64,000 nucleotides of DNA from an uncultured bacterium. Lineage in GTDB: Bacteria > Babelota > Babeliae > Babelales > Babelaceae. Positions 1 to 64,000 of the stretch are shown piece by piece. The notes beneath the pieces are model-generated. The model saw nothing but the letters and a program-made list of their open reading frames with translations. It was not told where the DNA came from and made no database searches. The DNA is taken from assembly GCA_963819815.1 (NCBI GenBank), contig CAWFXL010000001.1:448001-512000 (forward strand), given 5' to 3'. The position numbers and the translations under genes are program-made. Position 1 is the first letter of the stretch, and each line of letters opens with the position of its first letter.

Positions 1-298
1 TTTCAACCCGCCCAAGCTGTTTTATAAGGAACTTTCCAATGCTGAAGTGAACTTGAGGTACATCTATAACGATATGATTCTCCTCGAGAAGCCATAAAAT
101 ACCGCGTAACAACTTGGCATGTTGTAGAGAAACTTCAAAAGAGCTTTCTTCTTGTAAGTTTTCTTCTTTTCCCATTATAAGTTTGATCGTCTGTTCATTG
201 CTTTCTATCGATTGCACAGTGCTCTCTACTGCAAGATTCATCGGTAGTGCCGTAAAGAACCATGACAAGGTCATGAGAAGAACTTTATTAGTATTCAT
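1..298 (-). CDS. 5' part of a secreted protein with a probable Skp1/BTB-like N-terminal domain (runs off the window)
   Basis: Hand translation from ATG at 298 is open to the edge: MNTNKVLLMTLSWFFTALPM...TIKLIMGKEE..FEVSLQHAKLLRGILWLLEE..IDVPQV. Signal peptide, then a pattern resembling the Skp1-like domains at 11470 and 49711. Confidence 0.65.
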   Translation of the reverse strand, partial: MNTNKVLLMTLSWFFTALPMNLAVESTVQSIESNEQTIKLIMGKEENLQEESSFEVSLQHAKLLRGILWLLEENHIVIDVPQVHFSIGKFLIKQLGRVE

Positions 299-526
299 AT
301 TATTTCGTACCTTTCTGCTATTGAGATAATCGACTTCCTTGGAGTCAAGTATTTCAACGTTAGATGAATAAGCTTTTTTAGACCTTTGCGCAAGCTTCAT
401 TGAGATGAAGATCATATGATTCGTGGCTGAAGTTAAGCTTCATAATGCTGTATCGCTTCTGATTTGGCAACCTGCCTAGAAAATCAATAGTATGTATTAT
501 ACTTCACGTTGTAGCTTTTTCTCCGG

Positions 527-2803
527 TTAGGTGGGGAGAATGGTCTTCAGTCTTTCAAGAGCGACCCTTTTAAGAGGACTGTTGGTCGCGCACGCATTAA
601 TATGATAACTAAATTCTGCCCGATAATGCCTATCTCTCAAAAGAGATGATGCAACGATGAGGTTGACTAATTGTACGTCATACTCATCAAAATACTGACC
701 GTTTAGCAGCACTTCTAAAGGACTTACGTTATTCGCATCATCCTGCAAAACCGACGCTCCAGCTTGCAATAAGAGCATAAGTACCTGCTTTTGACGTTCT
801 CTAGTATCGGGCGTATGCCCATTAAATTCTTCAAACAGCTCATGCAAGGCTGTTTTGAATCCAGTACCTGCAGAGTTAACTAGTGCCCCTGCTTCGATGA
901 GCATCTGCACACTCTGCGCGTCATACATTCCTGCTACGACACAGAGAGGCGTTTCTCTTTCTCTATTCTGTACATTTGCAGATGCACCCGCCCTGAGAAG
1001 CATTGCTATGAGCCTTTGTCTTACCGATGAAGTTCGAAGATTTGCGGCGATATGTAAGGGGGTATCGCGCTGTGCTGAGTCTGCAACGGTAGGATATGCC
1101 CCGTGGCTTAGCAGAAGCTCCACCCAAGGAATATGTCCTCGCTTCATCGCTTGATGAAGTAAGGTTGATCCTTCTTTAGTACGAACGTTGATCTCTTTCG
1201 AGTGAGCTACAACCATACGCAAAGTTCTTTCATCAATCTCCTCAGGCTCTGTCTCTGTGGAGCTTGAACTGGCAGGAGCAGTTACCATGTCATCTATTTC
1301 ACCAACCTGTACTGCTTTCAGAATAGTGTCAAAATCGTTCATCGCACTAAAGTAAGCTTTTTGAGTTTGCAAAGAAACGGTGAAATTAAGCTTTTCAAGA
1401 GTTTCGGCAAATTTTTGATATGCTCCTTTAGGTATAGTGCTCGGTATTAGTATGAGTCTTCTCGACGCGAAGCCTCGCGGTAGGCTCGCAAGAAAGAGTT
1501 TAATTATCTTACTCTTAACGTCTGACCAGCCCCCTTCAGAGAGTGCAAAGAGTGGTGTTACCTTATCTTCATCTTCTAATTCTATCGAAGCACCATGGGC
1601 CATAAGAACCGCTGCAGCATTATAGTATAGCATCTCTTTCTCTTCATCCTTTAGTTCAGGACGTTCTAACATGTCATTAAATCTTGAAAGAAGTAAATGC
1701 AGTGGGCTATTCCACGCAGCATCTTGAAAATTAACATCCGCCCCATGTTGGACAAGAACTGCGATACAACGAGCATCTCCGGCATGCGCTGCTGCATGTA
1801 AGGGAGTATATCTATAGTCACGGTATCGAGTAGGACTTGCTCCCGATTGAAGCAATTCTCTTAATCGTTCTGGGTCACCACTTGCTGCCAGATGTAATGC
1901 AGAATACTGGGGGTTTTTTCTGAAGTGAGTATCATTATTAACATATGCTATTCCAAGATCGAGCTTCGTATACAATGTATCGCTTATCCCGACAAGGAGT
2001 GCTTTCAAACAAGCATAATTTTTTTGCAAAACTGCTCGTTCAAAGAGCCTTTCAAAGGTACGTTGCTGTGAGGGAAAGTTGTTGCCACCAGTGAAGAGTT
2101 CATGAAAACAAATAATATGAATGCTTCTTTGGTCCTTCAAATCAACCGCAAGGTCAAGTGGCGTTCTACCCAAAAGATTAGTCATATCATCAATTTTTAC
2201 AAACCTAAAGCCTCTGTAAGTACATCGTTTAAGAATCTCTTCTTGTTTCGCATAATCTTTCTCTTTTACTGCTCCGTGTAGTGGCATATTGCCCTCGCTA
2301 TCTTTAACAAATACTGGTTCAAGAAGACCCTGGAGCTCTGGTAAAATCTTTGGCAGTTTTGTAAGGAATTTTTGTCGGCTAAGGTCACGAACAAGTCTTC
2401 TGAGGTAACGCCTAAAATCACCGCTCATTGCCGTCAGATTAAACATACCTTTTTTTACTATCGGGTTCGAGGTGAGAGATAATTCGTGCTCGCAAATAGC
2501 ACAGACTGCAGCTAAGGCATTATGTTTTATTGCCACATCAAGTGGAGTCTCTCCTTTAAGGTTCTGTAGAGTAGTATTACTCACGTTGGTAGCAAACCAA
2601 TCCATTAAGGTCATGGGAGAGTCCTCTTGATTGCTTGAGCCAAAAATTCTATGGAATGAAGTGTTTCCTTGATCGTCTCTCGCAAAAATATCGTTTGATC
2701 GTATTTCTTCTACATGTGAGCAAGCGCTTGCTTGCATCAACAGGGAAGAACATACTATTAACCCTAACACCGCACTGAAGATTTTTTTGGAAAGAGACAT
2801 CAT
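527..2803 (-). CDS. Secreted ankyrin repeat protein
   Basis: 758 aa ORF with hydrophobic N-terminus ending LMQA-S; many ankyrin motifs (GETPLDVA, YTPLHAAA, NSPLHLL, DTPLHIAA). Confidence 0.92.
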   Translation of the reverse strand: MMSLSKKIFSAVLGLIVCSSLLMQASACSHVEEIRSNDIFARDDQGNTSFHRIFGSSNQEDSPMTLMDWFATNVSNTTLQNLKGETPLDVAIKHNALAAVCAICEHELSLTSNPIVKKGMFNLTAMSGDFRRYLRRLVRDLSRQKFLTKLPKILPELQGLLEPVFVKDSEGNMPLHGAVKEKDYAKQEEILKRCTYRGFRFVKIDDMTNLLGRTPLDLAVDLKDQRSIHIICFHELFTGGNNFPSQQRTFERLFERAVLQKNYACLKALLVGISDTLYTKLDLGIAYVNNDTHFRKNPQYSALHLAASGDPERLRELLQSGASPTRYRDYRYTPLHAAAHAGDARCIAVLVQHGADVNFQDAAWNSPLHLLLSRFNDMLERPELKDEEKEMLYYNAAAVLMAHGASIELEDEDKVTPLFALSEGGWSDVKSKIIKLFLASLPRGFASRRLILIPSTIPKGAYQKFAETLEKLNFTVSLQTQKAYFSAMNDFDTILKAVQVGEIDDMVTAPASSSSTETEPEEIDERTLRMVVAHSKEINVRTKEGSTLLHQAMKRGHIPWVELLLSHGAYPTVADSAQRDTPLHIAANLRTSSVRQRLIAMLLRAGASANVQNRERETPLCVVAGMYDAQSVQMLIEAGALVNSAGTGFKTALHELFEEFNGHTPDTRERQKQVLMLLLQAGASVLQDDANNVSPLEVLLNGQYFDEYDVQLVNLIVASSLLRDRHYRAEFSYHINACATNSPLKRVALERLKTILPT

Positions 2804-3171
2804 TTTGTATGCCTTATAATTACGTTGCTCTTTAAAAATTATTCCCCTTAAAGTATATCTTAATTATCATCAAACTTACAAGCGGACAGCTTATGCTAGA
2901 TAACTGAGCGGCTCAGAAAAAACATAATCAGAAAACTAGTGAGTACCATGACTCATGCTATACGTATTGTTATTTGATATGACAGTACGGGAAAAAGTAA
3001 TCTCCTGCCGGTGAATAATGGCTGGGCATTCATCCATAGCTAGGAAACCTAAGAGTGATATAAAAACTCTTTTCAAAATAGATATGCGTATAGTAGGTCG
3101 AGAGTGCTAATGGACACTATCCGCTCTACCAGGCCAGGGTTTCTATAAACCAGCCAAGCCAACGCATTTGA

Positions 3172-6100
3172 TCACACTGTTTTCTGTACTTTAAGCTTGA
3201 GATTCGCCTCCTCAATCTGCGAGGGGTTAAGGCTTTCTTGAGCGACAATCTTGAAGTGTTTAAATGCTTCTAGAAGATCTATTTCAATGGCTGGCGTGCC
3301 TTCATAATGCTGTCGTGCCAGCGAAAAATGAGCATCTATATGAGGAATGCCTAACACTTCGCCTATTGCAACTGCTTTTGCATCATATTCATGCACCTTT
3401 TCCCATTTCTTTCTCAGGAGCTGAGCTTTATCTTCAAGGACCTCCAACTTCTTTTGAGGAATGTTTTCATCCGATAGCTCATAGATACGTGCTATGTGGT
3501 AAGCGGCTTCAGATTGAACCCGTAAATTATATGGCTGATTAAGCGCTCTTTCATAACACGTAAGAGCTTGCAATGAGAGTATTTTTTTACTTGGAGATTC
3601 ACGAAATGCGATATGGCCAAGATAAAGCTCAGCCGCTGGACATATCCAGGAATTAGTGTTGGTGGCTCGTGCTTTTTTTAAATATTCTTTCGCTTGAGCA
3701 AGCGAGTCGACAGAGCTTGTATAGTGTAATTTCCCGAGCCTATAATAAGCTTCAGCTTTAAGTAGTTCATTTGAAGAGCGAGTAGCTTTTGAAAGAGCTA
3801 TTTCAAAACAGCTCATTGCCTTGGAGACCTTTTCTCTTGCAAGCAGGAAGCGACCTCGATAAAGCCAGGCTTGTGCACAATCTTGACTGGATGTTTCACA
3901 GGTATCTTCGCAAAGTCTCATGGCCTGTTCATAGAGGCTTACTACTGGTTCTGCTGTACTGTCTATTTTAAGGTCTTTACATTGAGCTCGATGCAAGAGA
4001 AACAGTGCGGCAATTCTACTTCTGAAACTAGCTTCCCCATCTATTTGGTTAACTTCTTCATCGTCTATATTGCTCACAATGAGATTTTGCTGATGAGCAA
4101 TAACCTGATTTAGATAGTATAGTGCATTCATCTGCGATTGTTTTACACCATATCCGTAAAAGTACATCTCACCTAACCGAGCACAAGCATAAGCCTGAAC
4201 AGCTTTGTCGACATCCTGTTTACTCGATATTTCAAAGAATTTGCAAGCCATTGCCGGATTCCACTCTACACCTCTCCCTAGGAAACACATTTCTCCTAAT
4301 ACGTGTGCTGCTAGAGCTTTATAGATTTTGGTTTCAGACAATTTGTATAAACCCTGAAAGTTTCGATATGCCTCCTCATACTTACCTTGCATATAAAAAC
4401 TAGCTGCTGATTTATACAATGTATGGGCGATATGCTCTCCTGTTTGAGTAAGCTTTAGAGAGCTTTTCCAAGTATTTTCAGGAGAAGTCTCAATACCGGT
4501 TTGATCTAATTTTCCTGCAAGAGCTTTCTGAGAAATCACATCAAATGGGCAAGAGGCTGCTTCTACCTCACGTGAACGATCCTTGCTAGCCGATGAATTT
4601 TTTACTGTAGATTCAGACGAGGTACTTGTATCTTCAGATGAGGTACTTGTAGAGGCAAGGGGACTTTCAGCTCGTGGGGTCACTAAGACTATTTCAGATG
4701 CATCATGTTCGGTCACTCTTGGAGTATCTAATTCATCTTGAACAACAAATTCTACTATCTGAGAACCGGAGCTGCTCTGTTGACCACTTGATAAATGCTC
4801 ATCCTGAGAAATTCCTGTGTCGGCATGAGAATGAGAGGTCTGTGTTGTTATGCTCACGCTTGGAGATTCCGACCCCTGAGACATACGGTCATTAGGTAGT
4901 GAAATACTTAACTCTGGGGATGGCTCTTGTTGAGCAACAGGTTGCGCCTGATCTCCTGAATGCTCATTCTGAGCAATTCCTGTGTCGGTACGAGGATGAG
5001 ACGTCTGTGTTCTGCTCACGGCTGGAGATTCCGTCTCCTGAGACACACGGTCATTAGGTAGTGGAATACTTAACTCTGGGGATGGTTCTTGTTGAGCAAC
5101 AGGTTGCGCTTGATCTCCTGAATGCTCATCCTGAGCAATTCCTACATCGGCCCGAGAATGAGAGGTCTGTGTTGTGCTCACGGCTGGAGATTCCGTCTCC
5201 TGAGACATACGGTCATTAGGTAGTGGAATACTTAACTCTGTGGATGGCTCTTGTTGAGCAACACGTTGCGCTTGATCTCCTGAATGCTCATCCTGAGCAA
5301 TTCCTACGTCGGCCCGAGAATGAGAGGTCTGTGTTGTGCTCACGGCTGGAGATTCCGTCTCCTGAGACATATCCTTATCGGGCAACGCAATACTTAACTC
5401 TGTGGATGGCTCTTGTTTACGGACACGAGGAGACGCTGTACGCCTAGTGCCTCTTGGTGATGAGTAAGTCTCTTGCAAAACGCTCGTTTCAACGTGTGTA
5501 CCAGAAGCACCTAACACTCGTCTTTTTGGAGATATCATTCTCTCCTGAGGCATACTAAGTAGCTCACTTTGCGACGGCTCTTGTTTACGGACACGTGGAG
5601 ATGCTATACGCCTAGTGCCTCTAGGTGATGCGTAAGTCTCTTGAGAGACGCCACTTGCGGCTTGCGCACCAGAAGTAGCAACCACTCTTCTTTTTGGAGA
5701 TTTCATCCGGTCTTGGAGCATACTAGGTAGCTCACTTTGTGGCGGCTCTTGTCTTTGCGAACGTGGAGACGCTGTTTGCAGAGTACTTCTCGGTGATGAG
5801 TGCTTCTCGTAAGAGATGCCAGTTATAACTTGTGCACCAGAGGTATGAGACCTTCTTCTCCTTGGAGAGCTAACTGAAGAATCGTATGATACCACGCTTG
5901 TTTCAGGTCGATCAGATGTGGTGATTCTTCTATGATCAGACGAAGCACTTCGTACAAGTTTATCTGTGCTCTGCACGGGAGTTGTAGACTCAGATGTGCT
6001 ACGTGTCCGAACGTTTAGATGTGGGGAGAATGGTCGGTTATCTTCCCAGGCTTTTCTAAAATCTGGAAATGCTGCAAACATAAGCTCCCGAAATGTTTCA

Positions 6101-7869
6101 TTGCACTCCTCAAAAATTCTACGAAGGTGATATGCCGTAGCCAGTTCACCTAGATCGGGATTCTCCTGTCTAAGCCGATTAATGAGGTACTGGATGCATA
6201 GAGCTTGCTCAAGAGGCATGCTTGATGAAATAAAATCTGATACTTCTTGATTGCCCATATGCCATACTTTTATCAAGCCATCAGGGCCGGTGCCCAGAAA
6301 AGCTGCTCCCTGACTACTTAAATAGGCTCCCTGCAACGCGAGTGAAGGGGGTAACGGTAACTTTTGGTAACTTTCACCTCGAACATCAGAGCGTGCCATT
6401 CCAGGGGCACCGCCATCAACAACTATTGCTGAACTCATTTTTCTCGTTGGCAGGAAAGCAAGGTTATCTATAAACTCATTACTAGAAGTATCACAAAAAA
6501 TCTTTACCGTACCCTTTTTAAGCTCGGTAAGCTGTTCATGAGGAATAATATCATAGGACAACACAGGAATATTGCCCTCGGTAATAGGTTCTACGGTATC
6601 TTGTTGGCAGTTCCAGACCCGTATTTCGTGGGTATCTGAAATAGTAACAAACTTTGAACCATTTGTGTAAAAGCCTCGATAGCCTGCTCCTGAATTCTTT
6701 TTATATGCTATAAACTTCTCTTTCTCCCATTCGTAAAACAGAAGATCCCCTCCAGGGCGTACTTCAATGATCAACTGATCATCATTTCCAAAAACAATGG
6801 TTGAATGATTGTTTTTCTTGTTATCCCTTTTATATGCTGGAGGAGCTAAGACTGTTTTCGTCTCTATTTGCGACGCTTCGGATTGACCTTTTCGAATGCT
6901 CAGTACGATGATTTTTTCGTCAAGTACCAATGCTAAATGTCTTCGGTCAGTACTGAGAGCTGTTCCCCAAATTCTTTTACTATCTTTATAGAGGTCTTTC
7001 CATGCAGGCGGAGTCGTATTGGAAAGACCAAATGAATCCCAAAGGTCGACACGTTTTTTCCCCCAGGTTATGATTCGGTTACCATCACAGAAGTGGACCC
7101 CTTTTATTTTGTAATCGAGCACTACATAGTATACTGAGTCACCACTTTTAAGATCAAAAACCTCAATAAAGCTGGTATCCTTTTTTTGAAGACCTGCAAT
7201 AACCACATGATGGCTATCGGGACTTACAGAACAGTATAGGAGCGGTTTGTCATTTTTTAGGGTGACACATAATTGGGCCCTTAAAAACTCTTGATCTTCG
7301 TCTTCTAGAAGCTTTACAGGAGATTGGGTAAGCTCAGGAGGCAACTCAAGCTCTGAAACCAGCCGTGCATTCGATACAAACGCGGCAAGTGAAGTTTCTT
7401 TTTTCAAGAGAAATAAAAATCCTGCAAGAGCAATAGGTTTCAACTTTTCAAGCCGCATGATCCGTATAAGGCTAAAGAGCTCACTCAATTCCTTAACTTT
7501 AACAGGAAGCGCTGCTGCACTGCGGTCGCCTTCTGAAATTTTGCTCATGAGACTTTTTTTAAGTTTTCCGTTTTTCCGTTTTTCGTTTTTAAGTTGAAGA
7601 AGGTAATCATTTAACATCTCGAGTTGATCACTGTTTAAAGGGACCTTAATAGGCATATCTTCTGTGGTTCCTAGTGCTGCATTTTGCTGTAACAGTGCTC
7701 CTATGTACTGTGACTCCTGAGCCCAGATAGCATCAAGCTGAAATGGCTTATCATCTGCGCTTACCGCAAAAAGATTGGTGTTTGTCGTACAAAGATCTTG
7801 TATCGCGACCGCTCCCTGTAAGGTTGCTCCAAAAGAAATGCATAGAAAAAAATAATGCCGCAAACTCAT
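3172..7869 (-). CDS. Large secreted multidomain protein: BTB/Skp1-like, divergent WD40-like propeller, Ser/Thr/Gln-rich tandem repeats, Sel1-like repeats
   Basis: 1565 aa; signal peptide; VSADDKPFQL..IKVPL; WD-like strands (VDLWD, IRVWN, IKVWH); C-terminal LGEMCFLGRGV and LGEMYFYGYGV Sel1 motifs; paralogous to 32896..36258. Confidence 0.85.
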   Translation of the reverse strand: MSLRHYFFLCISFGATLQGAVAIQDLCTTNTNLFAVSADDKPFQLDAIWAQESQYIGALLQQNAALGTTEDMPIKVPLNSDQLEMLNDYLLQLKNEKRKNGKLKKSLMSKISEGDRSAAALPVKVKELSELFSLIRIMRLEKLKPIALAGFLFLLKKETSLAAFVSNARLVSELELPPELTQSPVKLLEDEDQEFLRAQLCVTLKNDKPLLYCSVSPDSHHVVIAGLQKKDTSFIEVFDLKSGDSVYYVVLDYKIKGVHFCDGNRIITWGKKRVDLWDSFGLSNTTPPAWKDLYKDSKRIWGTALSTDRRHLALVLDEKIIVLSIRKGQSEASQIETKTVLAPPAYKRDNKKNNHSTIVFGNDDQLIIEVRPGGDLLFYEWEKEKFIAYKKNSGAGYRGFYTNGSKFVTISDTHEIRVWNCQQDTVEPITEGNIPVLSYDIIPHEQLTELKKGTVKIFCDTSSNEFIDNLAFLPTRKMSSAIVVDGGAPGMARSDVRGESYQKLPLPPSLALQGAYLSSQGAAFLGTGPDGLIKVWHMGNQEVSDFISSSMPLEQALCIQYLINRLRQENPDLGELATAYHLRRIFEECNETFRELMFAAFPDFRKAWEDNRPFSPHLNVRTRSTSESTTPVQSTDKLVRSASSDHRRITTSDRPETSVVSYDSSVSSPRRRRSHTSGAQVITGISYEKHSSPRSTLQTASPRSQRQEPPQSELPSMLQDRMKSPKRRVVATSGAQAASGVSQETYASPRGTRRIASPRVRKQEPSQSELLSMPQERMISPKRRVLGASGTHVETSVLQETYSSPRGTRRTASPRVRKQEPSTELSIALPDKDMSQETESPAVSTTQTSHSRADVGIAQDEHSGDQAQRVAQQEPSTELSIPLPNDRMSQETESPAVSTTQTSHSRADVGIAQDEHSGDQAQPVAQQEPSPELSIPLPNDRVSQETESPAVSRTQTSHPRTDTGIAQNEHSGDQAQPVAQQEPSPELSISLPNDRMSQGSESPSVSITTQTSHSHADTGISQDEHLSSGQQSSSGSQIVEFVVQDELDTPRVTEHDASEIVLVTPRAESPLASTSTSSEDTSTSSESTVKNSSASKDRSREVEAASCPFDVISQKALAGKLDQTGIETSPENTWKSSLKLTQTGEHIAHTLYKSAASFYMQGKYEEAYRNFQGLYKLSETKIYKALAAHVLGEMCFLGRGVEWNPAMACKFFEISSKQDVDKAVQAYACARLGEMYFYGYGVKQSQMNALYYLNQVIAHQQNLIVSNIDDEEVNQIDGEASFRSRIAALFLLHRAQCKDLKIDSTAEPVVSLYEQAMRLCEDTCETSSQDCAQAWLYRGRFLLAREKVSKAMSCFEIALSKATRSSNELLKAEAYYRLGKLHYTSSVDSLAQAKEYLKKARATNTNSWICPAAELYLGHIAFRESPSKKILSLQALTCYERALNQPYNLRVQSEAAYHIARIYELSDENIPQKKLEVLEDKAQLLRKKWEKVHEYDAKAVAIGEVLGIPHIDAHFSLARQHYEGTPAIEIDLLEAFKHFKIVAQESLNPSQIEEANLKLKVQKTV
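4795..5417 (-). repeat. Intragenic tandem repeat, 162 bp (54 aa) unit, about 4 copies
   Basis: CTTAACTCTG recurs at 4907, 5069, 5231 and 5393 (162 bp period); unit QEPSTELSIPLPNDRMSQETESPAVSTTQTSHSRADVGIAQDEHSGDQAQPVAQ. Confidence 0.92.
5408..5875 (-). repeat. Intragenic tandem repeat, 168 bp (56 aa) unit, about 3 copies, rich in SP-basic motifs
   Basis: GGCTCTTGT recurs at 5408, 5576 and 5744; unit contains SPKRR, SPRGTRR and SPRVRK. Confidence 0.88.
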
Positions 7870-8052
7870 AGAAGGCTCCTTTACGTTACTGAGGAAATAA
7901 CCTAACTGCTACAGTATCAAGGAATTTGCAAGGCATCAAATTTTAGTCTACTAGCAAAAAGAAATCTCTTTCAGCACACTGCAACAAAACTGCCACTGTA
8001 TTGAGGGCTAGAGCAATCGAAACTGGGATGTTTTGAGCTCCATGACGATCTT

Positions 8053-8231
8053 GATCGAGTATGGATGTGTGCTCTGTGTAGAAGCACTCATGATAGAGAC
8101 TATAATGCTGCGAAAAATATCGAACGAGTTGGGGCACCAACTCTTGGGTTAGGTGATGTAAGACCAACTTTGTTGGCTATCGCTGTCTGATTCCAAAATC
8201 CCCGGAATGTATTCCTGGGCGAGTATGTCAA
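8053..8231 (+). mobile_element. tnpB: IS200/IS605-family remnant: TnpB C-terminus plus right end (omega-RNA region), copy 1
   Basis: 8053..8190 reads DRVWMCALCRSTHDRDYNAAKNIERVG...AV*, matching the TnpB zinc finger/RuvC-III motif DRDxNAAxNI. Followed by hairpin CCCGGAATGTATTCCTGGG and terminal GAGTATGTCAA. Confidence 0.9.
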
Positions 8232-8461
8232 TTGGCAAAACTCTCGAGCTCTCTGAGAGACAAAATATGGCTCAAACAATATTTTTTAGAGGTTCTCATA
8301 GCTCGCAACCATTCTTTGCAGCCCAGATGAAAGCCTTCACAATCTTGAATGATCGATGCATATTCAAATGAAACTTGCCATAAGAACACTTCGAATATCT
8401 AATTCCTATAGCTTTATCCAAAACCAGACTGTCAGTTGCAGGCTATATGTAACTTTCCCAA

Positions 8462-11086
8462 TTATGCGTCTTTCATTCTTTTATGACCTTGAGGAGAAGA
8501 TACCTGAGTATGCTCTTTAAGAGTCTTGTAACGCTCCAAGCAACGATTGAAAGCCTCATCTATCCCTTGTGTGACAAGAGCCTTAATTTTGTTTTTCCAT
8601 TCAGCAGAAGCTATATAGAGGCCCAAATCCTCATCTTCTATCTGTGGTCTCCATAAAGACGATATCGATCTGAGTAAATCAGGAAGAAGCGCATCACCTA
8701 TCGTTGTGCAGAGAAATTCAATAGCATGAGGCTTTATTGAAGTGAGCAGAAGTGTAATTTCATAAGGGAGTAAGTCGGCTTTATTCCGCACGTAGATAAG
8801 AGAAAATAACGCATCGAGATGCTCTGTATTCAATATGCTCAAAAACAGATGTATCAAATGATCTCTTAGATGGGGTGTATGACTAAAAATCTCATCAATA
8901 CAGAGCACGGGTATCTCTATTGATCTGAAAAGTTTTGTGATATACATGACATGCTTGTAAGCTGCTCTTTGCTGTATGCAACTTTGCTTGCAAAATCGGT
9001 AAGAACGAAACGCGATATATTCGAGATTTTCCGGGATATCATATATTTCTTCTCTTTCAATCGCTCCTTCAAGAGTTACGATAATCATGTTTCTAAGTCC
9101 TCTTGCTCCTGCAAAAGAGGGTTCTGCTCCTGCTTCTAAAAGGCAACCAATGCTCTCAGTTCTGCCTACGTTAGCCGCTTCTTCGAGTTCCGTCCCCATC
9201 TTGATGGTTCGGGATGAATTACCTCTACTCCCGCCGGTCCATAAAGTTCTTAATATTCTACTGGGCCTTACCCCGTGCTTAAGAAGCTGGGCTATACAAT
9301 GGTCACACCATACTGCAGTTCCTAACAAGCTGCGGTCGTCCTCATCCGAGAAAACAGAAGCTCCCGCCTTAAGTAACCGATCTACAAGGTCGCATAATCC
9401 TCCATCTAGTGCTCTAGAAAGGGGTGAACGAACCAAAGGCGAGAATCGCTCGACATAGGCTCCATGCTCAACAAGGAGATTCGCAAGCTCCACATGATTG
9501 GAATTGGGGTCATATAATAGCCCACTTAATATTGAGTCCTGGACCCCCTCGAATACCAATACGGCGCTTGGATTTGCTCCCGCAAGAATAAGCTTTTTAG
9601 CTGCATCGATGGGGGCACCTCTCTCTTTAAAAGCTCTTAAAACCGCATCAAGCAAGGCCTCTTCATCCGGATATGCTCCTGAATTGAGAAGCAGATCGAA
9701 GCATTCTTCATGTCTATTTGCTAAGGCAGCTGCAAGAGGAGTATATGACGGCGGACTTTGATCGCTTGGAATTGAGGCTCGGGGAAGATATTCGTTCGGA
9801 TTCGCTCCAACTTCTAATAATCGTTTTACTATTCCCACATGACCCGCTTTGCTTGCTTCATAAAGTGCTCTTGTAAGAAAGAAATCTTGGGGTCTTCTCA
9901 CCAGAGACAAAAATATTTCTAACCATTCGCCATCACCATTTTTTACCATGCCTTCCCATAATTCTGGTACGATACAGCGAATACCTAAGGCAAGAAGTCG
10001 TCGAAATAGTACTTTATCATTAGTTTGTATTACGAAGTGTAACCATCTTTGAAGGTCTGGAGTATTGTGGGATATGAGTCCCTGAGCCGCCAGTAACTCA
10101 ACTAACTCAATATTATGGTCGGCAATCGCATAATCCCAGGTCCTAACACCCCGGACTATCGCGCAACATTCAAGCCATAGGAGTGCGCGTTCATTATCAC
10201 CTTGTTGTTGATAATATTCCATGTAAGTATGCATACGTTTAAGGAGCGTGGGATCTCTATCTACATGGCGCGACAAGAGATATTTCGCACAGTGAGGCTT
10301 TTCCAAATAAATAGCGAGATTCACGGGCTTATTTCCCAAATACACGTCAGACGGAGCATCCAAAAATACTTCCGGAACGATTTCTCCGAGCATAGAGTCG
10401 TCGTCGTTTTGAAGGGCATCGAGAACTTTGAGTTCCATAGGTGCGGCCTGATAACAACGGACCCAACTAAACGCTTCTTGATAGTCTTCTTTTTGCCAAG
10501 ATTCTTGTGCATATATCTTAATTTTTGCCTCGAAGGAAGGCATTCTTTTCGCTCCATGAGATAAGAGCGTCTTGACACAGCGAACGCTCTTGAACAAAAG
10601 CGCAAGCTCCAGGGGTGTTTGCCCAAGATACGTTTCAAGTCGAGTATCAAGTTGCTCCTTGGGGATAGTATTTTCAAGCTCTGCATGAGCGTCATTTTCA
10701 AGCGCATTAAGGATCTTAAGTTCTCTTTCAGTCGCGGAACGACAAAGAGCCCACAAGATAGCCTGGTCTGGTTGTCGTTCCGCCAAGCAATGCTGCATAT
10801 GAGCTAGTATTTCTTGATCGGTAGAGGGATTTTTTAATGCACCACGCTTTATGAGCGATCTTACACAGTGCGGACTGCGTAAAAAAAGAGAAAACTCCAG
10901 AGGTGTTTTTCCCATGAGTAGCTCGAATCGAGTATTTACATAATAATCAGGAACAAGTCGGCTCAGTTCACTGGGGTTATCATTTTCGATAGCTCGCATA
11001 ACGCTCGCGGAAACTACAGCCATATGCAAAGGATAGATCCAGAAGGAAGACAAAGTAAATATCGCTATAAGGAAGATTTTTTTCAT
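8462..11086 (-). CDS. Secreted ankyrin repeat protein with shared family C-terminal domain
   Basis: Start moved to MKKIFLI at 11086 (GGAG upstream, signal peptide); ankyrin motifs; C-terminus aligns by eye with 12786, 25528, 27773 and 38356. Confidence 0.9.
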   Translation of the reverse strand: MKKIFLIAIFTLSSFWIYPLHMAVVSASVMRAIENDNPSELSRLVPDYYVNTRFELLMGKTPLEFSLFLRSPHCVRSLIKRGALKNPSTDQEILAHMQHCLAERQPDQAILWALCRSATERELKILNALENDAHAELENTIPKEQLDTRLETYLGQTPLELALLFKSVRCVKTLLSHGAKRMPSFEAKIKIYAQESWQKEDYQEAFSWVRCYQAAPMELKVLDALQNDDDSMLGEIVPEVFLDAPSDVYLGNKPVNLAIYLEKPHCAKYLLSRHVDRDPTLLKRMHTYMEYYQQQGDNERALLWLECCAIVRGVRTWDYAIADHNIELVELLAAQGLISHNTPDLQRWLHFVIQTNDKVLFRRLLALGIRCIVPELWEGMVKNGDGEWLEIFLSLVRRPQDFFLTRALYEASKAGHVGIVKRLLEVGANPNEYLPRASIPSDQSPPSYTPLAAALANRHEECFDLLLNSGAYPDEEALLDAVLRAFKERGAPIDAAKKLILAGANPSAVLVFEGVQDSILSGLLYDPNSNHVELANLLVEHGAYVERFSPLVRSPLSRALDGGLCDLVDRLLKAGASVFSDEDDRSLLGTAVWCDHCIAQLLKHGVRPSRILRTLWTGGSRGNSSRTIKMGTELEEAANVGRTESIGCLLEAGAEPSFAGARGLRNMIIVTLEGAIEREEIYDIPENLEYIAFRSYRFCKQSCIQQRAAYKHVMYITKLFRSIEIPVLCIDEIFSHTPHLRDHLIHLFLSILNTEHLDALFSLIYVRNKADLLPYEITLLLTSIKPHAIEFLCTTIGDALLPDLLRSISSLWRPQIEDEDLGLYIASAEWKNKIKALVTQGIDEAFNRCLERYKTLKEHTQVSSPQGHKRMKDA

Positions 11087-11469
11087 ATCAGATCTCCGTC
11101 TTACCATGATTACTTTTTGCTTGGATAAGTTCTTTCCAAGTATAGGCAAGTTCCGCTATAGAGCAAACATTGTAAGTATAGGAGCAAAAAAATTATTTCC
11201 GGTAGTTGGCAAAACAAAAGCTTCCGGGTTTAGGCATAATTGAATTGTCAAAGATTCTCACACCGGAAAAAAGAGGGACTGGCGTAGCCTGGGACGCTGA
11301 CAAACAACATTGTCAAGCAGAGCAACTATCAGTCCCTTGTGTTTTTAGAAAATGATTGTCCAACTCTGTAAATTGCCTTCGTGTCTTATATATATTCTTA
11401 TTTTTTTCTATTTTTGGAATTCATGTAACACATTCTCAAGCAACTTTTTCTTCGTTTTCTTCGTTATGG

Positions 11470-12381
11470 TCAAATTAAACACTCGTCAGAATCTGATTCG
11501 TCCTCATAATTTTTTAAGGGAAATCCTTCCTCAATCATAATCCTGAGAGTCCCAGGTATAAATGGTTTAAAGTATTGTACTAATCTCGCTACCAAATCCT
11601 TATATTCTTGAGGAGCAAGTAATGCTTTTATAATCTCAACTCGATTCTCATCTTCAGGCGTCAGGAGAATAGTATAGACCACCACATCCCTCCTTGGAGC
11701 GAGAGATGGAACTCTATCTAAGACACCTCTAGCTGATATCCCCATCTTAATGGGCAGTGTTACACTACTCTTAATAAGACATTCTATTAAATTAAGTAGT
11801 ATTTGATGTTCCATGCGAGGAAGTTTACTGAATGCTGTCAGGATATCTGTGGTCCAAGAATGCTTCGAGGCAATACTCTTAAAACACTCGTCTCCTATTA
11901 TTACAGATTGTAGATCTGGCAGTGTAAAGTTTTTTGCAATTTCTTCCCTGATAGACTTCTCAAGAAGAGGGTTTCCTAAAGTATTTTGTAAGTCATTAAG
12001 GTTCCAGGGTATCTTCTTCCCAAGTAACCGTAAAGAAGGCGTACGAAGTGAGTTAAGGTCTAAATAATCACTTGCTCGCAGCAACTGAAGAGCTTCCTCA
12101 TGTGTAATAGTGGTATCGAGGGTACCCGTCTTAAGGAACTCGATAACTCTTGCAAGAGTCTGCGAATTAATCTCAGGAAGATCAACGGGAGCCTCTTGCG
12201 GGGTGTATGTCAGTACATTCTTAATAGTACCTGCATCCTTAAAAAGGTCTTTAGGAGCCTCGATCGTTACGTTATCGCTGGTAACAAATTTGATTATTTT
12301 GTCCGATTGCTGAATGACTGCTTGGCTTGCGCAAAGACCGGTCATGAAACTGGTGGTAATAACAATGAAAAATTTCGTCAT
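11470..12381 (-). CDS. Secreted Skp1/BTB-POZ-like domain protein
   Basis: Signal peptide, then IKFVTSDNVTIE..AGTIKNVL..VDLPEINSQTLARVIEFL..LLRASDYLDLNSL, closely following the Skp1 consensus. Confidence 0.85.
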   Translation of the reverse strand: MTKFFIVITTSFMTGLCASQAVIQQSDKIIKFVTSDNVTIEAPKDLFKDAGTIKNVLTYTPQEAPVDLPEINSQTLARVIEFLKTGTLDTTITHEEALQLLRASDYLDLNSLRTPSLRLLGKKIPWNLNDLQNTLGNPLLEKSIREEIAKNFTLPDLQSVIIGDECFKSIASKHSWTTDILTAFSKLPRMEHQILLNLIECLIKSSVTLPIKMGISARGVLDRVPSLAPRRDVVVYTILLTPEDENRVEIIKALLAPQEYKDLVARLVQYFKPFIPGTLRIMIEEGFPLKNYEDESDSDECLI

Positions 12382-12676
12382 AGTCTGATCCTTAAGGTAT
12401 TAAAATCTCTATTGAGCACTTAGTTGTTTCTTCTTGCAAAGCCGTTAATTTGGCTACTCCTAAAGTGACCTTCAATCTCAAAAGGTGCGCCGGAACATGC
12501 TCTTTACACATTCATTGACGCCCTCAAGCTTTGCAGTAAGGGTTATTCGGATTTCACCATCTTCAATACGCCCATCAGAACAACTTTTTATCAAAAATTT
12601 TAATATCCATTTGTGATATTTATTGATGTAATGTAGTGATTACAGCTACTTTGAAGAAAGTGGTGACTCCTGTACT

Positions 12677-12705
12677 AAGATAACAAAACATATTCACATT
12701 GTCAA
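12677..12705 (-). promoter_or_regulatory. Putative sigma70-type promoter upstream of the Skp1-like gene
   Basis: Minus strand TTGACA-17 nt-TATCTT, about 300 bp upstream of 12381. Confidence 0.4.
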
Positions 12706-12785
12706 GAATCGCAGACAAATTAATTGCCCTTTTTCACCCTAATGGAAAACTTGCCTAGAGAATTAGCATCTTCTAATTTTTCAAC

Positions 12786-13379
12786 TTGCAATGCAAATCC
12801 CAATGTGAGATTTCTGTATCATGTGAGAGTCGGACGGCACATGGGCAAGTTATACGGACGACTGCACTTTTGCGAACAAAGCAAATTCCGCTCCTCCAAG
12901 TTCAGGAAATCTTTATGAGAACGCAGCATCTTAAGAATCACCTGATCACTATGTTTTTATGCAATTTAAGCGAACTTCAGCTCACACAATTTTTTGCATA
13001 TATCTATCGAAACAATAGAGAAAGCAGACTTCTTTACGAAATTGAAGCACTACTGTCATCTATAAAAGAGGACGCAATTGAATATCTTTATAACATGGTC
13101 ATGAGAGCCTGGGAACAAAATCTTTTGCCTAACCGTGTGGAATCAATAACCGACCTCTTTACTTCTGATCAGGGGAAAGTATTAATACGAAGCCTTATTA
13201 AAGAAGGAGTTGAAGAAGGTTTTGCTCATTGGTTGCAACAACATAGAGCAATTAAGGAAACTGTTCTACGAGAGGTGCAATTAAATAACCAAGAAAATGA
13301 TGAAGATAACGGAATCCCACTGGATAAAAGAAGAAAGTTCAATGATGACACTGATGCAGTTGTTTTAGAACAATTATAG
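12786..13379 (+). CDS. Stand-alone or 5'-truncated copy of the ankyrin-family C-terminal domain (possibly a pseudogene)
   Basis: LLRTKQIPLLQVQEIF...LFTSDQGKVLIRSLIKEGVEEGF...KRRK aligns with the C-termini of four ankyrin proteins; no signal peptide or ankyrins; TTG start uncertain. Confidence 0.7.
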   Translation: MQCKSQCEISVSCESRTAHGQVIRTTALLRTKQIPLLQVQEIFMRTQHLKNHLITMFLCNLSELQLTQFFAYIYRNNRESRLLYEIEALLSSIKEDAIEYLYNMVMRAWEQNLLPNRVESITDLFTSDQGKVLIRSLIKEGVEEGFAHWLQQHRAIKETVLREVQLNNQENDEDNGIPLDKRRKFNDDTDAVVLEQL

Positions 13380-13648
13380 TTTATCTACGATTATTCCTGA
13401 ATAGGAAAAAAGCCTTGTATCGCAAAGAATACCAAGGCCAAAGAATACAGCTTTGTCATCAGCAAAGACGACAACATAACTCTCCATTAAGATACGCAAT
13501 CTTTTCTTAATCTTTCTGCTTTTTCAGATAGAGGTAGAGTTACCCTTATGTTTTTTGCTGCATAGCCATCTTATAGTTTCAACAAGAGATTACTTTCTGG
13601 TCTTATCCTTTGCGACATCATAAGGTTCTATTGAGTTTTTAAAGCCAT

Positions 13649-13737
13649 CTTACGATATAAACAAATTGACCATTTATCAATCGCTCCGAACAAGGGACCA
13701 TTAACGTGCATTATTCAGGAATAAAATCACAGGTCAT
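13649..13737. repeat. About 90 bp direct repeat, copy 1 of 3, flanking the WD40 genes
   Basis: GATATAAACAAATTGACCATTTATCAATCGCTCCGAACAAGGGACCATTAACGTGCATTATTCAGGAATAAAATC; also at 15190 and 16861. Confidence 0.9.
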
Positions 13738-15149
13738 GATGCCTCTGCAGCATTCTTACATATATAGGAGTCCAATATCTCCCCAACAACTTCTCCTAGA
13801 CCATCTGGCAGATCCTCTAAGAAATTTTTATAGTCATTCCACAAATGAGGATACCTAGTAAAGTCTAAACGTAAGCTATCTCGTGAATCACTTGAATCTT
13901 GTATATAGGCTGATCGACCCTGACGAGCCCTGAGCTTCACCAGCCTTCTTGCTATCTCTATTTCATAGATCATATGTAAGATAGTCGCCTGCTTATGATT
14001 AATGGTATCTTCTCGAGTAAGATGCCTATAGAGCTTCATATGCGGGCCTATATCCCAGATCCTCGCAGTTTCATCCTCTGAAGCAGTCAAAACCTGATCT
14101 CCTGCTCTATTAAAAACTGCTGACATAACCCAATTAGTATGCCCTTCAAGAATATGCAGACATCTACCTATTGATGCATCCCAGATCCTCGCTGTTCCAT
14201 CATGAGAACCAGTCACCACCCTATCTCCTGTACCATTAAATATTGCTGAGGTAACCCAATTAGTATGCCCTTCAAGAATATGCAGACATCTCCCTGTTGC
14301 TACATCAAAGATCTTTGCAGTTCTATCATTTGAACCAGTCAAAACCTGATCTCCTGTATTATTAAATACTGCTGAACCGACCGCCCTAGTATGCCCTTTA
14401 AGAATACATAGACATCTACCTGTTGCCACATTCCAGATCCTTGCAGTTCCATCATGAGAACCAGTCACCACCTGATCTCCTGCACTATTAAAAACTGCTG
14501 ACACAACCCAATTAGCATGCCCTTCAAGAATACGAAGACATCTCCCTGTTGCCACATCCCAGATCCTCGCTGTTCCATCATGAGAACCAGTCACCACCTG
14601 ATTTCCTGCACTATTAAAAACGGCTGACACAACCCAATTAGTATGCCCTTCAAGAATACGAAGACATCTCCCTGTTGCCACATCCCAGATCCTCGCTGTT
14701 CCATCACGAGAACCAGTCACCACCTGATTTCCTGCACCATTAAATACTGCTGAACCAACCGACTCAGTATGACCTTCAAGAATATCCAGACATTCACCTG
14801 TTGTCGCATCCCAGATCCTCGCTGTTCCGTCATGAGAACCAGTCACCACCCTATCTCCTGTACCATTAAATATTGCTGAGGTAACCGAGTCAGTATGCCC
14901 TGCCAACTCTTGAAAGCTTAAGGGAAGCTTTTTGAGCAGATACATCACGAGTGGATGATTGTGAAGAAGGTAATTGCCTATCTTTTGGCTTGATAAAAGT
15001 GCTAAATTAGCAGCTAATTCATCACCTCGCACTATGTTTGCCAAGATACTTGTGTCTATCTTCTGAGTACTACTCGTACTCGATGCTTGCATACTTGCAT
15101 GCAATCCTCCATAGATACTGCAAATAATTATCAATGCTCTATAGTTCAT
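13734..15149 (-). CDS. Secreted WD40 repeat protein (7 highly similar 42-aa repeats)
   Basis: GH...SAVFN..GD.VVT.S.D.TARIWD x7; signal peptide ending LHA-S. Confidence 0.95.
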   Translation of the reverse strand: MNYRALIIICSIYGGLHASMQASSTSSTQKIDTSILANIVRGDELAANLALLSSQKIGNYLLHNHPLVMYLLKKLPLSFQELAGHTDSVTSAIFNGTGDRVVTGSHDGTARIWDATTGECLDILEGHTESVGSAVFNGAGNQVVTGSRDGTARIWDVATGRCLRILEGHTNWVVSAVFNSAGNQVVTGSHDGTARIWDVATGRCLRILEGHANWVVSAVFNSAGDQVVTGSHDGTARIWNVATGRCLCILKGHTRAVGSAVFNNTGDQVLTGSNDRTAKIFDVATGRCLHILEGHTNWVTSAIFNGTGDRVVTGSHDGTARIWDASIGRCLHILEGHTNWVMSAVFNRAGDQVLTASEDETARIWDIGPHMKLYRHLTREDTINHKQATILHMIYEIEIARRLVKLRARQGRSAYIQDSSDSRDSLRLDFTRYPHLWNDYKNFLEDLPDGLGEVVGEILDSYICKNAAEAS

Positions 15150-15189
15150 ATCATTCCTTTATCATAATTCTACATTCAATGAAGTCATT

Positions 15190-15277
15190 CTTACGATATA
15201 AACAAATTGACCATTTATCAATCGCTCCGAACAAGGGACCATTAACGTGCATTATTCAGGAATAAAATCCGTGTCAT
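15190..15277. repeat. About 90 bp direct repeat, copy 2 of 3
   Basis: Near-identical to 13649..13737. Confidence 0.9.
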
Positions 15278-16815
15278 GATGCCTCTGCAGCATTCTTACG
15301 TATATAGGAGTCCAGTATTTTCCCAACTGCTTCTCCTAGACCATCTGGCAGATCCCCTAAGAAATTTTTATAGTCATTCCACAAATGAGGATACCTAGTA
15401 AAGTCTAAACGTAAGCTATCTGGTGAATCACTTGAATCTTGTATATATGCTGATCGACCCTGACGAGCCCTGAGCTTCACCAGCCTTCTTGCTATCTCTA
15501 TTTCATAGATCATATGTAAGATAGTCGCCTGCTTATGATTAATGGTATCTTCTCGAGTAAGATGCCTATAGAGCTTCATATACAGGCCTATATCCCAGAT
15601 CCTCGCTGTTCTACCCTCTGCAGCAATCACCACCCGATCTCCTGTACTATTAAATACTGCTGAAACAACCGCATGAGTATGCCCTTCAAGAATACGCAGA
15701 CATTCACCTGTTGCCACATCCCAGATCCTCGCTGTTCTATCCTCTGAAGCAGTCACCACCCTATCTCCTGTACCATTAAATACTGCTGAAACAACCGCAT
15801 GAGTATGCCCTTTAAGAATACGCAGGCCGCTCCCTGTTGCCACATCCCAGATCTTAGCAATACTATCATGTGCAGTCACCACCCTATCTCCTGTACCATT
15901 GAAGACTGCTGAATTAACCGGCCCCATATGCCGCCCTTTAAGAATATGCAGACATCTCCCTGTTGCTACATCCCAGATCCTCGCAGTTCCATCATTTGAA
16001 GCAGTCACCACCTGATCTCCTGTGCTATTAAATACTGCTGAATTAACTATCCCAGTATGCCCTTCAAGAATACGCAGACATCGTCCTGTTGCCACATCCC
16101 AGATCCTTGCAGTTCCATCATGAGAACCAGTCACCACCTGATCTCCTGTACTATTAAATACTGCTGAAGTAACAACCCTAGTATGCCCTTCAAGAATACG
16201 CAGACATCGCCCTGTTGCTGCATCCCAGATCCTCGATGTTTTATCTAATGAATTAGTCACCACCTGAGTTCCTGCACTATTAAATACTGCTACATAAACC
16301 CGGTTAGTATGCCCCTTAAGAATACATAGACATGCACCTGTTGCAGCATCCCAGATCCTCGCTGTTCTATCCCATGAAGCAGTCACCACCCTATCTCCAG
16401 TCCCATTAAATACTGCTGAATGAACATAACCAGTATGCCCTTCAAGAATCCATAGACATGCACCTGTTGCCACATCCCAGATCCTGGCTGTTCCATCATA
16501 TGAAGCAGTCACCACCCTATCTCCTATAGCATTAAATGCTGCTGATTTAACACTATAAGAATGCCCTGCCAACTCTTGAAAGCTTAAGGGAAGCTTTTTG
16601 AGCAGATACATCACGAGTGGATGATTGTGAAGAAGGTAATTGCCTATCTTTTGGCTTGATAGAAGTGCTAGATTAGCAGCTAATTCATCACCTCGCACTA
16701 TGTTTGCCAAGATACTTGTGTCTGTCTTCTGAGTACTACTCGTACTCGATGATTGCATACTTGCATGCAATCCTCCATAGATACTGCAAATAATTATCAA
16801 TGCTCTATAGTTCAT
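15274..16815 (-). CDS. Secreted WD40 repeat protein (8 repeats), tandem paralog of 13734..15149
   Basis: N- and C-terminal flanks almost identical to the neighbour; exactly 42 aa longer. Confidence 0.95.
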   Translation of the reverse strand: MNYRALIIICSIYGGLHASMQSSSTSSTQKTDTSILANIVRGDELAANLALLSSQKIGNYLLHNHPLVMYLLKKLPLSFQELAGHSYSVKSAAFNAIGDRVVTASYDGTARIWDVATGACLWILEGHTGYVHSAVFNGTGDRVVTASWDRTARIWDAATGACLCILKGHTNRVYVAVFNSAGTQVVTNSLDKTSRIWDAATGRCLRILEGHTRVVTSAVFNSTGDQVVTGSHDGTARIWDVATGRCLRILEGHTGIVNSAVFNSTGDQVVTASNDGTARIWDVATGRCLHILKGRHMGPVNSAVFNGTGDRVVTAHDSIAKIWDVATGSGLRILKGHTHAVVSAVFNGTGDRVVTASEDRTARIWDVATGECLRILEGHTHAVVSAVFNSTGDRVVIAAEGRTARIWDIGLYMKLYRHLTREDTINHKQATILHMIYEIEIARRLVKLRARQGRSAYIQDSSDSPDSLRLDFTRYPHLWNDYKNFLGDLPDGLGEAVGKILDSYIRKNAAEAS

Positions 16816-16858
16816 ATCATTCCTTTATCATAATTCTACATTCAATGAAGTCATTCTC

Positions 16859-16887
16859 ATGATATAAACAAATTGACTATTTGTCAA
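16859..16887 (-). promoter_or_regulatory. Sigma70-type promoter of the WD40 gene, inside direct repeat copy 3
   Basis: Minus strand TTGACA-17 nt-TATCAT, about 45 bp upstream of ATG 16815; copies 1 and 2 carry TTGATA-17-TATCGT. Confidence 0.7.
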
Positions 16888-16944
16888 CAACTGCGAACAC
16901 GGGGCCATTAATGTGCATTATTCAGGAATAAAATCACAGGTCAT
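16861..16944. repeat. About 85 bp direct repeat, copy 3 of 3 (more diverged)
   Basis: GATATAAACAAATTGACTATTTGTCAACAACTGCGAACACGGGGCCATTAATGTGCATTATTCAGGAATAAAATCACAGGTCAT. Confidence 0.85.
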
Positions 16945-17544
16945 ACATTTAAGGTTATACCTCTGCTGCCACATTCCCATTGCGGCGATGTTCATACGGT
17001 AACCGCGATACCACGCTCTAGGATACATAGTTAGCGTAAGATTTTGCTGTAAGGTGTTCTTGAAATAGATCATCAGACCAAATGTTTGCAATTCGATCAC
17101 TTCCAGAGCCAGAGATATTTTGAGAGCTATTCTCTTTGGATACAATCCCATCATGCTGAAGAGATCGACGCTTAGAATCTGAACCAAATGAAAGCTAAGG
17201 CAATCTCGCACGAAATTCTTTATGCACAGGTGGTCCAATCTTTTCATCATCAGGTTATGAAATCTGCTTTTCAGAGGCGCTTTTCAGAGGCATTGGGCGT
17301 AAGAAAACTTCTTTCAGCTACAAAAGACTTCCCTCGTTTTTTTTGCCATGCTCGAGCGAGGAGCTAGACCGTGAGAAAAAATCATAACAACACTACTTGT
17401 TAGGTGTACGTTCTCTAGATTCTTGCTGCTACTATGGCTGAATATATGAGAGAGAATGATGTAGGATTAAATGAACTGGTAAGTTTTGAACTCAAGTCCA
17501 GCTCACGCTATTATCTCGCTTTCATATTCATTCTAATACCATGT

Positions 17545-20247
17545 TTATTTTCTATTGAGAAGCAGAGCTAAAAGCAGCCCACCTCCCACTACTAAAGCAG
17601 AGCCTTCTAAAACTTTTATTCTAAGTTCATCTTTTTTTGCCGCCTGAGCCTTTACTTCTTGTTCGTATCTCTCTTTATGATATGCATAACCTAATGCATC
17701 GTATAATAGTTCATAAAAATCGCTATCATAATTTTTCTTCTCAAAGGTGGCTACTCTCGTCTTATGGGAACTATACGTAACAAGATCTTGCTTCATACCG
17801 TAGTATAACAGAACACTGCCTTTTGTTGCTTGCGAAAGTGCAGTTTCTCCGTGCGCATCAGCCAGATCAAAATCAGCACCATACTGTTTAAAAAGGACCA
17901 GAAGTTTCCTAAAATCAGCTAGTCCAAACCCATTATCAAAGTGTTTATCACTAGTATTTCTATGCATATTCGTTAGGGCCAAGATCGCCGGCACTAATGA
18001 GGCCTGGACAGTAGGTTGTCCCGCATGCTGAAAAAGTAATTCGAGCATCCCAGCATCGTAGGGTGTACGCGTAAGTGCCTGTACGAGAACATTATTTCCT
18101 TTTGCATCTTGCATATCAATGCGAGCATTATGCTTTAAAAGTGGTTTAACAGCAACAGGACAACGTCTAAGGACACGCATGAGCGCAGTCTCTTTAGAAT
18201 ACCTACTCTCAGGAGTATTAATATCATCTTCGGTTAAGTGTTCTATGAGTAGTTCAACCATGCCTTCAATCGCTTCTTCATGCTCTTTCTTCACTTCTGT
18301 GAGGTAAAACAACGAGTTTCTTTGGTCAGAATCTCGCGCACTCACAGATACTCCACTGCCAATGAGCCTTTTCACGATTGCAGTAAATTCTGGATTAGCG
18401 CAACTTGCACTCACGGAAAGCCTTAACTCTGCCGGCCCAAAAGAAACTCCATGATCAAGCATGCTCTGCACTACCTTACCATGGCCATTCTGAATAGCAC
18501 AAAAAGGTACATGCGTATTTCGATCTACATAGCTAACAATTGCCGGGTCACGACTAATAATAAGCTCAGCAATCTCATGGGCTCCGACTTTTGCAGCTTG
18601 TTCATATGCCTGCTTTCTATCCTCGCTAGTCGACTTGCCCAAAACGAGCTCGCACTTTTTCTTGAGTTCCTGAATCTCAGTATTATTTGATGCTTTTTGT
18701 GCAGCTAGTTCAAGCCCCACTAACTGAACAAGTACACCCTCTCCCTTTTTATCTTTTCCATAAACACTCGCCCCACACTTTAGAAGAAGCGCTACAACTT
18801 CTGAGGATGCTCGACCTAATGCATGCATGAGCGCAGTCTTATAGTCATTATCGATAGTATGAACATTAGCTCCTTTTTCAAGGAGAACTCCAACAATTTC
18901 GACAAATTCAGGCTTTGTAGAACATACTTGAATAGCATGCATTAAAATGGTCATCCCTGTATCATCTGCATAGTTCAGTAGAGTGCCTATATTGTACGTA
19001 AGCATACAGTGCACCATCTTAACATCTCGACGTTTAATCGCCGAGACCAATGCAACTCCTGAAAGCGCGCTTGAATCATGTTTCATAAGGAGATCTACAA
19101 TTTCGAGATCTTCAAAATTACCTCTTTGAGCCGCTCTCTCAAGAGTCATTCTCCCATTTCCTGCTATATACCTACTTAATAATAGATCTACTTTTTGCTT
19201 GAATCTTTTCTTCTCTTCAGGGTTTTCAACCTCTCTATACATTCTAAATGCACACTCCAGTGCTGTTCTGCCTTCATTATCACGTACAGTAACTAGCGCC
19301 CCCCTACTTAAAAGCAATTGAACCATATTACTACCTCCTTCATACGAAAGCGCAGCTATCATAAGTGGAGTGCGTCCTTTTTCATCTACTAGATTAATAT
19401 AAAAGCCCCGATCTAAAAGAAATTTAACTATTCCTGTACGTCCCAAATCTACAACTTTATGAAAAATCGCTGTTAACTCTTGCAATCTTCTTTCTTGTAC
19501 CTCTTTATAAAAAGGAGCCTTCAGTTCTGAAAAGCTATTCGTAGCTCTCTCAATGTTCCCTAAAAGCAAGCAAATAGTTGCGTCGGCATTCTCATTACTA
19601 GTAATTGCATGATCCAATGCCCTTTTTCCTTCATTGTCTCGAATATCTACCCGAGCACCTGCTTTCAGCAGTGCTGGCACAACGTCTTCAGCATGACAAG
19701 AACGGCTAGCAATCATGAGGGCCGTCATACCGCTAGCATTCTGCAGATTAATATCATCATGCACGGCCCTGGGAAGACATTTCTGAATAACACGTCCATC
19801 ATTTCCACTGAGGGCTACCATAAGGGGAGTCTCACCAGCCTTATTAGGTATACCAACCGAAGCCCCATTCACAAGCAAAAAATCTATATCATCTAAGGAA
19901 TCAGACGAACTTCTTTTGATTCTGATCGCATAATGAAGAGCGGCATTACCTGCTGCATCTGTACCATTTATTTTAGCACCGCGGTCAAGGCACTCTTGAG
20001 CCCAATGTTGGTTTCGCATACATGTAGCTTGGCAAAACGCTCCTTGTACATCAGTATTATCACGAATAACTCCGATGACACCTTCCTGGGGCAATTGGTC
20101 CCCTTTAAAGCCAAGACTTTTAAACCTGGACATTATCACTTCATCAGAAACTGTTTTTTCTCGAACTCTTTCAAGAGAAGAAGAGGCTCCAGAGGTACAC
20201 GGAGTTGCAAATAGGCACAATACAATAAGTATATTAGTAGATTGCAT
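17545..20247 (-). CDS. Secreted ankyrin repeat protein with C-terminal membrane anchor
   Basis: 900 aa; signal peptide; many GxTALMxA ankyrins; ends SALVVGGGLLLALLLNRK. Confidence 0.92.
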   Translation of the reverse strand: MQSTNILIVLCLFATPCTSGASSSLERVREKTVSDEVIMSRFKSLGFKGDQLPQEGVIGVIRDNTDVQGAFCQATCMRNQHWAQECLDRGAKINGTDAAGNAALHYAIRIKRSSSDSLDDIDFLLVNGASVGIPNKAGETPLMVALSGNDGRVIQKCLPRAVHDDINLQNASGMTALMIASRSCHAEDVVPALLKAGARVDIRDNEGKRALDHAITSNENADATICLLLGNIERATNSFSELKAPFYKEVQERRLQELTAIFHKVVDLGRTGIVKFLLDRGFYINLVDEKGRTPLMIAALSYEGGSNMVQLLLSRGALVTVRDNEGRTALECAFRMYREVENPEEKKRFKQKVDLLLSRYIAGNGRMTLERAAQRGNFEDLEIVDLLMKHDSSALSGVALVSAIKRRDVKMVHCMLTYNIGTLLNYADDTGMTILMHAIQVCSTKPEFVEIVGVLLEKGANVHTIDNDYKTALMHALGRASSEVVALLLKCGASVYGKDKKGEGVLVQLVGLELAAQKASNNTEIQELKKKCELVLGKSTSEDRKQAYEQAAKVGAHEIAELIISRDPAIVSYVDRNTHVPFCAIQNGHGKVVQSMLDHGVSFGPAELRLSVSASCANPEFTAIVKRLIGSGVSVSARDSDQRNSLFYLTEVKKEHEEAIEGMVELLIEHLTEDDINTPESRYSKETALMRVLRRCPVAVKPLLKHNARIDMQDAKGNNVLVQALTRTPYDAGMLELLFQHAGQPTVQASLVPAILALTNMHRNTSDKHFDNGFGLADFRKLLVLFKQYGADFDLADAHGETALSQATKGSVLLYYGMKQDLVTYSSHKTRVATFEKKNYDSDFYELLYDALGYAYHKERYEQEVKAQAAKKDELRIKVLEGSALVVGGGLLLALLLNRK

Positions 20248-20573
20248 ACGATCTCCAGATAGGGTTGGCTCAAATGTCTTACCAACTGATGTCTCTCATG
20301 AGATCATCAGACTGCCCCAGCTTATCATGGCAAGACCAATAGGTTTTTCGCGGTAGGTATCTTAAGCAGTAAACACTTCACAAGTCTACTGAGGCTATTT
20401 CTTATCGTCAAATTTTCAGAATAATTTTTAACGCTACAAGAGGCGGTTATTTTTAGTTTGTGCAAGTTAGGAATTAATGAGGACTTTAGGAAGGACTTCG
20501 CTCGCAATGAGAATTACCGGGGTATACACAGCTACCTACCTGACAACAGTATTGCGTAATTTTTTTCCACAAA

Positions 20574-20669
20574 TACTATTGTTTTGCCGGAGAATCGATA
20601 ATACTATTGCTCGCTATAGGTAACAAGAGAAACCAAAAGAACGATGTTAAGATCGCCGGGAGCGCATGA
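20574..20669 (+). pseudogene. C-terminal fragment of a RelE/HigB-type addiction-module toxin
   Basis: Hand translation YYCFAGESIILLLAIGNKRNQKNDVKIAGSA* resembles the RVYF..G..IILLL.GGDK..Q..DI..A pattern; 5' part absent. Confidence 0.65.
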
Positions 20670-20682
20670 TGGGGAGTAATAA

Positions 20683-20913
20683 ATGAAAACTAAGAGCTTT
20701 ACAGCATATCTTGAGAAGCGTTTTAATAAAAATGAGATCACTCAGATTAAAGAACAAGCACAACTTGAGATCAGAATACTCAGGTGGATTCAGAAGTTTC
20801 TTGCCGATACTTCGGCAGTAGAACCAATAAGGGCTTTTCTCCTGCGAGCAATCTTCAGACGCATATCTTCTATAAACTATCCCATTCGGGACGCTCTCGC
20901 AACTCCGGGCTAG
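20683..20913 (+). pseudogene. Truncated putative antitoxin (N-terminal part; no HTH evident)
   Basis: GGGGAG RBS, 13 bp after the toxin fragment; MKTKSFTAYLEKRFNKNEITQIKEQAQLE resembles N-termini of HigA/XRE-type antitoxins, then degenerates. Confidence 0.5.
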
Positions 20914-21075
20914 GGGACAAAGCCCAATTACCTTTTGCCAAGTAGGCCGCGGTGAGCGCGAAAGGCCTCTGTTTATAAGCTTATTCAGTAAGAAGTTGCG
21001 CCTTTCTTCTATTGGGAGACAAGCCTCATCCTTAGTCGGCGCTTTATGGCCTTTAGGCTGTCAATTTCTTATTTC

Positions 21076-21849
21076 TTAAATGAGCGCTTTAAGAAGCTTA
21101 ACAAAATCACTAACATTTTTTTGCGGCTTGCCTATATATTCTATGAGATCCTTTATAGAACGTTTCAGCCCTTCACTCAGCTGCCTACTATTTGGCTTAT
21201 CTCTAAAAAGCGGTTCAAAGCTTGTGTAGTTAAATATAGTATCTACCGAAATTTGGCTTGGGTTGTCAAAAAGTGGGCGTGCACCTTTTAGATCGAAATA
21301 TCCCTGAATCAGGGTATCAAGAAACTTAGGCATCCCCTTATTTGCATCTATAAACTCAAAAAAGCCCAACTGCTTATAATGACCAGAACCAAGATACTCC
21401 TTAAGATTATCAAGAAAGAGGACAGTATGCTGGGCCTCATCTTGACCAACATTGTTCGGCACCCCTTTTTTACCTTTGAAAATCCCTTCTCGTAAAATAC
21501 CAAGATATCCACCAAACTTCTCCGGACTAAGGTTTCGATTGGCTAAATCAGTAAGAACCTTTTTTATAAATTCTCTTGCTTTTGCAGTATCTGAATAGTC
21601 CTGAATAGTCGCATTTGGATCTCCATCCACAGCTATAGGTAATTCTCCGACTTTGACCGAATCAATTATCATGTCGATGATCGCCTCATTATTAGGCGAC
21701 TTACCCAAAAAGACCGCTTTTCTCAGTAGTTTACTCACCTCGAGATATTTCCCTAAAACACTCAACTTTACTCGTTCAATTTCAGCTTGTAGACTGAAAG
21801 AGCTCGCTAAACTGATACATAACGAGAATCCTAGTGCGGCTTTCTTCAT
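21076..21849 (-). CDS. Secreted hypothetical protein
   Basis: 257 aa; AAGGA RBS; signal peptide ending LQA-E; no recognisable domain. Confidence 0.85.
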   Translation of the reverse strand: MKKAALGFSLCISLASSFSLQAEIERVKLSVLGKYLEVSKLLRKAVFLGKSPNNEAIIDMIIDSVKVGELPIAVDGDPNATIQDYSDTAKAREFIKKVLTDLANRNLSPEKFGGYLGILREGIFKGKKGVPNNVGQDEAQHTVLFLDNLKEYLGSGHYKQLGFFEFIDANKGMPKFLDTLIQGYFDLKGARPLFDNPSQISVDTIFNYTSFEPLFRDKPNSRQLSEGLKRSIKDLIEYIGKPQKNVSDFVKLLKALI

Positions 21850-22329
21850 GAATAATTTCCTTATTTTATATATACATTTCTATTCTATATGAAATTATAG
21901 CGTAAATTTTACCCCTTTTTCAAGAGTTTCTATTAATGGAGCCAATAACCCCTGCGGAGGGATAACCTCATGATAGAGTGCACCAAGAACTAGTGCCTAC
22001 TTCAGCATAATGGCATCAGATTGATTAAAATATTGTTCGATTTCATTTAAAAAATTGCATATCCCAGAGTTTGATACTTTATTATCACGTCCAGTACAAT
22101 CCTTTTTGCAATAGCAGTGGCACATGCTACTATTTAACAAAGTTAGTATTTCTTGAAGATGCTTAAAACCACGTACCCAACCCATATCCCAGAATTTGGT
22201 CGCAGGAAGCACTGGGCTGCAATAGCCCAACATATGAAGTATGTTTGGTAGTGCTAGTTAGACACTAAAGGCAGATTTCTTAACCAATTCATCTTGGTAA
22301 TTCATAATGAACTTATTTGCCATCAGTCC

Positions 22330-22893
22330 TTAGCATTTAGCTGCAAGAGGCTTAAATTGAGCCACAGTAATGTCAGCGGTTTCCCTATTAACAGAAAAAT
22401 CTGACGATGCTTCACACTTTGTAACCAAGTCTATTACTCGTACCGTGTAAAGCCCAGCGGAAACATTTTTAAAAATTGGATTACGATCTTGAACCGTATC
22501 TGTGGTTTGATCTGAAAGGAGATTCACCGTTTTACTGAGAATAAACCTATAATTTCCACTTCCGCCCGACACTTTTACTTTGAGGGTACCTGCAGGCAAA
22601 GAATACCACCGCTCTTCCCTCCTGGTTTTCTTTTTAAGCGCAGACTGGGACTTTCTTCGTTGTTCTGCCTCAACTTCAGCCCGCCATTGCTCAAGATCTT
22701 CTGGCTTTAGGCCAGGAGGAGGTGCTATAGGTTCGGACTCCTGTTGTGGGCTGCCTGAATCAACCATCTGAACATGCCCGCGACCTTCTTTCCAAGCGAC
22801 CTTAAATTGAGGACCTTTTTGTTGAGTACTCATCGCCTGAGCCCCTAAAAAAATCCCTATAACTGATAGAGCTAAAATATAATGATGCTTCAT
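22330..22893 (-). CDS. Secreted protein with one SprB-like/Ig-like beta repeat
   Basis: AAGGAG RBS; signal ending AQA-M; GTLKVKVSGGSGNYRF...PIFKNVSAGLYTVRVIDLVTKC resembles the SprB repeat pattern. Confidence 0.7.
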   Translation of the reverse strand: MKHHYILALSVIGIFLGAQAMSTQQKGPQFKVAWKEGRGHVQMVDSGSPQQESEPIAPPPGLKPEDLEQWRAEVEAEQRRKSQSALKKKTRREERWYSLPAGTLKVKVSGGSGNYRFILSKTVNLLSDQTTDTVQDRNPIFKNVSAGLYTVRVIDLVTKCEASSDFSVNRETADITVAQFKPLAAKC

Positions 22894-23259
22894 AAAATCT
22901 CCTTGAAATCAGAAAAAATCGACTTTTATTTACTATATGAAACAAGTATAGAAAAAATTGTCCCAATTCGTCAATAATTATTAAGTTTAGTAAGAGAACA
23001 CCCACTAGCCAACCTTTGATGCGCTTGCTTGACGTTCTTGTGGTTTCCTGTGTCCTACACCTATCTGAAATAGCTGAGGGAAATTATTTGCACGTAGGAG
23101 CGTTAATAGTGTAATAATACGGCTATGAGCAACTCGAGTCTGAACGGCTGTAGGTTTACTAAACTGAAACCATTTATCATGATATACTTGGTTATCTCCA
23201 TATTCTCTTCGTCGCCGTGTGCCAAATCCTCAAAACGAATATCATTTACAAGTGTTTTA

Positions 23260-23325
23260 TCTGTTCCTCTAAGTTCTGTCTTTTTTCTTCTGTTGCGTGA
23301 TTACGAATTTTCAGATATCAGTTTC
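23260..23325. repeat. About 65 bp direct repeat of 25551..25615 (3' end of the 25528 ankyrin gene)
   Basis: TCTGTTxCTCTAAGTTCTGTCTTTTTTCTTCTGTxGxGTGATTACGA...GTTTC; 6 mismatches and 1 indel by hand count. Confidence 0.85.
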
Positions 23326-25321
23326 CTTTATAGAGTGCAAGCTCCTGATGTTCTTTGCTGCGTTTCTGCCTAATACGGCACTCGGTCTTGTGGTTCGGCC
23401 AATCTTCTTTTTGACAGTCACTACTACAATAATATGTTTCCATGCATCCTGAACAAGTCATAGTCTTTGAAAGACTACAGAGGGAACACCTTTTTTCCAG
23501 TGCTTTTTCCAACATATCTTCTATTTCTGGATCACGGACGATGGCAAATGCAAGACACTCTTCTTCATCAGAGTTGAACAGTTTTATACCATGTTCAAGT
23601 AACAATTTAACAGTGGACTTATGCCCTCCCTGGACGGCTACATCTAATGCTGAAGCTTCACCAGGACTCTCGGTTGAATTTTTTTTGAGCTTGGTTATTT
23701 CTTGCTTCGCCTCAATATTTGCATGATGGTCTAATAATAATCTTACTATTGAATCATGTCCATTTTGGGCTGCAGCTAATAGTGCTGTACGTTGCGAAAA
23801 TCCCCTAAAATCAATCTGAGCGCCTGCATTGAGCAAAAGTTTAACAATAGATTCGTGTCCCTCGAGCGAAGCTACTATTAATGCTGTATCTCCGTTTTTA
23901 TTTGTTGCATCAACGGCAGCATATGCCTCCAATAAAAGTTCCATAATCTGCATTCGGCCAAAATTCGATGCCATAAGTAACGCCGTACAACCGTGATGAT
24001 CTGGAAGATCAACACTCGCATGCTTTGCCAGTAAAAGCTTAACGACTTCAGCATTATCATAACAAGTTGCAACAATTAAAGCAGTAGCACGTTGCTCATT
24101 TGCTGCGTTAATGTCTGCACCCGCGTCAAGTAATAGTTCAACAATTGAATCATCCCCAGATTGCGCGGCGAGTTGTAAAGCGGTAGCTCCCGTTGCATCT
24201 CTCATACTCACCTTAGCTCCGGCACTCAACAATTCTCTGACAACTTCAGCATGCCTATTTTGACTTGCAATCATTAATGCTGTAAATCCAGAACTTACTT
24301 CGTCTTTATTAAAACCCTGCTGTAATAAAAGCCGCACCTTTGTAAGATCACCTATCGCCGCCGCTGAAACCAAGGAGTTTGGTACGTTCACGATTACATA
24401 TTTGTTGTTTTGTATCGATAAACACGTATTTTTGTGGTTTTTCCAGTCTGCCTTTTGGCACGTTTGACCACAGTAGAAAGTTTTTTTACATCCTCCACAG
24501 GGCTTCGTTTTTGATGAGCTACATACCGAGCACCTAGTTTCTAAAGCTTTTTCTAGCATATCTCTTATTGCTGCAGAAGAATCATTACTTTGGCTAAAAG
24601 CGTTACACAGTTTGCCATCTTGTTTGAGTAGTTTTACGCCATGCTCAAGAAGTACTTTAACGGTTGCTTCATATCCTCTTGCAGCAGCTATATCTAATGC
24701 AGTTACGTCGATGCTTTTGGGTCCATCTTTTGTTTGAACGGTAGTTTTCATGGTACTCTCAACATTCGCACCATATTTTAATAATAGCTGTACTACAATA
24801 TCATGTCCTTTATCAGCAGCCGCTAGTAAAGCAGTGCATCCATCGTGACATACAGCATTCACCTGAGGCGCAGCTTTGAGCAATTTTTCTACAGTTGGAG
24901 CATGTCCATTTTGCGCAGCCATTATTAATGCTGTTACTCCATCTTCCACCGATGCTATGGTGCAATCAGCATTAACGCTAAGCAATTTTGTTACGATATC
25001 TTCATGTCCATTTTGTGCAGCGAAAATTAATGCCGTTTCACCTTTGGAATTTACATCATTAATATGTGCGCCTGAATCAATTAGGTAGGTAACAATTTCA
25101 GGATACCCCTGAAAAGAAGCGACCATTAAAGGAGTAAATCCCAAGCTATCTTTCTGATTGGCACCACCCTTTTTTACAAATTGTTTGACTGCTTGAAGAT
25201 CGCCCTCCTCCGTAGCTTTAAATAAGCGGGCGGCTCCTTGAAGCTTGACATTCATGGGAACTGTTTGCTGTAACGTACTAGTGCACAGGATTAAAATCGA
25301 AATGATTACATATTTTTTCAT
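23318..25321 (-). CDS. Secreted protein with two (ankyrin repeats + MYND zinc finger) modules
   Basis: CSVC..PCGGCKKTFYCGQTCQKADWKNHKNTC and CSLC..TCSGCMETYYCSSDCQKEDWPNHKTEC are MYND consensus; each follows ankyrins (GxTALxxAAxxGH). Confidence 0.93.
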   Translation of the reverse strand: MKKYVIISILILCTSTLQQTVPMNVKLQGAARLFKATEEGDLQAVKQFVKKGGANQKDSLGFTPLMVASFQGYPEIVTYLIDSGAHINDVNSKGETALIFAAQNGHEDIVTKLLSVNADCTIASVEDGVTALIMAAQNGHAPTVEKLLKAAPQVNAVCHDGCTALLAAADKGHDIVVQLLLKYGANVESTMKTTVQTKDGPKSIDVTALDIAAARGYEATVKVLLEHGVKLLKQDGKLCNAFSQSNDSSAAIRDMLEKALETRCSVCSSSKTKPCGGCKKTFYCGQTCQKADWKNHKNTCLSIQNNKYVIVNVPNSLVSAAAIGDLTKVRLLLQQGFNKDEVSSGFTALMIASQNRHAEVVRELLSAGAKVSMRDATGATALQLAAQSGDDSIVELLLDAGADINAANEQRATALIVATCYDNAEVVKLLLAKHASVDLPDHHGCTALLMASNFGRMQIMELLLEAYAAVDATNKNGDTALIVASLEGHESIVKLLLNAGAQIDFRGFSQRTALLAAAQNGHDSIVRLLLDHHANIEAKQEITKLKKNSTESPGEASALDVAVQGGHKSTVKLLLEHGIKLFNSDEEECLAFAIVRDPEIEDMLEKALEKRCSLCSLSKTMTCSGCMETYYCSSDCQKEDWPNHKTECRIRQKRSKEHQELALYKGN

Positions 25322-25491
25322 AGATCCCTCTGATAGTTAAATTTTATGAGTTCGAAATTAATTTTGGTAGGTTTCATATAGTGCTCTTCGGCAGCGCTTA
25401 GATTCGTTACAAGATTCTTTGTGCTCGCTGAGGCATGAACACCGAGAGCAGTTGTGCCGAGTAACGCCATTACCATAATTATTTTTTTCAT
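25318..25491 (-). CDS. Short secreted peptide, probably a truncated gene
   Basis: GGAG RBS; MKKIIMVMALLGTTALGVHA-S signal; 57 aa; stop overlaps the next ATG (ATGA). Confidence 0.6.
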   Translation of the reverse strand: MKKIIMVMALLGTTALGVHASASTKNLVTNLSAAEEHYMKPTKINFELIKFNYQRDL

Positions 25492-25527
25492 GCTGGTCTC
25501 CAAAGTTTGAACCTGGTCTTACGATCA

Positions 25528-27744
25528 TTACTCAATTCTAGCTTTTTTTGTCTGTTGCTCTAAGTTCTGTCTTTTTTCTTCTGTCGTGTGATTACGATTT
25601 TCAAAAATAAGTTTCTCAAAGATATCCGTAACACCTTCAGCTATGAGCGACCGAATCTCTTGTTGTCCTTCTTCTGTAGTAAACAATGCTTGCACATCTT
25701 CAAAGGCTTGAGGTAACAAGGGCTGTACACAGGTAAGTACTTTTTCAAACAAATGTTCCACTACGAATGGTTTCGACGCTGTCAGGAGCGTAAACTGTTC
25801 GTGATCATACTGTACTAATTTTGTGGAGGCAACATAATGCCCATACAGCTGGTTGAAGGGCATGCCCTTGCCATGCGCACGCAAAGCAAAGCGTAAACGA
25901 TTGTCTGCGGTACTTTGCTCATTATTTAAATCACTTAAGAATATATCGATAAGCAGGTCTTGTTTCGTTTCATCTTTCAACAGTATTTCAAGAACGACAA
26001 GCAGAGGTATATCATTTTGTCTGAGAAGTCGCATGATAGGCCATATTGTTTTGCGTGCAGTGAGGGCCTTATCAAGACATGGCCTAAAGAGACGGTAACT
26101 TTGCTTTATAAGCTCCTTCAGGTTAACAAGAGATGTTCGTTGTGGTACAGATGCCTCTAGGGGATTTCTTTGAAGAGCAAACGTAAGCGCATCTACTACT
26201 TTTTTTTCACTTACACGCATAACTGAGCGTGGATCTGAACCAGCATCAAGAAGGAGCCGAACACATTCAGAGGATGATGACTGCAGTGCATAGCCTAATT
26301 CAGTAGTTGTAGAGTTACGACCAGTTGTTGGCGGCATTGGATGGTTATTTTGATCTATGAGAGCTTGCCGGTTGAGGGAAGCGCCATGAGCAAGGAATGA
26401 GGTGAGTAAAGGTACGGAGCCTCGAGCTGCTGCCAGATGCAGAACATAATCTCTGCTGTGAACAAGAGCACCCTGTTTAAGCATTGCTTGTACAATATCG
26501 TCTAACTGGCTTTCAAGAGCATATGCAAGCGAATGACTATCTAGTAGAGCGCCATGGGTTCTTAGGAGAGCGAAAGATTCTGGGTCTTGGTTTAGGAGTG
26601 TAAAATTGGCAAGGCTTACTACTCCCCCACGAGCCACTATTGAGGTATGAGGATCACCTTTATGCTTCTCGAGTAAGATTTTAAGAACTTTATGCTTCTT
26701 ATAATAGACGGCTAACCTCATAGCTGTATCAATATGTGCGCTAGTTTTTAAAAGATGATTCACGCAGAGACGCGCTTCTTGAGTAGCAGTACCAATAAAA
26801 GATTTTTCCCAGGCTACCATAAAGGCCGTTTCATCAAGATCTGCACCAGAATTAATAAGAAGAGAGACAACTTCTGGGTGCTCTTCTAGGCAGGCTGCCC
26901 AGAGGGGACTACGCGGATCATCAGGATTAACATAAGCACCTGCTTTAATGAGCGCATCGACACATTCAACATTTCCTTTATAACTTGCAAGAAGGAGAGG
27001 AGAATATAGTGTGGTAGATAATGGGCCCGTAAAGGCATATGAATGAGGAAGTTCCTGTCCAGCACTTGGTAGTTTTACTCCACCTGATTTTTCATTAGGG
27101 TCAGCTCCTGCTGCAAGCAACATAGTGAGTATTCTACTGTTGCCCCGAACTGCTGCAAAGGCAAGTGGAGTAACGCTAGGTATATGCTGATGATTCATTT
27201 TAATGCCAAGGTTGAGTAGAGATGCAATAATAGCATAGTGTTCTTGAAAGATTGCTTGAGTTAAAATGCAATGAGCTGGTACATCTGTATTGATCCACTG
27301 TTTCATAAGATCACTATCTGAATTCTGCCAAGCTTCTGTAAATCGTTTAAATATTATGATATCAATAACGCCTTGAGGTCCGGGGATTACAGCCTTCTGG
27401 TCAAGAAAGAGCATTATACTTTCAGGAGTACCCTCTTCCACAGCATACTGCAATGGTGTTTTGCCAGCTCGAGAATTTGCATTGAGCTGCGCCCCATGCT
27501 CTAAAAGTAAGCGTATGCATGGGCAATGTCCATGCTTTGCAGCAACATGAAGCGGCGCTAATCCATCGGGACCAGGAGCGTTTATATTCATGCCGGCTTG
27601 AATAAGCACCCTAAGCTGCTCAACGTCATTTGCAGCAACTATGCTCATAGCGACCGCGTCATTCTGGGTTCCTTGCATTGCTTGGGCACCATACGAAAGT
27701 CCGCAGGTTCCCCATGCAAGCACGGTCAATAGGTTCAATTTCAT
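25528..27744 (-). CDS. Secreted ankyrin repeat protein with shared family C-terminal domain
   Basis: Ankyrins (GLAPLHVAA, RSPLWAAC); colinear paralog of 38356..40548; ends TKKARIE. Confidence 0.92.
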   Translation of the reverse strand: MKLNLLTVLAWGTCGLSYGAQAMQGTQNDAVAMSIVAANDVEQLRVLIQAGMNINAPGPDGLAPLHVAAKHGHCPCIRLLLEHGAQLNANSRAGKTPLQYAVEEGTPESIMLFLDQKAVIPGPQGVIDIIIFKRFTEAWQNSDSDLMKQWINTDVPAHCILTQAIFQEHYAIIASLLNLGIKMNHQHIPSVTPLAFAAVRGNSRILTMLLAAGADPNEKSGGVKLPSAGQELPHSYAFTGPLSTTLYSPLLLASYKGNVECVDALIKAGAYVNPDDPRSPLWAACLEEHPEVVSLLINSGADLDETAFMVAWEKSFIGTATQEARLCVNHLLKTSAHIDTAMRLAVYYKKHKVLKILLEKHKGDPHTSIVARGGVVSLANFTLLNQDPESFALLRTHGALLDSHSLAYALESQLDDIVQAMLKQGALVHSRDYVLHLAAARGSVPLLTSFLAHGASLNRQALIDQNNHPMPPTTGRNSTTTELGYALQSSSSECVRLLLDAGSDPRSVMRVSEKKVVDALTFALQRNPLEASVPQRTSLVNLKELIKQSYRLFRPCLDKALTARKTIWPIMRLLRQNDIPLLVVLEILLKDETKQDLLIDIFLSDLNNEQSTADNRLRFALRAHGKGMPFNQLYGHYVASTKLVQYDHEQFTLLTASKPFVVEHLFEKVLTCVQPLLPQAFEDVQALFTTEEGQQEIRSLIAEGVTDIFEKLIFENRNHTTEEKRQNLEQQTKKARIE

Positions 27745-27772
27745 GGTCGTTTTCCTTCTTTATTTTTTTAGT

Positions 27773-29929
27773 CTAACGTGTCTTTCTTGCTTTTTTATCA
27801 TGATGTTCAAGAAGATCATCTCTATCATCATCTTGATCGGCGCTATTTTGAAAAACTTCATGTTGTTCTGAATGCGCCGTCTCATAATCTCTATATTCCT
27901 GAATATAACGGTCCTGTGCTTCATCTAGTCCTTCAGCAATTAATCTTCTGATCTCTTCTGTTCCTTCATCAGTTCTAAAAAAGTTTTTAATGGCTTTGGG
28001 ATCATCTTCCTCGACGATCTTCTGGGCAGTATCAATGACACGAGTAAAGAGATACTCAAGAGCAAGAGGTTTTGCTGCGGAGAGCACCGATTGCATATCG
28101 TATGCATACGTTCCTTCAGGTCTTAGGCTATTGAGTGTATTAAACAAGGCACCCAGTTGAGGTCTATTCGCGCTAGCCAAAAACATAGTGACTGCATGGT
28201 CGCATATCTCAGGAGATTGCATAAAGATTTCCTCAATAACAAGCAGAGGGATATCAATTGGCCTGAATAGTGTAAGAAGTTGTACTATTCTTTTATGGGC
28301 AATCCGCGTACATATGGTTGACTGTCTACAAAACCGGTAGCAATTCTTTATAAGATATTTTAACATAACAGGTATATCCACCACCTCACGTTCACCAACA
28401 TCCCATTCGTTATCTCTGAGAGAACCAAAAACAACTTCCATAGCTCTTTTAAAGTGGAGATCTTCTTCCCCTTGTACAGAGGGAATACCTTCTTTAGCTT
28501 TCATCAATAACTCGGTGCACGGAACAGAAAGAGAACACAGGGCAGCCTCTAGCTCAGTGTGCATAGCTATATCATCACGAGAAGCAGCATTTTCATAGGC
28601 CCCAGTACATGGTTGTGCTCCATGAGCAAGCAATGCGGCAACGCAGCGAGCACAGCCGTTGGATGCAGCTGAGAAGAGTAAGCTAGCTTCGCTTGAACAG
28701 CTCCTAACAGAAACGCCTTTTTGAAGAAGCAGTTCAACGATCGAACACATGTTATGTACTACAGCTGTATGAAGGGGACTAAACGCTACTAATTCTGAGT
28801 TTATGTCACTTCCTTTAGAAGGAGCTTCTATATGAGCTCCATGATCGATGAGAAGGCGTGCAATCTCCTCACTTCCTAATGATAGAGCATAATTAAGAGC
28901 CGTGATAGCAAGTATTATATCGCGATTATCAGCCATAAAATAAATATTTGGGTTAGCTCCTGCAGCGAGAAGCTTTTGAACCATTGCTGTATCCTTATTT
29001 TGGATTGCACGTTTCCAAGGGGGAAGGGGGTGGTAACCGTCTCGACCTTCATACAGAGTACTGGGATTTGCACCTGCCTCAAGAAGAATATCAAAACAGT
29101 CCATATGGCCCTTTGTATAGGCTATTCCAAGCGCGGTAATGTACCCATTTGGCGTTACCGCTACTTGGGCATTTGGATTTGCCCCTGCTGCGAGTAACAA
29201 TCTCACTATATCGGCCCGACCGTATTCGCATGCTGTATAGAGATATGCATCTTTTGTAACATCTGCCTTTGCCTCAAGAGCCATCTGTACACAAGTTATA
29301 TCTCCCTGCTGGATAGCCCGTTTAATAAGAAGTGCAGTGGTTGTTTTTGCACCGTCATGTTTAAGGCTCGCACCTAATCCAATAAGTTTGCGAAATATGT
29401 CGTTATCACGCTCGCTTATCGCTTTTATTAACCATTTTTGTAATGCAACAAGCGTTTCGGTCGTAATATTTGCACCTCGATTCAGAAGGGTATCCATGAT
29501 ATTCCAGGACTGGTAGGTTGCTGCTAATTCAAGAGGAGTCTTCATATGTATCCTTGCAACGCAGGCGTACCAGGGGAGTATTTTGTCAAGATCCTGAGAT
29601 GTTTCTGCGTGTTCAAGATGGGCGTCAATTTCTTTTGCAATCTTAAGAGTTTTTTTTATACCCAATTCTAAAAGAGCTTGCACACAACGTGGGCTTCCGA
29701 GCTCGAGCGCAAGATGTATCAGATTATGTCCATTAACCGTGGTTTCTGCAATAGAAGAAAGCTTTTCGCTCGCAAAGCAATCTCGAAGGAGCTCTGGATC
29801 ATCATTTCTAAGAGCCGCTAGGACTCGTTCTTCTTCGACGCCATTAATGGCTTGTTTTTCAGATACCAATGGCTGAGAAGCTTGTGTGCCAGATGCTATA
29901 CATAGTATGGCGATAATTAATTGTTTCAT
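27773..29929 (-). CDS. Secreted ankyrin repeat protein with shared family C-terminal domain
   Basis: Signal ending TQA-S; ankyrins; similar layout to 8462; ends KKARKTR. Confidence 0.92.
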   Translation of the reverse strand: MKQLIIAILCIASGTQASQPLVSEKQAINGVEEERVLAALRNDDPELLRDCFASEKLSSIAETTVNGHNLIHLALELGSPRCVQALLELGIKKTLKIAKEIDAHLEHAETSQDLDKILPWYACVARIHMKTPLELAATYQSWNIMDTLLNRGANITTETLVALQKWLIKAISERDNDIFRKLIGLGASLKHDGAKTTTALLIKRAIQQGDITCVQMALEAKADVTKDAYLYTACEYGRADIVRLLLAAGANPNAQVAVTPNGYITALGIAYTKGHMDCFDILLEAGANPSTLYEGRDGYHPLPPWKRAIQNKDTAMVQKLLAAGANPNIYFMADNRDIILAITALNYALSLGSEEIARLLIDHGAHIEAPSKGSDINSELVAFSPLHTAVVHNMCSIVELLLQKGVSVRSCSSEASLLFSAASNGCARCVAALLAHGAQPCTGAYENAASRDDIAMHTELEAALCSLSVPCTELLMKAKEGIPSVQGEEDLHFKRAMEVVFGSLRDNEWDVGEREVVDIPVMLKYLIKNCYRFCRQSTICTRIAHKRIVQLLTLFRPIDIPLLVIEEIFMQSPEICDHAVTMFLASANRPQLGALFNTLNSLRPEGTYAYDMQSVLSAAKPLALEYLFTRVIDTAQKIVEEDDPKAIKNFFRTDEGTEEIRRLIAEGLDEAQDRYIQEYRDYETAHSEQHEVFQNSADQDDDRDDLLEHHDKKARKTR

Positions 29930-29974
29930 GGTGGTCCTTGATAGGGGTACTTTATCTGTGAATTACGTACTCCA

Positions 29975-30002
29975 AGTGTACTTATTTTTTTCAAATTGTC
30001 AA
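29975..30002 (-). promoter_or_regulatory. Putative sigma70-type promoter for the 29929..23318 gene cluster
   Basis: Minus strand TTGACA-16 nt-TACACT, about 45 bp upstream of ATG 29929. Confidence 0.55.
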
Positions 30003-30360
30003 ATAAAATACGAGTTTTGAATAGTTCCTGAAAGCCTCATACCAAAGATCTTGGGAGCTATATCCTGCAAACATGGTACCTATTACATTGAAGCAACCCC
30101 ACTATCGCCCATTAACTACCTCGAGAAATGAGCTACAGTATATTCTGCTGCTCCTATCCTCGCTATTGCAAACTAGCTAATATCAATGTGCCGTAGGGAG
30201 TCTGTTCACTTGCCAAGGAAGTATCAATTCGATCGATAAAACAGGTGGTTCAACAGCACCTAGATAATCGGCAATGGGCTAGAGGGGTTCTGATTGAAAT
30301 TCTTGGTGAGAAATTCATGATGAGGTATTTCTGCCTCGAAACTACTCGTACAATTCCATA

Positions 30361-30399
30361 CTGGGCTGAACAGCATTTACAAAATAGTGTTCAGCCCAG
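30361..30399 (-). terminator. Stem-loop just downstream of 30407, probable intrinsic terminator
   Basis: Perfect 12-bp inverted repeat CTGGGCTGAACA / TGTTCAGCCCAG, 7 bp after the stop; no clear U tract. Confidence 0.55.
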
Positions 30400-30406
30400 C
30401 GAATAG

Positions 30407-31297
30407 CTAAAGAAGAAGACAGGAGGAGATAGCTGGTTCTGCATTCCTTTTACGGGCCGCAGCATCTGCTTGTCTTCTTTTAATAGTAGCTGCTACTTCA
30501 GGTGCTAAAGCTTCGGGATGACTGGTATGTAATGCGAGGGTAGCATTCTCAACGTCCAATAAGGCTTTTTCTGATGTATCATATTCATTTTGTGCCCTAT
30601 TGAAATCATCTTGTGCGAGAGTTAACTTATCCGCTAGTTTCTCATGAGTATCACCCAAGTTTCTTAAATGTATCTTGAAGTCATCGATAATCTTTCGCTG
30701 GCTCGCTTGATTAGGTACAAGCAATTTAGCTACTTCTCGATGATCACGTATAATAGCTTCATCTGAATACATTGAATCTATCGATCCCTCAGACATAAGA
30801 TCTTCACTTGAGGCGTGTGATGCCTGTTGGTCTACCGGTGATTGCACATCATCATCCCATTCAAGAAGAATAACGTTTTCGTTCCGCAGCCTCTTTACTT
30901 CTTGGATCATTCTCTGAAGATCTTCTTCATGAAATACTTTGTTTCGAGAAGCTAACTCGATGGCATGTGTACTTTTGTAGAGGAGCTCGCTCACCGTATC
31001 TTTAAGCCTGGTGAGAACTTCTAGGTTGTCCCTGAGCTCATTCAGTTTGTGTAATTTTTCATCACGCTTAGCAAGGAGGTTTTTCACCGTTTGCTCAGTG
31101 ATATCTGAATGAACGTTTGACTGGGCTGCAAGAGCATTGGCATCCTCAATAATTTTAACCGTGTTTGCTAAAATATTGGTAGTGCTAGTGCTTGAACGGG
31201 AGCTTAAACTTGACGCCTGTTCTGATACATAACTAGCCTTTAGCGATACAATGCATGATAGTGCTATTAAAAGTCCCATACCATAATATATCTTCAT
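30407..31297 (-). CDS. Secreted coiled-coil protein with C-terminal CaaX motif (CLLL)
   Basis: GAGG RBS; signal ending LKA-S; heptad-like helices; ends ARKRNAEPAISSCLLL. Confidence 0.85.
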   Translation of the reverse strand: MKIYYGMGLLIALSCIVSLKASYVSEQASSLSSRSSTSTTNILANTVKIIEDANALAAQSNVHSDITEQTVKNLLAKRDEKLHKLNELRDNLEVLTRLKDTVSELLYKSTHAIELASRNKVFHEEDLQRMIQEVKRLRNENVILLEWDDDVQSPVDQQASHASSEDLMSEGSIDSMYSDEAIIRDHREVAKLLVPNQASQRKIIDDFKIHLRNLGDTHEKLADKLTLAQDDFNRAQNEYDTSEKALLDVENATLALHTSHPEALAPEVAATIKRRQADAAARKRNAEPAISSCLLL

Positions 31298-31306
31298 AAT
31301 AATTCC

Positions 31307-32209
31307 TCATGTAAGAGTTTTAGATTGCAGCTTTTGGATGAGTTCCTCATTGATCCTAAGTATCTCTTGAGCCTCAGCATGTCGTTTTTGAGCTGTCTCA
31401 ATCTCACGATTTACCGCTTCTGCTCGACTGCGATGATGCTGAGCGTCTGTTGCAAGTAAGTTTAATAAAGGAACGGTAGTTTCCATCATGTTGCAAAGCA
31501 ATCTATATTTTGTAAGAATACAAACCAGCCGAGCTCGTTCAGCATCCATGATCTGTTGAAATCTTTCATCAGCTATTTTTTCTATTTGTTCAAAATCGTC
31601 CAGAGAGTCATCAGCATCGTTATCATTAGTATCCACCAAATTCCTTGCTACGTTGCTTGATAGAGATAGTTGATAGAGAAGCCCCTGAATTTTTCTTATA
31701 TGTTCATCGTCTACGGTCACATTTGGTTCGCTTTCAAGAAGCATGGTGTGCATAATCTTGATGATACTTTGAATGGTCGCTATCCTATGCGAAGGTACCT
31801 CACCATTCTGTAACGATAGCTCATTTACTCTTGTGCTTATCTGCTCACACTCCTTGTGGAAATCATCTCGGAAGGTTGCCAGTCTTGCTAATGTTGCCTG
31901 ACAAAACAACTCCGCTTCAGTGCTTTTCTTAGCCTGAGCATTAAGGACTTGTAATTCAGCGATAAGTTTAACCGGCTTTCTACGAGCTTCCTCAATGAGG
32001 GAAAGAGGCATGCTTGCATCAAGCAAACTAACAGCTTTATCCCGCTCTGCACGAGATATGCTTTGCCTTTTTAAGAGGGACTCAGCATAGTCAATTGGAT
32101 TAGGTTGCTTAACTGGTGTTGTACGAATAACCGAAGAAACCATACTGTGACTACTTGCCCGTAAAGAACAAACCGTAAGAAGTAGGATTAAAGTGCTACA
32201 AATCTTCAC
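31307..32209 (-). CDS. Secreted coiled-coil protein
   Basis: GTG start with AAGGAG RBS; signal ending LRA-S; helical, charged; 9 bp from the next gene. Confidence 0.85.
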   Translation of the reverse strand: MKICSTLILLLTVCSLRASSHSMVSSVIRTTPVKQPNPIDYAESLLKRQSISRAERDKAVSLLDASMPLSLIEEARRKPVKLIAELQVLNAQAKKSTEAELFCQATLARLATFRDDFHKECEQISTRVNELSLQNGEVPSHRIATIQSIIKIMHTMLLESEPNVTVDDEHIRKIQGLLYQLSLSSNVARNLVDTNDNDADDSLDDFEQIEKIADERFQQIMDAERARLVCILTKYRLLCNMMETTVPLLNLLATDAQHHRSRAEAVNREIETAQKRHAEAQEILRINEELIQKLQSKTLT

Positions 32210-32895
32210 GTGAGCTCCTTAAGATATTTAAGAAAGGTTAGTCATACTTGTAAGTACCACAAACCCGAAAACACCGACTGTGAGTGGGCTTACTATGAGT
32301 ACTATATGATTACATATCGGTTGAAAAATCTCCATAGGATGTACCTCGAACTGCGGTATACCTAAACTCACCAAACTTTTTAACTCGCGAAAGCAAACCA
32401 GGCTGCAGCTTAGATTCTTCAGTTTTTCTTCTGATGAATGGTGCGCCTTATAGGCTTTTTCTAACTTCGTTTTTTCATCTGACATCATGTATTTGCTGTA
32501 GCGCACATCATGCTCTCTATACAAACGCTTCAATTGAGTCAAAATCCCACCCTGAAACAAAAAATGGGTACGACGTGTAAAAACGAACACTACGGATTTC
32601 ATGACAACTCCAAGATACCTACTTCTAACATAATCATTACTTACTGTACCGGAGTATACCCTTCTTTTATAAAGAGGCAATACCGAAATTTGCATTTGAG
32701 AATTCTGCACCTCAGATACCGAGATACTAGTCTGCAGACTGAGTTAATCACCCTCTTCGATATATATCCCTGTGCGTGGTAAACCACTCTTGGGAAGATC
32801 GCCCTCCAGCAAGATTCTAGAGAAAAAATTATGCTTGATTCTAACCTCAGTGAGCTATGAATCAATCCAAATAGCAGTGTCATAATGCTACAGTA

Positions 32896-35800
32896 TCACA
32901 ACTCAGATTCCGAATCGTCCTCTTGATCATGCTCATAGAAGAGATTGAGTTTCTCCAAGACATCTGCGGCCAAAACTTCCTGAGCCTTGCGGACGTAGTT
33001 CTCATTCTTACCTACTTTGAAGAGCCTTTCATATAAATTGAGAGCATCTTCAGGGCTGCAGCGAACACCCGGTCCCCCATTTACATATATGTCTGCGAGT
33101 CGGAAACAAGCCTCTTCAAGAAGGAGAGGATCATTTGCTTCTTCTGCAACGGTCTTAAAATATTCATGAGCACGCTCGCAGTTAACACTCACAGCTTTGG
33201 TTCCACGGTAAAACTGTTGACCAAGCGCTAAATGGGCTTTCAGCTGCTTATCAATGGTTTTCTTTGCTAATGAAACTGCGTTAGTGTCGTTCTCAAAAAC
33301 AAGAGCCGCATTTTTTGCTGGATCTCCTTCTATCTTCTCATACAGACGAGCTGTCCAGTAGCATGCTTCTGCTTGTGCATAATAATTATATGACTGGTTT
33401 TTAGCATGAGCATAATGCTCTAAAGCTTTTCTTAGTGAGGATTCTTCATTGCTCCCGGCACTCTCGAAACAGAGACGACCTAGGTATACCTCTGCCAACG
33501 CCCTCACCCAATTGTTGCATTCTTGCCCTACGGCCTTAGAAAAATATTTCTGCGCGAGAGAACTATTCCGATCATTAAAATAGATTTTCCCTAGTCGATA
33601 CCAAGCTTCTGCACGTAGATACTTATCTTTTGAATCAGCTACTTTGAGAAAGCATTCAACCGCCTCTTCTTCCTGACCCTCGTGAAGGTGCACTCTACCG
33701 AGAAATAACAGAGTAAGAAGGTCTTGGCTTTCGCATTCTACACCAAGAGTTAGCGCAGCATCGAGATGAAACATATCATCCTTTTGTAACTCTCTAAGAC
33801 CAATGCGTAGCAGATAGAAATGTGCAGCAACTTTGCACCCAACTGCCGGTTTAGTAATAAGTAAGATCCGATTGAAATAATCCAATGCTTTCGCCTGAGA
33901 TCTAACTATAGGACCTAAACCATAGTAATGGATCTCGCCAAGACGCAGGAGTGCTAAAGCTTTAAGTTCATCATTGGCATTTTTTTCGACTTTCTCGTAA
34001 TAGGAGACGGCTTCTCTAGGATCATAAGGTACACCATTTCCGCGTAGGAGCATTTCTCCAAGTAGGTACATTGATGGTAAGGTATGCGGATTTTCTTTTT
34101 GAGCAGCCCCCTCTACAAAACAGTCATACGCCTCTTTATAATTACCCTTTCTATAATGTATAAGTCCCCTTTTAAAAGCACCAACCTCTAAGTCCTTTGC
34201 GGTATCTTCTTTTGAGTTACTTAAAAAGCCCTGTGCAAGAAGCAGTTCGCCATCCGTCCCGCCTGTATCATTGTCAGATTGTGCTCGTAAAAATACTTCT
34301 ACAGGACGTTGTTCCCTTGTGGAAGATGATTGTGCGGAGACACGTAATGGCCTTGACGGTGTGCTTGAAGAGCGCACGAGAGATTCCTTGTTCTGTTTTA
34401 AAACTTTATAGATTCTAAAGAAAGCTTTGCTGGTGCTTGATGAAGAAGGGGAATATGAATCATCGAACTCTGGTAAGGTCGGTATTTCCATACCAATATC
34501 TTCAGTAGCCCTACGAATTGATGAAAATGAGCGGTTTAAGTACGTAGACAATTCTCCTGGCAAGCTCTCAAAAAGTTCTCGCATATGAGGTTTTCTTAAG
34601 AATGTTTGCACGGGTTCACCAGAGCGAATGTTCTTAAGAATGTGGAACAGGCAGATGCCTTGTGTAAGAGTAAGGTTATCCAGGAGAGCTTCAGTAATAG
34701 TTTTGTCATAATAATGCCACATCGTTATATTTCCTTCTGCATCAGCACCAATACACACAGATCCATTGGGACTTATATAGAAAGCACTTGGCTTATTTCG
34801 TGGTTCAGCGCACACATAATTTCCTTCAGTAGGAACAAATCGCGGAATTCTATCGGGTCCAATTTCTACGGTGTCACCCATCACCCTTCCTTGTACAAAT
34901 TTTTCTATAAAATCGCTTAGTTTGGTGTCACAAAAAACAGATGTTTCGTCCTTCACCACTTCTTGGAACCTACCATACGAAACAAACGTTCGACTAGTAT
35001 TCTGCATGGTTCCTTTTTGCTCTGTTTGCCCCGTCTGACAATTCCAGATGCGTGCTTCACGACGAGATGAAATGGTGATGAGTTTTGATCCATTGGGGTA
35101 ATAATGTGCAATGTCGGTAAGCTCCGTATTCTGTCCAATACGTACCCCATTTTCACATCGATAAAAATAGAGTTCACCATCTTTGTACAGCTCCACAAGA
35201 ACTTTTCCTTCATCGGCAAAAACTAATGCCGTACGACCCCCTTTGGAGCGAGCTTTTTCCTTCTTAGAAACTACCTCAGCTAGTGTGCGCAGCGCCATGT
35301 CAGGCATAGTAGCTAAAAGAATTTTCTCATCAACACCTAGGGCGAAAGTTCCTTGGTCAGAGACCGCAACCGCCCAAATTCTTGTACTTTCTTGTACTGT
35401 TTTCTCCCATTCACTAGGGGTAATCTTCGTCATAGCAGTGGTGTCCCAAAGATCAATTGATTGATCGCCCCAAACGATGATTTTTCGTCCCTGGTAGAAC
35501 TTTAAACCACGTACTGAATAGTCAAGTGATATACGGCTTATGCGTCGGACCTTTCGCAGATCCCATACCTCTAAAAGGCTTCTGGATTTTTTTTGCATGC
35601 CACACACGACAGCGTACTCACCAGAAGCATCGATATCCAGGTGAAGAGGCGTATAGTCAAGCTTAAACTCAGTACAGAGACAAGCGCGTAGGAAATGAAG
35701 ATCCTTGTGTGGAATGAACTGAACTGGCTCCCCCTCCATATCTTTACCAATACCTGTGGCGTAGATAAACTCAGGATCTTCTAGGTAGTTGCTCATGAGG

Positions 35801-36258
35801 ATGTCGCGTCGTAGTAAGGTGCATAAGGCCTCTTTCAAAAAAGGCACCAAGCAATAGAGTTCCATTTTCAGGATACTTTGGTACAGTTCATCAAGTGTCT
35901 GTAGCATACCTCGTAAGGTTTCAGCAGTAGGCTGCGTATCAGAATCTAAACCCATAAACTCCATGAGCTTATTTCTCATATTCTCATGATCTTGAGTTGC
36001 ATATGTCCTTAATAGGGAATCGATTCTCACTAATGGCTGTAAGAGTAGGGGAAGTTGAATTAGGGGTGGAAACTGCGTCTGATTAAGGATAATCCCTAAG
36101 AGCCAGCGGGACTCCTGCACCCACGACTTGCCAAGGCTGAACGGCTTATTGTCAAGACTTGATGCTTCAAATCCCTGGATGCGCGGTTTTACGATCTGTG
36201 CAGCAAATACGTGGCTCGTTATGAAAAGACAGAAGAAAATTTTACAAGATACATTCAT
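32896..36258 (-). CDS. Secreted multidomain protein: BTB/Skp1-like, WD40-like propeller, Sel1-like repeats
   Basis: Start moved to MNVSCKIFF (AAGGA upstream); paralog of 3172 (SLDNKPFSL, SIDLWD, ARIWNCQ, LGEMLLRGNGV, LGEIHYYGLG) without the tandem repeats. Confidence 0.85.
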   Translation of the reverse strand: MNVSCKIFFCLFITSHVFAAQIVKPRIQGFEASSLDNKPFSLGKSWVQESRWLLGIILNQTQFPPLIQLPLLLQPLVRIDSLLRTYATQDHENMRNKLMEFMGLDSDTQPTAETLRGMLQTLDELYQSILKMELYCLVPFLKEALCTLLRRDILMSNYLEDPEFIYATGIGKDMEGEPVQFIPHKDLHFLRACLCTEFKLDYTPLHLDIDASGEYAVVCGMQKKSRSLLEVWDLRKVRRISRISLDYSVRGLKFYQGRKIIVWGDQSIDLWDTTAMTKITPSEWEKTVQESTRIWAVAVSDQGTFALGVDEKILLATMPDMALRTLAEVVSKKEKARSKGGRTALVFADEGKVLVELYKDGELYFYRCENGVRIGQNTELTDIAHYYPNGSKLITISSRREARIWNCQTGQTEQKGTMQNTSRTFVSYGRFQEVVKDETSVFCDTKLSDFIEKFVQGRVMGDTVEIGPDRIPRFVPTEGNYVCAEPRNKPSAFYISPNGSVCIGADAEGNITMWHYYDKTITEALLDNLTLTQGICLFHILKNIRSGEPVQTFLRKPHMRELFESLPGELSTYLNRSFSSIRRATEDIGMEIPTLPEFDDSYSPSSSSTSKAFFRIYKVLKQNKESLVRSSSTPSRPLRVSAQSSSTREQRPVEVFLRAQSDNDTGGTDGELLLAQGFLSNSKEDTAKDLEVGAFKRGLIHYRKGNYKEAYDCFVEGAAQKENPHTLPSMYLLGEMLLRGNGVPYDPREAVSYYEKVEKNANDELKALALLRLGEIHYYGLGPIVRSQAKALDYFNRILLITKPAVGCKVAAHFYLLRIGLRELQKDDMFHLDAALTLGVECESQDLLTLLFLGRVHLHEGQEEEAVECFLKVADSKDKYLRAEAWYRLGKIYFNDRNSSLAQKYFSKAVGQECNNWVRALAEVYLGRLCFESAGSNEESSLRKALEHYAHAKNQSYNYYAQAEACYWTARLYEKIEGDPAKNAALVFENDTNAVSLAKKTIDKQLKAHLALGQQFYRGTKAVSVNCERAHEYFKTVAEEANDPLLLEEACFRLADIYVNGGPGVRCSPEDALNLYERLFKVGKNENYVRKAQEVLAADVLEKLNLFYEHDQEDDSESEL

Positions 36259-36650
36259 GGGCATCCTTCTTTTTTCTGAGATCGTTGAAAGAACGAATGA
36301 CACCATATCAAGAAAATATAAAGTTAGCAAATCATGCACTAGCTGAAGTGCACAAAGGATCAGTTTTCATCTTTTTATAAAAACTCCCCAATACATGGCA
36401 TGAACCTAACTGATAAGGGTTAAAAGGCGTGACGTCGATGTAATATCGCTCTCTAACTCATAGTAAGTAACTTTTTGAAACAGTCCATCTAAGTCTCAAT
36501 CTAAGCGTAGATAACCCTAGAAAGAAATTCATTGAGCCATTGACGCACTCCCCATACATGAATTTATTTTATTCGTGGGATTAGCCAGTTCAAAAAAAAT
36601 TGTACAATAGCTTAATTTACCCAGCACAAAGCTCTTTTGGATGTTCGATG

Positions 36651-37613
36651 TCAAAAAACTTCTGGTGAATGCTGTTCAGAATTCTCGGGATTGTGCACGA
36701 GATATTCAGCTTCAAGGTAAGCTATCAGATCGAATATGCTTGGAGCGCTACTTCGCAAATAGAGATTTGAGGCGATCTGTAAGGTAATTTCCTCAAAAAA
36801 TAGTTGCCTAAAAGTTTGAGGAGCTAACTCAGGATTAAGAAGTATTTTTATTTTCGGGGTTAAAAGCTGAGGCCTTTCTGCTAATAAAAGATCGCAAAGC
36901 TCATGAAGAAGCTTTGACATCGTATTTTCTAATGCTTGAACTGCATAAAATTGTGCCCTGAGAACTTGAGGTGTTGGGCTTAGAATAGCACTTTTGAGTT
37001 CCCCAAAAAAAATCTGCATTAAGGCATCATGCCATGGCTCAATAGCACACAATCTATCTACGTAGCTATATTCAGTAAAATCAGGAACTGTTTCTTTAAA
37101 CCTTCCGTTCAAATCTGTCAGCAGTCGATGTATAGTCTTATACGCCTCTTCAAAGTTTTCAGGCTGTGAATAGCGATTTATAACCATAATAAAGAGCAAC
37201 TCTTTTGCCAATGACATATTTTGTTCTTGAAACGCCGTGTAAAGATCCATCCGGCTCTTTGGGTTGGTCAATAAGAAATTTTGGTCAACGAGTGGTAGAT
37301 CTTCATTCGTTGGAGAATTTTCTTTGTCACAGTAGATAGCTGACGAATCGGACGTACTGCTTGAAAGAATTTTTCGGTATTTGCTATGCGCACCCTCTGG
37401 CGACCTGTTTTCTTGATGCAGCTCACTAGGTTTTAGGGCTTCTTTTTTTTGTGGCGAGTGAATCCGTTCTCGACTCACACAATCCTGTAAAACCCTGCCC
37501 AAAGCACGTGGTTCGGAGGTTGAGCTCGTTGCGCGAGAAGAACTCATACAAGAGCTAGAAATCGTTTGGCCCATGAGGCAAAGGAGCGATGCCACGTAAA
37601 TGATAGTGTTCAT
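36651..37613 (-). CDS. Secreted hypothetical protein with Ser-rich disordered N-terminus and helical C-terminus
   Basis: 320 aa ORF with a hydrophobic N-terminus; no recognisable domain. Confidence 0.8.
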   Translation of the reverse strand: MNTIIYVASLLCLMGQTISSSCMSSSRATSSTSEPRALGRVLQDCVSRERIHSPQKKEALKPSELHQENRSPEGAHSKYRKILSSSTSDSSAIYCDKENSPTNEDLPLVDQNFLLTNPKSRMDLYTAFQEQNMSLAKELLFIMVINRYSQPENFEEAYKTIHRLLTDLNGRFKETVPDFTEYSYVDRLCAIEPWHDALMQIFFGELKSAILSPTPQVLRAQFYAVQALENTMSKLLHELCDLLLAERPQLLTPKIKILLNPELAPQTFRQLFFEEITLQIASNLYLRSSAPSIFDLIAYLEAEYLVHNPENSEQHSPEVF

Positions 37614-37965
37614 GGATTCTTGCTTTCTGAAAATAGAGTATACTGAATTACATGATCTAAATACTTGTATCTAGTGCATACATTTTCAATTCTATCAACC
37701 CAGCCCTAATCGTCAAACTTTATAGGAATCTGTTTAGCCAATTTTTGTCCTAGTTTAATAAAGCTTCAAAACAGTGAGCGGGCTTTCTCAAGAATTCTAT
37801 GAGTGAAAAAAGCATGCCGGCTTAATAACAGAAAACCGTGAGCCGATTAGACTCCCTCAACAACTCATCGTAGAAATTTCATCATTACCTGTAAAAGTCA
37901 TGACCGTATACTGCCATTTTTGTTCCACACGATAAGAAATTCTTGCGCTACACTTGAAGGCAAAC

Positions 37966-37993
37966 TTGACAATTTGGCAAAAAATGCTATTCT
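37966..37993 (+). promoter_or_regulatory. Putative sigma70-type promoter
   Basis: TTGACA-16 nt-TATTCT with TG extended -10; about 360 bp upstream of 38356. Confidence 0.45.
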
Positions 37994-38355
37994 GATCTCT
38001 ATATATGTATATGCACCTATTCGAAGATACCTAGTATGAAGTAATCCCTGAAATACGTCTGATATAAAGAAACTTTGTATATACCAAATAAGACCAAAAG
38101 ATAGCCATCTCTATGAAATTCAGTCATAAAGTTATCATAAGCTGAAATAAGACGTTTAACACCATTGGGTGTAAAAGAAGCTCCAGAGCATTGTATGGAA
38201 GAATATATACAGCATGCATCGCAGATAACGGCAGTCTCTGAGTCACTATTTCATAAAGAGAGACTGAAGACACAGATGATATCCAAGAACATCGTGATAC
38301 ATGGTAGAAAATAAAGTAATAACTCATACATAATTTTACACTGAAGGAACGTCAC

Positions 38356-40548
38356 ATGAAACAACTATTTCTCCTCGGACTGCTTGCTTTAGGGAGCTAC
38401 GGATATACGTGTGGATCGGCGGTCACAACTAGATCTCACGAGACAATAACAGCCTTATGTGAGGCCGTCAGAGCAAATGATGTAGCAGTCGTCAGAAGCC
38501 TTTTAGAGGCTGGAGCTGCTCTCGACACGCAAGGACCTGATGGGTTAGCGCCCTTGCATATTGCAGCTCGAAAAAGCTCTATTGAATGTGCCAACCTTCT
38601 GTTTGAACACAGAGCAAGCGCCGATCTTATTTCAGCAACCGGTAAAAACGCCTTAGCCTATGCCATCGAAGAAGGTACTCCTGAATGTGTTTCACTATTT
38701 ATAAAAGGAGGAGACCCGGCTCCGGATATAAATTTTGGTATGGCTCAAATACTTTTTAGGCGACTATACCAGTATGTAAAAGCAGAAAATTTTGAGCTTG
38801 CAGCGAAATGGTCGCATTCTCATCCAGATATTCTTTTACTTGGAGCCATTCTAAGCGACGCTTCTTACTCTGTTAGAACGTTAATTACCCATTTTGGCGC
38901 AAAGCCTAATGCATGCTTACAGGGAGTTACCGCACTTATATTAGCTTTATCTCGAAATGATACTAAGATTCTGAAGGCTCTTATTAGTTCGGGCGCAAAT
39001 GTGCATGAAAAATCCAATGGTTATGCGTTTGGCTATGATGACATTCAGAATAGTATGATCCCTTTTTCATCTTCATTGGGCCATGGTACTCAAGAAATTC
39101 AGTACCCTTTCAGAAAACATTCTCCTCTATTTTTTGCTTGCATGAATGGTCAGCTGCAAGCTGTTGAGCTCTTTCTTAAAGCCGGTGCTGATGTTAATCA
39201 GCATAGCACGAGAAGCCCCCTTTGGGCCGCCTGTTTACAAGGAAATCCAGCACTCGTATCTCTTCTTATTGAAGCTGGAGCAGATCTTGATGAAGGCGCT
39301 CTTCTGGTTGCCTGTGAAAGATATATAACGAGCGATAAACCATCCGCAGAATCCGGGCATTTTGCGTGTGTTACTCAACTCCTTGATGCTGGCTCCAATC
39401 CACAAGTGCTTCTTAGAATAACCTTATGTAATAGGCATCATAGTTTACTTGAATATCTCTTAGCAAGGGGCGCTAACGCTAATAGTTCAATCATGTGTCC
39501 TACCGAACTTATGAGCCTCATCAACTTTGCACTTTTTAAGCGAGATGCTCTATCTTATGCGATATTGCGAAGAAATGGTGCACGTATAGATGAACGATCT
39601 TTAACCTACGCCATTGATGCCCAGCTCGATGCGATTGCTCAAGAACTTCTAGAGGAGGGTATGCCCCTACAAAAAAAAGATCATGCTTTGCATAAAGTAG
39701 CCCAACGGGGCTCTGCACATTTAGTAGCAAAGCTTCTGAAACGTGGAGTTCCTGTAAATCAGCTCTACAAAGACTCAAGACTCCAGACAAATTTGCCGAC
39801 AGCTAATGAATTAGGTTTCGCACTGCAATCTCACTCTTCAGAATCTGTACGACTCCTTCTTGAAGCTGGTTCTGATCCACGATCAGTCATGGACCCTGGT
39901 GAAGCTCCCTACGTAAAGAAGCCTGTTAATGCGTTAGAATTTGCGCTTAAAAGAAATCCACTTGCTTTGATAATGCCGCAACCAATACCGCTCCCAAATA
40001 TTAAAGAGTTGATTAAACAAAGCTTTCGAATATTTAGGCCGACGCTTGAAGACTCTGTGGTGGCACGTAAAGTACTCTGGTCAACGCTTCGATTGTTGAG
40101 AAAAAATGATATACCCCTCTTTTGCGTGATAGCAATATGTAGGGAAAACGACGCCATGCAAAGACGACTCATCGATGTATGCCTGAGCGATTTAAATGAT
40201 GATCAACGGTTTGCGCCTCATCGATTACGTATGTCTTTAGATATTTGCGATACCAAAAAAGCACCGATTAGATATCTCGAAGGACTTATCGCTTCAACAC
40301 AACATTTTAAAGACTATGATCATGAGCAGTTCACCCTACAAACTCGAGCTAAACCATTTGTTATTGAATATCTCTTTGAAAAAGTCATGGCCTGCGCGGC
40401 AAAACTTTTGCCTGATGCCTACGATGTAGTAAAACCACTCTTTACGACAGAAGAAGGACAGCAAGAGATTAGAGCTCTTATAGAACAAGGTGTTAATGAG
40501 GCCTTTGAAAAAATGCTTATCACAAATCGTAACCACTGCACGTTATAA
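38356..40548 (+). CDS. Secreted ankyrin repeat protein with shared family C-terminal domain
   Basis: AAGGA RBS; inverted paralog of 25528 (GPDGLAPLH, YAIEEGTPE, RSPLWAAC, LFTTEEGQQEIR). Confidence 0.92.
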   Translation: MKQLFLLGLLALGSYGYTCGSAVTTRSHETITALCEAVRANDVAVVRSLLEAGAALDTQGPDGLAPLHIAARKSSIECANLLFEHRASADLISATGKNALAYAIEEGTPECVSLFIKGGDPAPDINFGMAQILFRRLYQYVKAENFELAAKWSHSHPDILLLGAILSDASYSVRTLITHFGAKPNACLQGVTALILALSRNDTKILKALISSGANVHEKSNGYAFGYDDIQNSMIPFSSSLGHGTQEIQYPFRKHSPLFFACMNGQLQAVELFLKAGADVNQHSTRSPLWAACLQGNPALVSLLIEAGADLDEGALLVACERYITSDKPSAESGHFACVTQLLDAGSNPQVLLRITLCNRHHSLLEYLLARGANANSSIMCPTELMSLINFALFKRDALSYAILRRNGARIDERSLTYAIDAQLDAIAQELLEEGMPLQKKDHALHKVAQRGSAHLVAKLLKRGVPVNQLYKDSRLQTNLPTANELGFALQSHSSESVRLLLEAGSDPRSVMDPGEAPYVKKPVNALEFALKRNPLALIMPQPIPLPNIKELIKQSFRIFRPTLEDSVVARKVLWSTLRLLRKNDIPLFCVIAICRENDAMQRRLIDVCLSDLNDDQRFAPHRLRMSLDICDTKKAPIRYLEGLIASTQHFKDYDHEQFTLQTRAKPFVIEYLFEKVMACAAKLLPDAYDVVKPLFTTEEGQQEIRALIEQGVNEAFEKMLITNRNHCTL

Positions 40549-40676
40549 AAGGTCGAGGGAGATCGCCAGCTCTAGTAGGGGCTCTTACAAAGAAAATTTT
40601 TCAGAAAAATGTTGGCACTTTATTTTATTTAGTCGTATAATAAAAAGCAATAAGTCAAGTCTTGAAAGGACAATTC

Positions 40677-41063
40677 ATGATAAAGATCATAAAAAATGTA
40701 TTATTTGCAGCGTTAATGTGTTTGAGTGCACATGCAAGTCTCAATGCAATGACTGTGGATTCACATAAAGCTGCAGAAAGGTATTTCAGAAATGAAATGA
40801 GGCACGAAGAGCTCATGCATCAGATCGAAGAAGCAAAGGAATATCTTATGCTCTTAGAAGACGAAATAAAAAGTGCTCCGAGTATTACCGCTGCACCGGG
40901 AAATGAGTTCATTCGCGAAGCTTATTATAAGGACCTTTTAAAAAGCAAAGAAAGCCAACTAAGTCACCTAGTGGTATTGCAAAAGGAGCTTGCGGATGTT
41001 GAACTTCAACTTAATGAAGATAGGCCTTATGCACGACCAAAATGGGATGCGGAGCTATTTTAA
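40677..41063 (+). CDS. Small secreted coiled-coil protein
   Basis: ATG 40677 with AAGGA RBS; signal ending SLNA-M; heptad-like helices. Confidence 0.8.
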   Translation: MIKIIKNVLFAALMCLSAHASLNAMTVDSHKAAERYFRNEMRHEELMHQIEEAKEYLMLLEDEIKSAPSITAAPGNEFIREAYYKDLLKSKESQLSHLVVLQKELADVELQLNEDRPYARPKWDAELF

Positions 41064-41327
41064 GAAGTAATTGCATGTCACCGCCCACTGCTTCGACCAC
41101 CAGCAGATACTCGAGCCTATTTGGAAGCATTTGAATAGGTTGCGTCAATTTTCATTTCGATGAAGTCTTTTTGTATTTGATGGTTCATTGATTATCTTAA
41201 TTTTTTTAGTTCTCATTCGTGCACAAATACATCTTGAAGAGGGTAATTCTAGCACTTGCGTTATAACCTGAAAAAAGTATTGTCTGAAAGGTAAGAGATT
41301 GACGCACTATGGTTTGATAGGTTTAGT

Positions 41328-42527
41328 ATGAGTCTCTGTTATTCGTCCGTCTTTTCATCATTACTGATAATATGGTGCAACCTGAATGGTACGCCTTACA
41401 AAATTGATACTGCAGTAACACCACAGGGCACCATCATCCATTTCATAAGCGAACACCATGAGCTGAATGATAACAGTACCATTATTGATGCGTTTTTTTC
41501 ACTCGTTAGCAAGGGTAATGGTTATCGCCTCTTTGTTGAACGAGGAGATTTTGCCCTCTCAAAAAATGATCATCCGCTCTCTAGAGATCTCCTTGGAGCT
41601 GTTTTTCTTCGATCAAATGAACTTAACAGATCAACGTTGTATGATATAGAAACACGAAAAACAACACGAACCGCGCGCTATCTATTAACAAGAGAATTAA
41701 AAGAGCTCGAAGAAATTGCCGCTCTTTTTCAAAGCACTACTGAATCATCGCTTACCGCAGAATCATTACAGTTTAAAAAACATTTAGAGAAGACTTTCGG
41801 GAATGACTTGGCCTTTATTACCTTTCAGGATGTTATTGATGAACTTACTAATCTGCTTGAGTGGCAAAAAGAAATACATGGTAAGCGGTCATGGAAGGAT
41901 TATTTCCATCTACAGACCATCTCCAAGTCCCTAGTAGGACTTCGCATGCTCCTTGATGAACATAACATCATACCATCTGAAGGAATTTTGACCTTTGCTC
42001 TAATTACTCGTAGGAATTTTGAATGTTTTCAGGAAGCACTCTCTATCTCTGGACGGTTTGTTTCAATAGAGGTCCTCACAAAACAACGCAAGGGGTATTC
42101 TTTTTTAAGGGAGCACCTTCCTTGGCTGATATGGAAACTAAGTTGGGATGTTTTTGATCTAATACTTAATGACAAAATTATGGAAATATGGGCAAGCCCG
42201 CTTGATACACCAGTTATTGTCATAGCTGGGGGAGAGCATATTAATGTCATTGTAGAGAATCTAAAAAAATATTGCGGCGCCGTTGTTTGCACCACCGTAG
42301 CAGAAACCATTTCTACAGCGGAAAGTAAACCAAAGCATTCCGTTACCAAAAAACAACTCTCTGCCTTACCGCATGAGCGGTTCGAGCTCAAATATTTTGA
42401 TGAGTTACCCTTAGAGCCCCAGCACCTTGCCCTTCTTGAACAGCCTGCATCATACTTTCAATTCTTTCCTCGAGGAGATAATTCATTTTCGCTTAAAAAA
42501 GCTCTCTCGCCCATCCTCAGCTTTTAA
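41328..42527 (+). CDS. Secreted protein, possible TIKI/EreA/ChaN-like hydrolase fold
   Basis: 399 aa; signal; motif order IHFISEHH, RLFVER, DIETR, VIVIAGGEH. The ORF is solid; the fold call is tentative. Confidence 0.55.
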   Translation: MSLCYSSVFSSLLIIWCNLNGTPYKIDTAVTPQGTIIHFISEHHELNDNSTIIDAFFSLVSKGNGYRLFVERGDFALSKNDHPLSRDLLGAVFLRSNELNRSTLYDIETRKTTRTARYLLTRELKELEEIAALFQSTTESSLTAESLQFKKHLEKTFGNDLAFITFQDVIDELTNLLEWQKEIHGKRSWKDYFHLQTISKSLVGLRMLLDEHNIIPSEGILTFALITRRNFECFQEALSISGRFVSIEVLTKQRKGYSFLREHLPWLIWKLSWDVFDLILNDKIMEIWASPLDTPVIVIAGGEHINVIVENLKKYCGAVVCTTVAETISTAESKPKHSVTKKQLSALPHERFELKYFDELPLEPQHLALLEQPASYFQFFPRGDNSFSLKKALSPILSF

Positions 42528-42603
42528 TATTCGCATCAGAAGCTTTTTCCTGCTCTAGGATTGTATTTTATAATAGAAGGCTTTTCGTAAAGTCTTCCTT
42601 ATC

Positions 42604-43725
42604 TTAACTAAAGAACTTAAGGCGAGAATCACTATCTAACTGCACTAATTTATTAAAGAGAAAGTCAAAAGCCTCTTTTCTATGTGCTCGTGCTGCAATC
42701 TGCAACGATGTATATCCAAGATCATCTTTTGCCTCTAGCTGAGCACCACCGCTCAGCAACACTTCTAATGCATGCTTATGTCCGGCAAAAGCTGCAGCAT
42801 GCAAAGCTGTATAACCCTGAATATTTTTTGCGTTTACGTCAGCTCCCCTGTCAAGCAAGGTCCATATTAAATCTCTATTACCGAAATAAGTTGCGTGCAA
42901 CAAAGGAGTATCACCCGTAATATTTTTTGCGTTTATGTCAGCGCCTCTATCAAGCAGGATGAGGAGCGCATCTTTGTGGTTATTCGAAGCTGCAAGATGT
43001 AGTGATGTATTACCCTTATTAGTTTTTGCCTCCACGCTAGCTCCTCGATCAAGCAGAATCGTCAGTGCATCTCTATGACCCTTTGAAGTCGCAATATGCA
43101 GTGCTGTATTACCCTCATTATCTCTTGCTTCTATATCAGCTCCTCTATCAAGCAACATTTCTATTGCATCTTTATGGCCACCAAAGGCTGCAGCATGCAA
43201 TGCAGTCTGCCCCTTTTTATTTTCTGTGGCTACATGAGCTCCTCTATCAAGCAGGATTATGAGCCCATCTATAAAACCATATAAGGCCGCATAAAACAAT
43301 GCTGTAGCACCATCATTATCCTTTGCTTCAACATTTGTACCTCTTGCAAGTAATAGTTCCAAGGCCTCTCTTTTTTTAAGATTGACGGCGAGATGCAATG
43401 GAGAAGCGCCAATCATCCTTTCTCTCATAAAACGATCCCAAGCGGCACTAGGTGTTCCTGCCAGGTACTGTTCCAATACCATGGTGCTAATTTTTTCTGA
43501 TACTGATGCATTTGAGCCGTAGAGCTCGCGTACCCGTTTACCTAGGTCGATTGAACTATTGTCCAAAGATGATAAGAGAATTTCTGGAGTAAATATATTG
43601 TTTACATGTTTCTGAGAAGATTCTTTTGCCGTAGCCATTTCTTTCGTATTGGTGTGCATCCCGAGAAGAAATTGCGTACCGAGAATACACGATAGACCTA
43701 TCCAAACACAATTTATAGTTGCCAT
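42604..43725 (-). CDS. Secreted ankyrin repeat protein (about 7-8 homogeneous 33-aa repeats)
   Basis: GGAGG RBS; repeating LLDRGA.xEAK.N.G.TALH.AA. Confidence 0.93.
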   Translation of the reverse strand: MATINCVWIGLSCILGTQFLLGMHTNTKEMATAKESSQKHVNNIFTPEILLSSLDNSSIDLGKRVRELYGSNASVSEKISTMVLEQYLAGTPSAAWDRFMRERMIGASPLHLAVNLKKREALELLLARGTNVEAKDNDGATALFYAALYGFIDGLIILLDRGAHVATENKKGQTALHAAAFGGHKDAIEMLLDRGADIEARDNEGNTALHIATSKGHRDALTILLDRGASVEAKTNKGNTSLHLAASNNHKDALLILLDRGADINAKNITGDTPLLHATYFGNRDLIWTLLDRGADVNAKNIQGYTALHAAAFAGHKHALEVLLSGGAQLEAKDDLGYTSLQIAARAHRKEAFDFLFNKLVQLDSDSRLKFFS

Positions 43726-43791
43726 TTGAGCCTCCAGTAGTATCTAATATCTATTTACTATATGTATTTATTAATTGAAGTAAGTGCTTTA

Positions 43792-43820
43792 ATAATACCT
43801 AAAAGTTTTCAACTTGTCAA
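43792..43820 (-). promoter_or_regulatory. Putative sigma70-type promoter of 42604..43725
   Basis: Minus strand TTGACA-17 nt-TATTAT, about 65 bp upstream of ATG. Confidence 0.6.
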
Positions 43821-43966
43821 TGGCTTGTGCGGATTCGGTTAGGCCCAAGGCATGCAAAAACCAAGGACTTGATATAGAAATTACCACCAAGAGGCACTTA
43901 TCGCGATAGGCGCCACTCAGATCGTAGAAATAGTGCTGATATTCAATGTTTTTTTCAGGGTACCAC

Positions 43967-46120
43967 TCAAGAGCTTTTACTCATCAAGGTTTTCTCAAGA
44001 GTACGATCAAACAAGAAGCTCGTACGTAATCCTCTAAGCAGCTCTAGGCAACGATTATTTTCGGTTGCCTCGGCAATTTTTATCTCTTCATCATAGATGG
44101 TATGAAAGAATGTGGTGAAAAGACTTCTTTCTTTTGGAGACAAGTTTTTATAGGTTAATGCCTCCAGAAGAAGCTTTTTTTTCTCTGGAGTGCAGGCTAA
44201 TGATTCAACATGACGTTGGGCGGTGATCTCTACATGATCTGGGAGTGTTGCGTCTGCCCCGTGGAGGATCATTTCAACAATGAGAGCTGCTACAACACTT
44301 ACGGGAATCTGTTTACCCTCTTTTTTTACTGCCCCATCACACATTCTCAATGCCCATTGAATTGCTGTTCTTTGTTTGCGTCGACTGCGAGCATTAATGG
44401 CCTGAAATCCCCTTTGAAGTACTTCTTTAACAAAGGGATAATTACCCACTATGCAGGCCCATGACACGGTTGTTTTACCTTCACCATCTTGAGCGTTTAC
44501 ATCAGCACCAGCATCAAGAAGGAGCTGAGCGACTTTCTGACTTTTCGCCCAGTGCAATGATGTTTTTCCTTGGGCATCGGCCTTGTTTGGCTGAGCGCCA
44601 TGGTCAAGGAGGATCGCAACGACTTCTATTGCGTCTTTATCGGCAGCCCAGGAAAGTGGCGTCTGCCCTTTTGCATCAGCCTTGTTGACCTGCGCGCCTT
44701 GCTGTATCAGAAATCGTACCGCATTAGGGTGAGAGTTTCCTGCTGCCCAACTAAGCGGTGTTCTTCCATCTTTCTGGCAACTATTAATATCAATACCTTG
44801 AGCGAGCAGCATTGCCATTATATCCATATCACCATTCCATGCAGCTTGGCTTAACGCGCGTATAAGATTTTTTGAGCTAACTCCCTTCGTAGCATTCAAG
44901 ACAGTTACTATGGCTACATGACCCTCTGCTGCTGCTACCGATGAAGCGGTTTTTCCATCCCTATCGCACAGATCTACGTGTGCTCGATGTTGAAGCAATA
45001 GCTCTACTGATGCAAGTACACCATGATACGCCGCCCATAAGAGAGGAGAAGCATTATTGCCATCGCAACGATTAACCTCAGCGCCAGCATCAATGAATAA
45101 TTGTAAGATATGAGGATGTTGAACTGCCCAATGGAGAGGGGTTTTACCATCCACGTCACACGTATCGAGTTTTACTTTGAGAAGCAGAAGATAGCGCACA
45201 ACATCTTCCCTATTTTTGTGCGCAGCCCAGGAAATAGCAGCCTGATCTTTCTTATCACGAGTATTGATGTTAGCGCCAGCCCCTACGAGAACTTTGCATA
45301 TCTCCAGATGCCCATTTGCTGCGGCCCACCAGAATGCCGTTTTCCCATTGGCATCCTTCCTATCACACTTCATTCCGCTTTTTAGAAGAAGTTTTACGGT
45401 GTCGCAATACCCTTCTCCCGCAGCTCTTTGTAAAGGATCGGTTTTATCATTGTCCGTTATTTCTTTAAGACTTGGTTCGTGAGTAATAATATAGTCAACG
45501 ATATCTGTATGGGCAACTGCCCAATGTAATAACGTCTTACCCTGGCCATCTCTTTTTGTAAGTGAAGCCCCATGTGTATGGAGTGCTTTCACCACAGCAC
45601 TATGACCGTTACTTGCAGCGAAACCTATAGCTCTGTTTCCCCGTTTGTCGCATTCATCGACGCGAGCACCATACCGAACAAGTAGTTCTACAGCTGCTAG
45701 CTGACCTGAATTGGCTGCCCAATGAATGAGTCGCACCATATTGTCATTGGTCTGAAGATTCGCTAATGATCGATCGTTACTCAATTCGCGCTCTAATATA
45801 TCGATTCTTCCTTTATTTGCGGCTCTCCATAAGGTTTTTTTAAGGGTATCATCTACCCGTAATAACGCCTGGTCTTCTGGGGTCAATTTTTGTGCGAGAT
45901 GTCTTGTTACTTGCTTCTTTGAAGAACTTTGAGCAGAAGATTTTAGTATCGTAGAAGAGCTGATATGGGCTGGCACAAGAGCTGTGGCAGAATTCTTAAC
46001 AACCTTGGAAGGTTCACTCTTGGCAACATCACACCAGCTCATCTTTTGACTCATGCCACTGCAATACCGTATTCCTACAACGAGTATGATAATACAAATC
46101 CTTGAAATTCTTGGTACCAT
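43967..46120 (-). CDS. Secreted ankyrin repeat protein (Trp-containing repeats)
   Basis: Signal ending CSG-M; repeats GKTPLHWA, GRTPLSWAA, GQTPLSWAA. Confidence 0.93.
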   Translation of the reverse strand: MVPRISRICIIILVVGIRYCSGMSQKMSWCDVAKSEPSKVVKNSATALVPAHISSSTILKSSAQSSSKKQVTRHLAQKLTPEDQALLRVDDTLKKTLWRAANKGRIDILERELSNDRSLANLQTNDNMVRLIHWAANSGQLAAVELLVRYGARVDECDKRGNRAIGFAASNGHSAVVKALHTHGASLTKRDGQGKTLLHWAVAHTDIVDYIITHEPSLKEITDNDKTDPLQRAAGEGYCDTVKLLLKSGMKCDRKDANGKTAFWWAAANGHLEICKVLVGAGANINTRDKKDQAAISWAAHKNREDVVRYLLLLKVKLDTCDVDGKTPLHWAVQHPHILQLFIDAGAEVNRCDGNNASPLLWAAYHGVLASVELLLQHRAHVDLCDRDGKTASSVAAAEGHVAIVTVLNATKGVSSKNLIRALSQAAWNGDMDIMAMLLAQGIDINSCQKDGRTPLSWAAGNSHPNAVRFLIQQGAQVNKADAKGQTPLSWAADKDAIEVVAILLDHGAQPNKADAQGKTSLHWAKSQKVAQLLLDAGADVNAQDGEGKTTVSWACIVGNYPFVKEVLQRGFQAINARSRRKQRTAIQWALRMCDGAVKKEGKQIPVSVVAALIVEMILHGADATLPDHVEITAQRHVESLACTPEKKKLLLEALTYKNLSPKERSLFTTFFHTIYDEEIKIAEATENNRCLELLRGLRTSFLFDRTLEKTLMSKSS

Positions 46121-46740
46121 AAAGCCCTCATATTTAGACCTTGAGAAAGACCGTAACTCAAGGTGAGTGTTCTGTAAGGAACTAAATGTAGCAAATTCTT
46201 GAGATTAATAAAATGTGGTTATTTGAATGAATGCTGAGCTGCTATGGGATGATTGATAGCTTTGCTTTTTTTCTCTTGCCCAGTCGAGCTCTTTACCTAT
46301 CGCTAGCTTGGGGTAACGTGCTGTAACTCACCTAGTAGAGAGCCAACCACATTTTCAAATCAAGTTCCGACGAGCTTTTTCCGTCTTTCACTTCCGAGCA
46401 AACCGAAAACTGCTTCTAGAAGTGTTCGGCTTGTAGGCGCTTCTGGGGGAGATGAGATAGAGTTGGTTGTGCTTTGTCTGAGCTGATTTTCACAGTATGC
46501 AAAGTCTCCAAGAGCGGGCTCAAAACGTTGTTTTGCAGGTATGCCCTCAGAGTAATAATTCCGATTAACCTGTGTTTCTCAGCCAAAGTGAGTCTGTTAC
46601 CAAAAGTATCCTTTACTTTTAATCGGAGTATCTCGCCGTGTAATAGGACTAAATAACTGAGATGTATCCTATAACAGGTATGCTGAATATAGCTAATAAC
46701 TGATGGTTCATAGATTACTGTGGTGTTAGTAATGATCCGT

Positions 46741-47961
46741 TCAAGCAGGGTACTTGGTATCAGTCTGGGCCACGCTTGTCTGAACTATTTCTGTTGAGGT
46801 TCTTGATACCGTCTGCTGCTCAAGATATGCTTTCCTTGCCGTAAAGAGAGCAACCGCAAGGACGGCATTACTCGAAGATGGCTTCCTGTTTAAAGCAAGA
46901 GAATTTGAAGTTTCGCCTTGGGGAGTTTTGAGTAGCGTATCAGCACCGAGCTCAGCTAGTCGTACCGCAAGAAGATCTAGCCCTTCCTGCACGGCCAGAT
47001 GTAAGGGCGTAACACCATCTTTATTCCGAACATCAAGTCCAGCACCATACTGTATTAACAATTCGCAGAGATCCTGAGCACCTAATCGCACTGCCAAATG
47101 TAATGCGCAATCTTCATTAGATAGTCGAGCATTTACCTGGCATTTCCGTTCCAGAAGGACCCTGGTGAATTCTTTATGGCCATGCTTCACTGCCATGAGA
47201 AGAGCTGTTATACGGTCTTCAGCTTGTGCCTCCTTATTAATGCCCCGTTCAATAAGAGTAATTGCAGTATCAACATGTCCTCCAATTGCTGCTTCGTGCA
47301 GCGCAGTATTTCCCCCTATCGTAATTCTTATCAAGGAGGCACCCTTACTGAGAAGATAGGCCACCACATCAGTATGTCCCCAACGTGCGGCCAGATGCAG
47401 AGGCGTACGTCCTGCACTTGTCACTGGGTCAACTGCACAGCCAGCATTTACTAAAGCCATACAAGCTTCGAGATTTCCCTTTTCAGCTGCGCAATGAAGG
47501 GCTCTTTCGCTTTTAAAATTCTGTTTCTCTTGAAGACTTGGATCATTTCTCATGAGATATAAAACGACGTCTGAATCACCCGATATTGCTGCCCAATGAA
47601 GTGGCGTACGCCCTCCTCTATCAGTAACATTGATGTGCGCTCCCCTTCTGATGAGATGCTTAACCAATGTAAAGTCGCCACTTTCTGCAGCACAATGAAG
47701 TGCAGTTTTGCCGGTGGGCCCATCAAATCCATTGATGTCAGCACCATCTGCTAAGAATTTGTCAATCTGCTGTCCCACGGCACGTTGAGTACCTAAGGAA
47801 CGAAGTCTTTCATTTGCAAGTAGTTTAACCTCTTGTTCCATTTCAAGATCGAATTTAGCTGCATGAGAGAGACGCGATCTTTTCTTGTAGGTGCTTGTAG
47901 ATGAGCCGGAGCAGTTCGTTGTGAGATACAGAGCTATAACGATACAATACGATAGTTTCAT
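46741..47961 (-). CDS. Secreted ankyrin repeat protein
   Basis: Start moved to MKLSYCIVIAL at 47961 (signal peptide); the longer ORF runs antisense into an IS110 remnant. GKTALHCAA, GRTPLHWAA, GRTPLHLAA; basic YKKRSR near the N-terminus. Confidence 0.9.
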   Translation of the reverse strand: MKLSYCIVIALYLTTNCSGSSTSTYKKRSRLSHAAKFDLEMEQEVKLLANERLRSLGTQRAVGQQIDKFLADGADINGFDGPTGKTALHCAAESGDFTLVKHLIRRGAHINVTDRGGRTPLHWAAISGDSDVVLYLMRNDPSLQEKQNFKSERALHCAAEKGNLEACMALVNAGCAVDPVTSAGRTPLHLAARWGHTDVVAYLLSKGASLIRITIGGNTALHEAAIGGHVDTAITLIERGINKEAQAEDRITALLMAVKHGHKEFTRVLLERKCQVNARLSNEDCALHLAVRLGAQDLCELLIQYGAGLDVRNKDGVTPLHLAVQEGLDLLAVRLAELGADTLLKTPQGETSNSLALNRKPSSSNAVLAVALFTARKAYLEQQTVSRTSTEIVQTSVAQTDTKYPA

Positions 47962-48100
47962 GTTTTTCTCGCGAGGTTTTTGGCACGTTTTCTTAGTCAG
48001 GCTAGTGTTCCATTGAACCTCTTTTTTGTCTATAAACCTAATCTTTATGCTCAGATGTGGGTAATGGGAAGATCTAAATCGAGGGCCTTGTATATTAAAA

Positions 48101-48352
48101 TTGAAGATTATCACCTCAATGGCTGAAGTTGGTAAAACAACAGCCAATGCTCTCTTAGCAAAAATGCCTAAGCTTGGCATAATAACTGATAAGCAAATAC
48201 CAGCCTTACTTGGTGTTGCTCCATTTGTTCGCCAAAGCGATGCCTATAAAGGTACTGCTTCCATCGAAGGAGGTCGGTCTGCGGTTCGCCATATCATTTA
48301 CATGGCAGCTATGGCATCAATACGTTATAATTCTGTTCTGAAAACTTTTTAT
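48101..48352 (+). mobile_element. IS110-family transposase fragment (IS116/IS110/IS902 C-terminal domain), pseudogene
   Basis: ITSMAEVGKTTANALLAKMPKLG..KQIPALLGVAPFVRQSDAYKG..IEGGRSAVRHIIYMAAMASIRYNSVLKTFY follows the family consensus; DEDD N-terminal domain absent. Confidence 0.88.
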
Positions 48353-49176
48353 ACGATTCCTAGCTGTCGGCCAAAACGTTGGGTAAGATACTGCTTAGCT
48401 TCATCGCTTAGTCTAGGCAAATGTGCTGGTGGATTTGTTATGAAACTACGTGAAGAAAAACCTTCATGATTTCTGATTGAAGCATCTGCACCATTAGCGA
48501 GCAGTAAAGAAATGATGTCCCCCTTATGAAATCCTGAGTCTAGAATGCAGTAAAAGAGTGCTGTGTTGCCAGTGCGAGACTGCGCGTTTACCTGAGCACC
48601 ATTCCGTATGAGAAATTTCATAATATCTCCTACGTAGAGTGGATTTTGGCGGGCATAATGCAATAATGGTGTATTACCCTCTTCATCATACCTATTAATA
48701 TCAGCTCCCTGAGCGAGCCAATATTGAGCTTGATTAAAATCAGCTAGCTCGAGAGCCTCAAGAAACTTCTTTTGTGCATCGTCTGCTTTTTCATGCTCGT
48801 TAACGAGTAAAGAGCCATTGTGTACTGAAATCTGTCCCATTGGATCAATTACAATATGTAGATCAGAAAAACGCTCTGGAGAATGCGAAATTATTGTTGG
48901 TTGATTAACATTATAATCCCACACCTCTATCCCTGATCGAGTTACGCGTATTGCCTTAGTACCCACTAGTGAGCTCGAAATAAAAAGATTATCCCGACCT
49001 AGATTTGTATTCAGAATAGACGAATCTTCGGTCGAAGGTATCATTATTGCCTTAGACCCGGGTTGATCAGGTAGAAAAACCATGCACGGAAGATCTGATT
49101 GGTTCGATATAACTATTTTTTCTGCATAGAGCGCATAGTTCATTAATAGAGCTGCGCAGAATATCTGTATTTTCAT
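48349..49176 (-). CDS. Secreted protein with a beta-rich N-terminal region and C-terminal ankyrin repeats
   Basis: Start moved to MKIQIFCAALL (AAGGA RBS); GNTPLLHYA, GNTALFYC. Confidence 0.85.
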   Translation of the reverse strand: MKIQIFCAALLMNYALYAEKIVISNQSDLPCMVFLPDQPGSKAIMIPSTEDSSILNTNLGRDNLFISSSLVGTKAIRVTRSGIEVWDYNVNQPTIISHSPERFSDLHIVIDPMGQISVHNGSLLVNEHEKADDAQKKFLEALELADFNQAQYWLAQGADINRYDEEGNTPLLHYARQNPLYVGDIMKFLIRNGAQVNAQSRTGNTALFYCILDSGFHKGDIISLLLANGADASIRNHEGFSSRSFITNPPAHLPRLSDEAKQYLTQRFGRQLGIV

Positions 49177-49601
49177 AAGTGGTGATTCCTTTAAGTATGC
49201 TAGTTTAATTATCAAATTATTTCTAATTGTAGCACGAGGCAAACAAAAATTCAACAATTGACTTATTGTGCCCAAGTGTTTATTTCATAAACAACTACCC
49301 ACAGGGCCTTATGCTATAGACCAACTTTAAGAGACACCCATTCGTAGCAATTTTCGAGGCACCCAAACGTCCAATAATGCTATTCAGAGGACCTTAAGGG
49401 CGCATTGTGACTTGATAGCATTGGTCTATTCTTTGCTACTTTCCTCATAATTCTTTTTTGTCCGGCACAAAGGTCTAAAAATTGGTTTTCTGTACCCTAG
49501 AGCGTCATACAGATACACTACATGTACCTACAAAAAAACATGCCCCCCTCTTCATCTTGCCACCTATACAGGCAATAAAGTTTTCTCTTAGAAAGAATTT
49601 C

Positions 49602-49629
49602 TTGACATAAACTATTCATATTGTATTAT
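49602..49629 (+). promoter_or_regulatory. Putative sigma70-type promoter of 49711
   Basis: TTGACA-16 nt-TATTAT, about 80 bp upstream of ATG. Confidence 0.5.
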
Positions 49630-49710
49630 TAATGTAATGTAACTAGAGGACATCTCTCTGGCTCGCCCAGGGAAAAACATGAAGACAACCTCGTCGAAAG
49701 TGACTACGCC

Positions 49711-50775
49711 ATGAATACATCTACTCTTTTTTTCTCCCTACTCATTTGTCCATCTCTCTGTGCAATGGTTCAAACTGCACAGCTCGACTATGCAAAAACT
49801 AATCAGAAAGTTTCTTTAGCGACTGCTGATAATGCAACATTTACAGTAGATACTGAGTTTGCACAATCATGTAAAACTCTCAAGAACTGCATGGCGAATA
49901 GCGCTTCTTCCTCTGAAAACGAAGTAATACCCCTTGTTTTAGAGAGCCGTGAGCTTATGCTATTTTTGCCTATATATAGGTCCGAAAAACCTAATTACAC
50001 GGTCCTGCAAGATTATAGTTTTGATGATTTACTTACGGTTTTGCGAGTTGTTCAGTACTTGGAAATACCTAAATCTGAAACCGCGAACATATTAAAAAAA
50101 GTTGCATTGCGCTTAACGCGAGATGATTTCATCCATGGAAGAGGACAGGCTGTCCAGCCAAAACTTCCTCTCTATAAACGAGAACTCTTTTGGGTCTGGA
50201 ATAGTTTGTTTCTACTCTTAGGAGCATGCAATTATTGGGATTATGTCAGAGAGGGAGGGAGAGGAGTACCAGCCATCAGCGACTATTATAAGCCGCTTTT
50301 TCTTATGATTCTCCTGAATGTATGCGCAATTAGGTTAGATGCCTGGGCTACAAAAGATTCTTATCGCTCGAGAATTGAAAATAAAGAAGTTCAAGCAGTG
50401 GGCGATGGATTATTAACCGTAACCTATTTCGATAATGAAAATATCGCAAAACTTGCACACGGAATGTTTAATGATTCTATCAAATGTGATCTCCTCGTTC
50501 CTTGCATAGCTCCCAATATACGATTATGTCGATTGCTCAAAGGACAATCAGCTGTATTACCTTTGAATGAATTCGATATTCATGAATGGTCTAGCCACGT
50601 GAGTGTGGGACCTGGCCCGCATGCACCAAATACTTCAAATATAGAACGTATTAGAAAAGATGCGAAAGAAATGTCTATTCTTCTTACCCAAGAACTCAGT
50701 GCATCATGTATGCAAGAATTAATCACAAGACTTTCTCAACCGCCTGTTGAGCAACCGCAAGAACAAGAAGAATAA
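49711..50775 (+). CDS. Secreted Skp1/BTB-like protein with two probable internal transmembrane helices
   Basis: VSLATADNATFTVDTEFAQSCKTLKNCM..EVIPL..LLTVLRVVQYLEIP is Skp1-like; hydrophobic segments LFWVWNSLFLLLGAC and PLFLMILLNVCAI. Confidence 0.8.
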   Translation: MNTSTLFFSLLICPSLCAMVQTAQLDYAKTNQKVSLATADNATFTVDTEFAQSCKTLKNCMANSASSSENEVIPLVLESRELMLFLPIYRSEKPNYTVLQDYSFDDLLTVLRVVQYLEIPKSETANILKKVALRLTRDDFIHGRGQAVQPKLPLYKRELFWVWNSLFLLLGACNYWDYVREGGRGVPAISDYYKPLFLMILLNVCAIRLDAWATKDSYRSRIENKEVQAVGDGLLTVTYFDNENIAKLAHGMFNDSIKCDLLVPCIAPNIRLCRLLKGQSAVLPLNEFDIHEWSSHVSVGPGPHAPNTSNIERIRKDAKEMSILLTQELSASCMQELITRLSQPPVEQPQEQEE

Positions 50776-50811
50776 ACCAACGAGGTCTGCAAACTCCCGA
50801 AGGAAGTTCAG

Positions 50812-51021
50812 ATGAATGCCATGCTCGTCTTAGGTGTATCTATGAACTCAGGTCGCAAACAAAGAAAGCCCGTGATGCAGCAGATCATACATCCCATACA
50901 ACGGAGCACTCGCGCGTGCCATCAGTGTGGAAAAGCAGACGCTCCTAAAATGTGCTCTCGCTGTAACGCAGTATATTATTGTAACGCCGAGTACCAAAGA
51001 CAAAAATGGTCTTCCCATTAA
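50812..51021 (+). pseudogene. Degenerate MYND zinc finger fragment
   Basis: CHQCGKADAPKMCSRCNAVYYCNAEYQRQKWSSH*; one ligand Cys replaced by Tyr and a stop before the last Cys. Confidence 0.75.
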
Positions 51022-51306
51022 AAAATTGCCATTCAAAATAACTTGTCATTAAACCTATAGTTTGGGCGATGCACATAGCGCGTATTTAGATGCAGTCAAA
51101 ATACGTGACATACCATTCCAGGAGCAGTTCAAGAGAACAGTAGTGCTCGTAAGAATGTCATAGCAACTCCATAATTAGTATACAAGTATTTCGCATAGAT
51201 CTCCCTGTGTCAGGACTTTCAATTCATCGGGGCTCACGAGCAACTTTTAACAGGCTGGCCGAACAAGAACGTCCTGATGGTGGTACCCAAAATATTGCAT
51301 ACGGAG

Positions 51307-51458
51307 TTGACATACTCGCCCAGGAATACATTCCGGGGATTCTGGGATCAGACAGCGATAGCCAACAAAGTTGGTCTTATATCGCCTAACCCAAGAGTTA
51401 ATGCCCTAACTCGTTCGATATTTTTCGCAGCATTATAGTCTCTATCATGAGTGGTTCT
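51307..51458 (-). mobile_element. tnpB: IS200/IS605-family remnant: TnpB C-terminus plus right end (omega-RNA region), copy 2
   Basis: Reverse complement matches 8080..8231 with 8 differences in 152 nt; encodes THDRDYNAAKNI; ends GAGTATGTCAA. Confidence 0.9.
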
Positions 51459-51577
51459 AAGTAGATACATCACTCAGTACAAAGGCGAGGCTGTTCTGGC
51501 ACTATTTTGATTATTAAAAACTGTTACAGTTCACATGTGGTAGTATCAGCAAATGAGATACAGGCAAGAGTTGTTAG

Positions 51578-51612
51578 AAGATAGTACCTCGATGATCTCG
51601 AGATACTATCTT
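51578..51612. repeat. 15-bp inverted repeat (hairpin)
   Basis: AAGATAGTACCTCGA-tgatc-TCGAGATACTATCTT, one mismatch. Confidence 0.7.
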
Positions 51613-51659
51613 GAGCTTCTCATCCCCATACATACATTTAGGGGCCTTCCCGGCACAGA

Positions 51660-51820
51660 GGGTAATATTCTTATGCAGTTTTCGTTACCCTCAGTAGCAA
51701 GATGCAATGGTGTGCTCCCTCTAAATTTATCACTTCCAAGTACCTGGACATCAAAGAATTCTCCCGTGTCGATGAAATATTGGATGAGAGCGGCATGCCC
51801 AATTTTGCCAACATACTGAT
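51660..51820 (-). pseudogene. Ankyrin repeat gene fragment
   Basis: A frame not in the ORF track reads KIGHAALIQYFIDTGEFFDV..DKFRGSTPLHLATEGNENCIRIL, with in-frame stops upstream. Confidence 0.6.
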
Positions 51821-51944
51821 TATAGAATTATCAAATGAATCACTGACAGCAAGTGCTTGAAAAAAAATCAGTGAACTCATGCGCTCTATATTTCATCATA
51901 CATTCTTCCCACCTGTTACATATGTTTTAGTTACCTAGTATTTT

Positions 51945-54900
51945 TTAAGAAACCAGTTCTTGTCCAATTTTAGCGAGCAAGAAGCTAACAAGACCGCTTA
52001 TAGATGGATCTAAATAAGCGATAAATGTTCTACCGCTTTGGTCTTGAATCCGTGTATTAGCACCTTTTTCTATCAGGAGCGTCACGATGGACAGTAGCCC
52101 ATGCTTCGCTGCAAGAATTAACGCAGTTTCTCCTGCGCTATTTTGAAGATCAAGGTTGGCCTTGTGTGAAAGAAAGAGCCTTGTTAACTCCTCGTTTTTA
52201 TGAGCTATCGCTTTCATAAGAACCGTCCTGCCCTCAGCATCTTGCGTATTTATGTCCGCCCCTATTTCAAGGAGCTGCGCTATAACCGCTGTACCTTGCA
52301 ATAAAGCACAATGCAGAACAGTCATTCCATTAATACGTCTATTAACATTAAGATAGGGTATGTAGCCTAATTGAAGTGAAATCACTTCCACGGAAGGTGC
52401 AGGAACCTGAATATCAGGAGCTTGTACCCCTATATGTTCAGGTGCAAGTACGATCGATGACGTTTGTGCCACTGAAGCAGGAGTTGGCGTTGCTTGTGAA
52501 TGCTTTTCTTGAGCGCGGCGTAAAATCTGTACGGAGTAGAAATGGCCTTTTCGTTGAGCTTCCTCTAAAGGTGTTTCTTGAACATTATTTTTCATACTCA
52601 GTAACAATGGATAGTGGTCCGTTATCCACTCAATAATTTCAACATGAGCAGCTTTGTTAGCAGGAAAATCGCGAGCAGCCATATGCAATACAGTATCTCC
52701 GTTAGTATCCTTCACGTAGATGAGCTGTTCGCATCCTTGTGCTTTGCATCTGTTGATTAAGTTGTGCAATATATTCAGTCGGCTAGCTGCCATATGCAAT
52801 ATCGTAGATCCAGAATCATTTACGAGTGTCGTAAGTTCTGGATAGGATTCTTGCAGCCAATCGATCATCGGCTCATCTACATTAAGCACCGCTACGTGCA
52901 ATATTGTGTATCCCGTAGAATAGCGACAATGTACAAGTTCTGGATAGGCACCTGCCAGATATTTCGCTAATTCGATATGTTTACCCGCGACAGCAGCAAC
53001 AAGTATTGACTGTCGGAAGTTATTTACCTTCTGTACAAAATGCGGATAGTTCTCAATCAACCACTTTACCATTGGTAGATGACCATATCTGGCAGCCATA
53101 TGGCATACAGTATCACCAGAAAAGGGGAGCATATCAAGGAGATCGGGATAATTTTTTAAGAGCCACTGGACCAACTCCGAATGATTTTTTTGCGCTGCTT
53201 CATAGAGTATTGTCTCATTATACTGGGATAGCCACTTATGAGACGCTCCTTGTCTTAACAGATTTTGTACTGCTAATACATCTCCGTTTCTGGCCGCGTC
53301 AAATAGATCCTGTTTTAATTGAGCTTCTCGAGGTGCATCCAGGTTATTTTCTGCTTGGCAAGCTTGAGGAGTAGAATGTTTTTGAGTCGGTGGCACTATA
53401 ATCACATCGCTACTATCTGTTGAGTCATCATCTTCTTGGATAACAATTGTTCTCCGTTCTGAAAGCATTGTAGATCTTGAATTATCTACATCCGATTCAT
53501 TGGCTTTTACAACAGGTTTGTCTGAAGAAGATGGTGCACCGCTTGGCACAACAGCCGTTGGCGTCTGTCTACTTGTAGGAGTACCTGCTGCATGAGGAGG
53601 AGAGACCTCTCGTCCAGCAGATGGCAATGATTGTGAGGAAACACTCTTGTGCGGCAAAAGCCCTTGTTCCCGCTTTTTTACTAAATCTCGAATTAAATCC
53701 GCTAAAAAAGGAGCTGCATCAAAAACTGTTTCGCCCTTATTATTAGTAGCTGTTACATCCGCACCTCTTTCTATCAGCTCTTTTACAATCGCCACATTAC
53801 TGTTTCGCGCAGCTACATGTAAAGGTGTATTGCCATAACGATTTTTCGAATTAACGGGAGCTCCTTGATCCAATAGAGCAATAATCGTACCTGTATTACG
53901 ATTCCTCAGTGCTTTAAAGAATTCTCCATGCACTCCTGCAACCGAATTACCATTGGGACTTTCCACTGGCTTTTCAGATTGTTCTTTTTCATCCTGTTCG
54001 TTCGTCATTCGAGCTCTTTTTTCCGGAGTCGACTCACCAGAAGGAGTTCTTTTTTTTGTCGAATTATTCTTAGTATTTTCGTCAGATCCTGTGGAAATAG
54101 CTGCTTTCGGTGTAGAACCATTTTGTACAGAAATCGCTGCGTCCCGTTCTTTGGCATATTCACGAATAATGCGTTCGACTTCAGGATGAACTTTATCAAA
54201 AATTGTTTTACCTCTTTTATTCACGGCCCGTATATCTGCACCTCTTTTTATTAATTCTTTGACAACCGTCATATTGGTTGGTGTGGCCCTTCGCGCAGCA
54301 GCATGTAACAGAGTATTACCGTAACGATTTTTCATATTTACTGGTACACCTTGTTTGAGTATCGCTAATGCTTTTTGAGTATTTCCATTATAGATGTCTT
54401 TATGGACGTCTTTAAACAGCTTACTTTGGAGCGTGGAATCATCTTTTTCAATAACAATATTTTCCTCTCCGGCAGTTGCTGTGGAATCATCTTCAATAAC
54501 AATATTGTCGTCTGCGACAGTTGCTACTGAATTATCTCCAGATTGCTCAGGAACTTCCTCAGTAGGATTACTTACTACACCAGCCACCTGAACGGCCTTC
54601 TGCTTCTCAAGAGCTTGCTTTTGTTTTCCTACTAACTGAGAAATTAATTCAGCCACTTCAGGACGTGCCCCTTCGAAAACTGATCGACCTTTGTAATTAA
54701 AGTCAAAAACGTCAGCTCCTCTTTTTATAAGCTCATCTACGATTGTCATATCATTTTTTGTTGCGTTTCTCATAGCCACGTGCAGAGGCGTATCTCCACT
54801 ACGATTTTTCGCAGTTACTGGCACGCCCTGCTCTAGTAAATCAAATACTTTTCTACTGTTTCCTTGAGTGATATACCTAAATAATTCTTCTTCAAGAGAA

Positions 54901-55703
54901 TCTTCTTCACTATCGACATACTCCCAGTTGGACGACTCATTGTCCTCCTCAGATTGCTGACTTATCTGCTGAGGAGCTTTCCTTAAGCGAAGATCGGTCG
55001 AGCGTTGAGGCGTAACCGGGGATGAAGATTTAATGAAAGAAGTATCTAATCTATCAGGAACAGATATCTTTCGTTTGCCACTTGCACGAGAAATGGAAGC
55101 ACTTTTCGGGGCAGAAACCTGCTTCCGTTTATCTACCAACTCATAGAATAAGTCAGCTACTTCAGGGAGAGCACCTTCAAAAATTGCTTCGCCTTTATTA
55201 TTTAAGGCAGCTATATCAGCACCTGTTTCTATCAGTTTTTCTACAACGGACATATTGTTTTTCGTGGCAGTTCGCATAGCAATATGCAGAGGAGTATCAC
55301 CGCTGCGATTTTTTACGTTTACAGCTGCCCCTTGCTCTAATAATGCAAGAACATTTCCACTGTTACGATCCCTTAGCTCCTGAAATATGTCATTTCGATA
55401 ACGCATCTCATGTAGCGCGGCGACTGCGGTGGTGCTTTGTTCGCTTTCGTCATGTCCGGACTCGAAGCGCGATCTTTTTTCAGACGTGGAAGCAAAAGAA
55501 GAACTTCTTTTCTTGGTCGCTTGCACATGCTGGTCGTTAGTAGTCTCCTGGATGCTTTCAACCGTGCGCCTCAATACTTTTGCTGTACCTACATGTGCAG
55601 AGCCATCTCTTAGTTCTTGGTCAGCAATCTGAGCAATTTTTTCCATAGCACTCATGCCTTGAAAGCATAGTACTGCACCCAGCACTATCATAATCTTTTT
55701 CAT
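51945..55703 (-). CDS. Large secreted modular ankyrin protein with NLS-like motifs
   Basis: Start MKKIMIV at 55703 (AAGGA RBS); four KNR(S/Y)G(D/N)TxLH modules, a xYPxL-type ankyrin block, and a shared C-terminal block ending YLDPSI. Confidence 0.92.
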   Translation of the reverse strand: MKKIMIVLGAVLCFQGMSAMEKIAQIADQELRDGSAHVGTAKVLRRTVESIQETTNDQHVQATKKRSSSFASTSEKRSRFESGHDESEQSTTAVAALHEMRYRNDIFQELRDRNSGNVLALLEQGAAVNVKNRSGDTPLHIAMRTATKNNMSVVEKLIETGADIAALNNKGEAIFEGALPEVADLFYELVDKRKQVSAPKSASISRASGKRKISVPDRLDTSFIKSSSPVTPQRSTDLRLRKAPQQISQQSEEDNESSNWEYVDSEEDSLEEELFRYITQGNSRKVFDLLEQGVPVTAKNRSGDTPLHVAMRNATKNDMTIVDELIKRGADVFDFNYKGRSVFEGARPEVAELISQLVGKQKQALEKQKAVQVAGVVSNPTEEVPEQSGDNSVATVADDNIVIEDDSTATAGEENIVIEKDDSTLQSKLFKDVHKDIYNGNTQKALAILKQGVPVNMKNRYGNTLLHAAARRATPTNMTVVKELIKRGADIRAVNKRGKTIFDKVHPEVERIIREYAKERDAAISVQNGSTPKAAISTGSDENTKNNSTKKRTPSGESTPEKRARMTNEQDEKEQSEKPVESPNGNSVAGVHGEFFKALRNRNTGTIIALLDQGAPVNSKNRYGNTPLHVAARNSNVAIVKELIERGADVTATNNKGETVFDAAPFLADLIRDLVKKREQGLLPHKSVSSQSLPSAGREVSPPHAAGTPTSRQTPTAVVPSGAPSSSDKPVVKANESDVDNSRSTMLSERRTIVIQEDDDSTDSSDVIIVPPTQKHSTPQACQAENNLDAPREAQLKQDLFDAARNGDVLAVQNLLRQGASHKWLSQYNETILYEAAQKNHSELVQWLLKNYPDLLDMLPFSGDTVCHMAARYGHLPMVKWLIENYPHFVQKVNNFRQSILVAAVAGKHIELAKYLAGAYPELVHCRYSTGYTILHVAVLNVDEPMIDWLQESYPELTTLVNDSGSTILHMAASRLNILHNLINRCKAQGCEQLIYVKDTNGDTVLHMAARDFPANKAAHVEIIEWITDHYPLLLSMKNNVQETPLEEAQRKGHFYSVQILRRAQEKHSQATPTPASVAQTSSIVLAPEHIGVQAPDIQVPAPSVEVISLQLGYIPYLNVNRRINGMTVLHCALLQGTAVIAQLLEIGADINTQDAEGRTVLMKAIAHKNEELTRLFLSHKANLDLQNSAGETALILAAKHGLLSIVTLLIEKGANTRIQDQSGRTFIAYLDPSISGLVSFLLAKIGQELVS

Positions 55704-55758
55704 AATAACCATCCTTCATCGTTTTATTCGTTTATCTTACTATACTATTCCCAAGCAC

Positions 55759-58700
55759 TTATGATCGTTGGGCTAAGATTGCAATTACCAGTCCTTGTAT
55801 TGATGGATCTAAATAAGTGATATACATATTGCCTCGCTTGTCTCGCATCGCTGTATCCGCGCCTTTTCCAATAAGGAGCGTAACAAGAGATAAAGAACCA
55901 CCCTTTGCAGCAATAATTAATGCTGTTTCACCTACATTATTTTGCATATTTACGTTGGCATTTTTGCTCAGTAATAGCTGTATGAGTTCCTCATTCTTAT
56001 TTTCTACCGCTTGCATAAGAACAGTCTTGCCTTCACCATCCTGGGCATTAATATCAGCGCCCAGTGCAAGTAGCTTAAGTACAACGGCACTGCCTTGCAA
56101 TAATCCATGATGAAGCACAGTTTTGCCACCAATGTGTTTATTTACGTCAATAAAATCTACCCATTCAGGCTTATGTATCGTAACGCTCGCGGTTTGAGCC
56201 GGAGTAGCTTTCATAGTTTGTGAAGAAACATTCTCGACAGGAACTGATGTAGCTGGAGTCTGTGTCCTCGCTGTAGAAGCTATAGTACTTTTTATAGGTT
56301 GCGCCGGGAGCTGCGACATCTGTACTGGCGCCGAGTTAGGTTTCGGCATGTACGTAAATGTGCTTATGATAGGCCGAAATGGGGTTTGCGTAGCTACTAC
56401 TGCTGAAGTTCTTACAGGTTGCTGCTGAGATTGAGGCATTTGAATCATTGGCATATACCATGGCCAAGTTGTTGCAGGTTGAGATGCAAAAGATCTCACA
56501 ACTTGCTGTTGAAGCTGCGGATCAAGCGTCCCTGATGGAACTAAAGAAGGCCTTACGACAGGTTGTGATACAGCTTGTGTCCCTACCACCGCTGAAGTCC
56601 TCACAGGTTGCTGTTGGAACTGATACAAAGATTGTACGAGCATCATGCCAGGCACTGAACTCGGTTGTACTGTGTGATGAGGTACATTCGTAGCTGCTTT
56701 AGCTGCAGTTTGTGTCGCCGCAGAGCTTGTAGCAGCATTCGCGGACGGCTGTTGAGCAGGCTGCACGTTCGAAAGTTGCGGAGCACCTTGCTGGCAAAGA
56801 GCCGCTACCATATCCTGTTTATTATTTCCAATAGCTTCTTCTAACGGTGTTTTGTGCGCTTTGTTTTTTATAGTGAGTAGTCGCGGGTAATTGGTTGCTA
56901 ACCATGAGGCAACTGACGGTTTTCCCTTTAATACTGCAGCATGAAGACAGGTGTGACCCTCATTATCTTCGACATACAGTAATGATGGACATTCTTGCAC
57001 AAGATAATCTATAATGCGCCTTCCTTTTCTTATTGCTCCTGTATGTAATATGGTGGCACCCTGAGCAGTCACCAAGATTTTGAGGTCCGGATATTCTTCT
57101 ATAAGCCATTTTACCATGTCAGGATTTTTGCCTAGCGTCGCCGTATGCAGCACTGTGAGATTATTGCTGGCTAAAGACCTTACTAACTGAGGATAATTGC
57201 GTGCCAAATATTGCGCTATATCTAACCGTTCTTTCAATACGGCGGTGTGAAGGACAGACGCACTCATTGGGCTTAGTTTGTGAAAAAGTTCGGGACAGTG
57301 CTGTTCAAACCATTTCAGGAGATCAAAATGACCATGCATGACTGCAGTGTGCAAAGCGGTACCATCCACTGAAAGTCTATCTTTCAAATCTGGATACTTA
57401 CTTAAAAGCCACTGAACTACCTGTGTATGATTATGTGCTGTCGCTATATGTAATATTGTTTGCTGTTTCTCATCTACTGCTGTATGGGGCGCTCCGTCTT
57501 TCAAAATCCTTTGCAGATCAGATAGGTTACCCTTTTGGGCCGCGGTAAAAAGTAACTCTTCGTGCACTGTTCGAGGAGATGCACTCACGGTTTGTACAGG
57601 TGGAGTCGGTATCTGATCGGGTGAAACAGTTGAATTTTGGGAGGTTCCCGTCTGCACTACTTGAGTAGACATCTGATTTTTCTTTGCTGCAGAACCCTTT
57701 TTAACCTGCTCCGTTCTTAAACTTACTGTTTGGGTAGGTGGAAAAGGCCATACTGGTGTGGGTACGTTTGAAGCATTTTGCACAGTCGGCTGTGCCGGGT
57801 CTGCTTTTTGTCTGCTCTGAGAAGTTACAGTATTCTGCGCGGACAGAGGCAAACTAGTTCCTGCCTGCACAGCATTATGCTGGGCAGGAGAGGTACGAGC
57901 CGTTTTATCTTTATCATGCCCTGTCTGTTGCGTATCTTTAGGAGCCACTTTATGCAGTTCATCAGTTGAAGATAGAGTTCTTTTGACACCTGATTGCCTT
58001 GTTACCGCAGAGCTCGTGGAAGCTGTAGAAACTGCTTTAACCGTCTTGGTTTGTTTATCTGCTACTGCTGGCTGATCTGCTTGGTTGGTTACTGCTGTAG
58101 ACAAGCCAGGATTACTTTTTTTACTAGCTAATTGTGGATATGTGGCAGTTAACCACTGCGCTATATCATTATTATTATTGCTCCGAGCAATATCCACGCA
58201 GGTCTGTCCCTTATTGTTTTTTATATCGATCAAAAACGGGATACAGTTTCTCGCGATGTATTGTACTATCTCTAACTTGCCTCCCTTTGATGCAGCAGTA
58301 TGGAGTACTGTCCATCCATCATTGGTTCGTAATTTTTGAAGTTGAGGATCATTCGTCATCAACCATTGGGCCATTTTAATATCCCCACTAATTGTTGCCT
58401 CATGTAGAGCGGTCCAGCCATGCAATTCGCGCTCACGTAGTATATGGGGAAATTGCTCTGCTAAAAATTTCGCAATCTCGAAATATCCACGTCTGACTGC
58501 AACTTGAAGAGCCGTTCTTCCTGTCATATCTTTCTTTGCCGCTAAATCCCAATAATGTGTTGCGAGCCATTGAACTATTTCTAAACGATTATTAAAAGCT
58601 GCTTCATGTAATACCGTTTGCCCTTTATCGCCAAGCACAGTGTGCAAAGTTCCTTGGTGAATGATATCCTGCACATCTTTTAAAGTACCCTTTCTAGCAG

Positions 58701-59214
58701 CCTTAAAAAGATCCTTGTGGATTTTCGAAACTTCAGAAGATACATTTGTGCTACTTACAGCCTGTACAGGCTGACTAGCTGGAGTCGACGGTACCGCATT
58801 TGTTTGCGCTCGAGGGGATAACGCTAATCCTCCTGATGAACGTTGACCATTTTTTGGGGATGGGACAGTAGTTTGTGCCTTCTGCACCTGCATAGATTGT
58901 GCTTGGTTATTAATCTTCTGAGGTACCACCTGTTCCGCAAAATCGGCAAGACCGAGCAATGTTTGCGCAGCAGTCCTTATATCTGTCGAGCGATCTGACG
59001 GCTCAGTAAGAGGTCGTTCACTGCCAGTACGGGGCCGTTTTGTTTGCTCAGATTCAAATGGTACCCTTCTTTTTACAGCTGCTGATTCATTGGCAGAATG
59101 TAAACGAGCAGAAGTTGTTTGCTCTTGAGCCTCTGATCGTACGAGAGAAGTATTCATAGCGGTAATGCCATGAAAAAAGAGCATTACACTCATAAGTACT
59201 ATAAACTTGTTCAT
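55759..59214 (-). CDS. Large secreted modular ankyrin protein with Gln/Pro/Thr-rich linkers
   Basis: Start MNKFIVL at 59214 (AGGAG RBS); two xYPxL-type ankyrin blocks plus the shared C-terminal block. Confidence 0.92.
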   Translation of the reverse strand: MNKFIVLMSVMLFFHGITAMNTSLVRSEAQEQTTSARLHSANESAAVKRRVPFESEQTKRPRTGSERPLTEPSDRSTDIRTAAQTLLGLADFAEQVVPQKINNQAQSMQVQKAQTTVPSPKNGQRSSGGLALSPRAQTNAVPSTPASQPVQAVSSTNVSSEVSKIHKDLFKAARKGTLKDVQDIIHQGTLHTVLGDKGQTVLHEAAFNNRLEIVQWLATHYWDLAAKKDMTGRTALQVAVRRGYFEIAKFLAEQFPHILRERELHGWTALHEATISGDIKMAQWLMTNDPQLQKLRTNDGWTVLHTAASKGGKLEIVQYIARNCIPFLIDIKNNKGQTCVDIARSNNNNDIAQWLTATYPQLASKKSNPGLSTAVTNQADQPAVADKQTKTVKAVSTASTSSAVTRQSGVKRTLSSTDELHKVAPKDTQQTGHDKDKTARTSPAQHNAVQAGTSLPLSAQNTVTSQSRQKADPAQPTVQNASNVPTPVWPFPPTQTVSLRTEQVKKGSAAKKNQMSTQVVQTGTSQNSTVSPDQIPTPPVQTVSASPRTVHEELLFTAAQKGNLSDLQRILKDGAPHTAVDEKQQTILHIATAHNHTQVVQWLLSKYPDLKDRLSVDGTALHTAVMHGHFDLLKWFEQHCPELFHKLSPMSASVLHTAVLKERLDIAQYLARNYPQLVRSLASNNLTVLHTATLGKNPDMVKWLIEEYPDLKILVTAQGATILHTGAIRKGRRIIDYLVQECPSLLYVEDNEGHTCLHAAVLKGKPSVASWLATNYPRLLTIKNKAHKTPLEEAIGNNKQDMVAALCQQGAPQLSNVQPAQQPSANAATSSAATQTAAKAATNVPHHTVQPSSVPGMMLVQSLYQFQQQPVRTSAVVGTQAVSQPVVRPSLVPSGTLDPQLQQQVVRSFASQPATTWPWYMPMIQMPQSQQQPVRTSAVVATQTPFRPIISTFTYMPKPNSAPVQMSQLPAQPIKSTIASTARTQTPATSVPVENVSSQTMKATPAQTASVTIHKPEWVDFIDVNKHIGGKTVLHHGLLQGSAVVLKLLALGADINAQDGEGKTVLMQAVENKNEELIQLLLSKNANVNMQNNVGETALIIAAKGGSLSLVTLLIGKGADTAMRDKRGNMYITYLDPSIQGLVIAILAQRS

Positions 59215-59278
59215 AAAATCTCCTACTATTATTATCCCTATTATATCAATCATTCATTCTTATCTTTATTAAACGTCT

Positions 59279-59309
59279 GGTGCAAGGTGACTATCTGTCA
59301 CTTTGCACC
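59279..59309. repeat. 13-bp inverted repeat upstream of 59214
   Basis: GGTGCAAGGTGAC-tatct-GTCACTTTGCACC, one mismatch. Confidence 0.7.
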
Positions 59310-59631
59310 CAAATCTTACAGGCAACCATTCTACCATTTTATGATCATCTTTTCTTCTGCATAGGAACAAAGCTACTTTGCTGCATATGAGATCAATAAG
59401 ATAGGTTCTAGATTAAAAAAATTATAATGCAATTAACTCGATTAAGACGAGCTTCTCAACCGGTTTCCATTGCAAAGCAGCACAATTACCGCCAATCAGC
59501 AGATTTCATGCTCGCCTTACCTACAGTGTCTCTCTATAGGCAAGTATACTTATTCTACAGGATTGAAAAAAAATGTCAAATAAGATTTTATCCTTCTCCC
59601 AGTCGAGATTCTTATAATCGGGTAGGAGGAG

Positions 59632-59820
59632 CGATTTGACAGAAACACGCATGGTAAAGCTATTCACATTGAAGACTTTGCACAAGTTTTGCAATGTATC
59701 CTGAAAAAAAATATAGTGCTGCAAGCTCTACAAATATCGCTCAAGTAATTGGAAGTGAGATTGACTTGGAGGGATTAATCGAATTCATTCGACGCTTGAT
59801 TTTTAATATTTTAATAGAGG
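59632..59820 (+). pseudogene. hipA: Internal fragment of a HipA-family kinase toxin, frameshifted
   Basis: RFDRNTHGKAIHIEDFAQVL, frameshift, MYPEKKYSAASSTNIAQVI..EFIRRLIFNILI; matches HipA RFDR/HxEDFAQ/KY/RRLxFNxLIGN and breaks off before the catalytic D-x-H-x-K-N. Confidence 0.85.
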
Positions 59821-59909
59821 CTCGTCGCTTCAATTTTGAAAACAGCATATATATTATTCAAAATGCCTCCTCATCATAGGCGGATACATGCAGGACGGCC
59901 AAACAAAAA

Positions 59910-62900
59910 TCAATAAGGAGGAGGTCCACCAACGCCGCCAAAGGAAACATTGATATTATGCACCCGCGCAGATTTAGCTACCAATACGCCAATAAGAGGT
60001 CTTATAGATGGATCTAAATATGCTACAAAGGTCTTTTCGTTCTTATCTTGTATCCTTGTGTCAGCTCCATTTTCTATAAGGAATGCAACTAGAGGTAATA
60101 GCCCATTCTGCGCTGCCAAAATCAAAGCGGTTTGGCCTGCATTATTTTGAATATTAAGGCTTGCCCCTTGAGAAACAATCGATCGAACAAGTTCATCATT
60201 TCTATTTTCAATAGCTTTCATAAGAACTGTTTTGCCTTCATTATCTAGGGCATTTATATCAGCTCCCATTTCAAGAAACTGCTTTATAATCGCTGTACCC
60301 TGCAATAGTGTACAATGAAGAACCGTCAACCCATTAATACGTTTATGCACATCTACGAAATCAGCTAGCTCAGGCTGACGCGGGATTATTATATTTCTGG
60401 CCACATGTTCTTGTTGATTATTAACTGGCACGTTGGATCTATCTTCTATTGAGGTAGCTTTTTGCGATGCCTGCTTTGTAGAGGAGTTATTCGAACTGTC
60501 AAGAACTGTTTGTTCATGCCTTTTCTCAGCATCTTCTAATATTTGTATAATCGCTGGTTTATTAAGGCTTCGCGCCACATCCAATGGTGTCTCTTGCTTG
60601 TTATTTTTTATAGTGAGCAAGCGTGGATAGGTATGAGCAAGCCATTGAACAATTTCAAGCTTATTCGCAATTACTGCATTATAAAGACAGGTAAGACCAT
60701 CCTCGCTTTGTAATAAAACGGGGCATGATTGTGCTATGTGTTGAACTACCTCGAGGCTGCGCGCCGAAGCGACATGGAGTATGGAATGTTTTTTAATCGC
60801 CAGTAATGGTATAAGATCGGGAAAGCAGCGCATCAGCCATTTTACCATTTCAAGATTATCGCTACATATTGCGTTCATAAGTACAGACATATCCTTATTG
60901 CCTAATTTATTCGCAAGTTCTGGATGTTTTTGTAATACATATTTCACAATTTCAAAATGTCCTTTAAAGGCAGCAAGATGAAGTGCCGTGCTCCTACTTT
61001 TATCCGTCTTCATCAAAAGATCTGGAAACCGGAAGATTAACCATTTTACCAGTTCGATATGACCAAGTTGCGCGGCAACATGCGCTATTGTATAGCCCCG
61101 ATCATCAGTCATATCAACCAAATCAGGATATATTTCAAGCAACCATTGCACCATCCCTAAATGATTGTGCCGTGCAGCCACATGAGCTATGGTAGCACCC
61201 TTATCAGAGCGCCATTTTAATGATGCTCCTTGCATTAAAAGATCTATCAATTGTAGCCTATCACCTTTCTGCGCTACTGCAAAAAGATCACTTTTTAGCC
61301 GTTTTTCTTGACGCGAACTTTGATCACTTTCTTCCTGTGGCTGAACCGCCAATTGACTTTGCTCAGGCACCGAACTTTTTTGAGCTAGCGGCATGAGGGG
61401 TACTTCTATTAAACCGTCCTCTTGCACATTGGTATTCTGCCCCATAGGTAATGGCGGTCTCTGTACAGGCGAATGAGAAAGGTGAGCTGAATGTTGTATC
61501 TGTAGTTCGTGCTGGTTTCCCTCACCTATAGCTCGTGTCCTCGCAGGAGCTGATGTTTTTTGTGGTGCGCTTGTTTGAGATGATTGCCTCTTAAGAGGTG
61601 TAGGCGATGCGTCACTTTCTGAAGTATCATCTATGTACCGGTTTTTCACTAGTTCCCGCATTAACGTAGCCACTTCAGGATCAGCACAATCAAAAACTGT
61701 TTCGCCATGAACATTCACAGGGGAGGTATCAGCGCCCCTTTTTATAAGTTCAGAGACAATTAACATTTTACCTTTTTTTGCCCATCGCGCTGCTATATGT
61801 AAAGGCGTATTGCCGAGCTTATTTATCACATTAATAGGAGCCCCTTGATCCAATAAAGCAATCACTTTCAATGTACTCTTGCGAGAGATCTCATGAAACA
61901 ATCTTTCTTCGAGCGTACCATCGTTATCACCTTCTTTCTCATTATCGATAAAGGAACTGTCTGCAATGCTCTGTTCGCGTTCATCTTCTTCATCATCTAG
62001 TCGAGACCTTTTTTCAGGAGCAGATCGAAATGAACTCCTTCTTTTTTTAGCTGGCAGTCTAGTTTGATTTTTATCAGTACCATTATCTGCTATCTGCCCG
62101 GAATCTTTCTTTTTTGAGTGAGGAGCTACATGAGCAGCATCGCATACTAATTCTTTTTTACTATTCTGACTAACTTTAGCTGATGTTCTTTGTGGTGCAC
62201 TTGTTTGAGACGATTGCCTCGTAAGAAGTCTTGACGATGCCGCACCTTTTTTCGTATCATCTGAGTCCCGGTTTTTTACCAGTTCATGCATTAACGTAGC
62301 CACTTCAGAATCAGCGCAGTCAAAAACTGTTTCGCCATAATCATTCACAGGGGAGGTATCAGCACCCCTTTTTATAAGTTCAGACACAAGTACCATTCTA
62401 CCTTTTGTTGCCCATCGCGCTGCTAGATGTAAAGGGGTGTGGCCCAGTTTATTTATCGCGTTAACAGGAGCTCCTTCATCCAATAACGCAATCGTTTTCG
62501 GTGTATTCTTACGAGAAATCTCCCGGAACAATCTTTCTTCGAGCGTACCATCGTTATTAGCTTCTTTATTGATGAATGAACCACCTCTCGTGCTTTGTTG
62601 GCTTTCATCTTCTTCACCCTTTATTCGAGACCCTTTTTCAGGAGCAGATCGAAATGAGCTCTTTCTTTTTTTAACTGAAGGTGTAGTTTGATTTTTATCA
62701 ACTTCGTTAGTTGGAAGCTGCTGCATAGCAGCTATATTATTTTGCGTGGAAACATTGGCGTCCCGTTTTTTTTCCAGTTTATGTACTAAGCTAGACATTT
62801 CAGGATCCGCATTCACAAAAATCGTTTCGTTCTTATTATTCAACGCATAAATATCAGCGCCCCTCTTTATAAGTTCTCCTACGAGCCATTTTGTTTTTAT

Positions 62901-63356
62901 CGTGGCTTTTTGCACGGCCAAATGCAATGGGGTATTTCCTGAACGATTTTTAGCATTCACAGAGACTCCTTGATCAAGAAAATCGGGCACATCCAATGTA
63001 TCGCCTCGATAAATCGCTTGAAACATTTTCCCTGGGTGCGTGGTATCATCATTCGTTATACCCTCATGTGGCAACTCATACGATGAAGAACTGTCTCCAG
63101 AGCTCTGCTCGCTTTCATCTGCTTCGTCATCTATTCGAGCAGGAGCGGATCGAAATGAACTATTTCTTTTTCTAGCTGGCTGCGCAGCCCTATAGTGATC
63201 AGTAGCATTTTCCGCTACATCTTCCTTTCTTACGCGAGTATCTGCCTGCGCAGCATCGCCTATTAATTTTTTATCAGCACTTTGCTTAACTTTTACCATA
63301 GCATTCATGCCTTGAAAAAAGAAGAGTGAAGTCAGAAGCAATAAAACTTTGTTCAT
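59910..63356 (-). CDS. Large secreted modular ankyrin protein with repeated NLS-like motifs
   Basis: Signal ending MNA-M; three short ankyrin modules, each preceded by (K/R)KRxSSFRSAP; xYPxL block; shared C-terminal block. Confidence 0.92.
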   Translation of the reverse strand: MNKVLLLLTSLFFFQGMNAMVKVKQSADKKLIGDAAQADTRVRKEDVAENATDHYRAAQPARKRNSSFRSAPARIDDEADESEQSSGDSSSSYELPHEGITNDDTTHPGKMFQAIYRGDTLDVPDFLDQGVSVNAKNRSGNTPLHLAVQKATIKTKWLVGELIKRGADIYALNNKNETIFVNADPEMSSLVHKLEKKRDANVSTQNNIAAMQQLPTNEVDKNQTTPSVKKRKSSFRSAPEKGSRIKGEEDESQQSTRGGSFINKEANNDGTLEERLFREISRKNTPKTIALLDEGAPVNAINKLGHTPLHLAARWATKGRMVLVSELIKRGADTSPVNDYGETVFDCADSEVATLMHELVKNRDSDDTKKGAASSRLLTRQSSQTSAPQRTSAKVSQNSKKELVCDAAHVAPHSKKKDSGQIADNGTDKNQTRLPAKKRRSSFRSAPEKRSRLDDEEDEREQSIADSSFIDNEKEGDNDGTLEERLFHEISRKSTLKVIALLDQGAPINVINKLGNTPLHIAARWAKKGKMLIVSELIKRGADTSPVNVHGETVFDCADPEVATLMRELVKNRYIDDTSESDASPTPLKRQSSQTSAPQKTSAPARTRAIGEGNQHELQIQHSAHLSHSPVQRPPLPMGQNTNVQEDGLIEVPLMPLAQKSSVPEQSQLAVQPQEESDQSSRQEKRLKSDLFAVAQKGDRLQLIDLLMQGASLKWRSDKGATIAHVAARHNHLGMVQWLLEIYPDLVDMTDDRGYTIAHVAAQLGHIELVKWLIFRFPDLLMKTDKSRSTALHLAAFKGHFEIVKYVLQKHPELANKLGNKDMSVLMNAICSDNLEMVKWLMRCFPDLIPLLAIKKHSILHVASARSLEVVQHIAQSCPVLLQSEDGLTCLYNAVIANKLEIVQWLAHTYPRLLTIKNNKQETPLDVARSLNKPAIIQILEDAEKRHEQTVLDSSNNSSTKQASQKATSIEDRSNVPVNNQQEHVARNIIIPRQPELADFVDVHKRINGLTVLHCTLLQGTAIIKQFLEMGADINALDNEGKTVLMKAIENRNDELVRSIVSQGASLNIQNNAGQTALILAAQNGLLPLVAFLIENGADTRIQDKNEKTFVAYLDPSIRPLIGVLVAKSARVHNINVSFGGVGGPPPY
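61548..62700 (-). repeat. Intragenic duplication with about 630 bp period
   Basis: ATCTTTCTTCGAGCGTACCATCGTTA at 61901 and 62531; NDGTLEERLF...RQSSQTSAPQ occurs twice. Confidence 0.85.
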
Positions 63357-63617
63357 GATAACCTTCCTTAATCATTTCATTCGTTTATCTTATTTTAATA
63401 TTCTCTACTTTCTATGAATGTTGAGCTAAAAGCTCCACTATCAATCCCTGAAGGGCTGGATGCGATGGCAATGAAGACATTCAATGAATGTCCTCATCAT
63501 AAACTCCTCAACAATCTTAAGTTTTTATACATAAAACAAGATTGCGTGTTTCTATTATAATTTATTATGTCTTATGGTCAAATGCATTGGCAGAGCCAAC
63601 TCAGCAGCAAGCTTACA

Positions 63618-64000
63618 TTAGCCACTATGTTGACCTCGATAAAGTAAGGGCAATTGTACCAAGGACTCAAGAAAGGGCTTAGGTGCCTGCGTCTTAATGA
63701 TATACAGAGCTCCAATAGTAAGTACACAGAGGCTTGGTAGGACTACCCATCGAAAAGTAAATAAGCCCCTTTCCTTTAATGCCGTTGAAACCGCTCGTGA
63801 GGGTTCATCGCTTGTTAGAGAACCAGGAAGCTTGAGAGCTATCTCAACATAATCAGCGATGTCATGATGCCCAAGTCTACGAGCGCATGACAAGACAGTT
63901 TCAGCTTCAATGGTTGATTCTTGAACTGCTAGATAGGTACTATACGAGGAGTTGTTCCTTATTAATGCAAATGCCAGATCAGGACGATTATAGCGAAGTG
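63618..64000 (-). CDS. 3' part of a probable ankyrin protein with C-terminal transmembrane helix (starts outside the window)
   Basis: Frame open to the window edge: LRYNRPDLAFALIRN..ETVLSCARRLGHHDIADYV; hydrophobic WVVLPSLCVLTIGALYII. Confidence 0.7.
   Translation of the reverse strand, partial: LRYNRPDLAFALIRNNSSYSTYLAVQESTIEAETVLSCARRLGHHDIADYVEIALKLPGSLTSDEPSRAVSTALKERGLFTFRWVVLPSLCVLTIGALYIIKTQAPKPFLESLVQLPLLYRGQHSG

Follow-up and report, generated by a model that had tools for sequence, protein, structure and literature searches.

Two loci in the 64,000-nt stretch of DNA analyzed here (the window; G000:C1:448001-512000, part of a 1.64-Mb genome of two contigs and 42.7% G+C) share a 152-nt block, which a sequence-only reading had interpreted as a pair of orphan, stand-alone guide-RNA genes. 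Are these loci host genes, or are they what a mobile element has left behind? Ungapped pairwise alignment of 8080-8231 (+) with 51307-51458 (-) confirmed the block, with 8 mismatches and a terminal TCAA. The similarity ends just past TCAA: one more base is identical, then the flanks diverge, and the 3' flanks differ as originally quoted. With a probability of about 0.82, we favor the view that both loci, named A (end at window position 8231, +) and B (end at 51307, -), are leftovers of one non-autonomous, tnpB-only element of the IS200/IS605 family, most likely immobile relics and not host genes.

We found nine copies of the unit in the 1.64-Mb genome, with identities of 84-100% and E values of 1e-26 to 1e-85, thereby excluding a chance match. 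The chromosomal copies other than A and B were named c336, c365, c401, c412, c977, c1112 and c1402. The 152-nt unit is composed of the final 35 codons of tnpB and the stop codon (…HDRDYNAAKNIERVGAPTLGLGDVRPTLLAIAV, then stop), followed by a 41-nt right end. The stop codon is located 41 nt ahead of the TCAA end, and it is at TCAA that the copies cease to resemble each other. The unit is indeed, as initially recognized, the omega-RNA-encoding 3' end of tnpB together with the right end of an IS200/IS605-type element. In the ten-copy set, which consists of the nine genome copies and a miniature copy from a second species of the genus (G001), TCAA was found at the right end of nine copies and TTAA in the remaining one. 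Furthermore, TTAC is located directly 5' of the left end in 6/6 copies with a complete left end, the G001 miniature counted. The element ends behave as those of the IS200/IS605 family, with a fixed TTAC target on the 5' side and a TCAA cleavage motif at the right end. Regarding subterminal hairpins, 6 of the 7 pairs of the right-end hairpin (helix 5) were changed on both sides among 33 related ends described below; the left-end hairpin was recognized by visual inspection alone.

The full-length element, c336, lies 112 kb upstream of the window (C1:335920-337311, ~1.39 kb) and is made up of a left end of ~200 nt, an open tnpB gene of 380 codons (C1:335960-337099) and a right end. Its product contains the Pfam domains OrfB_IS605 (PF01385, 82.5 bits) and Cas12f1-like_TNB (PF07282, 66.8 bits), matches the NCBIfam model guided_TnpB (NF040570, 'RNA-guided endonuclease TnpB family') with 248.5 bits, and aligns to the ISDra2 TnpB structure 8bf8 with an E value of 3.8e-41. 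The catalytic residues of ISDra2 TnpB are D191, E278 and D361. In the c336 protein, GIDFG, IEDFN and HDRDYNAAKNI align to the three RuvC catalytic motifs (D-E-D) of ISDra2. The sequence-only reading had left the cognate tnpB to be found and its RuvC residues to be verified; the genome encodes an intact 380-aa TnpB with aligned D-E-D motifs. Judged from these alignments, the c336 protein is predicted to be a bona fide TnpB and not a nuclease-dead variant; therefore, the proposal that a TldR-like protein is the partner of these loci fails.

A tblastn search of the genome revealed no second full copy of tnpB. The remaining tnpB-like matches were C-terminal remnants of the c336 family, together with a 74-aa piece of a different tnpB family. 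The only tnpB-like stretches in C1:448001-512000 are remnants A and B, in agreement with the earlier statement that the window holds no intact tnpB or tnpA. As for the 74-aa fragment of the different family, This last piece (G000:C1:532818-532985, ~21 kb past the window end) is open over 74 aa, shares 41-43% identity with the C-terminal part of TnpB and matches PF07282 with 50 bits. We also observed that a macro-domain-like ORF adjoins c336. Besides, the right-end hairpin of c336 (L010/L049) bears a 4-nt deletion (TTCC), and the sole live nuclease gene may therefore be the family member with the poorest RNA and the poorest transposon end.

Copy A is a 5'-truncated remnant of the tnpB-only IS200/IS605-family element, 203 nt long and devoid of a left end (window 8029-8231, +), as recognized by homology to full-length c336 (86% identity over 203-212 nt). 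It reaches 51 nt deeper into tnpB than the 152-nt block, and a 9-nt deletion is located upstream of the block. By tblastn, copy A covers residues 325-380 of TnpB with 82% identity. Frame translation and a PF07282 match of 29.7 bits delineate a tnpB C-terminal pseudogene fragment at 8029-8190 (+; …CALCRSTHDRDYNAAKNIERVGAPTLGLGDVRPTLLAIAV, stop codon at 8188-8190), the single-frame reading of which (…WMCALCRSTHDRDYNAAKNIERVGAPTLGLGDVRPTLLAIAV, then stop) covers the second zinc-ribbon CxxC and the RuvC-III motif of TnpB. The stop codon is followed by 41 non-coding bases, TCAA being the last. Further 3', the flank that would provide a 16-nt guide, TTGGCAAAACTCTCGA (8232-8247, +), has itself as its sole genome match with 0-1 mismatch. 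Since copy A lacks a left end, no Y1 transposase could excise it and its site would never be vacated; copy A appears to be a dead fragment.

Copy B has the features of a complete, gene-less miniature element (PATE/MITE) of 355 nt with a left end and a right end (51307-51661, -), as revealed by its two blocks of similarity to c336, positions 1337-1541 of B to the left end and positions 1548-1700 to the right end. The left end of B (51466-51661, -), delineated by alignment with c336, corresponds to the untranslated 5' region of the full element and stops ~10 nt short of the tnpB ATG. The right-end segment (51307-51459, -), delineated by alignment with A and the other copies and by pair counts, carries the last 35 tnpB codons and the stop, now non-coding, followed by the right end, and contains the entire omega-RNA scaffold (51412-51307). 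The deletion removed all sequence between a point ~10 nt ahead of the tnpB ATG and one ~160 nt short of the right end. A TTAC target motif, the TnpB TAM, is located directly 5' of the left end (51662-51665, -), as in all complete left ends, and the 3' flank (51291-51306, -) would provide the 16-nt guide CTCCGTATGCAATATT, which, like that of A, matches only itself in the genome (0-1 mismatch).

The internal junction of B is common to c365, c1112 and c401, each of these copies lying in a different flank. B and c365 (C1:365211-365569) share 95% identity over 359 nt. In c401, the left end adjoining the B-type junction is cut to 47 nt, and c1402 carries a derived form of the junction, in which another 62 nt are deleted and 116 nt of the right end remain. 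B therefore qualifies as a PATE/MITE, with both ends, no ORF and several copies bearing the same junction at different sites, and a related miniature copy is present in the second species, G001. Among the other copies, c412 is another truncated version of the full-length element and lacks 20 nt within the RNA region, and c977 is a right-end stub of 88 nt. The 5' limits of the copies other than B and its siblings vary (-203, ~-290 with the internal 20-nt deletion, -116 and -88); random truncation points of this kind had been named beforehand as evidence against guide-RNA genes. The 152-nt boundary is merely where the inherited deletion junction of B meets sequence that is also present in A, and does not represent an RNA 5' end that recurs independently.

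Solo left-end fragments of ~109 nt with 81-83% identity were found at G000:C1:311310-311417 and G001:C4:29455-29564. As these pieces persist without a right end or an RNA, the RNA part of the element is not the only one to have been retained. We also noticed that G001 contigs C19 and C30 (L071) terminate in left ends with tnpB codons 1-28 (86-89% identity), and that C30 (~2.9 kb) is flanked by two inverted element copies. These observations suggest that the assembly of G001 was interrupted by several full-length copies, which were perhaps active more recently.

The argument for guide-RNA genes had drawn on RNA structure: 7 of the 8 differences between A and B were said to fall in stems and to keep pairing. 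Measured against the covariation-supported structure described below, 6 of the 8 lie in stems, and all 6 keep a standard pair; of the other two, one (column 87 of alignment A2) belongs to an internal loop and one (column 13) to the 5' part, which is unstructured. Copy B does carry the compensatory change of G-C to A-U (columns 60/67). Across the ten genus copies, 97.9% of the cells pair in the hand-drawn structure, with one pair changed on both sides (in B), eight one-sided changes that keep the pair and six pair-breaking cells. Where the copies differ at paired positions, most substitutions are transitions, about half of which keep the pair through G-U by simple reasoning. Covariation among the ten copies was not significant, as 65 of 500 shuffles did as well, and the compensatory signal within the genus is suggestive at most. 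Single-sequence folds were unremarkable (z-scores of -1.96 for the A locus and -1.40 for the B locus). RNAalifold run on the ten copies returned another nesting, in which the loop and stem of hairpin 1 are paired to the 3' tail, with no covariation; we read the loop-tail pairing as a candidate pseudoknot.

Covariation did emerge outside the genus. A protein-based scan identified the closest relatives of c336 TnpB in the genome collection, 26 tnpB loci of cyanobacteria and Firmicutes with 43-54% identity. A covariance model built from the ten copies was then searched against 25 of these loci (L046 was left out) and 11 loci from the same bacterial family that belong to other tnpB families. It yielded 33 matches, including the 3' ends of 24 of the 25 loci with 32 to 109 bits; L042 had no match to the model. 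Nearly all the matched 3' ends finish with …GAGUAUGUCAA. In these 33 related right ends, 27 of the 32 pairs were changed on both sides and 92.8% of the cells pair, and none of 500 shuffles reached the observed values. The covariation score was 0.443 versus at most 0.081 for slid-partner controls, in an alignment fitted to the model and thus favoring the structure. Our results show that the omega-RNA fold is real and that the fold drawn by hand in the sequence-only reading is essentially the conserved fold of the family.

The scaffold of A was placed at 8126-8231 (+) by its fold and pair counts. It consists of hairpin 1 (8126-8143), a long bipartite hairpin (8144-8196), the right-end hairpin (8200-8219) and a 3' tail ending in TCAA. 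The loop GGCA (8133-8136) can pair with UGUC (8226-8229). In the 33 right ends, this pairing is possible and nearly invariant, with two compensatory changes in a single sequence (L038). The scaffold of ~106 nt (A, 8126-8231; B, 51412-51307) is predicted to be complete and structurally intact in both copies, and, candidate pseudoknot included, it is intact in A, B, c365, c401, c1112 and c1402. Rfam returned no match at the gathering score across the whole window, and chance-level matches only at E values up to 10 over 7950-8300. Furthermore, the right ends of L023-L048 share with the c336-family element a near-invariant …GAGUAUGUCAA tail and a GGGGCAU hairpin loop. These loci and the c336 family form one omega-RNA class that is without an Rfam match here. 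The 41-nt right-end core had no exact match in metagenome_contigs.

A real fold leaves the question of whether the host has put these RNAs to use. The loci could be host-domesticated guide-RNA genes that steer TnpB or a TldR-like protein to targets in the host, phages or plasmids, for regulation or defense. The scaffolds are intact and pairing is kept in A and B, and both loci are intergenic and lie amid 'effector-like' genes for ankyrin-repeat, Sel1/TPR, Skp1-POZ/BTB and MYND-finger proteins, which is circumstantial evidence of such a role. However, the sole close TnpB has intact RuvC motifs, all other matches being remnants and the 74-aa fragment of another family. The TATAAT motif reported inside the shared block is present at 8101-8106, but it is the Tyr-Asn codon pair of HDRDYNAAKNI, a RuvC motif, and has no -35 partner in either copy. 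A scan limited to sigma-70-like sites detected none in or beside either unit on the relevant strand, the single such site in 7850-8480 lying downstream, at 8336-8364.

A TnpB omega-RNA would take its guide from the 3' flank, and a search for TAM-adjacent targets of these flanks had been suggested. We observed that the nine 16-nt guides match, with 0-1 mismatch, only their own flanks, after TGTCAA and not after TTAC, and that no match with 2-3 mismatches follows TTAC anywhere in the genome, the 39.5-kb second contig included. The 20-nt flanks of A and B had no match in viral_contigs, by exact matching that mismatched targets would escape. Each guide is simply the sequence adjoining an insertion. 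The 5' boundaries were either inherited or arose at random, and relatives have no conserved counterparts of the loci. We consequently regard domestication as highly improbable. The claim of stand-alone guide-RNA genes is not supported, given the two ends of B, the variable 5' limits, the left-end-only fragments, the coding TATAAT and the self-only guides, and that of a nuclease-dead TldR-like partner fails on the intact RuvC motifs and the lack of a TAM-adjacent host target.

No Y1_Tnp (PF01797) match was found in the genome, an assembly 88% complete in 2 contigs from which tnpA could be missed; Y1_Tnp is present in 6 of the 9 other genomes of the genus. TnpA is likely absent from the genome, which concerns the present mobility of the element and not its identity. 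Without a TnpA, no donor-joint target should arise today, and the copies are therefore most likely immobile relics. No empty or orthologous site for the flanks of A and B was found in the 9 other genomes of the genus.

How these relics arose can be proposed as follows. A tnpB-only element of ~1.39 kb would have inserted 3' of TTAC and ended at TCAA. One ancestral deletion in tnpB would have produced the 355-nt miniature derivative, later copied to several TTAC sites. The 152 nt would owe their conservation to the machinery of the element that they hold, namely the C-terminal RuvC-III codons of tnpB, the scaffold of the omega-RNA and, in the right end, the hairpin and the cleavage site TCAA. 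In the active period of the family, every right end presumably gave rise to an omega-RNA with its own 3' flank as guide, and TnpB, acting in trans for the miniatures, would have cut the TTAC-plus-flank 'donor joint' after excision, so that recombination restored the element.

In the five copies that have both ends, 16 of 112 columns are variable in the right-end segment versus 39 of 148 in the left end (Fisher p ~0.02, an approximate test as the copies are related). Conserved right ends, an open tnpB and helices that are all kept in most right ends fit selection during spread, since TnpB would have retained only those miniatures whose omega-RNA worked; no host function is needed to account for them. 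A tnpB gene open over 380 codons despite a copy divergence of 5-15% hints at recent activity or selection. Neutral insertion-sequence debris, which the sequence-only reading had offered as the simpler alternative, comes close to the truth, but purely neutral decay after insertion would not predict the slower change of the right end, which fits selection during spread or some present use.

One such use would be selfish. The modules could still be active, with the intact TnpB loading the omega-RNAs of the miniatures, and perhaps of A, in trans. The complexes would cut TTAC-plus-flank alleles that are empty, either in sister chromosomes where excision has on rare occasions occurred or in co-infecting strains without the insertion, thereby driving the insertions and linked effector genes through the population. 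This possibility extends our preferred reading and does not exclude it. The open TnpB frame with aligned D-E-D motifs, the six intact scaffolds and the lower variability of the right end all speak for it. Moreover, trans use of the omega-RNAs of PATEs is proposed in the available part of PMC10055086, and the 116-nt scaffold sufficient for ISDra2, as given in the accessible text of PMC10097598, would fit within these copies. Conversely, no TnpA was found that could make donor joints, no sigma-70-like promoter was found at either locus, and none of the 9 genus genomes has an empty site or an orthologous flank. The c336 right-end hairpin is also 4 nt short, and fragment A, without a left end, occupies a site that could never be vacated. 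Present selfish activity is thus possible though doubtful. Still more speculative, and in our estimation a long shot, is a version in which a nuclease-competent TnpB with a damaged hairpin of its own, in a genome with no TnpA match, depends on the roughly six intact modules for multi-guide cutting of empty alleles in co-infecting strains within the host cell. If true, such a multi-guide system would amount to a gene drive for the insertions and the neighboring effector-like genes, and would explain both the open tnpB and the slower evolution of the right-end/RNA segment, at about half the rate of the left end.

Immobile relics, the reading we prefer, can be compared with known systems. The TnpB shares its domain set with that of the Deinococcus radiodurans element ISDra2, to whose solved structure it aligns (E 3.8e-41), and, again as in ISDra2, the RNA overlaps the tnpB 3' end and stops at the right-end boundary. 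Unlike ISDra2, the element has no Rfam family, no TnpA was found here, and the closest TnpB relatives share 43-54% identity. It also differs in its TTAC target and TCAA right end, a pair that we take to be the IS608 pattern. The target motif of ISDra2 is TTGAT, according to the available part of PMC10097598. The same portion of that source describes an omega-RNA with a pseudoknot and a 116-nt scaffold sufficient for cleavage; here, the scaffold is of comparable size, ~106 nt, and has several stems and a candidate pseudoknot between the 5' loop and the pre-guide region.

PATEs, noted in Geobacillus stearothermophilus, 'often encode omega-RNAs' that need TnpB in trans, as stated in the accessible text of the preprint by Meers et al. 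(PMC10055086). B and its siblings likewise have both ends, no ORF, several copies and a retained omega-RNA region. The host here is an intracellular-type bacterium with a small genome (1.64 Mb), but the architecture of the elements is no different; with only one TnpB and no TnpA found, the family looks stranded. Like TldR systems, these loci have a TnpB-derived guide-RNA scaffold beside a fixed guide. However, the TnpB keeps its three RuvC motifs, the guides have neither a promoter nor another TAM-adjacent target, and the loci are transposon ends and not a conserved host operon. In the available portion of the TldR preprint (10.64898/2026.09.22.753285), 'orphan' is applied to oppA genes only, and in that of the IStron preprint (10.1101/2023.11.20.567912), PATE is mentioned in a figure legend only.

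The two loci are an ordinary, already described kind of transposon remnant, and two unannotated repeats of an effector-rich region are thereby explained as transposon debris. The analysis also defines an uncatalogued IS200/IS605 element, with TTAC as TAM, a TCAA right end and a ~106-nt scaffold, along with its miniature derivative. Furthermore, the covariance model could help annotate tnpB loci of cyanobacteria and Firmicutes. The literature has already noted that gene-less elements can keep a complete omega-RNA, and the miniatures are one more natural case.

The surroundings of the two loci yielded a few observations of their own. MYND fingers are mainly a eukaryotic domain. A 69-aa ORF at window 50812-51021 (+), 286 nt from the right end of B, encodes a MYND zinc finger that ends at profile position 35 of 39 and may be truncated. 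On the side of A, the 1565-aa ORF at 3172-7869 (-) has a Sel1/TPR C-terminal part, and its translation shows, in the middle, several nearly identical units of ~50 residues repeated in tandem (…QEPSTELSIPLPNDRMSQETESPAVSTTQTSHSRADVGIAQDEHSGDQAQ…). Finally, the 3' part (51970-52300) of the 1255-aa ankyrin gene beside B is paralogous to 55798-56099 and 59973-60304, with 69-71% identity, which points to a local family of ankyrin-repeat genes in the window.
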